From NCBI RefSeq assembly GCF_013177435.1, contig NZ_CP053627.1, positions 840,001-872,000 on the forward strand: a stretch of DNA of 32,000 nt. Reading direction: 5' to 3'. Source of the DNA: Xylella taiwanensis. GTDB lineage: Bacteria > Pseudomonadota > Gammaproteobacteria > Xanthomonadales > Xanthomonadaceae. Numbering within the stretch: the first letter of the stretch is position 1; every line of letters starts with the position of its first letter. The notes under the pieces are model-generated. The model saw only the letters and a program-made list of their open reading frames with translations, did not search any database and had not been told where the DNA came from. A program made the translations under genes and the position numbers. Positions 1-32,000 of this stretch are shown here, piece after piece.

Positions 1-1074
1 CGTTCGATTGGTATTCAGCCAGATGTGTTGTTGTGTCGCTCTGAGCAGGTGATCCCGGATTCGGAGCGGCGCAAAATTGCATTGTTTACCAACGTCTCTG
101 AGCGAGCGGTGATCAGCTGTCCCGATATCGACGTGTTGTATGGGATGCCTTTGGAGCTCCGTCGTCAGGGCCTTGATGAAATTGTGATTGATCAGTTCAA
201 ACTCAGCGGAAAAGCCAGTTCGGCTGATTTGTCCGAATGGGAGGATGTGGTCGACGCAACAAAGCATCCTTTGGATGAAGTCACTATTGCCGTTGTCGGC
301 AAGTACGTCGATTATCAGGATGCCTATAAGTCGGTCGGTGAGGCACTCAAGCATGGTGGCCTACGTCAGCGTACCAAAGTCAATCTCAAGTGGGTTGAGG
401 CTCAGGACTTGGAAGGCAGCGATATGGCGATCCTTAAAGATATTGACGGTATTTTGGTGCCGGGAGGATTCGGTGATCGTGGTTTTGAGGGGAAAGTACT
501 TGCTTCAAGGTATGCGCGTGAGCATCGAGTGCCGTATTTCGGTATTTGCTATGGCATGCAGGCGGCGGTGGTCGATTACGCACGCCATGTTGCCGGGCTT
601 GAGGGTGCCAACAGCACTGAAAATGATCGTCACTCGCCCCATCCGGTGATTGCTTTGATTGCTGAGTGGCGTACCGCTGCTGGTAAGGTTGAACGTCGTG
701 ATGAGAAGTCCGATCTGGGTGGCACGATGCGTCTTGGCTTGCAGGAGCAGCGTCTCAAGGCGGGGACGCTGGCACGCGAGCTGTACGGCAAGGATGTGGT
801 GGGTGAACGTCATCGCCATCGTTACGAATTTAATAATCGCTACCGTACCCAGTTGGAGGATGCCGGTTTGGTGATTGCGGCCAAATCGATGGACGACACT
901 TTGGTAGAGATGATCGAGTTACCACGCGAAATGCATCCTTGGTTTCTTGCATGCCAAGCGCATCCTGAATTCTTGTCGACTCCCCGCGATGGTCATCCGC
1001 TCTTCATTGGCTTTGTGCAGGCTGCGCGCGCGCGTAAGGCTGGAGGCACATTGCTCAGGGAAGGATGCGTTTGA
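1..1074 (+). CDS. pyrG: CTP synthase, C-terminal part (glutamine amidotransferase domain); the 5' end lies outside the window
   Basis: Frame 1 is open from base 1; the track lists it from the first Met at 25. Class-I GATase motifs are visible ([30 protein letters not shown]). It sits upstream of kdsA-eno. Confidence 0.95.
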
Positions 1075-1215
1075 ACATGGAGTGTTGCTGATTTGATCTT
1101 TGGTGAAGATGTTTTGGGGATCGGAATCAAGATACGTTGACGGAAAAAATGTCCCTCGTTTCGTTTGTCGTTGTTTTCTCCGTTGGTCGGTATTCCTAAA
1201 CAGTCAGGTGATGTG

Positions 1216-2046
1216 ATGAAGCTTTGTGGTTTCGAAGTTGGTCTCAATCAGCCACTCTTCTTGATCGCTGGCCCGTGTGTGATCGAGTCGCTACAGTTGC
1301 AGCTGGATACTGCTGGTGTACTCAGGGAGATCACCGCCAAGCTTGGTTTAAACTTTATCTTCAAGTCGAGCTTCGATAAGGCGAACCGAACCTCGGGCAA
1401 CAGTTTTCGTGGCCCCGGCTTGGAAGAAGGTTTGAAAGTACTAGAAGCGGTGAAGACACAGATCGGTGTGCCAGTGCTGACGGATGTGCACGAGTACACC
1501 CCAATAGACGAGGTGGCAGCTGTTGTTGATGTGCTGCAAACGCCTGCGTTTTTGGTACGTCAGACTGATTTCATCAGGAATGTCTGTGCGGTGGGCAAAC
1601 CGGTCAATATCAAGAAAGGACAGTTTTTGTCCCCATGGGATATGAAACCGGTGGTCGAGAAAGCTAAGTCGACCGGTAATGCACAGATCCTGGTATGCGA
1701 ACGCGGCGCTTCGTTTGGTTACAACAATCTGGTGAGCGATATGCGCTCACTGGCGGTGATGCGTGAGACCGGCTGTCCGGTGGTATTCGACGCAACTCAT
1801 TCTGTGCAGCTGCCGGGTGGCCAGGGTGGCCGTTCTGGTGGTCAGCGCGAGTTCGTGCCCGTGTTGGCGAGGGCCGCTGTGGCGGCGGGTATTTCCGGAT
1901 TGTTCGCGGAGACTCATCCGGATCCGCCCAACGCACTGTCCGATGGCCCCAATGCTTGGCCGTTGCACAAGATGGCGGTGTTGCTGGAAACGCTGCTGGA
2001 GTTGGATGCGGTGACTAAAAAACAAGGTTTTCTGGAACAGGATTGA
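1216..2046 (+). CDS. kdsA: 2-dehydro-3-deoxyphosphooctonate aldolase (KDO-8-phosphate synthase)
   Basis: Track ORF 1165-2046. [36 protein letters not shown] and [11 protein letters not shown] are typical KdsA. I prefer the ATG at 1216 because the family begins close to the FLIAGPC motif. Confidence 0.92.
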
Positions 2047-2663
2047 ATCAATTTGCTGATTGCAGGAAGGCATTGGTGTGCGTCGGAAGTATCTCTTGAT
2101 CGTGTGATGGTTGGCCGTGTTCCTTGCTTGACTGTGTCGGGTTGATGATTGTCATCCGTGTGGAGATGGATGAGTTGAATGCGATGAGAAACACGCATTG
2201 CCTCGAACGATTTTCAAAAGCAACTGTACCGATGCATGTGATGGCCATCCCTCCTAGAATTCACTCAGTGCGGTATGGTCACACGGGATAGTCGGATGAT
2301 TGATGCGATGATCCAGAATGGCATCGATCCGTTGTCGCAGTAACTGATACAGCGTTCCAGATCAACGCAGCCAGGGTGGTCTTCTTCAGTGATATCATCC
2401 TGGCGTCGTCTTACGGTGGACTCGGTCATCATTGATGTTCTCAGACAAGATCAGACAGCATCAGCTGGGGTTGTTTGTTGTCCTTAACCTCAGGTTGTCA
2501 TTACATGCCCAGTGCAACGGTTTCATTGTTGCTCGGTACAGCTCAGTAGGTGCCGGAGATTTCCATGGCGTCGTCTTAGGATCTTTTGAAACCGGAGCCA
2601 TTTGGCAAGTCGCGGTACTGCGATGATAATCCGATGGTTTCCTGGTGTTCCTCCCTTCCCTAG

Positions 2664-3971
<1,308 letters not shown>

Positions 3972-3974
3972 TTT

Positions 3975-4331
3975 GTGCGTAATTGGCGCTGGTTGTTGCT
4001 GGTGCTTGCGGCATTGTTGGCTTGGCTGCAGCACCGCTTTTGGTTCGGTCCTGGTAACTCCGGCGAGGTCCGCATGTTGGAGAAGCAGATCGTTCAACAG
4101 CGTCGAGAGAACGAACACTTGCGTCAGCGTAATGCTTCGCTTGCTGCTGAGGTCAAGAACTTGAAGGATGGCGAGGCAGCGATTGAGGAGCGTGCGCGCA
4201 GTGAATTGGGCATGATCAAGCCTGGCGAGATCTTCTACCGTGTGGTTGAGGATGTTCCTTTACCTGCTTCGGATAATGCATCTGCTGTTCATGGAGCCGA
4301 TCAGATGCCACCGCGTAGAAAACAGCCATGA
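3975..4331 (+). CDS. ftsB: Cell division protein FtsB (septum formation initiator)
   Basis: GTG start 3 nt after the eno stop. It has one N-terminal TM helix ([13 protein letters not shown]), a coiled-coil and [14 protein letters not shown], typical of FtsB. Its position between eno and ispD is the conserved one. Confidence 0.88.
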
Positions 4332-5023
4332 GTGTTGGCGTCTGGGCGGTGATCCCAGCCGCTGGGCGTGGTGTCCGATTTGGTGCTCTGGTGCCTAAGC
4401 AGTACTTACCCGTCGCTGGGCAGCCATTGATCGCTTATACGCTGAAAGCGTTGGCAGCACATCCGGCAGTGTGTGGGTTGATGGTGGTTGTTGCTGATGG
4501 CGACGTTGATTGGTTCGGCTGGACGGAGGTGGCAGATAAGCCACTGCTTACTTGCAGTGGAGGCGTGACTCGTGCTGCTTCGGTATTGTCTGGTTTGCTG
4601 GCGTTGCCGCAGGTGGTGCATGCTGATGATTTCGTGTTAGTCCATGACGCCGCGCGTCCGAACTTGGCGGTGTCGGACTTAGATCGGTTGCTAGAAGCCG
4701 GCTGTGCCGATCCAGTGGGTGCGATCCTGGCGGTGCCGGTGCACGACACGCTGAAGCGTGCCGGTGGCGATGGCAGCATTGATGGTACCGAACCACGTGA
4801 ACGGTTGTGGCGTGCCTTCACCCCGCAGTTGTTTCGCCGATCTCAGTTGGTGCGTGGCCTGCAGGCGGCGGTGGCGGCTGGGATCGAGGTTACCGATGAA
4901 GCGATGGTCATGGAGCGGCAGGGCTTGCGTCCTCTGCTGGTGAAGTGTGCTGAGAGCAACTTCAAGATCACGACGCCAGATGATTTGGCGCGTTTTGAGT
5001 TCGAGTTGTCACGACGTGTTTGA
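4328..5023 (+). CDS. ispD: 2-C-methyl-D-erythritol 4-phosphate cytidylyltransferase
   Basis: The N-terminal [12 protein letters not shown] nucleotide-binding motif and the length match IspD. The ATGA start/stop overlap with ftsB implies translational coupling. Confidence 0.92.
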
Positions 5024-5035
5024 GTGGCTTAATTT

Positions 5036-5554
5036 ATGGAGTATCAAGTGATGGCGGGTTTGAACGTTCGCATCGGTCAGGGGTATGACGTCCATGCGTT
5101 TGGACCCGGTGACCATATGATGTTGGGTGGAGTGCATGTGCCTTATCGTTGCGGTGTATTGGCACACAGTGACGGTGACGTGATCTTGCATGCGCTGTGT
5201 GACGCCATGCTTGGTGCGTTGGGATTGGGTGACATTGGCCAACATTTTTCACCTTCCGATGAACGTTGGAAGGGAGCGGATAGCGCCATCTTTGTGCGTC
5301 ATTGCCATATGTTGCTGCGTGCACGTGATTGGTGTGTAGGGAATGCTGATGCAACCGTGGTCTGTGAATGGCCAAAGATCGCTCCGCATGTCAGTGCGAT
5401 GCGTGAGGGTATTGCGCGCTTACTCGAAGTTCAACCAGATTGCGTTAGTGTCAAGGCCACGACGAGCGAAGGGCTTGGTTTTATTGGCCGCGGTGAGGGT
5501 ATTGCTGCTCAGGTTGTGGTATTGCTGTATCGCCTTCAAGGTATCGTGGTGTAG
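5036..5554 (+). CDS. ispF: 2-C-methyl-D-erythritol 2,4-cyclodiphosphate synthase
   Basis: [17 protein letters not shown] and [16 protein letters not shown] are IspF motifs. The start is ambiguous between the ATG at 5036 and the ATG at 5051. Confidence 0.92.
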
Positions 5555-5774
5555 ACAAAGAAATGCTGCTTGATTGCTATAGAACCAAGCCCTGGGTGTA
5601 TTCCGCTCGATACGTGCGGGGCTGATGGTTCAGTCCCTGTGGCTCTGAGCAATGCAAAGTGAAAGTGTCGCTCTTGAGATCGTTATTGTGTAGGGTTGCA
5701 GTCACTATACTGAGCTATTTAACAAGTTCAGTCAGAGTGCCAGGGGCCCAGGTACCACTCTGTGTTGAACTGGC

Positions 5775-6317
5775 TCAGCGTCGCCTCAGTAGCACCAGCA
5801 CTGCACCGGTGCCGCCTTGCGCGGGTGGTGAAGAATGGAATGCAACCACATCCTTGCGTAAGCGCAGCCATTGATTAACCAGTTTTTTCAGTACTGGAGT
5901 GCCACCGTTGGATTGCAAGCCTTTGCCGTGGATGATACGTACGCAGCCATATTCGTGCACATGAGCGTCGAGCAGAAATTGGCGTAGTAGCGTTTCAGCT
6001 TGCACTGCGGTGGCTCCATGCAGGTCTAGTTCGTCCTGCACTGAGAACTGTCCTCGCTTGAGCCTTTGGAACAGGTGCGAAGGCAGTACGTTACTGCGAT
6101 AGCTGATAATGTCGCCAGCTTCCAATTGCGCCGATTCGCGCAGCAACCGTGCAAATTCGCTTTGCGCTTCGTTTCCTTTGTGTTGAATGATGTGTCTGTG
6201 GGGCCGTGAGCGAAGTTGGGGAGTGAAGACCGTCTCGCTGGGGCGTAGTGGCCGCACTGCGCCGATGGCGGCACGGAACAGTGCGGCATCATTATCGTTG
6301 TCATTGGGCTGTGTCAT
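5775..6317 (-). CDS. smrB: Smr-domain endonuclease (SmrB/YfcN-like)
   Basis: C-terminal Smr domain (LDLHGATAVQAE...IIHGKG...). The N-terminal DAALFRAAIGAVRPL resembles the conserved SmrB N-terminal motif. At 180 aa it is similar in length to E. coli SmrB. Confidence 0.7.
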   Translation of the reverse strand: MTQPNDNDNDAALFRAAIGAVRPLRPSETVFTPQLRSRPHRHIIQHKGNEAQSEFARLLRESAQLEAGDIISYRSNVLPSHLFQRLKRGQFSVQDELDLHGATAVQAETLLRQFLLDAHVHEYGCVRIIHGKGLQSNGGTPVLKKLVNQWLRLRKDVVAFHSSPPAQGGTGAVLVLLRRR

Positions 6318-6904
6318 GGGGTACAGGGTTGTGTGTAATGCTCGAAGGAATGCTTCCGACTTCCCCTGGTGGATTACTCCGCTTGGAGACTAGAAGTGGA
6401 TGGAGGAGGGCAAAGAGAGAACACATCCAGAAGTGAATCCTTTATAGGAGGCACACGTTGGTAGTAGTTCAACGAGCTACATAAGGCTAATGGTGGAGCA
6501 ATCTTGGAGTTAACTCTGAAATTTGGAAACAATAAACGTCTTTCGCTGGGTGAGAAGCGAGACGGATGATCGCCATTCAGTAAAGAGTTTGGGAAGAGGG
6601 AGCAAGAGTGTGATTGGTTTATTAGCGTATTTCTGGTTGGTGAAAGTGCAGCTTGAAGCGAAACTCGAATGGGTAGTGCTGCTCAAAATGTTGAGTCATC
6701 TGGGGTTGTGGTGAGGTTGGCACGCTGCCGCCGGTTTTCTGGAGGAGGGCAGGCAGCGTATCTTCGGCTTAAGTGGAGCTAAGGTTGTCAGTGCTCTGGA
6801 TTGCAGCGTTCCTGAACATTAAATGCTGTATTCGGTAGTGAATTTCTTAAGTTAGCTTATTTAGAATGGTGTTCCGTTAGCTTTTCGATCATATTCATAG
6901 ATGT

Positions 6905-6934
6905 CTATCGTTAAGACATATGCCTTAACGATAG
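6905..6934 (-). terminator. Perfect 11-bp stem-loop just downstream of the SMP-30-family gene
   Basis: CTATCGTTAAG (6905-6915) pairs with CTTAACGATAG (6924-6934) around an 8-nt loop. There is no clear U-tract, so its function (terminator or binding palindrome) is uncertain. Confidence 0.3.
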
Positions 6935-6949
6935 CGATAACATGAGTAT

Positions 6950-7972
6950 TCAGTGTTTACTCTCCTTTACTTTTATTTTTAGACGGTAAATTGCGTGGCT
7001 TGCTGTTACATAAAGAATGGGGTTATTCGCTTTATCCAGTGAAAAATTCATATTACTGACAGTGCCAGGTAGGATAATTTTTCCAAGACGTTTTCCTTTG
7101 GGGGAAAATATTTGAATACTTCCTTCACTACTTGACCATATATTACCAATGGCATCGGTGGCGATACCGTCTGGTATGCCATGTGAAACAGTTGCAAGCA
7201 CTCTTCCATTTTTGAGTGATTTATCTTTTTTAATAGTGTAAGCGACAATTCTGCTGTTGAGATTGGAAGAGTTAAAATTATAGGCTAATTCACTGTCTGC
7301 GATATAAAGAGTCTTTTCATCAGGGCTGAGAGCGATCCCATTAGGTGCTTTGACAAGAGGAGTTTTCAAGCGAACAATGGTTCCCGTTTTTGGTGAGTAT
7401 CGATAGCTGTAATCTCCTCCTTGTACTGCTGTACCGCCGTAGCTTTCTTTAGGATTATTGATACCAAATGCAGGGTCAGTGAACCATATATCGCCACTGC
7501 GATCGACGATGATATCGTTTGGACTGTTCAGTTTATGTCCTTGATAAGCATCGATGACTATCATCCACTTTCCATCTTTTTCGAGCCGTTCTATCGCTCT
7601 TTTCCCATGTGAAGCTGCGAGTAAGCGTCCTTCATTGTCTAATGCATGGCCATTTTGGAAATGTGACGGTTCCAAAAAGACGGAAACTCCTTCTCCTTCT
7701 TGCCAACGAAGCACACGGTTTGCCTTGACATCGCTCCAGATAAGGCTACCGTCAGGTAAGGCTTGAGGTCCCTCAAGCCAAATCCCTTTGTCATAGATGG
7801 TGATGAGTTCAGGTTCTTGATCGATAAGAGTTTCAAAAAGTGGATCTTCTTTCTGAACTTGAGCGGTGTGAATTTTAGTGTGATGTTGTGTTGCTATCCC
7901 GTAAAAGGGAAGCGTTAACAAGAATCCGGCTATGATGATGCGAGTAAAATAATTATTTCGTTTGGTTTTCAT
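6950..7972 (-). CDS. Secreted SMP-30/gluconolactonase/LRE-family six-bladed beta-propeller protein
   Basis: The N-terminus looks like a signal peptide (MKTKRNNYFTRIIIAGFLLTLPFYGIA). Family motifs are present: WLEGPQALPDGSLIWSDVKANRVLRW, LNSPNDIIVDRSGDIWFTDP, PNGIALSPDEKTLYIADS, IPDGIATDAIGNIW. Codon usage is AT-rich. Confidence 0.85.
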   Translation of the reverse strand: MKTKRNNYFTRIIIAGFLLTLPFYGIATQHHTKIHTAQVQKEDPLFETLIDQEPELITIYDKGIWLEGPQALPDGSLIWSDVKANRVLRWQEGEGVSVFLEPSHFQNGHALDNEGRLLAASHGKRAIERLEKDGKWMIVIDAYQGHKLNSPNDIIVDRSGDIWFTDPAFGINNPKESYGGTAVQGGDYSYRYSPKTGTIVRLKTPLVKAPNGIALSPDEKTLYIADSELAYNFNSSNLNSRIVAYTIKKDKSLKNGRVLATVSHGIPDGIATDAIGNIWSSSEGSIQIFSPKGKRLGKIILPGTVSNMNFSLDKANNPILYVTASHAIYRLKIKVKESKH

Positions 7973-8572
7973 GAAATCATCCTTTTTTGTTTCTTAATGA
8001 ATTACATATGGCTATTGTTTGAGGGCCTATTTTAGGGTGGTTATTTTACAAAACTATCACAGGACCAGCCAGCAGTATTTTATGGGTATTTGTAGAGATT
8101 GCATTAATACATGTCACTTGATCTCATGATGAGAAATTAAGAAAGGGAGCATGTTTTTTTGCTGGTAAATTTCGCATACATCTTGGCTTGTTGTGTAGTG
8201 ACGCATCAGATGTGGGTGCTTGGAGAAAATTTTTGTCGTTGTGGCAATTGTCGTTTTATAAATGTGGAATATTATTTTTATGTTGATGGTTGTTGTGTTA
8301 TTTTTTTCTGGGTTTCTATCGTGGTTGAGCGAGTTTCTGGGTGGTTTTAAAATTGCAAGAAATTTTATTTGTCTAATTTATGGTTCATATAAAATCTTAG
8401 GATGGGAAATTCTTTATTTTGAGTAAATTGCGACCAATGGTTTTATCCATTTTTGATGGTATGCCGCTGCCGTGCTGTTGCTCAAGTAAAATGGAGTGAT
8501 GATGTGACTATTGATATTTCAGAAGTATATTCGTGCATGTGCTGGTGATACTGCTACGGTGTCGATAGATGT

Positions 8573-10219
8573 TTACAAGTTCTGATAGTTTGGGCCTGAG
8601 CCGCCTTCTGGGGTGATCCAGTCGATAATTTGGTATGGGTCCTTGATGTCACAGGTCTTGCAGTGGATGCAGTTGGCTGCATTGATGTGCAGGCGTTTGT
8701 TGGTTGTTGCGGTGGTGTCTTCGATGATTTCGTAGACGTTGGCCGGACAGAAACGTGTGCATGGATTGCCGTATTCCTGTACGCAGCGTGTTACGCACAG
8801 TTCGGGGTTGGCGACTTTCAGATGGATGGGTTGATCCTCATCGTGCACAGTGGCGGCAAAGTAGACGCTTTGCAGGCGGTCACGTGGCGGTAGTGTGCGT
8901 TGCACGTAGTCGCGTTTGGGCTGCTCGTGTTTGCCGAGTCGTTCCAGGGTGGCCCAGTCTGGTGTGTTCTGCAATGTCCATGGGGAGGCGCCACCTGTAG
9001 CGGTCTCCCAGGCCGCGTTAAGCAGGCCGAACCATAAACCTTTTTTGAAACCCGGCTTGATGTTACGTACTTGTTTTAACTCGGCCATAGCCTTCGAAGC
9101 ACGCAGCTTGGCGTCGAATCCATAGGGGGTGAGTTGGGTGGCGACCAGATGTTCGGCAGCGAGCATGCCGCTGCGGATCGCTTGGTGTGTTCCCTTGATC
9201 TTGGGGACGTTGAGTAAGCCGGCGGTGTCACCGATCAAGAGTGCACCTGGCATCTCCACTTTTGGGAGTGATTGCCAGCCGCCGGTGACGATCGCGCGTG
9301 CGCCGGACGAAAGGATGCTACCGCTTTCCAGAAGCGGTTTGATGAGTGGGTGGTTTTTCCATTGCTGGAATGCTTCCCAAGGTTCGTACTCTGGATCGTG
9401 GTAGTCCAGGCTGCTGACATAACCGAGTGCGATGCGATTGTCATTCAGGTGGTATAGGAAACCGCCGCCGTAGGTATGTGTATCGGCGGGCCAGCCGAGG
9501 GTATGTACGATCTTGCCTGGAGAGCCACGTTCCTTGGGTACTTGCCACAATTCTTTGATACCGATGGAATAGGTCTGCGGATCGCTGTTTTGATCCAGAG
9601 CGAAATGTTTAATCAGGCGTTTGGTCAGGTGGCCACGTGCGCCTTCGGCGAGTACGGTGACCTTGGCATGGATGGCAATCCCAGCAGTGAAACTGGGTTT
9701 GTGTGTTCCGTTTTTGGCGATACCCATGTCGCCAATGCGCACTCCAATGACTTGGCCAGCCGCATCATGCAGGGTTTCAGTGGCGGAGAAGCCTGGGTAA
9801 ATGTCCACGCCCAGCGTCTCGGCCTGAGGTGCCAACCAGGCACATAATGCGCCAAGGCTGACGATAAAATTACCGTGGTTGCGCATACTTGGTGGCATGA
9901 TCGGAAATCTGTGTGCGTTATCTTTGCTCAGGAGCCAGAATTCGTCTTCGGTCGCGGGTACGCAGATTGGAGGCGGGGCGTCGCGCCAGCCGGGAAGTAG
10001 GCTATCCAGGGGGGCAGGTTCGATCACTGCGCCAGAGAGAATATGGGCGCCGATGGTGCTGGATTTTTCGATCACACATACTGACAATCCAGGATTGAGT
10101 TGTTTCAGCCGGATTGCAAACGCTAAGCCGGCTGGGCCAGCCCCAACAGTGACAATGTCGTATTCCATCACCTCACGTTCGGTGGCGTTTACTCCTGTCT
10201 CCTGTTCCGTTGCCAACAT
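8573..10219 (-). CDS. Electron transfer flavoprotein-ubiquinone oxidoreductase (ETF-QO)
   Basis: The FAD-binding motif YDIVTVGAGPAGL and the C-terminal 4Fe-4S Cys cluster (CTRFCPANVY...CIHCKTCDIKDP) are present. The ORF is open to 10306, but the ATG at 10219 is preceded by AGGAG at 6-nt spacing and gives a family-typical length. Confidence 0.9.
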   Translation of the reverse strand: MLATEQETGVNATEREVMEYDIVTVGAGPAGLAFAIRLKQLNPGLSVCVIEKSSTIGAHILSGAVIEPAPLDSLLPGWRDAPPPICVPATEDEFWLLSKDNAHRFPIMPPSMRNHGNFIVSLGALCAWLAPQAETLGVDIYPGFSATETLHDAAGQVIGVRIGDMGIAKNGTHKPSFTAGIAIHAKVTVLAEGARGHLTKRLIKHFALDQNSDPQTYSIGIKELWQVPKERGSPGKIVHTLGWPADTHTYGGGFLYHLNDNRIALGYVSSLDYHDPEYEPWEAFQQWKNHPLIKPLLESGSILSSGARAIVTGGWQSLPKVEMPGALLIGDTAGLLNVPKIKGTHQAIRSGMLAAEHLVATQLTPYGFDAKLRASKAMAELKQVRNIKPGFKKGLWFGLLNAAWETATGGASPWTLQNTPDWATLERLGKHEQPKRDYVQRTLPPRDRLQSVYFAATVHDEDQPIHLKVANPELCVTRCVQEYGNPCTRFCPANVYEIIEDTTATTNKRLHINAANCIHCKTCDIKDPYQIIDWITPEGGSGPNYQNL

Positions 10220-10307
10220 GTTGTGCTCCTGAAATAAGCTTGATCGCTTTTGATTATTTTCCTGAAGTTCTTTAGGGGCGGCAAATGGATACTGTGTTCT
10301 TGTCATC

Positions 10308-10910
10308 GTGTTAATGTGGCTTGCTATGCATCTGTTCCCGTTCTTGCCAGATGCGCGGATTTCCCTGCAGCCGGGGTGGTTGCCGTTCGGTGTGGCTGAT
10401 GCACTGTTGGCACGGCTGCTTGAAGAGGTGCCCTGGGAAGTGCAGCGAATTCACATCTTTGGCCGTGAGGTTGACTCGCCACGTTTGTCATGTTGGATGG
10501 GAGACCCGCAAGCCAGTTATCGTTACTCAGGTACATGCTTTCAGCCAAGTCCTTGGTTGCCGGTGCTAGCGTCGCTGCGTATGTATCTAGAGAATGAAAC
10601 TGATGCTGCTTTTAATAGCGTTTTACTCAATCGTTACCGTCATGGTGGTGATGCAATGGGCTGGCACAGTGACGATGAGTCGGAACTTGGGGTGGATCCC
10701 TTGATCGCATCACTCAGCTTGGGGGCTTCGCGTCGCTTTGTATTCCGACATCGGCGTGAGCGTCGCCTACGTGCTGAATGCGTACTCAGTCACGGTGATT
10801 TGTTACTGATGGGAGGGACAACTCAGCGTTACTATCAGCATGCCTTGCCCCGTACTTCGAGGTTGTTGGGGGAGCGGATCAACCTGACTTTTCGGCGCAT
10901 CCTGATTTGA
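10308..10910 (+). CDS. alkB: Alpha-ketoglutarate/Fe(II)-dependent dioxygenase AlkB (alkylated DNA repair)
   Basis: LNRYRHGGDAMGWHSDDE (HxD), YQHALP and RINLTFRRI match the AlkB 2OG-Fe(II) oxygenase core. The start is ambiguous (GTG 10308, ATG 10314 or ATG 10326). Confidence 0.85.
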   Translation: MLMWLAMHLFPFLPDARISLQPGWLPFGVADALLARLLEEVPWEVQRIHIFGREVDSPRLSCWMGDPQASYRYSGTCFQPSPWLPVLASLRMYLENETDAAFNSVLLNRYRHGGDAMGWHSDDESELGVDPLIASLSLGASRRFVFRHRRERRLRAECVLSHGDLLLMGGTTQRYYQHALPRTSRLLGERINLTFRRILI

Positions 10911-10915
10911 TTTTT

Positions 10916-10933
10916 GCCCTTTTCTTAAAGGGC
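10916..10933 (+). terminator. Stem-loop immediately after the alkB stop
   Basis: GCCCTTT-tctt-AAAGGGC forms a 7-bp stem. The T-run lies upstream (10911-10915) rather than downstream, so it is not a canonical intrinsic terminator. Confidence 0.3.
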
Positions 10934-11122
10934 GTAGGGATGTGGCGGAATGTTTCTAACGGCCCGGTGGGTCACGTCTAGTCTAGCCTTTATGCTTTTT
11001 GCTTGACTGAAGTTCCGGCATTTATGTTTTGTGCGTTGCTTATTATGTTGGAATGACAGCGTGCTGCTGTTCCTGATGTTATGGCCAAGAGTTGATTTTT
11101 AAGTCAACGATATCTATATGCC

Positions 11123-11764
11123 TCAGCGCTTTGGAGGCTTGTTGTGGGTGGTGGCGTCGCTTTGACCAGTGGTCAGAGTCCAGCCGACCAGTTCATTGGT
11201 CAACTGAGTGAGTGCTTGTCCGAAGGCGTTAGCGACCGCGGAGGTATCGGTACTTGCTGCTGGTTGTGTGGCCATGAAAGTACGCGAAGCGATCAAGCGT
11301 TGGTTGTGGGTGCCGATCAGTTTAGCGTTGACTTCGATGGTTGCCGTTGGCATTCGTTTCCCAGCGTAATCAGATTCAAAGCGGCGTAGATCTAAGCTTA
11401 GGTTGTAATCGGTGCTGATGCCGGTTCCGGCTCGAGCCACGCCGGCAATCTTCCCTGAATCTTCGAACGCGTGTATGAGTGCATCTTCGAGTATATCGGT
11501 GCTTGGTTGCGCCCAACTCACGTTACGGTAGACCTGGATCTCGCCTGGGGTGGGTTGTACGTTGATACGTGGGCTGTCGATCATGCGTGGGGCTTTGGGG
11601 TTGAGTACCGTCAGATGCCAAGCCACCGTAGGCCAGGAGGGATCGGGGACGACGTGGATTTGTGGTGAATAAATTGTTGTCGGTGTCTTTTCGCCCATCA
11701 GTACTGAGGAGCAGCTGGTGAGGATGAATACAGGCAGGCACAGCAGAGGATGGATCAGTTTCAT
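11123..11764 (-). CDS. ABC-type transport auxiliary lipoprotein (accessory component of the Mce/Mla-type transporter)
   Basis: A signal peptide with lipobox (VFILTSC) is present. The ATGA overlap with the upstream MCE gene implies translational coupling. It is the last gene of a permease-ATPase-MCE-lipoprotein operon. Confidence 0.75.
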   Translation of the reverse strand: MKLIHPLLCLPVFILTSCSSVLMGEKTPTTIYSPQIHVVPDPSWPTVAWHLTVLNPKAPRMIDSPRINVQPTPGEIQVYRNVSWAQPSTDILEDALIHAFEDSGKIAGVARAGTGISTDYNLSLDLRRFESDYAGKRMPTATIEVNAKLIGTHNQRLIASRTFMATQPAASTDTSAVANAFGQALTQLTNELVGWTLTTGQSDATTHNKPPKR

Positions 11765-12687
11765 TTAGGATCAAACTCCTTCGGAACATCGCGACCGAAC
11801 AGATAACGTTTGGGATTGTTTTCGAGTTTGTTACTGATTTGGCGCAAGTCACGTATCAGGCTGCGTAGCTCACTCAGGGTCGGACCGAATTGGCCCAGGC
11901 CTTCGTTGGCGAAGCTGTTAATGGCTGCGTGATTGTTGTCAAGAATGCTATTGGTGTTGTTGGCAGCTACGTCGATCTTGGTCAGCGTGGTGTCGAGTTT
12001 ATTCAGAATGGCGGGTAGGCGTTTTACTAGGTTCTGGTCCAATTGCTGCACTGTTCCGTTGGCGCTGGCTAGAGTGGTGTCCAGTTGGCGTGCAGCATCG
12101 CGCGCGCTGACCAGCAGTGCTTCTAAGCCTGTTTCGCTGTTAGATACTTGGGTGCTGATTTTCTGCAAGTTTTGCAAGGTGGCTGAGATCGCTGCGACAT
12201 TGTTGTCGCTGAGTACTTCGTTCAGACGTGCGACGATATCGTTAGCGGTGTCGGTGATATTTTGCAATGCAGATGGTGTGGTTTGGATCATTGGGGCGTC
12301 ATCTTTATCAATGCTTGTCAGTGGTGGTGATTCTGGGGTGCCGCCAGACAGTTGGATGATGGATGGGCCGGTCAAGCTGCTAATTGCTAGTTTTGCGCGC
12401 GTGTCTTTCTTGATGGGTGTGGTCGAGTTGACCCGGATATGTGCTACGACCTGGCGTGGATCATTCGGGGCGAGAGTCAGCTGAGTGACTGAACCGATGG
12501 CGATACCGTTGTATTGCACGGGGCTGCCGATGGATAGGCCGGTGACTGCTTCGCGGAACACCACTCTGTAGTTTTGCCAAGTGCGGTCGGAGGAGTATTT
12601 GGCTGCCCAGAGGCCAAAGAGCAGCAATGCCAGCCCAGTCAAAATGGTAAAGGTGCCGATCAGGACGTAGTGAGCTTTGGTTTCCAT
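11761..12687 (-). CDS. MCE-domain (MlaD-like) periplasmic substrate-binding component
   Basis: An N-terminal TM anchor (YVLIGTFTILTGLALLLFGLWAA) is followed by an MCE core (GLSIGSPVQYNGIAIGSVTQL) and a long helical C-terminal region. Confidence 0.85.
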   Translation of the reverse strand: METKAHYVLIGTFTILTGLALLLFGLWAAKYSSDRTWQNYRVVFREAVTGLSIGSPVQYNGIAIGSVTQLTLAPNDPRQVVAHIRVNSTTPIKKDTRAKLAISSLTGPSIIQLSGGTPESPPLTSIDKDDAPMIQTTPSALQNITDTANDIVARLNEVLSDNNVAAISATLQNLQKISTQVSNSETGLEALLVSARDAARQLDTTLASANGTVQQLDQNLVKRLPAILNKLDTTLTKIDVAANNTNSILDNNHAAINSFANEGLGQFGPTLSELRSLIRDLRQISNKLENNPKRYLFGRDVPKEFDPK

Positions 12688-12690
12688 GGT

Positions 12691-13530
12691 TTAGGTGGTT
12701 TCTATAGAGGCTTGCTGGGCGGCACGTGCAGCACGTCCCCGTGGTCCGTGGAAGTACGCACGGATCCACGGGTGATCGATGTGCTCGATCTCTGCTAACG
12801 GTGCGTTCGCGATGACTTTGCGTTCGGCCAGTACTGCGACGCGATCACAGATGGTATACAGCGTGTCCAGGTCGTGGGTGATTAGAAACACGGTCAAGCC
12901 CAGCGCTTTTTGCAGTGTCTTGATCAGCTGGTCAAACGAGGCTGCGCCGATCGGGTCTAGACCTGCGGTGGGCTCGTCCAGAAACAGGAGCGGGGGATCT
13001 AGCGCAAGTGCACGTGCCAGGCCAGCACGCTTGCGCATGCCACCGGACAGTTGCGAAGGTAGCTTATCCAGTGCGTTGGCTGGCAGTCCTGCGAGCTTGA
13101 TTTTGAGCAGTGCCAGTTCGTAGTACCAGCGTTCGGTCAATGCTCCGTGGTGTTCCTTAAGTGGCACTTGTACGTTTTCGCCGACTGTCATCGAGGAGAA
13201 CAATGCACCATCCTGAAATAGTACACCCGTGTTACGAGTGATGAGGCGCCGGTCCTCAGAGGTTTTCGAGTGGGCGTTTACACCGAGTACCTCGATCCAT
13301 CCAGCGTTGGGGGTGTGCAACCCTAGGATAGTACGCATTAATACCGATTTTCCGGTACCTGAGCCACCGACCACACCCAGGATTTCGCCGTGACGTACGT
13401 CCATGTCCAGCCCATCGTGTACGGTCTGTGTACCGAAGCGATTGATTAAGCCGCGCACGCGGATTGCCAAGTTTTCTTCGTGATGCTCTCCAGCGATGCT
13501 ATTTGCCGGATGTGTTGTCGTCTTGCTCAT
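12691..13530 (-). CDS. ABC transporter ATP-binding protein (MlaF-like)
   Basis: Walker A GGSGTGKS, ABC signature LSGGMRKRAGLARAL, Walker B LLFLDEPTAGLDP and H-loop ITHDL are all present. Confidence 0.93.
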   Translation of the reverse strand: MSKTTTHPANSIAGEHHEENLAIRVRGLINRFGTQTVHDGLDMDVRHGEILGVVGGSGTGKSVLMRTILGLHTPNAGWIEVLGVNAHSKTSEDRRLITRNTGVLFQDGALFSSMTVGENVQVPLKEHHGALTERWYYELALLKIKLAGLPANALDKLPSQLSGGMRKRAGLARALALDPPLLFLDEPTAGLDPIGAASFDQLIKTLQKALGLTVFLITHDLDTLYTICDRVAVLAERKVIANAPLAEIEHIDHPWIRAYFHGPRGRAARAAQQASIETT

Positions 13531-13534
13531 TGCT

Positions 13535-14707
13535 TCACCAACCCATACGCATGAACCACAACGCTGCTAACGCATCGATGATGATCACCAGCGAGATCGT
13601 CTGTACCACACTGGAGGTCGTATGTTTGCCGACCGACTGCGCAGTGCCGGTGACTTTGAGTCCTTCCAGACAGCCGATCAGTCCGATGATCAGTGCAAAC
13701 AGCGGCGCCTTGGACAGACCGATCAGGAAATGCCGGACCTGCATGGTTTCGTGCATGCGTGACAAGTACATTTGTGGAGGAATGCCTAGGTCGAATGCAC
13801 CCACGGTGATTCCCCCTGCCAAGCCGGCGATCATTGCGATGAAGGTCAACAGTGGGAGCATGACTAGCAGTGCGACCAGACGTGGGATGACCAGCAGGTC
13901 GATCGGGTCCAGTCCCAGGGTTTGGATTGCGTCAATCTCTTCGCGCGACTTCATTGCACCGATTTGTGCGGTGAATGCGCTAGCGGTGCGTCCGGCCAGG
14001 ACAATGGCGGTCAACAGCACGGCGAACTCACGCAGGAAGGCAATGTTGACCAATTCGACCACGAATATTTCTGCACCAAAGTTGCGCAAGATGGTCGAAC
14101 CTAGGAATGCGATCACCGCACCTACTAGGTAGGACAGCACCACCACCAGCGGCACTGCATCCAGGCCGACTTGCTCCATGTGGTGCACGGTGGAGGTGAG
14201 GCGAAAGCGTCGTGGTTCGCGTGCCAGTTGAACTATCTTGAGCAAGTTCTCGCCGAGGAAGCTGCATACGTCGACAATATTGTGGCCGATTTTGGTTACT
14301 GCGATGCCTAGGCGCTCCAATGCCGCAAGAAAACCGTAGTCACGTTGAGACCTGGGATGCTCATCGTCGAGAATCTCAATTGTGGAGATCAAGGTGCGAT
14401 GCTCCTCACGAAACTCAATTGCTTCGTTCTTAAGTCCGGTATGTGCGGCGAAACGCAGTAGCTGCAGTACTCCAGCCGAATCCAGATGATCGATGTTACG
14501 AGCGTTGATGTGCCGGATGGTGTTGGTATGTAACTGCAGTAACTCAGCTGCAGCTAATATGTTAGCTAATACCCAGCTGCCGCTCAGGTGTATCCGGCTA
14601 CCGTCTTGGGCGTCTTGTTCAATGTGTGGTGCAGTCAAGGTGTTTATCGGCATAATGCGGGGTACAGCATACCTTGGTCTGCGTGAAGCGCGGATATCGA
14701 TTTTCAC
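13535..14707 (-). CDS. ABC transporter permease (MlaE-like) with an N-terminal STAS-like extension
   Basis: The C-terminal roughly 260 aa are polytopic and MlaE-like (REFAVLLTAIVLAGRTASAFTAQIGAMK...). The N-terminal roughly 120 aa (RIHLSGSWVLANI...IDHLDSAGVLQLLRF) resemble a STAS domain. The start is uncertain (GTG 14707 or ATG 14653). Confidence 0.82.
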   Translation of the reverse strand: MKIDIRASRRPRYAVPRIMPINTLTAPHIEQDAQDGSRIHLSGSWVLANILAAAELLQLHTNTIRHINARNIDHLDSAGVLQLLRFAAHTGLKNEAIEFREEHRTLISTIEILDDEHPRSQRDYGFLAALERLGIAVTKIGHNIVDVCSFLGENLLKIVQLAREPRRFRLTSTVHHMEQVGLDAVPLVVVLSYLVGAVIAFLGSTILRNFGAEIFVVELVNIAFLREFAVLLTAIVLAGRTASAFTAQIGAMKSREEIDAIQTLGLDPIDLLVIPRLVALLVMLPLLTFIAMIAGLAGGITVGAFDLGIPPQMYLSRMHETMQVRHFLIGLSKAPLFALIIGLIGCLEGLKVTGTAQSVGKHTTSSVVQTISLVIIIDALAALWFMRMGW

Positions 14708-14789
14708 GTGTCAGACATTGGGTTAGCATTTTCTTGCGGGGGACGGCATACACTGGCTGTCTTGGCTATTCGTGCTTTTTATCTGACGT

Positions 14790-16049
14790 ATGTCTTCTGT
14801 CCCTGTCCTTTCACCCGCCGTTTCCACCAGTTATGCGCAGCGCGTTGCGTTTGTGACTGAGATTGCCGGACGCCTGCATTCATATGGCACTACCGCACAG
14901 CGGCTGGAAGCATCGTTGGTGGCTCTGAGTCAGCAACTTGGATTGGATTGTGAGCCATGGTCTAATCCGACGGGCATTATTCTCAGCTTCAGTGATCCAG
15001 CGAAGACAATCGGCTCTAGTGATATTACCCGAGTGATCCGGTTGGCACCGGGTGAAAACGATCTGTACAAGCTTAGTGTGGCTGACAATGTCGCTCAAGC
15101 GGTAGCCTCTGGTCGAATGAGCATCTCCCAGGGGCACACTGCATTGCGCCGGTTGGATCGCGAGTTGGATCGGCGTTCCAAAATGATACAAGTGTTCGGT
15201 TTCGGGCTGGCCGCGGCTGGTGTTGCTGGACTGTGGAAGCTGCCGTGGCTGGATATCGCCACAGCTTCGACGGTTGGTTTGCTGATTGGCCTGCTGACAC
15301 AGTACACCGACCACCGTCCCGCGACGCGTGAGGCCAGTGAGGCATTGGCTGCATTGCTGGCTGGTTTCGTTGCTACGCTGGTAGCCACGTTGGTTGGTCC
15401 GATCAACCTTAATACGGTGATTATTGCTTCGGTAGTGGTATTGCTACCCGGTATGTCACTGACCAACGCTGTGAACGAATTGTCAAGCCAGCATTGGGTC
15501 TCAGGTACAGCACGGTTGGCTGGCGCACTGACTGTGGTATTCAAGCTCACGGTTGGGGCTGTGATCGCAGTGAATTTGTGCAAGCTGATTGGGTTGAAAC
15601 CGCAAATATACGTAGCCCAGACACAGCCGCAATGGATTGAATGGGTGGCACTGTTGACCACGGCTTATGGGTTCGCGGTGCTGTTCAAGGCACGTTTACG
15701 CGATTACCCATGGGTGATGGCTGCTGCAATGGCTGGTTATGTCATCGCGCGTTATGCCGGGAAATTATGGGGCAATGCCGAAGGCGTGTTTCTGTCGGCG
15801 ATGGCATTGACCGCAGCAGGCAATTTATTTGGCCGTTTGATGCCTAAACCTGGTGCGTTGATTCGTGTACCAGGGATCATCATGCTGGTGCCCGGCAGTA
15901 CTAGTATGCGTGGGTTCATGGATGTGGTTGAACAGCAAAGCATCAATGTGGGCCAGGATGAATTGCTAAGTGTCACAAATGTGGTGATGGCGCTTGTGGC
16001 GGGTTTGTTGTTTGGCAATCTACTGATACCGACGCGTAAGAATCTGTAG
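14790..16049 (+). CDS. Threonine/serine exporter (ThrE) family membrane protein, fused two-part form
   Basis: The 419-aa protein has a soluble N-terminal region followed by about 10 hydrophobic segments. The motifs LLPGMSLTNAVNEL and MLVPGSTSMRGF are typical of the ThrE/ThrE_2 halves. Confidence 0.75.
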   Translation: MSSVPVLSPAVSTSYAQRVAFVTEIAGRLHSYGTTAQRLEASLVALSQQLGLDCEPWSNPTGIILSFSDPAKTIGSSDITRVIRLAPGENDLYKLSVADNVAQAVASGRMSISQGHTALRRLDRELDRRSKMIQVFGFGLAAAGVAGLWKLPWLDIATASTVGLLIGLLTQYTDHRPATREASEALAALLAGFVATLVATLVGPINLNTVIIASVVVLLPGMSLTNAVNELSSQHWVSGTARLAGALTVVFKLTVGAVIAVNLCKLIGLKPQIYVAQTQPQWIEWVALLTTAYGFAVLFKARLRDYPWVMAAAMAGYVIARYAGKLWGNAEGVFLSAMALTAAGNLFGRLMPKPGALIRVPGIIMLVPGSTSMRGFMDVVEQQSINVGQDELLSVTNVVMALVAGLLFGNLLIPTRKNL

Positions 16050-16181
16050 TCATGTGCTGAACTGTAATTTCGGGGTTATTTTATTGCTCACGCTGTACGC
16101 GATTTTTTTAATATAAAGCCATAAAATTTTTTTATTTAATTATTTAGTGAAAAAACGAATGAAATTCTATCCGTATTTGGA

Positions 16182-16197
16182 TTATCCACCTGGATAA
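16182..16197. promoter_or_regulatory. Perfect palindrome TTATCCA-CC-TGGATAA upstream of the peptide array
   Basis: A 7-bp perfect inverted repeat separated by 2 nt. The half-site plus spacer, TTATCCACC, is one mismatch from the DnaA-box consensus TTATCCACA. It is a candidate operator of unknown function. Confidence 0.3.
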
Positions 16198-16263
16198 GTG
16201 CTGTTGTTTGATTTTATTGATGTTATTTTCCAGTAGTATTTTCTCTATTGACAATGTTTCCCG

Positions 16264-16326
16264 TATGTGATTTCCTTCGGGATGTTCTCTAAATAATGTG
16301 TCTTTCGTCACATAATTTTAATGTGT
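16264..16326. promoter_or_regulatory. Cluster of four ATGTG(A/T) motifs 55-117 nt upstream of the first peptide gene
   Basis: TATGTGA lies at 16264-16270, TAATGTGT at 16294-16301, TCACATA (inverted) at 16308-16314 and TAATGTGT at 16319-16326. The last two form the imperfect palindrome CACATAATTTTAATGTG. Confidence 0.3.
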
Positions 16327-16380
16327 AACACGTTAAATAGAGTGGAGTACATCAACGTCAACTTTGGAGAGTAAGCAACT

Positions 16381-16554
16381 ATGCGTACGATCAATGCAGC
16401 AGAAATGGAAGAAGTTTCTGGTGGCAGTTTGGGCCTGGCGGCTCTTGGGGTAATTGGGACAGCTATTACCTTATATAAAAATGTTTCTTATATTTATAGT
16501 TCAGTTACAGATTTTATAAGTGGCTTTGGTTTGGGTTACAATAAAAAGTCTTAA
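16381..16554 (+). CDS. Double-glycine-leader peptide P1 (57 aa), putative class II microcin/bacteriocin precursor
   Basis: Translated by hand; too short for the ORF track. Sequence: MRTINAAEMEEVSGG|SLGLAALGVIGTAITLYKNVSYIYSSVTDFISGFGLGYNKKS. GGAGAG lies about 10 nt upstream. The 15-aa leader ends in GG. Confidence 0.75.
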   Translation: MRTINAAEMEEVSGGSLGLAALGVIGTAITLYKNVSYIYSSVTDFISGFGLGYNKKS

Positions 16555-16610
16555 GTGTGTTTATCTAGAGATTTTCTAAAAATTATTGAAATTTAGGAGT
16601 TAATACAGAG

Positions 16611-16778
16611 ATGCGTGAGCTTAGTAAAGTGGAAGTAGACCAAGTTTCTGGTGAAGGTATGTGGGAAGATATCGGTCAAACTACAGGTACGGTTTTCCGT
16701 TGGTTTGCAGACAGCATCACTTCATTATTTGGTGCAGGTTTTTTCTCATTATTTAGTATCTTTAATAAAAAATCTTAA
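16611..16778 (+). CDS. Double-glycine-type-leader peptide P2 (55 aa)
   Basis: Translated by hand; not in the track. Sequence: MRELSKVEVDQVSGE|GMWEDIGQTTGTVFRWFADSITSLFGAGFFSLFSIFNKKS. AGGAG lies upstream. The leader is homologous to P3-P7 but has Glu at the -1 position. Confidence 0.7.
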   Translation: MRELSKVEVDQVSGEGMWEDIGQTTGTVFRWFADSITSLFGAGFFSLFSIFNKKS

Positions 16779-16823
16779 GCGAATTTAATAGAGCTTTTTA
16801 TTGAAGTCAGGAGTTAATTAGAG

Positions 16824-16985
16824 ATGCGTGAGATGAGTGAATTGGAAATTGAAAGGATTTCTGGTGCGGGCATATGGGATGATTTGAGTACAGGTGTCAA
16901 TATTGTCTTTCATTGGGTTACAGTCAATATTGATGATATTAAGGCATTCTTTAATGGATTCTATCAAGGTTACAATAAAAAATAA
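16824..16985 (+). CDS. Double-glycine-type-leader peptide P3 (53 aa), core paralogous to P2
   Basis: Translated by hand; not in the track. Sequence: MREMSELEIERISGA|GIWDDLSTGVNIVFHWVTVNIDDIKAFFNGFYQGYNKK. AGGAG lies upstream. Confidence 0.7.
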   Translation: MREMSELEIERISGAGIWDDLSTGVNIVFHWVTVNIDDIKAFFNGFYQGYNKK

Positions 16986-17040
16986 TAAATCCGTTTGTTG
17001 ATTTTTTATAAATTAATCAAGTCGAAAGGAAAATTTAGAA

Positions 17041-17262
17041 ATGCGTGAGCTTAATCAAGTGGAAGTTGAACAGATTTCTGGTGCAAGTGGTGGTGGTCGT
17101 GGCGGGCTTTTAGGCGCAATTTTTAATAATATATTAGGTGGTTTGTCCCCTGTATTTAACAATAGCCCTGTTTCTTTTAATCCTTTTAACATTTTTAACC
17201 CTTTAAAAATTTTAAATCTTTTAAAGCCTGCTTCGTCTGTCCTTGAGAATAGTAAATCTTAA
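17041..17262 (+). CDS. Double-glycine-type-leader peptide P4 (73 aa), FNP-repeat core
   Basis: Track ORF. Sequence: MRELNQVEVEQISGA|SGGGRGGLLGAIFNNILGGLSPVFNNSPVSFNPFNIFNPLKILNLLKPASSVLENSKS. AAAGGA lies upstream. Confidence 0.8.
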   Translation: MRELNQVEVEQISGASGGGRGGLLGAIFNNILGGLSPVFNNSPVSFNPFNIFNPLKILNLLKPASSVLENSKS

Positions 17263-17325
17263 CCTTAACCTTTACCTTTAGAGTAATTTTTTAACGTTTC
17301 ATAAATTAAAGAGGTGAGTTTAGAA

Positions 17326-17535
17326 ATGCGTGAGCTTAATCAGGTAGAAGTTGAACAGATTTCTGGTGCAAGTGGTGGTGGTCGTGGTGGGCTTTTAGGC
17401 GCAATTTTTAATAATATATTAGGTGGTTTGTCCCCTGTATTTAACGATAGCCCTGTTTCTTTTAATCCTTTTAACATTTTTAATCCTTTAAAACTTTTAG
17501 AACCTATTACTAAACTTCTGAGTGGTAAGTCTTAA
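17326..17535 (+). CDS. Double-glycine-type-leader peptide P5 (69 aa), near-duplicate of P4 with a different C-terminus
   Basis: The track ORF starts at 17314. The ATG at 17326 aligns with the other cassettes and follows AGAGGTGAG. The first 56 codons differ from P4 at 5 nt, 4 of them synonymous. Confidence 0.8.
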   Translation: MRELNQVEVEQISGASGGGRGGLLGAIFNNILGGLSPVFNDSPVSFNPFNIFNPLKLLEPITKLLSGKS

Positions 17536-17586
17536 ATCTGTTTGTTAGGCTTTTTTAAATTAATAAAATGAATCGGGGGGTTAGAG

Positions 17587-17829
17587 ATGCGTGAGCTTAA
17601 GCAAGTGGAAGCTGAACAGGTTTCTGGTGCATTTTCTATTTCTATTGCAATTTTTAATAATATAGTGGGTGGTTTATCTTCTGAGTTTAAGGATGCCGCC
17701 ATTTCTTTTAATCCTGTTAACATTTTTAACCCTTTAAAAATTTTTAAACCTGCTATGCCTAGCCTTGAGACTAGTGAGTCTAATATTATGGCTAGCCTTT
17801 GGGGTCGTTGTTTTAAAGCTAAGTCTTAA
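17587..17829 (+). CDS. Double-glycine-type-leader peptide P6 (80 aa)
   Basis: Track ORF. Sequence: MRELKQVEAEQVSGA|FSISIAIFNNIVGGLSSEFKDAAISFNPVNIFNPLKIFKPAMPSLETSESNIMASLWGRCFKAKS. It shares the IFNNI.GGLS and SFNP.NIFNPLK blocks with P4 and P5. Confidence 0.78.
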   Translation: MRELKQVEAEQVSGAFSISIAIFNNIVGGLSSEFKDAAISFNPVNIFNPLKIFKPAMPSLETSESNIMASLWGRCFKAKS

Positions 17830-17875
17830 AATTGGTTTGTTAGTTTTTAAATTAATGAATGAGAAGAATTTAGAG

Positions 17876-18070
17876 ATGCGTGAGCTTAATCAAGTGGAAG
17901 TTGAACAGGTTTCTGGTGCATGTTTGAATACATTTTTTAGTAATTTATTAAGTGGTTTGTCCGGTTTGTTTAGTAGTAGTACTGTTTCTACTGATCCTAC
18001 TACGTCTAGCCTTGCGGCTAGTGCGTCTAGCTTTCTGACTAACTTTCTGAGTGCTTTTTTAAAGCGTTAA
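17876..18070 (+). CDS. Double-glycine-type-leader peptide P7 (64 aa), Ser/Leu-rich core
   Basis: The track ORF 17765-18070 is over-extended. The ATG at 17876 aligns with the cassette starts. Sequence: MRELNQVEVEQVSGA|CLNTFFSNLLSGLSGLFSSSTVSTDPTTSSLAASASSFLTNFLSAFLKR. Confidence 0.75.
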   Translation: MRELNQVEVEQVSGACLNTFFSNLLSGLSGLFSSSTVSTDPTTSSLAASASSFLTNFLSAFLKR

Positions 18071-18165
18071 GTCTTAAATCTGGCTACTAGATTTTTTATA
18101 AACCAAAGATTTGTTGTAAAAGGCAATCTTAAACCATTATAAGTTGTATCTTTAGCTTCGTTTAT

Positions 18166-18195
18166 GCCCCTTCATAGTTAATTCTCTGAAGGGGC
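18166..18195 (+). terminator. Stem-loop downstream of the seven-cassette array
   Basis: GCCCCTTCA (18166-18174) pairs with TGAAGGGGC (18187-18195): a 9-bp perfect stem and a 12-nt loop. The T-tail (TCTTG) is weak. Confidence 0.45.
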
Positions 18196-18532
18196 TCTTG
18201 ATAGCAGCACAGCAGTTGCACTGCATAGTGTTATCTTCACTATGACTGTTGATGGATAGTGTCATGGCATTGTGTGTGGTCATGTTTTTTTATGTGTTTC
18301 GATTGACACCCATTGTTTGATGTCGGGTTAACTTAGATGGAAGATTAAAGTTGCCATCCATCATGTCTGATCAATCTCCTGATTGTGCGAATGGATTGTT
18401 TGAGTCGCTGTGTTTATTTAAGGAGGAATACTAATAGATAGCATAGATAGCAACGTATTTTGGATTGGAAATTGCCGGGTATGTTCCCGGCCCCAAGACG
18501 CAGGGGATGCGTCAATCAAAAGGAGTAAGTCA

Positions 18533-18784
18533 ATGCGTACATTATCTGTTGCTGAGGTTTCAGAGGTTTCTGGAGGTAACCCTATGACTGATGGTGCATC
18601 AATTGGGGCTGGTTTCGGTGCTTTTGGTAGCATTATGACTGGTGCTACTTCAGCGGCTACAATTGGCGCATCTGCCGCCACATGGGGATTGCTTGGTGCG
18701 GCTGCGGGAGGAGGTTGGATGGTTGGAACATTTATTTATAATAGATTCTTCGCTCCTTCTATGTCTGCTTCTATTGCTTATTGA
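18533..18784 (+). CDS. Glycine/alanine-rich double-glycine-leader bacteriocin precursor P8 (colicin V/microcin V-like)
   Basis: Sequence: MRTLSVAEVSEVSGG|NPMTDGASIGAGFGAFGSIMTGATSAATIGASAATWGLLGAAAGGGWMVGTFIYNRFFAPSMSASIAY. The leader closely resembles the microcin V leader MRTLTLNELDSVSGG. AAGGAG lies 7 nt upstream. Confidence 0.85.
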   Translation: MRTLSVAEVSEVSGGNPMTDGASIGAGFGAFGSIMTGATSAATIGASAATWGLLGAAAGGGWMVGTFIYNRFFAPSMSASIAY

Positions 18785-18793
18785 GGAATAAAA

Positions 18794-19039
18794 ATGATGA
18801 ATATACATGAGCTATCACCTTCTGAAGTAATGCAAATTGATGGATCCGGCATGGCTGAATGGGTCGATACAGGCGCTGCTATTGGCATGATTGCAGGTTA
18901 CGCTATTCAGGGAGGTTTGGCTGGTGCAAGCCGAGGTGGACTTATTGGAGCTGCTGGTGGATTTTCTGGTGGATTAGGTTGGGGGGTTGGAACATTTATT
19001 TATAATAGATTTTTATCTCCTTATCCGATGATTCGTTAA
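18794..19039 (+). CDS. Glycine-rich bacteriocin precursor P9, paralog of P8
   Basis: Sequence: MMNIHELSPSEVMQIDGS|GMAEWVDTGAAIGMIAGYAIQGGLAGASRGGLIGAAGGFSGGLGWGVGTFIYNRFLSPYPMIR. The leader fits the consensus if cleaved after Gly-Ser. It shares the W.VGTFIYNRF block with P8. GAGGA lies upstream. Confidence 0.8.
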   Translation: MMNIHELSPSEVMQIDGSGMAEWVDTGAAIGMIAGYAIQGGLAGASRGGLIGAAGGFSGGLGWGVGTFIYNRFLSPYPMIR

Positions 19040-19050
19040 GTTTAATCTGT

Positions 19051-19077
19051 GTGGGCACTATGATTTTGGGTGCCCAC
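19051..19077 (+). terminator. Stem-loop between P9 and the first immunity-like gene; possible partial terminator or mRNA-stability element
   Basis: GTGGGCAC (19051-19058) pairs with GTGCCCAC (19070-19077): an 8-bp perfect GC-rich stem and an 11-nt loop, followed by CTTT. Confidence 0.4.
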
Positions 19078-19093
19078 CTTTAAAGGTGATGAA

Positions 19094-19390
19094 ATGAACA
19101 AGTTTAAAGCCATGATGATTGCCTTCGATGATTGTATTGCATCGAATCTTTTGGCGGAAGGGGTCAGCAGACTCCGGATGAAAATGGTTTTTTTTACGGG
19201 GTTTATTTTTGTATTTTTATATATTGTGTTTACGGATATAGATATTGCCTCATTCGATGTTGGGATGTGCGTGATACTTGTGATTGCTCTCTCTATAGGC
19301 TTGTTATGTATAAATCGTTATTTTAAAAGTCATTTTCATGCTGATGGGAGTCTAAAGAAAAAAAAGAATAGTTCTGAAGATGCAGTTTGA
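19094..19390 (+). CDS. Small two-TM membrane protein, putative bacteriocin immunity protein (copy 1)
   Basis: The track ORF starts at a GTG at 19070, inside the hairpin. The ATG at 19094 follows AGGTGA. Hydrophobic segments are MVFFTGFIFVFLYIVF and MCVILVIALSIGLLCI. It lies directly downstream of the P8/P9 precursors. Confidence 0.6.
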   Translation: MNKFKAMMIAFDDCIASNLLAEGVSRLRMKMVFFTGFIFVFLYIVFTDIDIASFDVGMCVILVIALSIGLLCINRYFKSHFHADGSLKKKKNSSEDAV

Positions 19391-19459
19391 ACAAGAATAA
19401 TGGGTCAGGTATAAATCAGTGAAACTTAAAATAATACTATTACAGGTGGAGCATTCAGC

Positions 19460-19738
19460 TTGAAATCTATGATTGTTGCATTTAATAATTTCATTAAATT
19501 ATATCTTCCGGTGTGTGGCAGGTTCTTTGTGAAACTTTTTGGATTTATTAGCTTTATTCTAGTGTTTTTATATTCTTCGGATATAGATCTTTCCTCATTG
19601 GATATTGGAGGAGCGGCGATACTTGCGGTTGCTCTCTCTGCATGTTTATTATTAACAAATCATTATTTTGACATTCATTTTCATGATGATGGGAGTCTTG
19701 AAGAAAAAAAGGATGCCTCTGATGAGGTAACTAGGTAA
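19460..19738 (+). CDS. Small two-TM membrane protein, putative immunity protein (copy 2, paralog of 19094-19390)
   Basis: It aligns with copy 1 across the shared pattern (M)I.AF..(I), F..FI.VFLY, DID..S.D.G, IL..ALS..LL..N.YF..HFH.DGSL..KK. The start is the TTG at 19460 (GGTGGAG upstream) or the ATG at 19469. Confidence 0.6.
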   Translation: MKSMIVAFNNFIKLYLPVCGRFFVKLFGFISFILVFLYSSDIDLSSLDIGGAAILAVALSACLLLTNHYFDIHFHDDGSLEEKKDASDEVTR

Positions 19739-19744
19739 CTGGCC

Positions 19745-19835
19745 CTGAGTAATCGGAGTAGGCACAAATCAGCGCGGTTTGAAACGTTACTATGACAAAT
19801 GGAGCACGCAGTCTTTTTTAAATGATTGTTGCGGT
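19745..19835 (+). pseudogene. Decayed third copy of the immunity-gene 5' region
   Basis: The spacer plus start after copy 2 (...AAATCAG...TGAAAC...TACTAT.ACA..TGGAGCA..CAG...ATGATTGTTGC) aligns with the spacer plus start between copies 1 and 2 (19391-19480). Homology is lost about 12 nt into the ORF. Confidence 0.5.
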
Positions 19836-20878
19836 ATTTTCTAAATGCGGATCCCTTCATGGAAATTGTTTCCCTTGCGCCATCCAGATCCAGAGAAGCG
19901 GCTATTTACTACAGCCGTGGTTAGCATTGAGCGATCCGGCGATGAAAAACATGCTTTACGAGATCACCTCCTGGGGTTGTATGGTCAAAATGACAGAGTG
20001 AGATTTTTCCGTCATTCTGTCGTACAAAGGCTGATCGATCCTCGGCATGCAATATGACCCATCTTGCCACGAGGCGACGTCAAGTGGTGAGTGCTGGCAC
20101 TGGCAGAGGGATAGTGACGTAGGCATAGCATGATGTGCTTTCAGGTGGGATCGCTTGGCTGTGCTGGTGATGGTGGATTGCCGAACCGTTGGTTGAACTC
20201 CGTAAAATTGAAACTCTGATTTCTGAAGGGCTTTAGAGATTGATCTCAAGTCTGTTGATCAGTGTTGCTAACAGCGTCGTTAGTGTGACTCTTGTCACAA
20301 TATTGAATGTTTGATAGATCAAGTCGCGTGGAAGGCGTCGCCGTGAGTAGGCGGGGCAGCCGCGTGACATATGTTATGTTGGCTGGATTGGTGGTGAACA
20401 CCAATGGGGTGAACATATTTTGGCGGCCTTAGCTAATTTGGGGTCAAGTGCCGCCCAGGGGCTTGAAGTTCGTTGTGTAATTGCTTGTGCGTTGCTTATC
20501 TGTCCCTATCGATGGTGATCATACAGTTGCCCGGCAATGTGGGTTCCAGGTGATGTCCCCAGTACATCTGCAGGATGTGCGATGTATCCACGGTAGTGGG
20601 AACGATATGTTCAGGATGCCACCTTTAATCCGGAAGATGTCAGCGGTGAGAGGCCACACATTGGTGCGGACGTGAGCGGGGCTGTTGCGGTGGCATTGGT
20701 CTTTCTGCCGGCAATAGATCACCGGTGTGTGGATTCATGGAGGATCAAAGTCACGGTTGTTGAGTACTGGGATCGCGCCTATGGCTACCAAGTTTTTTTA
20801 GGTGGATGACACATTGGTGCTGGATGCTGCTTTTCCCTTGCTTGCATCGGGGGGGATTGTTAGGCTACCCGGCTTTAA

Positions 20879-21994
<1,116 letters not shown>

Positions 21995-22189
21995 TGGGCT
22001 GCCATGGCGATTCCGTATGATCCATACATGTTTCACGCAGGGAAGGGAGGATATCCTCCAGATTGATTTGCGGTCAGGCTGAGATGCATTTCGTGGCGCG
22101 CCGTACGGGGCAGGATAGGTGCCATGTTGATGCCTCTGTAAGGTTGTCGACGTTGTGAACCTTAGATTTTTCGATCATGTGGTTTTTCT

Positions 22190-23155
22190 GTGCCCTCCTA
22201 TCCCGGTTTTTCATTAGCGTCCCGTTCGCCAGGAGTTGTCAGCACAATACGCTTGCTGACCTACTTAACCTTGGCAATTGCGTTGATTCTGCTCGACAGC
22301 CGCAGCGCTTGGTTGTCGCAGTTACGTCAGCAGGCTAACTGGTTGGTGCAACCGGTGTGGGCATTGGCTGGGTTGCCTGGTTGGTTTGGTGGCCAGCTCA
22401 GCGAGCGTGCAATCAGTCATGCTCGTCTGGTTATCGAAAACCGTCAGCTCCGCAATCAGCTGTTGATTGCAAATGCTCGTCTGACCCGGTTGCAAACCGC
22501 AGCGCGTGACAATGCCCAGTTGCGTGAGTTGCTGAATTTGGCTGAGCATCGTGGCCTGGATGTGCAGTTGGCACCGATCTTGGATGTTGACCTGGACCCA
22601 ACCCGACAACGCCTTGTCCTGGATGCCGGCAGCCGTGATGGTGTCAGGCTCGGTCAAGCGGTGATTGATGCTGGCGGTTTAATGGGGCAGGTGATCGAGG
22701 TGACGCCGCTGCATTCGATTGTGCTGCTGTTGACGGATCCGGATCACGCGGTGCCGGTGACTGTGGCACGCAATGGTGTGCGTCTGATTGTGTATGGCCG
22801 GGGTGATCGCTTGGAACTGCGCGATATCCCGCTCAGTGCAGGTGTGAAAGTTGGTGACGTCGTGATTACTTCAGGGCTGGGAGGTCGTTTCCCTGCTGGT
22901 TTCCCGGTGGGTAGCATTTCGGCACTGCGCCCGGATGATAGCCATGCTTTCCTCGTCGGGGAGATCACGCCGGCAGCTAAGTTGGATCGTGGTCGTAACG
23001 TGCTGTTGCTGCGTTCTGGACCGCTGTTGCCGCGCTTTGGTGCGGCCGTATCACCTGGTGTCAGAAGCCCGTTAACATCGATCACTGACTCAAAGAGTGC
23101 GCTTTACCCTGTCAACTCCTTTTCTTCCGAGTTGATCGAGGAACCGCAGCAATGA
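22190..23155 (+). CDS. mreC: Rod shape-determining protein MreC
   Basis: It follows mreB. It has an N-terminal TM segment, a coiled-coil (ENRQLRNQLLIANARLTRLQ) and the C-terminal beta-domain motif TSGLGGRFPAGFPVG. The start is a GTG. Confidence 0.9.
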   Translation: MPSYPGFSLASRSPGVVSTIRLLTYLTLAIALILLDSRSAWLSQLRQQANWLVQPVWALAGLPGWFGGQLSERAISHARLVIENRQLRNQLLIANARLTRLQTAARDNAQLRELLNLAEHRGLDVQLAPILDVDLDPTRQRLVLDAGSRDGVRLGQAVIDAGGLMGQVIEVTPLHSIVLLLTDPDHAVPVTVARNGVRLIVYGRGDRLELRDIPLSAGVKVGDVVITSGLGGRFPAGFPVGSISALRPDDSHAFLVGEITPAAKLDRGRNVLLLRSGPLLPRFGAAVSPGVRSPLTSITDSKSALYPVNSFSSELIEEPQQ

Positions 23156-23637
23156 CCCGACCGCGTAATGCTTGGCTGTTGCCAGTCAGCGTGATATTGG
23201 CTTTGCTGCTGGGATTGCTTCCGTTACCAGAGCCAATACGTCCGCTGCGTCCGTACTGGTTGGCACTGGTGCTGATGTACTGGGTCATCGAGACGCCTGG
23301 TCAAGTTGGGATAGGTTTCGCTTTTGCAATGGGTGTCCTGGCGGACTTGCTATATGGTGGCTTGTTAGGGGAGCAGGCGTTGCGCCTGGTGGTGATGTTG
23401 TTCATCGTGCAACGTTTCCGAGCCCGCCTGCGCTTCTTTCCGGTGCCGCAGCAGGCGTTGGTCATCGGTGGCTTGCTATTCAACGATTGTGTGGTTGCCA
23501 TGGCGTTGCACCTGACTTTGGGCGAGCCGCTGTTGCCGTGGAGTTACTGGTGGGCACCGCTATTGGGAATGCTGTTGTGGGGGCCGTTGTTTGTATTGCT
23601 GGATGCGTTACGACTCGGTCATGGGAGTCGGAAGTGA
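23152..23637 (+). CDS. mreD: Rod shape-determining protein MreD
   Basis: A small polytopic membrane protein with an ATGA overlap with mreC, in the conserved mreBCD position. Confidence 0.88.
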   Translation: MTRPRNAWLLPVSVILALLLGLLPLPEPIRPLRPYWLALVLMYWVIETPGQVGIGFAFAMGVLADLLYGGLLGEQALRLVVMLFIVQRFRARLRFFPVPQQALVIGGLLFNDCVVAMALHLTLGEPLLPWSYWWAPLLGMLLWGPLFVLLDALRLGHGSRK

Positions 23638-23641
23638 ACCG

Positions 23642-25705
23642 ATGAACGTGCCTCATCCACAAGCCAAGCATACGTATGCCGAAGTTGAACAGTTTCGCCG
23701 TCGTGCGTTACTGAGCTTGTTCTTCGTCATGGTGTGTCTGTTTGGTTTAGTTGCCTGGTACTTCAAGCTGCAGGTACTCGATCATGAGATCTATGCGACA
23801 CGTTCTGATGCCAACCGGATCAAATTGCATCCAGTCGTGCCAGGGCGCGGCATGATTTACGACCGGGACGGACGGCTTTTGGCGGATAACGTGCCTGCAT
23901 TCCGATTGGACGTGATGCCGGATAAGGTTGACGACATGGAAGCAATGCTCGTTGAGCTGGGGAAGGTGATTCCGCTTTCAGCGGATGAACTGGAGCGTTT
24001 TCACCGCGAGCGCAAGGTGCGTCGAAGATTTATGCCGGTGACATTGAAGCTGCGTATGAGTGAGGAGGAGAGGGCGCGTTTTGCTGTCGATCGTTGGCGC
24101 TTCCCTGGTGTGGAGTTAGAGCCCTATCTGACCCGCCGTTACCCGTATGGCGATTTGTTTGCCCACGTGATCGGTTATGTCGGTCGTATCGACGAAAAGG
24201 ATTTGGAGGTGCTGAAGGGAGGGGATGTTGCGTTGACATACATCGGTAAATCGGGTCTGGAGCGTTATTATGAGCAAGTGCTGCGTGGCAGGATCGGTTA
24301 CCAGCAAATCGAGACCAATGTGCAAGGACGTGCAATCCGGAGCCTGGGACAGGTAACAGCACAGGCGGGTGCCGACTTGCGGTTGTCGATTGACGCTGAC
24401 TTGCAGCGTGCGATGGTGGCTGCGTTTGGCCAATATGAAGGGGCCGCGGTGGCGATGGATCCACGCACCGGGGAGATTCTGGGAATGGTGAGTTTACCCA
24501 GCTATGATCCCAATTTGTTCGTCAATGGCATTTCTCATGCTCAATTCGACGCTCTTAATGCTGACCCTTCGCGGCCGCAGTTTAACCGTTTGGTATCGGG
24601 CGGCGTGGCTCCTGGTTCCACACTCAAGCCGTTGATCGCGTTGGCCGGATTGGATGCTGGTGTGCGTCGGCCTGAGGACCGGATTTTGTCTACCGGTATG
24701 TTCTACCTGCCCGGTGTCAACCGGGGTTGGGGGGATGCACATCGTGGTGGTCATGGTTGGACTGATTTGCGTAAATCGATCGCGCAGTCGGTCAATACTT
24801 ACTACTATAAATTGGCGTTGGATCTGGGCATCGAGCGCTTCACCGACTACATGCGTCGCTATGGCCTCGGTCAGCTCACCGGGATCGATTTGACCGGAGA
24901 GATCAGTGGCATCCTCCCGTCCCTTGAATATAAGCGCAAGGTGCGTAAACAGGCTTGGTATCAGGGCGATACGGTCAATGTTTCGATTGGGCAGGGAGAC
25001 TGGAAAGTAACCCTGCTTCAGTTGGTGCGTAGCGTTGCTGGTTTGGCCAGTGGTCAGATGAACCGCCCGCATTTGGTCGTTGCCGAGCGTACTGGTTTCA
25101 GCCAGCCGTGGCAGGTACTGGCGCAGCCAGCATCACAGCCGATCAGCCCGAATCCGGCGAATGTGCAGGTGGTGCGCGAGGGCATGATAGACACAATGCG
25201 TCCTGGAGGGACGGGCTACCAGGCTGCGGTTGGTGCACCGTATTCGATTGCTGGCAAGACCGGTACTGCGCAAGTGGCTAGCCGTAAGGGGACTGCTGCA
25301 GTTGATCCGCGTAACTTACCAATGCATTTACGCCACCGTGCGTTATTTGTTGGTTTTGCTCCGGCTGACAATCCGACGATCGCCGTGGCGATTGCGGTAG
25401 AGGGGGGCGGTTACGGTGCCAGCACTGCTGCACCCATTGCACGCAAGATTTTTGATGCTTGGTTGCTAGGCAAGCTACCGGAGGGCTTGGAGCCGTTGGA
25501 TAGTGCACGAGGTCGCACCGCAATTGGTTTGACTCAGTTTGATACTACCGTTGCTGAAGTCTGTGAAGCTGGCAACCGTGCTGCGTTGCAACTGGGAGAA
25601 CTGCAGGTTTCGGTCGCTGCTTGGATGTTAAATTCAGCCAGCATGATGCCAGCCGTGCCGCGTGCCCCGGTGATGCTCGATCCTTCACAGGAGGAAGACC
25701 CTTGA
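23642..25705 (+). CDS. mrdA: Penicillin-binding protein 2 (peptidoglycan D,D-transpeptidase MrdA)
   Basis: Transpeptidase motifs GSTLKP (SxxK) and KTGTAQV (KTG) are present, with an N-terminal TM anchor. The ATG at 23642 lies just after the mreD stop; the track ORF begins at 23591, inside mreD. Confidence 0.93.
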   Translation: MNVPHPQAKHTYAEVEQFRRRALLSLFFVMVCLFGLVAWYFKLQVLDHEIYATRSDANRIKLHPVVPGRGMIYDRDGRLLADNVPAFRLDVMPDKVDDMEAMLVELGKVIPLSADELERFHRERKVRRRFMPVTLKLRMSEEERARFAVDRWRFPGVELEPYLTRRYPYGDLFAHVIGYVGRIDEKDLEVLKGGDVALTYIGKSGLERYYEQVLRGRIGYQQIETNVQGRAIRSLGQVTAQAGADLRLSIDADLQRAMVAAFGQYEGAAVAMDPRTGEILGMVSLPSYDPNLFVNGISHAQFDALNADPSRPQFNRLVSGGVAPGSTLKPLIALAGLDAGVRRPEDRILSTGMFYLPGVNRGWGDAHRGGHGWTDLRKSIAQSVNTYYYKLALDLGIERFTDYMRRYGLGQLTGIDLTGEISGILPSLEYKRKVRKQAWYQGDTVNVSIGQGDWKVTLLQLVRSVAGLASGQMNRPHLVVAERTGFSQPWQVLAQPASQPISPNPANVQVVREGMIDTMRPGGTGYQAAVGAPYSIAGKTGTAQVASRKGTAAVDPRNLPMHLRHRALFVGFAPADNPTIAVAIAVEGGGYGASTAAPIARKIFDAWLLGKLPEGLEPLDSARGRTAIGLTQFDTTVAEVCEAGNRAALQLGELQVSVAAWMLNSASMMPAVPRAPVMLDPSQEEDP

Positions 25706-26823
25706 GGGATTTGTTGCGTTGGGGTGTGGATCTGGTGTTGCGCTTTACGCGTACTTTGGATTTGCCACTATGTTTGGCACTTGGGGCATTGATGGTGATT
25801 GGGTTGATGGTGATGCATAGTGCTGGTGCTGCCGTCACTGGTACCCGTCACTTGATGTTGTCGCAGAGTGCGCGTTTTGCGTTTGGGCTGGTGACAATGT
25901 GGTGTTTGTCAAGGGTCCCAGTGCCCCGCCTGCGTGCTTGGAGCCCACTGATTTACGTGTTGTCGATGCTGCCGTTGATGGCGGTATTCGTGCTGGGTAC
26001 TGGCAAATACGGGCGCCAGTGGTTGGACCTGAAGCTATTTTATTTGCAGCCCGCTGAGCTACTGAAAATCAGTTTGCCAATGATGATGGCTTGGTACCTC
26101 CAACGTATGCCACTGCCACCGCGCCTGTTTACGGTGGTGGTCAGCTTCATGATCATAGGTTTGCCGACCGCGCTCATCATGCTGCAACCAGATTTTGGCA
26201 CCAGTGTGTTGGTCGCTGCCTCTGGTGTGTTCGTGTTATTGCTGGCTGGCTTGCCATGGTGGTGGATTGGGATCGGCATCGTTGGTATTGCCATGATCGC
26301 ACCGGTCGGTTGGTGTTGGCTGCTGCGACCGTATCAGAAGGATCGCATCATGATGTTTCTTAATCCGGAGAACGACACGCTTGGCGCGGGTTGGAACATT
26401 ATTCAGTCTAAGATCGCGATTGGTTCGGGAGGGCTGGCCGGTAAGGGCTGGGGCCTTGGGACACAATCGCACCTTAACTTTATTCCGGAGCAGACGACTG
26501 ACTTTGCGTTTTCAGTACTGAGTGAAGAGTTTGGTTGGGTTGGCGTGACTACGGTGCTGATGCTGTACTTGGTAGTCATCATGCGCTGCTTGTGGATTGC
26601 CGGACAAGCACGCGATACTTATTCGCGTTTGCTTGCTGGCGCCGTTGCTTTGTCTTTTTTTGTCTATGTGTTGGTCAACGGTGGTATGATCTCAGGTTTA
26701 CTGCCAGTGGTGGGTGTACCAATGCCATTGATGAGTTATGGCGGTACTTCGGCGGTTTCTTTACTGGTTGGTTTCGGTTTGGTGATGGCGGTACGTTCGC
26801 ATCGGCGAGTGCATCGCGGTTGA
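25702..26823 (+). CDS. rodA: SEDS-family peptidoglycan glycosyltransferase RodA
   Basis: It is polytopic and carries the SEDS motifs GAGWNIIQSKIAIGSGGLAGKGWG and PEQTTDFAFSVLSEEFGW. The TTG at 25702 is preceded by AGGAGGA at 6-nt spacing and overlaps the mrdA stop. The track start at 25621 would overlap mrdA by 85 nt. Confidence 0.9.
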   Translation: MRDLLRWGVDLVLRFTRTLDLPLCLALGALMVIGLMVMHSAGAAVTGTRHLMLSQSARFAFGLVTMWCLSRVPVPRLRAWSPLIYVLSMLPLMAVFVLGTGKYGRQWLDLKLFYLQPAELLKISLPMMMAWYLQRMPLPPRLFTVVVSFMIIGLPTALIMLQPDFGTSVLVAASGVFVLLLAGLPWWWIGIGIVGIAMIAPVGWCWLLRPYQKDRIMMFLNPENDTLGAGWNIIQSKIAIGSGGLAGKGWGLGTQSHLNFIPEQTTDFAFSVLSEEFGWVGVTTVLMLYLVVIMRCLWIAGQARDTYSRLLAGAVALSFFVYVLVNGGMISGLLPVVGVPMPLMSYGGTSAVSLLVGFGLVMAVRSHRRVHRG

Positions 26824-26923
26824 GTATGAGTGATGAAGGAAAATAGCCAGGTATGTCTATCCAGCCGTTTGATACGTTAGTCCCTCGTTACAATGCTAAG
26901 CATGCAGAACGAGTGTTTCTGTA

Positions 26924-27964
26924 TTGAAAAAGTCCGATTTTCATTACAACTTACCTGAGGATCTGATTGCCCAAGCGCCCTTACCGGAACGCTCAGCAAG
27001 TCGTCTGATGCTTGTGCCGCCAATACCAGAGCGATTGCAGGACTGCTATGTGCGTGATTTGCCAGAACTATTGCAGCCTGGAGATTTGCTGGTATTCAAC
27101 GACACGCGGGTGATCCCGGCGCGGCTTTTTGGGAAGAAGGTGAGCGGTGGTCGGGTTGAGATCTTGATTGAGCGCTTGCTCGGTGCGCAGCAGGTAGCGG
27201 CACAGTTGCGTACTAGCAGGCCGCCCAAAGTGGGCAACAGAATTTTGCTGGATGCTGGTGGTCGTGTCGAGGTGCTTGGTCGTGACGGTGAGTTCTATTT
27301 GTTGGGTTTCGAGGTTGACTTACCTTTGGAACAGTGGTTATCGGATGTCGGTCAGTTGCCGCTGCCTCCGTATATCCGCCGCGAGCCTGAGCAGAATGAC
27401 CGTGAGCGCTATCAAACGGTGTTTGCACGTGCAGCGGGTGCTGTAGCGGCACCCACCGCTGGTTTACACTTCGATGAGTCGCTGTTGGCACGGCTACGCG
27501 CGCGTGGGATAAAGTTTGGTTATATCACCTTGCATGTAGGAGCGGGCACGTTCCAGCCGGTGCGGGTAGCGTTACTGCAACAGCACGTGATGCACAGTGA
27601 ATGGTTCAATGTTGGTGCTGAATTGGTCGAGCAAGTGCGTAGTACCCGCGCGCGGGGTGGCCGAGTCATTGCCGTTGGCACGACCGTGGTGCGCTCATTG
27701 GAGAGTGCGATGCGTAATGGGGAGTTGCAACCATTTGTTGGCGAGACTCGGATCTTCATTTTCCCCGGTTATTGCATTCGCAGTGTGGATGCAATGGTGA
27801 CTAACTTTCACTTGCCTGAGAGTACATTGTTGATGCTGGTTGCTGCTTTTGCGGGGCGTACGCGTGTTCTTGAAGCCTACCGTCATGCAGTGCAGGAGCA
27901 TTACCGTTTTTTCAGTTACGGAGACGCGATGTTACTGTTTCCGCGTAATGCTGGTGAGCAATAA
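26924..27964 (+). CDS. queA: S-adenosylmethionine:tRNA ribosyltransferase-isomerase
   Basis: [33 protein letters not shown] and [15 protein letters not shown] are QueA motifs. The start is a TTG. Confidence 0.93.
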
Positions 27965-29061
27965 TCCCACCAGATCATTACTCATTAGCATTGAGCCGAT
28001 GTGACGTCATGCTGTAATGACTCGCGATTGCTGCATCAGTCGAGCGCTGAATCTGGTAGCAGTATAGATTCTGTCTGGTTTACTGCATTGTTCAATATTT
28101 GGTGCTGCTGACGTTACTTGCCGACATTGATTCAGTGACTGATTGGTTGCCAAGCGTTGCGGTTACGGTTGAACACTGGGCTTTTGTCCTCGTAAGGAGT
28201 TATAGCCTATAAACGTGGTTCCCTAGTGATGCCATTTTGTTGATCTGTGTGACCAGCGGTTGTACGAAACGGCGTTGGAGTCATATGTGAGTCCACATGA
28301 TGCGCGGCTATAGCAATGGAGTCGCTGGATGCGTGTGAGCTGTTTTTTTCTTATGATTGTGGACAAGAGATGATGTGGTAGGAACCGCTTGTTTCATTGA
28401 ATTGATGGTCAGCGGTTGCATGTGTTGTAAGTTTGCTGAGCGTTGTAAAGCGTGGCGCCGAGGTTCTGTCAGACTTGTACGCACCAAGCGGTTCATCACC
28501 TGCAATGAGTTAATTTAAGCCGATGCGGTTGGCATTGTGGTCTCCACCGATGTGGCTGTGCGGTGGGATTCAGGACATGAGGCCCAAGTTTGAAGGATGC
28601 AAGCAGCCGCGGTCCAAGGGTGGTTTGGGCAGGTCGACAGGTCTTCTCGGAGTAATTTTAAGGACACGAACCATCGGTATGCTTTGTATCCATCGTGGAT
28701 GCAGCATCGACAAGGGTAAAGCGTGTTCGGTTGACGTGTTTGAGTTGAATGCGGGAGATGCCATGATGGGCAAGCAGATCTGAATCCTATGAAGTGAAAG
28801 CTCAGGTCAGCGTATTGCGGGTTTCAGGGTGTTCAGGCCGATTCGTGGAATGCTGCTTTTTTCTTGATCAGTTGGCGCCAACATGGTTGGTCTGACGTAT
28901 TGGATTGTGTGTTTACATGTTCTGCGCTTCTTAAATGGATGTATTAGTCCTGCGCATAATTGGCGTCTTTAAATATCCAAGGCGGATGATGTGTTGATGC
29001 GATCTTAAAAAGCGCGTGTTTCAAGGCGGGGATGTAGCGCACGTTAGATTGGTAGTCTGTT

Positions 29062-31218
29062 GTGAATGTCTCGTTATTTCCTCAAGAACTGGATATGTTA
29101 CTGCGGCGCTCGACGCTGTTTGCACTTAATCCGGTGTTGTGCCAAGCGTTGGTGCAGGCGTGGCAAGCGCTGCCTTCTGAATCCGGGCAGCAGGTGGCTT
29201 GGCCGGTGTTGGCCGACATGCTGGATGCACTGTTGGTGTTGTCCGCTGATGAGACGATACTGACCGCAGCGGTGTTGTTCGATGTGCCAATGCTGCGCCC
29301 AATGCTACCTGAGTTGCCGTGGCGTTCGAGTGTGCATCGGCAAGTGGTTCAGGGTTTGCTCGACGGCCAGGATGCTGCAGAACAAGTGTGGACACTGCAC
29401 GCCGGATGTGCAGCGGGACGTCATGGTGAGGGGTTGCGCCGGCTGTTGTTGGCCATTGTTCATGATCTGCGTGTGGTGCCGATTCTACTTGCCCGGCAGC
29501 TGGCCAAGATGCGTGCTGCAGGTGTGTTGCTGGAGTCGCAGCGGCGTGCGTTGGCGCAACTGACCCGTGATATCCATGCCCCATTGGCTAACCGGCTTGG
29601 TATCTGGCAACTGAAGTGGCAACTGGAAGATCTGGCGTTCCGTTATTTGGAGGCAGATACCTACCGAAGTATTGCGTCTGCCTTGGATGAACGCCGGGTT
29701 GCGCGTGAGCGCTATATCGGTGTGATCACTGCCGAGTTATCGCAGGTGCTGGCTGAGCATGGTTTGAGTGCTGAGGTGAGTGGCCGCCCGAAGCACATTT
29801 ACAGTATTTGGAGGAAGATGCAGAAGAAGCAGTTGCCCTTCGAACATCTGTACGACTTGCAAGCAGTGCGTGTGATAGTCGAGGACATCGCCGCCTGTTA
29901 TGCCGCACTTGGAGTGGTGCATGCGTTGTGGGTACCGGTGCCCGGTGAGTTTGACGATTACATCGCTCGGCCTAAGGCGAATGATTACCGTTCACTACAC
30001 ACGGCAGTGTTGGGACCGGAAGGGCGTACTGTAGAAGTACAAATCCGCACGCACGAAATGCACGCACACGCTGAATTGGGTGTGGCTGCACACTGGAAAT
30101 ATAAAGAGGGTGGCAAAGGTACGGAAACGGCCTTTGATCGCAAGATCATCTGGATGCGGCAGCTGTTAGAGCATGCTCAGGATGGTGAATCTGGCGAGTT
30201 GGCAGAGGCGCTAGATACGGAGTTGATTGAGGACCGGGTTTACGCGTTAACCCCTAAAGGCGAGGTAATCGATGTGCCGCAGGGCGCGACGCCCCTGGAC
30301 TTTGCTTATCACGTGCACACGATGGTGGGTCATCGCTGCCGGGGGGCGAAAGTGAACGGTCGCATTGTGCCGCTGACTTACCGCCTGCGCAGTGGCGATC
30401 GTGTGGAGATCTTGACTGCGAAGGAAGCCAACCCCCATCGCGACTGGCTACTTCGCGCGAATGGTTTTCTGGCCAGTGGCCGCTCGCGTGACAAGGTGAG
30501 CGCTTGGTTCAATAAGATTGAGCGGGTGCGCAACGTGCAGACCGGCAAGGATTTGCTTGACCGTGAGCTCAGACGGTTGGGACATCAGCACGCTGATCTT
30601 GGTCCTATCGCCCGACGTTTCCATGCCGATAGTGTGGATGATTTGTATGTCCAGATCGCGCTTGGTGACACCGGACCGAATCAGGTGAGCCGTGCGTTGC
30701 TGGAAACTGAGCGTGTTGTTCCACTTGCGTCACTGACACGGCCAGGGAGCACGCGTGATGGCCTTGGCAAATCAATGTTCACTGTGCAGGGCGTGAGCAA
30801 TGTATTGGTGCAACTGGCTCGTTGTTGTCAGCCGGTGGCTGGCGAGATGATCGCCGGTTACTTGACCCGAAGCCGCGGGGTCACCGTACATCGTGCTGAC
30901 TGTGCTGTACTGATGCGCTTGAGTGCTATGCATCCGCAGCGGGTGTTATCGGTTGAATGGGGCAGTCAGCCCGGTGGCAGTTATGAAGTTGGGATTTTGG
31001 TGCGTGCGGTAAACCGGCGTTGGTTGCTGAAGGACATCACCGATGTGATTGCACAAGAGGATGCGCATATGCTGGAAATGAGTAGCGATACGGTTCGCGA
31101 CAGCAGTTATCTTCGGTTGCGGATGCGGCTGAAGGTCAGTGATCATAGCCAATTGGCGGCGTTGTTGAGCAAATTGGATGGACTCTCCGGTGTCAATGAG
31201 GTGCGGAGGATGGGCTAA
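29062..31218 (+). CDS. relA: GTP pyrophosphokinase, (p)ppGpp synthetase I (RelA type)
   Basis: The synthetase domain (GRPKHIYSIWRKMQKK, DYIARPKANDYRSLHTAV, VEVQIRTHEMHAHAELGVAAHWKYKE), the TGS domain (VYALTPKGEVIDVPQGATPLDFAYHVH) and a C-terminal ACT-like region are present. The N-terminal pseudo-hydrolase has LFDV where SpoT has the catalytic HD. The start is the GTG at 29062 or the ATG at 29095. Confidence 0.9.
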   Translation: MNVSLFPQELDMLLRRSTLFALNPVLCQALVQAWQALPSESGQQVAWPVLADMLDALLVLSADETILTAAVLFDVPMLRPMLPELPWRSSVHRQVVQGLLDGQDAAEQVWTLHAGCAAGRHGEGLRRLLLAIVHDLRVVPILLARQLAKMRAAGVLLESQRRALAQLTRDIHAPLANRLGIWQLKWQLEDLAFRYLEADTYRSIASALDERRVARERYIGVITAELSQVLAEHGLSAEVSGRPKHIYSIWRKMQKKQLPFEHLYDLQAVRVIVEDIAACYAALGVVHALWVPVPGEFDDYIARPKANDYRSLHTAVLGPEGRTVEVQIRTHEMHAHAELGVAAHWKYKEGGKGTETAFDRKIIWMRQLLEHAQDGESGELAEALDTELIEDRVYALTPKGEVIDVPQGATPLDFAYHVHTMVGHRCRGAKVNGRIVPLTYRLRSGDRVEILTAKEANPHRDWLLRANGFLASGRSRDKVSAWFNKIERVRNVQTGKDLLDRELRRLGHQHADLGPIARRFHADSVDDLYVQIALGDTGPNQVSRALLETERVVPLASLTRPGSTRDGLGKSMFTVQGVSNVLVQLARCCQPVAGEMIAGYLTRSRGVTVHRADCAVLMRLSAMHPQRVLSVEWGSQPGGSYEVGILVRAVNRRWLLKDITDVIAQEDAHMLEMSSDTVRDSSYLRLRMRLKVSDHSQLAALLSKLDGLSGVNEVRRMG

Positions 31219-31322
31219 GGCTACAGTAGGGCATGTATGTCACTGTCATTGCGACGTTTATGCTTAGAATTCCGAGGGTCATTGTTCACTGTCAGGACGT
31301 TTTGAGCTAAGGAATCGGCTTC

Positions 31323-32000
31323 ATGTTCCTTCCATTCCTACCTCGGCTCCGTTCGCGCCTGTTTGGTCTGTCGCGACAGTGTTCTATTTGGCATGCGTTG
31401 CTGGCTGGGACACTGCTGCTCGGTTTGGCAATGCTGGTGTTAAGCAAACCATTGGCCGATTGGGTTTTGCCGGATAGCCGGATCCAGCAGTTGTTGCAGC
31501 GTGGTGAGGCAGCACTTGCTCAGGGCTATCTCAGTGCGTCTGATGGCAGTGGTGCACGTGATCTGTTTGAGACCGCGAAAGCATTGGATGGTGATCGCCA
31601 TGAGGCGCGGGATGGTTTGTTGCGTACCGGACAGGCGGCGTTAGTACAGGCGCGTATTGCGTTTGATCGTGGTCAGCTTGACGTGGCTGAACGTTATTTG
31701 CGTCTGGCGCGTGAGCTGCAGATGCCGCAAGAGCAGGTCGATGCGCTGGAGCGTATCGTGCGTCGGCGTCAAGCCGAGCATGCTGGTCTTGATCAATTGC
31801 TCGTTCGGGCCGAGGAGGCTTACGCTGCTGGACGTCTGGAAGGTGATTCACACAGCGCACTGCCGTTGTACCAGCGGGTGTTGGAGTTGGTTCCGGGGCT
31901 GGCTCGTGCTTTGGAAGGACGTGAGGATGTACTGACTGAATTGTTGCGCCAAGCGTACGTTGATCTGGAACGTGGCCGGTTGGATGCTGCGGCTGCCAAG
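31323..32000 (+). CDS. Membrane-anchored protein with TPR-like helical repeats; partial, runs off the 3' edge
   Basis: Translated by hand; not in the track because it has no stop. The frame is open for 226 codons from the ATG at 31323 to base 32000. One hydrophobic segment (WHALLAGTLLLGLAMLVL) is followed by Ala/Leu/Arg-rich helical repeats (QGYLSASDGSGARDLFETAKALD..., AGRLEGDSHSALPLYQRVLEL...). Confidence 0.6.
   Translation, partial: MFLPFLPRLRSRLFGLSRQCSIWHALLAGTLLLGLAMLVLSKPLADWVLPDSRIQQLLQRGEAALAQGYLSASDGSGARDLFETAKALDGDRHEARDGLLRTGQAALVQARIAFDRGQLDVAERYLRLARELQMPQEQVDALERIVRRRQAEHAGLDQLLVRAEEAYAAGRLEGDSHSALPLYQRVLELVPGLARALEGREDVLTELLRQAYVDLERGRLDAAAAK

Follow-up and report, generated by a model that had tools for sequence, protein, structure and literature searches.

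Seven tandem double-glycine-leader peptide genes between thrE and mreB of Xylella taiwanensis, two of which look like lactococcin G relatives

The window, that is, the whole 32-kb stretch of the Xylella taiwanensis chromosome analysed here, carries seven small ORFs arranged head-to-tail on the + strand between thrE and mreB. P1 (16381-16554) encodes 57 aa, with the leader MRTINAAEMEEVSGG and a B-type core resembling lactococcin G beta, whose C-terminus is DFISGFGLGYNKKS with GxxxG. P2 (16611-16778) encodes 55 aa, with the leader MRELSKVEVDQVSGE and an A-type core resembling lactococcin G alpha, GMWEDIGQTTGTVFRW, in which residues 7-11 form GxxxG. P3 (16824-16985, 53 aa, leader MREMSELEIERISGA) has a chimeric core with an A-type N-terminus (GIWDDL...VFHW) and a B-type C-terminus (AFFNGFYQGYNKK). 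The other four have cores of a second superfamily (superfamily II). P4 (17041-17262, 73 aa, leader MRELNQVEVEQISGA) contains a Gly patch, FNNILGGLS and FNP repeats; P5 (17326-17535, 69 aa) is a recent paralogue of P4; P6 (17587-17829, 80 aa) has an extended C-terminus; and P7 (17876-18070, 64 aa from the ATG, leader MRELNQVEVEQVSGA) has a diverged core that starts with Cys and is Ser/Thr-rich.

The ORF list and inspection of the spacers bore out the arrangement described in the initial annotation, with spacers of 45-63 nt and a purine-rich run 5' of every ORF. The same annotation expected that genes this short would easily be missed by gene callers. They were not: all seven are present in NCBI assemblies as 'hypothetical protein', and some are named 'Bacteriocin' in UniRef. 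G+C content drops to 34% in the array from 52-55% on either side. Genes around the array are thrE, the Mla system, mreBCD, mrdA, rodA, queA and relA/spoT-like genes, and the scans gave no Rfam or tRNA matches.

The seven ORFs are real and almost certainly coding. All are intact in about 31 X. taiwanensis assemblies, and in nucleotide alignments of relatives all 17 of the 17 indels were multiples of three; the indels that separate P4 from P5, P6 and P7 are in frame, and so are those of P6. Leader dN/dS was 0-0.4 in most comparisons, with a maximum of 0.61 where it could be computed. Core dN/dS was 0.2-0.9 for most, and a single X. fastidiosa paralogue pair, at 1.1, was the sole comparison not below 1; dS of the flanking genes was about 0.53. 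P7 and its orthologue from a Xylella sp. MAG gave a dN/dS of 0.42. The P4/P5 substitution pattern was recounted with the same outcome (5 nt differences over the first 56 codons, 4 of them synonymous), and the core dN/dS of this pair was 0.4. As the initial annotation supposed, the leaders are conserved, and by these dN/dS values the cores evolve fast. It is extremely improbable that the ORFs are decaying remnants or non-coding repeats without a protein product. A frameshift in a T7 run of P2 in one public assembly, the atypical -1 residue of P2 and the pseudogene state of the neighbouring Gly-rich genes in many X. fastidiosa strains would fit such decay, but the intact ORFs, the in-frame indels, the dN/dS values below 1 in all comparisons but one, and orthologues that are both transcribed and detected as protein largely refute it.

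Each of the seven peptides begins with a 15-residue double-glycine leader that follows the consensus at -12, -8, -7, -4, -3 and -2, with Ala at -7 in P6. A degenerate leader DNA pattern matched exactly the seven array sites, with 0 expected from 100 shuffles, and a repeat finder recovered the seven leader copies as one family (D3). The -1 residue is Gly, Ala or Ser in six of the seven. In P2 it is Glu (SGE|GMW; codon GAA, 16653-16655), which is atypical and a misfit to the known cleavage site; P2 orthologues have Ala. Of the consensus first claimed for all seven, positions -12 to -2 stand and Gly/Ala at -1 does not stand for P2. The predicted mature peptides have 38-65 residues, within the size of class II microcins (<10 kDa). 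In a scan of genome contigs, the degenerate pattern found the same leader type in 28 small peptide genes of other Proteobacteria; Xylella was absent among these loci, so the comparison within the genus was made by exact-protein look-ups. These leader features support the assignment of the array peptides to the double-glycine-leader type that C39-peptidase ABC transporters export.

When the seven peptides were scanned against Pfam, NCBIfam and PHROGs, all matches were sub-threshold and most were to the leader. Weak matches to the BlpC model (E 0.025-0.16), and the fact that double-glycine leaders are common to such peptides, would suit BlpC/ComC-type pheromones controlling bacteriocin production or competence. 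However, the BlpC matches are confined to the leader, the mature peptides are far longer than such pheromones, and seven paralogues are ill-suited to one signalling circuit. No histidine kinase or response regulator was present in the locus or its syntenic copies, and we consider a pheromone role very improbable. Like the prochlorosins (ProcA/ProcM), the array joins a single conserved leader to a range of different cores, and as many as seven consecutive precursors could be taken for RiPP precursors of the 'one leader, many cores' kind served by a promiscuous modifying enzyme. This analogy, drawn in the initial annotation, did not hold up. Prochlorosins, being lanthipeptides, depend on ProcM and on cores rich in Cys, Ser and Thr, whereas the array cores have at most one Cys each. 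Neither the 32-kb window nor the syntenic loci, with their housekeeping neighbours, yielded a modification enzyme, and the bacteriocin that P1 and P2 resemble is an unmodified one of class IIb. There is hardly any chance that the peptides are RiPP precursors. The RiPP precursor, pheromone and pseudogene readings were all rejected.

The cores had been sorted into at least four unrelated types, which was overstated; by sequence comparison they fall into two superfamilies. P4 and P5 share 91% DNA identity over 214 nt (repeat family D5; repeats D4-D6 cover P4), and P6 matched both of them with z 21-22. P7 is homologous to P4-P6 (Smith-Waterman z 5.7-8.5; DNA identity 76% over 68 nt, repeat family D6) and matched its Xylella sp. 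MAG orthologue with z 9.9. P2 and P3 are related (z 8), and a C-terminal module is common to P1 and P3 (z 5.6). For P3, z was 7.8 with LcnG-alpha, 6-13.6 with B-type cores and 21 with its Xylella sp. MAG orthologue. By these scores, P3 is an A/B chimera, P1-P3 are linked to one another, and P4-P7 are a single family found only in Xylella. Profile comparison could not link superfamily II to A-type or C-type cores, and these two superfamilies are the only ones without a detectable tie. The P4-P7 cores are Asn/Phe/Ser/Gly-rich, and neither protein database look-up nor profile comparisons found a homologue of known function for them. AlphaFold models had low confidence (pLDDT 65 and 55) and support a helical tendency only.

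That none of the peptides resembles a known bacteriocin does not hold for P1 and P2. The A profile had a sole match in the PDB, LcnG-alpha (2JPJ), with E 0.0033 and in register with the mature N-terminus (+1), so that profile position 16 aligns to residue 1 of mature LcnG-alpha as defined by experiment. With hhalign, the A profile gave 94.4% against LcnG-alpha and the B profile 68% against LcnG-beta (P 4.8e-5), while the cross-controls (A against beta, B against alpha) gave 0.1-0.4%. Scores of the cores alone were likewise partner-specific, with z 7.6-8.3 against alpha and 4.4-4.7 against beta for the right partner; the P2 core had z 8.3 against alpha and -0.9 against beta. The P1 core matched XF1305-type, Stenotrophomonas and metagenome B peptides with z 6-13. 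NCBIfam models NF038035 (alpha) and NF038034 (beta) assigned the A peptides to alpha and the B ones to beta, with scores far under the 37-bit cutoff (P2, 13 bits against NF038035; P1, 15.6 bits and E 0.014 against NF038034; best relatives, 23 and 25 bits). The lactobin A/cerein 7B model TIGR03949, with a cutoff of 21.5 bits, did not match P1 and gave 14.4 for XF1305 and 15.4 for the MAG orthologue; two distant B relatives passed it, one at locus L054 (38 bits) and one from Stenotrophomonas (26.2 bits), the latter being named accordingly by NCBI. As single sequences, the P2 core matched the PDB with E 0.16 and P1 had no match. The family scores being under cutoff and the single-sequence searches weak or empty, the homology rests on profiles and intermediate sequences.

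Both aligned GxxxG motifs, whose functional role is known from lactococcin G mutagenesis, are kept: GQTTG in P2 corresponds to G7xxxG11 of alpha, and GFGLG in P1 to G18xxxG22 of beta. In the alignments, LcnG-alpha residues 1-16 (GTWDDIGQGIGRVAYW) pair with the N-terminal end of mature P2 (GMWEDIGQTTGTVFRW), and LcnG-beta EFIKGFGKG with P1 DFISGFGLG. P1 and P2 therefore look like remote homologues of lactococcin G beta and alpha, respectively, and this is the new result here; a literature search found no paper mentioning both lactococcin G and Xylella.

Like the class IIb bacteriocins lactococcin G of Lactococcus lactis and enterocin 1071A/B, P1 and P2 are encoded by two adjacent small genes with double-glycine leaders. 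Adjacent A and B gene pairs recur in at least four lineages, among them Stenotrophomonas, L052 and L054/L055; in Stenotrophomonas and in metagenomes the pair adjoins C39-peptidase ABC exporters. Unlike lactococcin G, the Xylella pair has a Gram-negative host, the gene order B then A and no linked exporter, and it sits within an array of 3-7 genes together with a chimera and an extra family; the C-terminal halves of P1 and P2 also differ, with an NKKS tail and longer hydrophobic stretches.

As for lactococcin G, relatives of P1 and P2 are linked to C39 ABC exporters. A Peptidase_C39 ABC transporter adjoins the A/B relatives in L049/L051 and L054, together with a membrane-fusion protein where the contig allows, and at L056 a single A-like relative is adjoined by both. 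The proposed link of the array to C39-peptidase exporters gains support from these distant relatives, which directly adjoin such transporters. An exporter was not found within the 32-kb window. When the Stenotrophomonas C39 transporter was used as query, no Xylella protein was among the matches listed (at least 120), and those of them with a named source came from Stenotrophomonas, Xanthomonas, Pseudoxanthomonas and Luteimonas. The literature reports cvaA and cvaB in X. fastidiosa.

We propose that the 15-residue leader of each precursor would be recognised by a C39-peptidase ABC exporter acting with a membrane-fusion partner and TolC, probably of the CvaB/CvaA type and encoded elsewhere in the genome, and that the precursor would be cut after the Gly-Gly/Ala site and then released. 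P1 and P2 would supply the beta-like and the alpha-like half, respectively, of a two-peptide bacteriocin of the lactococcin G type; by analogy, they may associate by GxxxG contacts between helices and make the membranes of competitors permeable. The receptor of lactococcin G is UppP. P3 would be a recombinant of the two halves, and P4-P7 a Xylella-only family of additional secreted, probably membrane-active peptides. Taken together, we consider it moderately probable that the array consists of tandemly duplicated and diversified double-glycine-leader peptide genes in a low-G+C island of the X. taiwanensis thrE-mreB interval, that its products are exported and that P1 and P2 act as a two-peptide pair.

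The thrE-mreB locus is syntenic in the genus and carries three, five or seven array genes (X. fastidiosa, Xylella sp. MAG and X. taiwanensis). Most X. fastidiosa strains have three and some pauca strains five. The X. fastidiosa locus, also between thrE and mreB, shares the leaders and both the B-type and A-type cores, but it is without P4-P6 type genes, and its third array gene belongs to another type, derived from A and carrying a variable PGTTT repeat. The X. fastidiosa genes are XF1305, XF1306 and the third gene (also XF9a_01194-01196; B9J09_RS08200); the XF numbers were matched to these ORFs by position, size and accession rather than through a locus-tag table. B9J09_RS08200, the third gene, had 115-193 normalised reads against 4-5 for thrE. 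XF1306 has been reported among the most expressed CDSs of X. fastidiosa and was called a microcin in a 2025 preprint, and mass spectrometry has detected three 7-kDa X. fastidiosa proteins encoded between the Mla genes and mreB. The orthologues are listed in the cellular proteome table and absent from the secreted one. The X. fastidiosa orthologues are already known, having been annotated since 2000, found to be highly expressed and, in one case, named a microcin; the locus is real but only partly new.

The array has two kinds of neighbour that bear on its function. Two Gly-rich, MccV-like double-glycine peptides (18533-18784 and 18794-19039, + strand; weak Pfam MccV match) lie next to it, outside its families, and are often frameshifted in X. 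fastidiosa. They are followed by two paralogous small membrane proteins (19070-19390 and 19460-19738, + strand; z 27), which are candidate immunity proteins. X. fastidiosa has kept an orthologue of the latter (z 24-31); no family was matched in scans of Pfam, NCBIfam and PHROGs, and comparison with the small membrane proteins that accompany A/B pairs in other lineages showed no similarity. Nor did candidate immunity proteins of different lineages resemble each other. No ORF, and hence no immunity gene, is interleaved in the array, the two membrane proteins lying 1 kb downstream, past the Gly-rich peptides.

The peptides might take the same export route and yet act on the producer population or its surroundings, through autolysis, biofilm matrix, surface activity or lysis of host or vector cells, like the Neisseria Nap peptides. 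The nap island of Neisseria is reported to encode double-glycine bacteriocin-like peptides that are without antibacterial activity and promote autolysis. The lack of dedicated immunity genes inside the array, the very high expression in pure culture, the abundance of the orthologues in cell extracts with their absence from the secretome list, and the Asn/Phe/Ser/Gly-rich cores of P4-P7 all suit such a role. Against it, P1 and P2 resemble a well-characterised pore-forming bacteriocin down to both aligned GxxxG motifs, MccV-like peptides and candidate immunity proteins are in the locus, and a conserved leader with fast core evolution is typical of antagonistic toxins; we judge this role unlikely.

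Contact-dependent toxins retained at the surface, like CdzC/CdzD of Caulobacter, leave by type I export and aggregate on the producer, which would suit xylem flow. A survey of Cdz-like systems predicted them in X. fastidiosa with XF0262 as seed, the array orthologues are cell-associated in proteomics, and cores of the P1 type combine a hydrophobic stretch rich in Gly and Ala with a short, charged C-terminal end. But the Cdz criteria need glycine-zipper repeats, which fit the downstream Gly-rich peptides and not P2-P7, and the specific matches are to lactococcin G, a diffusible two-peptide bacteriocin. Toxins of this kind are quite improbable here.

Microcin V and the streptococcal blp loci are also among the closest known systems. 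Like microcin V (CvaC with CvaAB-TolC), the array peptides are Gram-negative products below 10 kDa with a very similar 15-residue double-glycine leader, to which Pfam MccV matches weakly, and the same expected export route, and MccV-like Gly-rich peptides adjoin them. Unlike in class IIa microcins, the cores are unrelated to known microcin cores; a known microcin consists of one peptide, whose gene is adjoined by that of its immunity protein and, in most cases, of its exporter, and two microcin papers, a review among them, make no mention of two-peptide systems. The comparison with streptococcal blp loci was apt, as both have several peptide genes in a row, one double-glycine leader type, strain-variable content and mosaic paralogues; blp loci, however, carry immunity genes between the peptide genes and, in cis, the BlpAB exporter and the BlpC/H/R signalling circuit, all of which are absent from the array locus. 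Seven precursors are indeed many for a Gram-negative locus, since most loci recovered here hold one or two peptides. In the survey of Cdz-like systems, most loci encoded a single toxin, with two toxins in 14% and three in 5%.

Species of Xylella are plant pathogens under quarantine. In X. fastidiosa the transcripts of the orthologues rank with the most abundant, and the encoded proteins have been detected. If P1 and P2 do work as a lactococcin-G-like pair, class IIb bacteriocins would cease to be confined to Gram-positive bacteria and would form a new type beside the single-peptide microcins; P1 with P2 and P1 with P3 would then be concrete candidate pairs against competitors in xylem or insect foregut, and such peptides could serve as narrow-spectrum agents or as Xylella markers. 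The series of three, five and seven genes, the A/B chimera and the genome-uniform leaders offer a compact example of toxin-array diversification compatible with a single exporter. More speculatively, the array might be a combinatorial kit in which alpha-like, beta-like, chimeric (P3) and P4-P7 peptides with one genome-uniform leader give different membrane-active complexes from different pairs, or its peptides might act on the producer's own population in autolysis or biofilm, as the lack of interleaved immunity genes and the very high pure-culture expression would allow; we regard either as doubtful.

Upstream of P1, the region 16248-16312 (+ strand) contains TTGACAAT (16248-16255) and the palindrome TGTGT-N6-TCACA (16297-16312). 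These blocks are invariant or nearly so in an alignment of the spacer from thrE to the first peptide gene in X. taiwanensis, two X. fastidiosa lineages and the Xylella sp. MAG, and the region is possibly the promoter or a regulator site of the array. Scanning for consensus promoters gave no useful signal (8 promoter-like sites, with 13.5 expected). Downstream of P7, a G+C-rich hairpin with a 9-bp stem lies at 18166-18195 (+ strand; fold of 18071-18230, z -2.5). The terminator scan, which called 0 terminators, passed it over because it is without a canonical T-tract, and the hairpin possibly marks the end of the array transcript.

The array of seven small tandem ORFs (P1 to P7, numbered 5' to 3') lies within a low-G+C island at about 16050-20500, with a G+C content of 34-40% compared with 52-55% in the flanks. 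Housekeeping genes border the island on one side (pyrG, kdsA, eno, ispDF, a Mla-type ABC system and thrE), and mreBCD, mrdA, rodA, queA and a relA/spoT-like gene border it on the other. P1 (16381-16554), P2 (16611-16778), P3 (16824-16985), P4 (17041-17262), P5 (17326-17535), P6 (17587-17829) and P7 (17876-18070) are all on the + strand, separated by gaps of 45-63 nt, and a purine-rich run lies 5' of every ORF. Downstream of P7 there is a G+C-rich hairpin (18166-18195), followed on its 3' side by two MccV-like peptides rich in Gly (18533-19039) and by a pair of small paralogous membrane proteins at 19070-19738 (19070-19390 and 19460-19738). A search of the array region for RNA families and tRNAs found none.

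Two blocks 5' of P1 were kept genus-wide, namely TTGACAAT (16248-16255) and a CRP/Clp-like palindrome, TGTGT-N6-TCACA (16297-16312). No convincing -10 element was found at the proper spacing from these blocks, and regulation of the array by a Clp-like factor is only a guess.

P1 to P7 are genuine genes: their leader is conserved, and their cores, meaning the parts downstream of the predicted leader cleavage site, evolve fast. A degenerate DNA pattern for the leader had exactly seven matches, which were the starts of P1 to P7, when 0 were expected from 100 shuffles, and the seven copies were also found independently by a repeat finder. As the initial annotation stated, P4 and P5 differ at 5 positions over 56 codons, and 4 of these changes are synonymous. 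When paralogues and orthologues were aligned as nucleotides without regard to codons, 17 of 17 internal gaps were multiples of three, some of them being one event counted in more than one comparison. Leader dN/dS was 0-0.4 in most comparisons, with a maximum of 0.61 where computable. Core dN/dS was 0.2-0.9 in most comparisons and 1.1 in one X. fastidiosa paralogue pair. For thrE and mreB, dS between X. taiwanensis and X. fastidiosa was about 0.53 and dN/dS was 0.01-0.05, and core dN was ten to fifty times that of the flank genes.

Antisense ORFs of 45-63 aa lie opposite P4 to P6 on the - strand (17055-17192, 17340-17477 and 17532-17723). They are repeated because the sense strand was duplicated, and nothing suggests that they are genes. 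One public read-assembly contains a 58-aa P2 variant (P0007) with a frameshift at a T7 run (window 16739-16745), which may reflect slippage or an error in sequencing. An 892-aa ENA protein from an 8-kb contig (P0016) is also clustered with the 55-aa P2 at 90% identity, probably through an error of gene calling or clustering.

The thrE-to-mreB locus is syntenic throughout the genus Xylella. Most X. fastidiosa strains, including 9a5c (AE003849), have an array of three genes, encoding 72, 66 and 60-70 aa; some strains of subsp. pauca and a Xylella sp. metagenome-assembled genome (MAG) carry five, and X. taiwanensis seven. By position, size and the 9a5c accession AAF84115.1, we infer that XF1305 and XF1306 are the 72-aa and 66-aa ORFs. 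P4 to P6 had no counterpart outside X. taiwanensis; for P7 the MAG contains an orthologue (z 9.9). It had been suggested that gene callers easily miss such short peptides, but all seven are already annotated as 'hypothetical protein' in about 31 assemblies, and some carry the UniRef label 'Bacteriocin'. The third X. fastidiosa array gene varies among strains by one to three PGTTT units (60, 65 or 70 aa), an in-frame repeat polymorphism in its Ser/Thr-rich tail. Among the retrieved loci it spans 5266-5448 in L042, L044 and L047, 5266-5463 in L043, L045, L046 and L048, and 5266-5478 in L041.

Judged by its residues, the 15-aa leader of P1 to P7 is a fit to the double-glycine consensus. The claim that Gly or Ala occupies -1 in all seven failed at P2, which has Glu (SGE↓G), whereas its orthologues have Ala. 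The leader is close to that of microcin V; the Pfam MccV model matched P2 weakly, and only over residues 1-29. One-genome-per-species contigs were scanned with a degenerate DNA pattern for MREL..VE.[ED].[VI]SG. The pattern recurred at 28 loci with <1 expected (estimated from its information content), and the leader is therefore of a generic proteobacterial class II microcin type. Small peptide genes are present at 26 of these loci, in Erwinia, Serratia, Pragia, Limnobaculum, Acetobacteraceae, Pseudomonadales or Xanthomonas albilineans; an ORF scan of the other two (L033 and L040) recovered no leader-bearing small peptide. The scan returned no Xylella contig, although sequences of X. fastidiosa and X. 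taiwanensis do contain the pattern; Xylella may be masked or absent in the scanned collection.

Leader substitutions were common to paralogues with different cores inside one genome. At -6/-5, for example, two MAG core types have Glu-His and the X. fastidiosa orthologues have Glu-Gln. Synonymous sites were also less diverged in leaders than in cores when paralogues were compared. We infer that the uniformity of leaders within genomes reflects concerted evolution, or co-adaptation to one exporter.

Two of the scanned loci, a Limnobaculum/Pragia pair, encode 67-aa double-glycine peptides (L015, 5471-5674, - strand; L035, 5205-5408, + strand) ending in ...WIYSLFNKK. This resembles the P2 end, ...FSLFSIFNKKS, and a C-terminal [YF]NKK(S) may be a wider motif. 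In Xanthomonas albilineans (L031, 1380-3976), a 104-aa double-glycine-leader peptide adjoins 590-aa and 160-aa proteins, and no exporter was found within 8 kb of the peptide; this uncharacterised arrangement differs from the array.

The cores had been sorted into at least four unrelated types. This division did not survive leader-stripped Smith-Waterman comparison against shuffles, which linked the cores of P4, P5, P6 and P7 (z 5.7-33), P2 and P3 (z 8) and P1 and P3 (z 5.6). P7 and P4 to P6 also share 76% DNA identity over 68 nt. With genus-wide homologues included, the cores form two superfamilies, I (P1 to P3) and II (P4 to P7), and profile comparison gave no link between them.

An exhaustive profile search seeded with P2/P3-type peptides retrieved, outside Xylella, sparse small peptides with the same leader and the mature N-terminus G[FVIL]W.D.G..AG, here called A type. 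In Stenotrophomonas (L049 and L051), an A peptide and a second peptide, here called B type, sit divergently beside a 706-aa Peptidase_C39 ABC transporter and a membrane-fusion protein of 416 aa. In other lineages, two tandem A+B pairs and a 108-aa membrane protein come after a C39 transporter in L054, an A+B pair is present in L052, and L056 has a single A-like relative adjoining a transporter and fusion protein. The B peptides and the C-terminal half of P1/XF1305 are homologues (..IY..DF..GF..GYNKK; z 6-17), and all A-by-B cross-comparisons were null. P3 combines an A-type N-terminus with a B-type C-terminus.

Profile evidence suggests that the P1/P2 pair is remotely homologous to lactococcin G beta/alpha, with P3 as a natural A/B chimera. 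Searched against all PDB sequences, the A profile matched only lactococcin G alpha (2JPJ; E 0.0033), and its position 16, the first residue past the predicted cleavage, aligned with residue 1 of mature alpha. The hhalign values were 94.4% for A with alpha (P 9e-8) and 68% for B with beta (P 4.8e-5), while the cross-controls (A with beta, B with alpha) gave 0.1% and 0.4%. With cores only, z against alpha was 7.6-8.3 for Xylella P2-type A cores and P3, and 4.5 for a MAG A/B hybrid; z against beta was 4.4-4.7 for P1, XF1305 and 2 of 3 non-Xylella B cores, and 2.4-3.7 for the other two. The core-only crosses were null except for chimeric P3 against beta (z 2.2), and the P4 to P7 cores matched neither alpha nor beta. 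GxxxG is kept at aligned positions: P2 has GQTTG at alpha G7xxxG11 and P1 has GFGLG at beta G18xxxG22, the two motifs that mutagenesis has implicated in helix-helix pairing of lactococcin G. In NCBIfam, the model matched by A peptides was LcnG-alpha/enterocin 1071A and that matched by B peptides was LcnG-beta/enterocin 1071B; every score fell short of the 37-bit cutoff, and the matches included leader positions. Two B relatives exceeded the cutoff of class IIb model TIGR03949, and the Stenotrophomonas one is named accordingly by NCBI. In single-sequence PDB searches P2 alone reached E 0.16 and P1 alone had no match. Because of these poor single scores and the leader in the NCBIfam matches, the homology rests on profiles, intermediate sequences, the specificity of the controls and the recurrent gene pairing.

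P1 to P7 would be recognised through their shared leader by a putative CvaB/CvaA/TolC-type exporter encoded elsewhere, then cleaved behind GG/GA and released. In X. fastidiosa, XF1216/XF1220 = PD0496/PD0499 are the cvaA/cvaB exporter genes; a search seeded with a Stenotrophomonas C39 transporter gave no Xylella protein among the matches listed. P1 and P2 would together form a two-peptide bacteriocin that permeabilises membranes, P3 could serve as an alternative partner, and P4 to P7 would be further exported peptides. AlphaFold models (pLDDT 65 and 55) point to long core helices after a short helix in the leader, and to no more. Pheromone, RiPP and pseudogene readings of the peptides are poorly supported.

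The two downstream membrane proteins, candidates for immunity, are retained in Xylella also where frameshifts disrupt the Gly-rich genes, and no relatives of them were detected next to A/B pairs in other lineages. In many X. fastidiosa strains the Gly-rich MccV-like genes (about 5936-6480 in L041-L046; cf. window 18533-19039) are frameshifted or truncated. The array genes and a 98-aa membrane protein are intact in such strains; since it stays intact while the Gly-rich genes decay, the 98-aa protein may serve the array or be an orphan immunity gene.

All expression evidence comes from X. fastidiosa. In strain De Donno, B9J09_RS08200 had 115-193 normalised reads per 20,000, compared with 4-5 for thrE and about 100 for ClpX (PMC11885251 supplement). 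This is the third array gene (60 aa, 719 nt 3' of thrE, positioned as in L042/L044). XF1306 is among the 'newly identified microcins' and the most highly expressed CDSs of a 2025 preprint (10.1101/2025.08.15.669762). In proteomes of 9a5c and Fb7, three hypothetical proteins of 7 kDa encoded consecutively, XF9a_01194-01196, were seen with 9, 3 and 11 spectra; they are listed in the cellular table and absent from the secreted table (PMC7555403); their genes sit between the Mla genes and mreB. The most serious rival to a bacteriocin is that the peptides are non-antagonistic, as in Neisseria, where the double-glycine bacteriocin-like Nap peptides lack antibacterial activity and promote autolysis. 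Very high expression of the orthologues in pure culture, their cell-associated detection and an array without interleaved immunity genes all fit such a role, of which Cdz-like contact-dependent peptides are a variant.

As a bacteriocin-like set the Xylella array is in part known already: its orthologues have been annotated, their high expression is on record, and the name microcin has been given to one of them. In the searchable literature, the seven-gene X. taiwanensis expansion with a P4-P7 family confined to Xylella, the A/B pairing kept across lineages and accompanied by C39 exporters, and the pair's remote homology to lactococcin G beta/alpha with a natural A/B chimera appear to be undescribed. 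With the lactococcin G link, the locus gains in specificity and testability over the first proposal. The kind of system is familiar.

A second low-G+C patch (6500-8500, 38-44%) contains an ORF at 6950-7972 (- strand) of 340 aa with a hydrophobic N-terminus. It is SMP-30/gluconolactonase/LRE-like (Pfam SGL, E 4e-37) and is probably another acquired gene.

What the first reader, a model, noticed from the sequence alone, without database searches (positions are those of the whole stretch)
16540..18110. Cassette architecture: conserved 5' and 3' junctions bracket variable cores, with mosaic members
At the DNA level each unit shares a 5' block (TTAGA[GA]ATGCGTGAGCTTA...GTTTCTGGTGCA). Most also share a 3' block consisting of the last codons plus stop (AA[GA] TCT TAA, giving C-termini ...KKS, ...SKS, ...GKS, ...AKS). 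This is followed by ATCTGTTTGTT/AATTGGTTTGTT and TTTTTAAATTAAT-like spacer sequence. P4 and P5 are about 97% identical for 168 nt and then diverge completely. P6 re-uses internal P4/P5 blocks (IFNNI.GGLS, SFNP.NIFNPLK) within an otherwise different core. P7 still carries the AAGTCTTAAATCTG junction, but its own stop (CGT TAA) uses the TAA that overlaps the start of the block, so the ancestral AAG TCT TAA reading is lost. Conserved flanks around swapped interiors are what repeated unequal or homologous recombination between cassettes would produce. That would amount to a built-in diversification mechanism for the secreted repertoire.
Basis: seen in the sequence. Interest (0 to 1): 0.7.

Follow-up and report, generated by a model that had tools for sequence, protein, structure and literature searches.

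The report
Mosaic microcin-like peptide gene array
This stretch of the Xylella taiwanensis chromosome holds seven tandem small genes for secreted, bacteriocin-like peptides that have evolved by duplication and piece-swapping between neighbours, a pattern already known from other bacteriocin loci and not a special diversification machine.

Summary
Window 16381-18070 (+) holds seven small ORFs (P1-P7, 53-80 aa). Each has its own ribosome-binding site and a 15-residue double-glycine-type leader (MRELNQVEVEQ[IV]SGA). Most end in AAR-TCT-TAA. The 5' and 3' junction motifs occur only in the array and are not expected by chance.

The window is Xylella taiwanensis. The array lies in a low-GC island between thrE and mreB. 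The same locus in X. fastidiosa and in a Xylella MAG carries 2-5 related cassettes.

Mosaicism is statistically supported:
- P4 and P5 are 96.7% identical over 181 nt, against 44% outside that segment.
- P5 and P6 combine P4-like heads with P7-like tails.
- Cross-species quartet and triplet tests show leader/5' modules grouping by genome and 3' modules by ortholog.
- Near-identical complete X. fastidiosa multiplex genomes differ by one precise 276-nt cassette.

Recombination between cassettes is therefore supported. A "built-in diversification mechanism" is not. I found no recombinase, inverted repeats or silent/expressed split, and the X. taiwanensis assemblies examined show the same array.

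The best reading is a class II microcin-like precursor array exported in trans by a C39-peptidase ABC transporter, evolving by birth-and-death. The closest analogue is the set of pneumococcal blp hybrid genes. A preprint already calls XF1306, which gene numbering places in this locus in strain 9a5c, a highly expressed microcin. I class this as a new member of a known kind, of moderate interest.

The parts
16381..16554 (+). P1: 57-aa prepeptide, leader MRTINAAEMEEVSGG, ends YNKKS*
   Evidence: ORF. Orthologues are first in the array in every Xylella locus. The 4 leader differences from X. fastidiosa are all synonymous.
16611..16778 (+). P2: 55-aa prepeptide of the 'GxW(D/E)DxG' type, leader MRELSKVEVDQVSGE (Glu at -1), ends FNKKS*
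   Evidence: The core is orthologous to X. fastidiosa P0009/P0010 and to the head of MAG cassette 3. Weak leader-only match to Pfam MccV.
16824..16985 (+). P3: 53-aa prepeptide, leader MREMSELEIERISGA, ends YNKK* (the Ser codon of the 3' block is replaced by TAA)
   Evidence: The core is orthologous to MAG cassette 4 (z = 18.8), but the two leaders differ at 12 of 45 nt.
17041..17262 (+). P4: 73-aa prepeptide. Its upstream spacer and leader are orthologous to those of the last MAG cassette. Its tail is homologous to the middle of P6.
   Evidence: 90% over 83 nt to L014 cassette 5. (P4 tail vs P6 tail, 0/2000 shuffles)..
17326..17535 (+). P5: 69-aa prepeptide, a chimera of a P4-type head and a P7-type tail
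   Evidence: 181 nt at 96.7%. (tail ACTAAACTTCTGAGTG...TAAGTCTTAAATCTG matches P7). (1/2000).
17587..17829 (+). P6: 80-aa prepeptide with a P4-like head and a tail collinear with the P7 tail, read in a shifted frame at the end (…CFKAKS*)
   Evidence: 84.7% over 98 nt to P4. (P6 tail vs P7 tail score 38.5, 0/2000). (0/2000).
17876..18070 (+). P7: 64-aa prepeptide, last cassette, orthologous to the last cassette of the Xylella MAG. The stop codon overlaps the out-of-frame AAGTCTTAA block.
   Evidence: P7 tail vs MAG5 tail collinear, including downstream sequence.. (z = 9.5).
17034..17214 (+). P4 copy of the recently homogenised or duplicated segment. The P5 copy is at 17319-17499.
   Evidence: 96.7% identity inside against 43.7% outside, 0/300 permutations. 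Four of the 6 differences are synonymous (read from the alignment).
16050..20000 (.). Low-GC island (34-43% GC against 52-58% in the flanks) between thrE (14790-16049) and mreB (20912-21994). It holds the array and the downstream peptide and membrane-protein genes.
   Evidence: composition. (flanking genes).
18533..18784 (+). Glycine-rich microcin V-like prepeptide G1 (leader MRTLSVAEVSEVSGG)
   Evidence: The orthologue is truncated or frameshifted in several X. fastidiosa strains.
18794..19039 (+). Glycine-rich prepeptide G2. Its C-terminal half is paralogous to G1.
   Evidence: repeat D9, 84% over 57 nt. Weak Pfam MccV match.
19094..19390 (+). Small membrane protein (98 aa), an immunity-like candidate
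   Evidence: No Pfam family. Function is inferred only from its size, its hydrophobic segments and its position after G1/G2.
19469..19738 (+). Paralogous small membrane protein (89 aa), an immunity-like candidate
   Evidence: No Pfam family.
16248..16255 (+). TTGACAAT block upstream of P1, invariant in all Xylella loci aligned. It may be a promoter or operator element.
   Evidence: alignment. The sigma-70 scan did not call it, so this is only a conserved motif.
18166..18195 (+). GC-rich hairpin about 95 nt after the P7 stop; possibly the end of the array transcript
   Evidence: the 76-nt stretch 18140-18215 that contains the hairpin folds to -24.9 kcal/mol, z = -3.2. The terminator scan did not call it, because the U tract is weak.

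Best explanation
P1-P7 are a tandem array of independently translated precursor genes for small secreted peptides of the double-glycine-leader (class II microcin-like) kind, on the Xylella taiwanensis chromosome between thrE and mreB.

Proposed mode of action:
1. Each 53-80-aa prepeptide carries a 15-residue leader. This is shown.
2. The leader is recognised and cut after Gly-Ala or Gly-Gly by the C39 peptidase domain of an ABC exporter encoded elsewhere in the genome. This is inferred; the exporter is not in the window.
3. A 4.4-7.1 kDa mature peptide is released and most likely acts as a bacteriocin against competitors in xylem or in the insect vector. This is inferred.

The 'cassette architecture' comes from how the family evolves. 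The repeated unit is spacer + ribosome-binding site + leader + core + AAR-TCT-TAA. The conserved leader/5' block and the short 3' junction give neighbouring cassettes stretches of homology. Unequal crossing-over then adds or removes whole cassettes, and gene conversion or crossing-over inside cassettes joins heads and tails of different types. This part is shown by breakpoint tests and by strain comparison.

P4-P6 are a lineage-specific expansion in X. taiwanensis, inserted between the ancestral neighbours P3 and P7. The process is ordinary homologous recombination acting over evolutionary time, not a programmed switch.
For: Identity and context. The window is base-identical over 13.2 kb to X. 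taiwanensis CP087686 and CP011800. Homologues are found only in Xylella at E <= 0.001 among 5.8 billion proteins.

Leader.
- It is 15 aa, with Gly at -2, Ala/Gly at -1, Val/Ile at -4 and -7, Glu at -8 and Leu at -12. This layout matches MccV's MRTLTLNELDSVSGG (MccV sequence from my own knowledge).
- The only family matches are weak and confined to the leader: MccV, lactococcin G and BlpC.
- Leader differences between species are synonymous: 4/4, 2/2 and 2/2.
- Peptides with the same leader motif in Rhodanobacter, Oceanicaulis, Limnobaculum, Enterobacillus, Serratia and an Enterobacteriaceae MAG have Peptidase_C39 ABC transporter and/or HlyD genes within the same 8-kb locus.
- X. fastidiosa has cvaB, XF1220 (PMC3036931).

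Expression. XF1306 is described as a newly identified microcin among the most highly expressed CDSs of X. fastidiosa 9a5c (bioRxiv 10.1101/2025.08.15.669762). It lies between XF1305 (the gene listed next to thrE) and XF1309 (mreB), which is this locus.

Recombination.
- P4/P5 share a sharply bounded 181-nt block.
- Triplet MaxChi tests support six mosaic cassettes, each at p <= 0.0035.
- The quartet of pauca cassettes 2/5 and multiplex cassettes A/B has 3 sites grouping by genome and 0 by ortholog in the 5' part, against 1 and 59 in the 3' part (Fisher p = 1e-4).
- The leader of MAG cassette 4 is 1 nt from its neighbour's leader and 12 nt from the leader of its core orthologue P3.
- The P4 upstream spacer plus leader is 90% identical to that of the last MAG cassette.
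- Copy number ranges from 2 to 7 across Xylella.
- One 276-nt cassette is the only structural difference between near-identical multiplex loci.

Size. The predicted mature peptides are 4.4-7.1 kDa and moderately hydrophobic.
Against: - No exporter (C39 ABC transporter or HlyD protein) lies within the 32-kb window. I could not locate one in X. taiwanensis with these tools.
- No immunity gene lies between cassettes. Spacers are only 45-65 nt, and the antisense ORFs are not membrane-like. Seven toxins would then lack obvious cognate immunity, unless the two membrane proteins at 19094-19738 serve that role.
- No curated family is matched above threshold.
- Antibacterial activity has not been shown for any member that I could read about.
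- P2 has Glu at the -1 cleavage position, and several X. fastidiosa cassettes are frameshifted, so some members may be decaying.
- The breakpoint tests use short sequences that are partly hard to align, and they are not corrected for multiple testing.
- AlphaFold models are of low confidence (pLDDT 65 and 52).
Confidence: 0.75

Rival explanations
1. There is no recombination. The conserved 5' and 3' junctions only reflect purifying selection on the export leader and on a C-terminal KKS motif, and the cores diverged by point mutation after old duplications.
For: The leader is clearly under purifying selection; differences between species are synonymous. The C-terminal NKKS/DKKS motif recurs in different cassette types across species, so part of the junction conservation is functional.
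Against: Selection on the peptide cannot explain several results.
- Synonymous-site identity holds across 181 nt of P4/P5, with abrupt edges that reach 7 nt upstream of the ATG.
- The nearest relative switches along P5, P6, pauca cassette 2, and MAG cassettes 3 and 4.
- Paralogues share genome-specific substitutions, CLSE against CLTD.
- Near-identical strains differ by an exact 276-nt cassette.
Confidence: 0.04
2. The array is a programmed, high-frequency diversification system. This is the first reader's 'built-in mechanism', comparable to pilE/pilS gene conversion, shufflons or diversity-generating retroelements.
For: The array has tandem homologous cassettes with conserved flanks and mosaic members. 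Small tandem duplications of 8 and 9 nt distinguish X. fastidiosa strains. One read-assembly carries a frameshifted P2 (P0007), consistent with loss of one T from the T6 run.
Against: - Every cassette has its own ATG and ribosome-binding site, so there is no silent-donor/expression-site split.
- There is no recombinase, reverse transcriptase or meaningful inverted repeat in or near the island, and no tRNA gene.
- The X. taiwanensis loci returned are base-identical over 13.2 kb, and the other contigs read were reported to have mostly the same neighbouring proteins. P1, P2, P5 and P6 each occur as a single protein cluster on 31-32 contigs.
- Within X. fastidiosa, the array peptide sets are identical among the several strains of each group.
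Confidence: 0.04
3. The peptides are exported through the same leader-dependent route but are not toxins. They could be signalling pheromones, or they could have a surface, biofilm or host-directed role. That would explain the lack of cassette-linked immunity genes.
For: No immunity genes are interleaved. Double-glycine leaders also serve peptide pheromones; there is a weak BlpC leader match, and Michiels 2001 and Dirix 2004 are cited in PMC2761928. The cores do not resemble any known bacteriocin family.
Against: - No two-component sensor is adjacent.
- Seven divergent, fast-evolving paralogues with presence/absence variation between strains fit antagonism better than signalling.
- The locus also holds two microcin V-like glycine-rich peptides and small membrane proteins.
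- A preprint classes the X. fastidiosa member XF1306 as a microcin, citing functional data I could not read.
Confidence: 0.17
4. The array is a decaying remnant, made of mostly non-functional pseudogene copies left by past duplications.
For: In X. fastidiosa, cassette 1 is truncated in multiplex strains, copy 2 is frameshifted in one strain, and the glycine-rich genes are frameshifted or truncated in several strains. P2 has an atypical Glu at -1, and P3 lost its terminal Ser codon.
Against: All seven X. taiwanensis ORFs are intact, with a ribosome-binding site and a full leader. Leaders evolve under purifying selection. XF1306 in 9a5c is reported as highly expressed. P4-P6 are recent gains rather than losses.
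Confidence: 0.08

Closest known systems
Pneumococcal blp bacteriocin-immunity region (Streptococcus pneumoniae)
   Same: It has tandem class II bacteriocin precursor genes with conserved double-glycine leaders. Strains differ in gene number. Hybrid genes (blpKN, blpMN1/2, blpQM, a blpJ+K fusion) arise by contraction or recombination between neighbours (PMC4517551). This is the same evolutionary behaviour as P5, P6, pauca cassette 2 and MAG cassette 3 here.
   Different: blp is Gram-positive. It has interleaved immunity genes, its own BlpAB exporter and a BlpRHC quorum-sensing module at the locus. None of these is in this window. There is no sequence homology beyond the leader type.
Class IIa microcins of Enterobacteriaceae (MccV, MccL and relatives)
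   Same: They share the 15-aa double-glycine leader of the same layout, a mature size under 10 kDa and no obvious modification genes. Their structure is modular: the C-terminus is thought to set uptake and the N-terminus activity, and MccV and MccL share only the C-terminal 32 aa (PMC10233263).
   Different: Those clusters have 4 genes (toxin, immunity, CvaA-like, CvaB-like) and usually one toxin. Here there are seven toxin-like genes in tandem, no linked exporter and no cassette-linked immunity. The Pfam MccV model is matched only weakly, and only in the leader (16.9 bits against a cut-off of 27).
Xylella fastidiosa microcin-like genes (cvaC XF0262-0264; XF1217-1219 beside cvaB XF1220; XF1306)
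   Same: XF1306 lies in the same thrE-mreB locus in 9a5c. It is called a newly identified, highly expressed microcin. The window's P1-P7 are homologues of that locus's cassettes.
   Different: X. taiwanensis has seven cassettes, three of them (P4-P6) lineage-specific. I found no published description of the array architecture, its copy-number variation or its mosaicism. The classic cvaC triplet is at a different locus and belongs to the glycine-rich type.
Domain shuffling in colicins and S-pyocins, and orphan toxin cassettes of CDI/Rhs systems (own knowledge)
   Same: In these systems, conserved segments flanking variable toxin modules allow homologous recombination to create new combinations.
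   Different: Those are large multi-domain proteins with tightly linked immunity genes. In CDI/Rhs, the downstream orphans lack translation starts and must recombine into the main gene. Here every cassette is a complete gene.

Membership tests
Double-glycine-leader peptides / class II microcins | N-terminal leader of about 15-18 aa with Gly at -2, Gly/Ala/Ser at -1, hydrophobic residues at -4, -7 and -12, and acidic residues around -8 | tested here: met
   P1 and P3-P7 fit exactly (MRELNQVEVEQ[IV]SGA; P1 MRTINAAEMEEVSGG). P2 has Glu at -1. The same motif in other genera lies in the same 8-kb loci as C39 ABC transporter and HlyD genes.
Double-glycine-leader peptides / class II microcins | Mature peptide below 10 kDa, gene-encoded, with no modification enzymes required (class IIa) | tested here: met
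   The predicted cores are 38-65 aa and 4.4-7.1 kDa. No modification genes are in the island.
Double-glycine-leader peptides / class II microcins | Dedicated C39-peptidase ABC exporter plus membrane-fusion protein, normally in the same cluster | tested here: not met
   None is in the 32-kb window. Presence elsewhere in X. taiwanensis could not be tested. X. fastidiosa has cvaB, XF1220.
Double-glycine-leader peptides / class II microcins | Cognate immunity gene next to each toxin gene | tested here: not met
   Spacers are 45-65 nt and hold no ORF. The antisense ORFs are not membrane-like. Only two small membrane proteins follow G1/G2, at 19094-19738.
Double-glycine-leader peptides / class II microcins | Antibacterial activity of the mature peptide | not testable with these tools
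   The only support is an indirect literature statement for XF1306. The primary source, Duarte and Da Silva 2013, was not available.
Pfam PF17508 MccV (microcin V sequence family) | Profile match above the gathering score | tested here: not met
   The best match is 16.9 bits against a cut-off of 27, and it covers only leader residues 1-29.
Programmed cassette-switching systems (pilE/pilS-type gene conversion, shufflons, DGRs) | One expression site plus silent partial donors, or a site-specific recombinase with inverted repeats, or a reverse transcriptase with template repeats | tested here: not met
   All cassettes are complete genes with a ribosome-binding site. There are no meaningful inverted repeats. 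No recombinase or reverse transcriptase is among the neighbours.
Programmed cassette-switching systems (pilE/pilS-type gene conversion, shufflons, DGRs) | Heterogeneity within a clonal population | not testable with these tools
   No read-level data were available. The two loci whose DNA was returned are identical to the window, and the other 22 contigs read were reported as similar.
blp-like mosaic bacteriocin arrays | Tandem leader-bearing precursor genes with hybrid genes and strain-to-strain gene-number variation | tested here: met
   The comparison is with PMC4517551.
blp-like mosaic bacteriocin arrays | Locus-encoded exporter, pheromone and two-component regulator, and interleaved immunity genes | tested here: not met
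   All are absent from the window.

The most novel reading that the evidence does not exclude
The thrE-mreB array could be a leader-anchored 'module library'. In it, N-terminal (activity) and C-terminal (uptake) halves of immunity-less microcins are reshuffled by homologous recombination. The resulting lineage-specific repertoires (2-7 cassettes, at least 10 architectures) would then decide which Xylella strains or subspecies can exclude each other in xylem or in the insect foregut. Producers would be protected because they lack the uptake receptor, not because they carry immunity proteins.
Probability: 0.15. Interest if true: 0.6.

Novelty: new member of a known kind. Interest (0 to 1): 0.4.

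Why it matters
Xylella is a quarantine plant pathogen. Its colicin V-like and microcin-like genes are among its most highly expressed genes.

This locus is a second bacteriocin-like locus that has hardly been described. It differs sharply between species, between subspecies and even between near-identical strains. It could therefore contribute to strain competition and serve as a fine-scale typing marker.

More generally, it is a clean example outside the Enterobacteriaceae of how a conserved export leader doubles as a recombination substrate that reshuffles microcin modules. It does not reveal a new molecular mechanism.

Tried and rejected
- Pfam and NCBIfam scans of all nine peptides and the membrane ORFs gave only sub-threshold, leader-only matches.
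- The search for related loci on genome contigs failed with a 13-sequence alignment. With a narrower alignment it found 7 pattern matches, none confirmed by tblastn.
- A degenerate leader DNA pattern returned 15 loci in other genera but no Xylella, although the window's own sequence fits the pattern. That collection therefore cannot be used to say anything about Xylella.
- The sigma-70 promoter and terminator scan found nothing above shuffle expectation.
- The inverted-repeat search found only short AT-rich chance pairs. There are no tRNA genes.
- AlphaFold2 on the P2-type and P4-type alignments gave pLDDT 65 (one long helix) and 52. These are too weak to interpret, so no fold search was run.
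- Zaini et al. 2008 (PMC2293194) is not held. The source cited for XF1306 function could not be read.
- I could not locate the X. taiwanensis C39 ABC exporter. I ran no further search on it, because hits cannot be filtered by taxon.
- The draft assembly L050 shows N-containing, broken cassettes. I therefore ignored draft assemblies where possible and checked that copy-number classes are also seen in complete genomes.


Full report
**What is there**

Window 16381-18070 (+ strand) contains seven small ORFs:

| Cassette | Coordinates |
|---|---|
| P1 | 16381-16554 |
| P2 | 16611-16778 |
| P3 | 16824-16985 |
| P4 | 17041-17262 |
| P5 | 17326-17535 |
| P6 | 17587-17829 |
| P7 | 17876-18070 |

Start-to-start spacing is 213-289 nt. 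Each ORF is preceded by a purine-rich ribosome-binding site and the hexamer TTAGAR.

It occurs nowhere else in the window, and none is expected by chance. The 3' block AARTCTTAA occurs six times, all inside the array, against 0.32 expected. P3 carries AAATAATAA at that position.

The array sits in a 34-43% GC island (about 16050-20000) within 52-58% GC housekeeping DNA. thrE (14790-16049) lies upstream and mreBCD-pbp2-rodA lies downstream.

**Where it comes from and who else has it**

The window is base-identical over 13.2 kb to Xylella taiwanensis CP087686 and CP011800.

Profile searches of 5.8 billion proteins found homologues only in Xylella. A full HMMER pass over 1.84 billion cluster representatives added a few distant relatives of unstated origin. 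These share the leader and a GxW(D/E)DxG start of the core.

I fetched the encoding contigs of the X. fastidiosa and Xylella MAG homologues. The array occupies the same thrE-mreB locus throughout the genus, but its content varies:

- X. taiwanensis has seven cassettes.
- Some X. fastidiosa pauca strains and the MAG have five.
- 9a5c, the Ann-1 type and the sandyi-type loci (L049, L051) have three.
- Multiplex strains have two to three plus a truncated first cassette.
- Overall there are at least ten architectures.

**What the cassettes encode**

All seven peptides begin with a 15-residue leader. It has Gly at -2, Ala/Gly at -1, Val/Ile at -4 and -7, Glu at -8 and Leu at -12. This is the layout of the microcin V leader (MccV sequence from my own knowledge).

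Curated libraries give only sub-threshold, leader-restricted matches to MccV, lactococcin G and BlpC.

The leader is translated and constrained. Differences between species that leave the peptide unchanged are all synonymous: 4/4 for P1 against pauca, and 2/2 for P7 against MAG cassettes 4 and 5.

I scanned species-representative genomes with a degenerate DNA pattern for this leader. It found microcin-like peptides in Rhodanobacter, Oceanicaulis, Serratia, Enterobacter, Limnobaculum, Enterobacillus and others. In the seven loci I examined, Peptidase_C39 ABC transporter and/or HlyD genes lie within the same 8-kb locus. The leader is therefore the export and cleavage signal of C39-peptidase ABC exporters.

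No such exporter is in the window, so export must be in trans. X. fastidiosa has cvaB, XF1220 (PMC3036931), next to further double-glycine peptides (PMC2761928; preprint). I could not check X. taiwanensis.

Predicted mature peptides are 38-65 aa, 4.4-7.1 kDa and moderately hydrophobic. AlphaFold models are of low confidence.

Downstream of the array are two glycine-rich microcin V-like prepeptides (18533-18784, 18794-19039) and two paralogous small membrane proteins (19094-19390, 19469-19738). The membrane proteins look like immunity proteins. No immunity-like ORF lies between P1 and P7.

**Literature**

The classic X. fastidiosa colicin V-like genes (XF0262-0264) are at another locus (PMC11885251; PMC10233263).

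A 2025 preprint lists XF1306 as a 'newly identified microcin' among the most highly expressed CDSs of strain 9a5c. Its supplement lists XF1305 next to the thrE entry and gives XF1309 as mreB. By gene numbering, XF1306 therefore belongs to this array.

I found no description of the array's architecture, copy-number variation or mosaicism, and nothing on X. taiwanensis. Public annotation calls the proteins hypothetical.

**Is the mosaic real, and is it recombination?**

*Within the window*

- P4 and P5 are 96.7% identical over 17034-17214 / 17319-17499, against 43.7% outside. No permutation out of 300 reaches the observed chi-square.
- The block starts 7 nt upstream of the ATG. Four of its six differences are synonymous (read). 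Constraint on the peptide therefore cannot explain it.
- For scale, thrE is 88% identical between X. taiwanensis and X. fastidiosa. The event is much younger than the species split.
- The tails differ in origin. The P4 tail aligns with the middle of P6 (0/2000 shuffles). The P6 tail is collinear with the whole P7 tail (0/2000). The P5 tail matches the end of P7, with a 13-nt deletion (5/2000).
- Triplet MaxChi tests place significant switches of nearest relative in P5 (1/2000), P6 (0/2000) and P4 (5/2000).
- The spacer and leader upstream of P4 are 90% identical to those upstream of the last MAG cassette. That cassette follows the P3 orthologue directly in the MAG. P4-P6 are therefore an X. 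taiwanensis-specific expansion between the ancestral neighbours P3 and P7.

*Across species*

- MAG cassette 3 has the head of the P2/P0009 type and the tail of the P3 type (7/2000).
- Pauca cassette 2 has the head of pauca cassette 5 and the tail of pauca cassette 4 (0/2000).
- MAG cassette 4 has the P3-type core but a leader 1 nt from its neighbour's leader and 12 nt from the P3 leader (3/2000).
- In a quartet of pauca cassettes 2/5 and multiplex cassettes A/B, the 5' 136 columns have 3 sites grouping by genome and none by ortholog. The 3' part has 1 and 59 (Fisher p = 1e-4). This is the signature of gene conversion of the 5' module.

*Between strains*

- Multiplex locus L017 differs from complete genome CP000941 (M12, L024) over 1.9 kb by one SNP and one precise 276-nt cassette. 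Complete genomes CP087993 and CP136972 carry the same duplicated peptide set as L017.
- Other strains differ by an 8-nt duplication that frameshifts a copy, and by a 9-nt in-frame repeat.
- Two pauca lineages with 99.5% identical thrE carry 5 and 3 cassettes with different alleles. This suggests replacement of the locus by recombination with another lineage. X. fastidiosa is naturally competent (own knowledge).

**What is not supported**

Nothing indicates a dedicated or rapid mechanism.

- Every cassette is a complete gene.
- There are no meaningful inverted repeats, and no recombinase or reverse transcriptase.
- The X. taiwanensis loci returned are base-identical, and the other contigs read were reported to have mostly the same neighbouring proteins.
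- P1, P2, P5 and P6 each occur as one protein cluster on 31-32 contigs. The only variant is a frameshifted P2 in a single 1.6-kb read assembly.
- Much of the 5' conservation is simply the leader doing its job.

The block TCTTAA + ~10 nt + TAGATTTTTT is homologous across cassette types. However, the out-of-frame state of the last cassette is shared with the MAG orthologue (…AAA TAA TAA TTAACTCTTGAATCTGG). P5 and P6 appear to have regained a …KS* ending by indels in P7-like tails.

**Comparison with known systems**

The behaviour matches the pneumococcal blp region. There, tandem double-glycine bacteriocin genes vary in number and form hybrids such as blpKN, blpMN and blpQM (PMC4517551). It also fits the modular view of class II microcins, in which the C-terminus sets uptake and the N-terminus sets activity (PMC10233263).

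Membership of class II microcins is met for the leader and for size. It is not met for a linked exporter, for cassette-linked immunity or for the Pfam MccV profile. Activity is untested. I therefore call the peptides microcin-like.

**Verdict**

This is a new, expanded member of a known kind of locus. Its local relevance for Xylella strain competition and typing is real, but its general novelty is modest. Interest is 0.4.

**Main caveats**

- The sequences are short and partly hard to align.
- The six triplet tests are not corrected for multiple testing.
- The exporter and the activity are not demonstrated in X. taiwanensis.
- Draft assemblies can mis-assemble such arrays, as in L050.

Noticed in passing
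window 16650-16655 (P2 codons 14-15): P2 reads ...VSG-E|G. It has Glu (GAA) at the -1 cleavage position, where all orthologues and paralogues have Ala or Gly (GCA/GGA). This may impair leader processing of P2.
   Followed up: partly
window 16739-16744 (T6 run inside P2): One 1.6-kb read assembly (protein P0007) carries a frameshifted P2 that ends ...GAGFSHYLVSLIKNLKRI, consistent with loss of one T in this run. It could be a sequencing error or real slippage.
   Followed up: no
window 18533-19738; X. fastidiosa loci L003, L008, L009, L014: Two glycine-rich microcin V-like prepeptides and two paralogous small membrane proteins follow the array and are intact in X. taiwanensis. In X. fastidiosa and the MAG, the same genes are variously frameshifted, truncated or reduced to one membrane protein.
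   Followed up: partly
L017-L026 and L048 (X. fastidiosa multiplex), about 4460-7200 in locus coordinates: In multiplex strains the first glycine-rich gene is cut to 21 codons (MRALSVSEVSEVLGGNALTDC). Prophage genes (integrase, SSB, DUF5131) follow instead of mreB. A prophage seems to have integrated in or next to this bacteriocin locus.
   Followed up: no
window 16248-16255 and about 16308-16325: A TTGACAAT block and a (T/C)GTCACATAATTTTAATG block upstream of P1 are conserved in all Xylella loci aligned. The sigma-70 scan calls no promoter there. They may be a regulated promoter or an operator.
   Followed up: partly
window 18166-18195: A 9-bp GC-rich hairpin (GCCCCTTCA...TGAAGGGGC) lies about 95 nt after the P7 stop. 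The 76-nt stretch containing it folds to -24.9 kcal/mol (z = -3.2). The U tract is weak, so the terminator scan did not call it.
   Followed up: partly
X. fastidiosa cassettes: L024 3897-3920, L021 4192-4200, L018 3892-3899: Short tandem repeats inside the cores expand and contract between strains: a 24-nt GLQSLFTT unit, a 9-nt SSI unit and an 8-nt frameshifting duplication. The threonine/serine-rich tails also vary in length.
   Followed up: partly
window 6950-9000: This is a second lower-GC stretch (41-44%). It contains an SMP-30/gluconolactonase-like ORF on the minus strand (6950-7972). I did not examine it further.
   Followed up: no
Genome-contig collection: A leader DNA pattern that the window itself matches returned no Xylella record from the species-representative genome collection. 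Xylella seems to be absent or masked there, so negative results from that collection do not apply to this genus.
   Followed up: no
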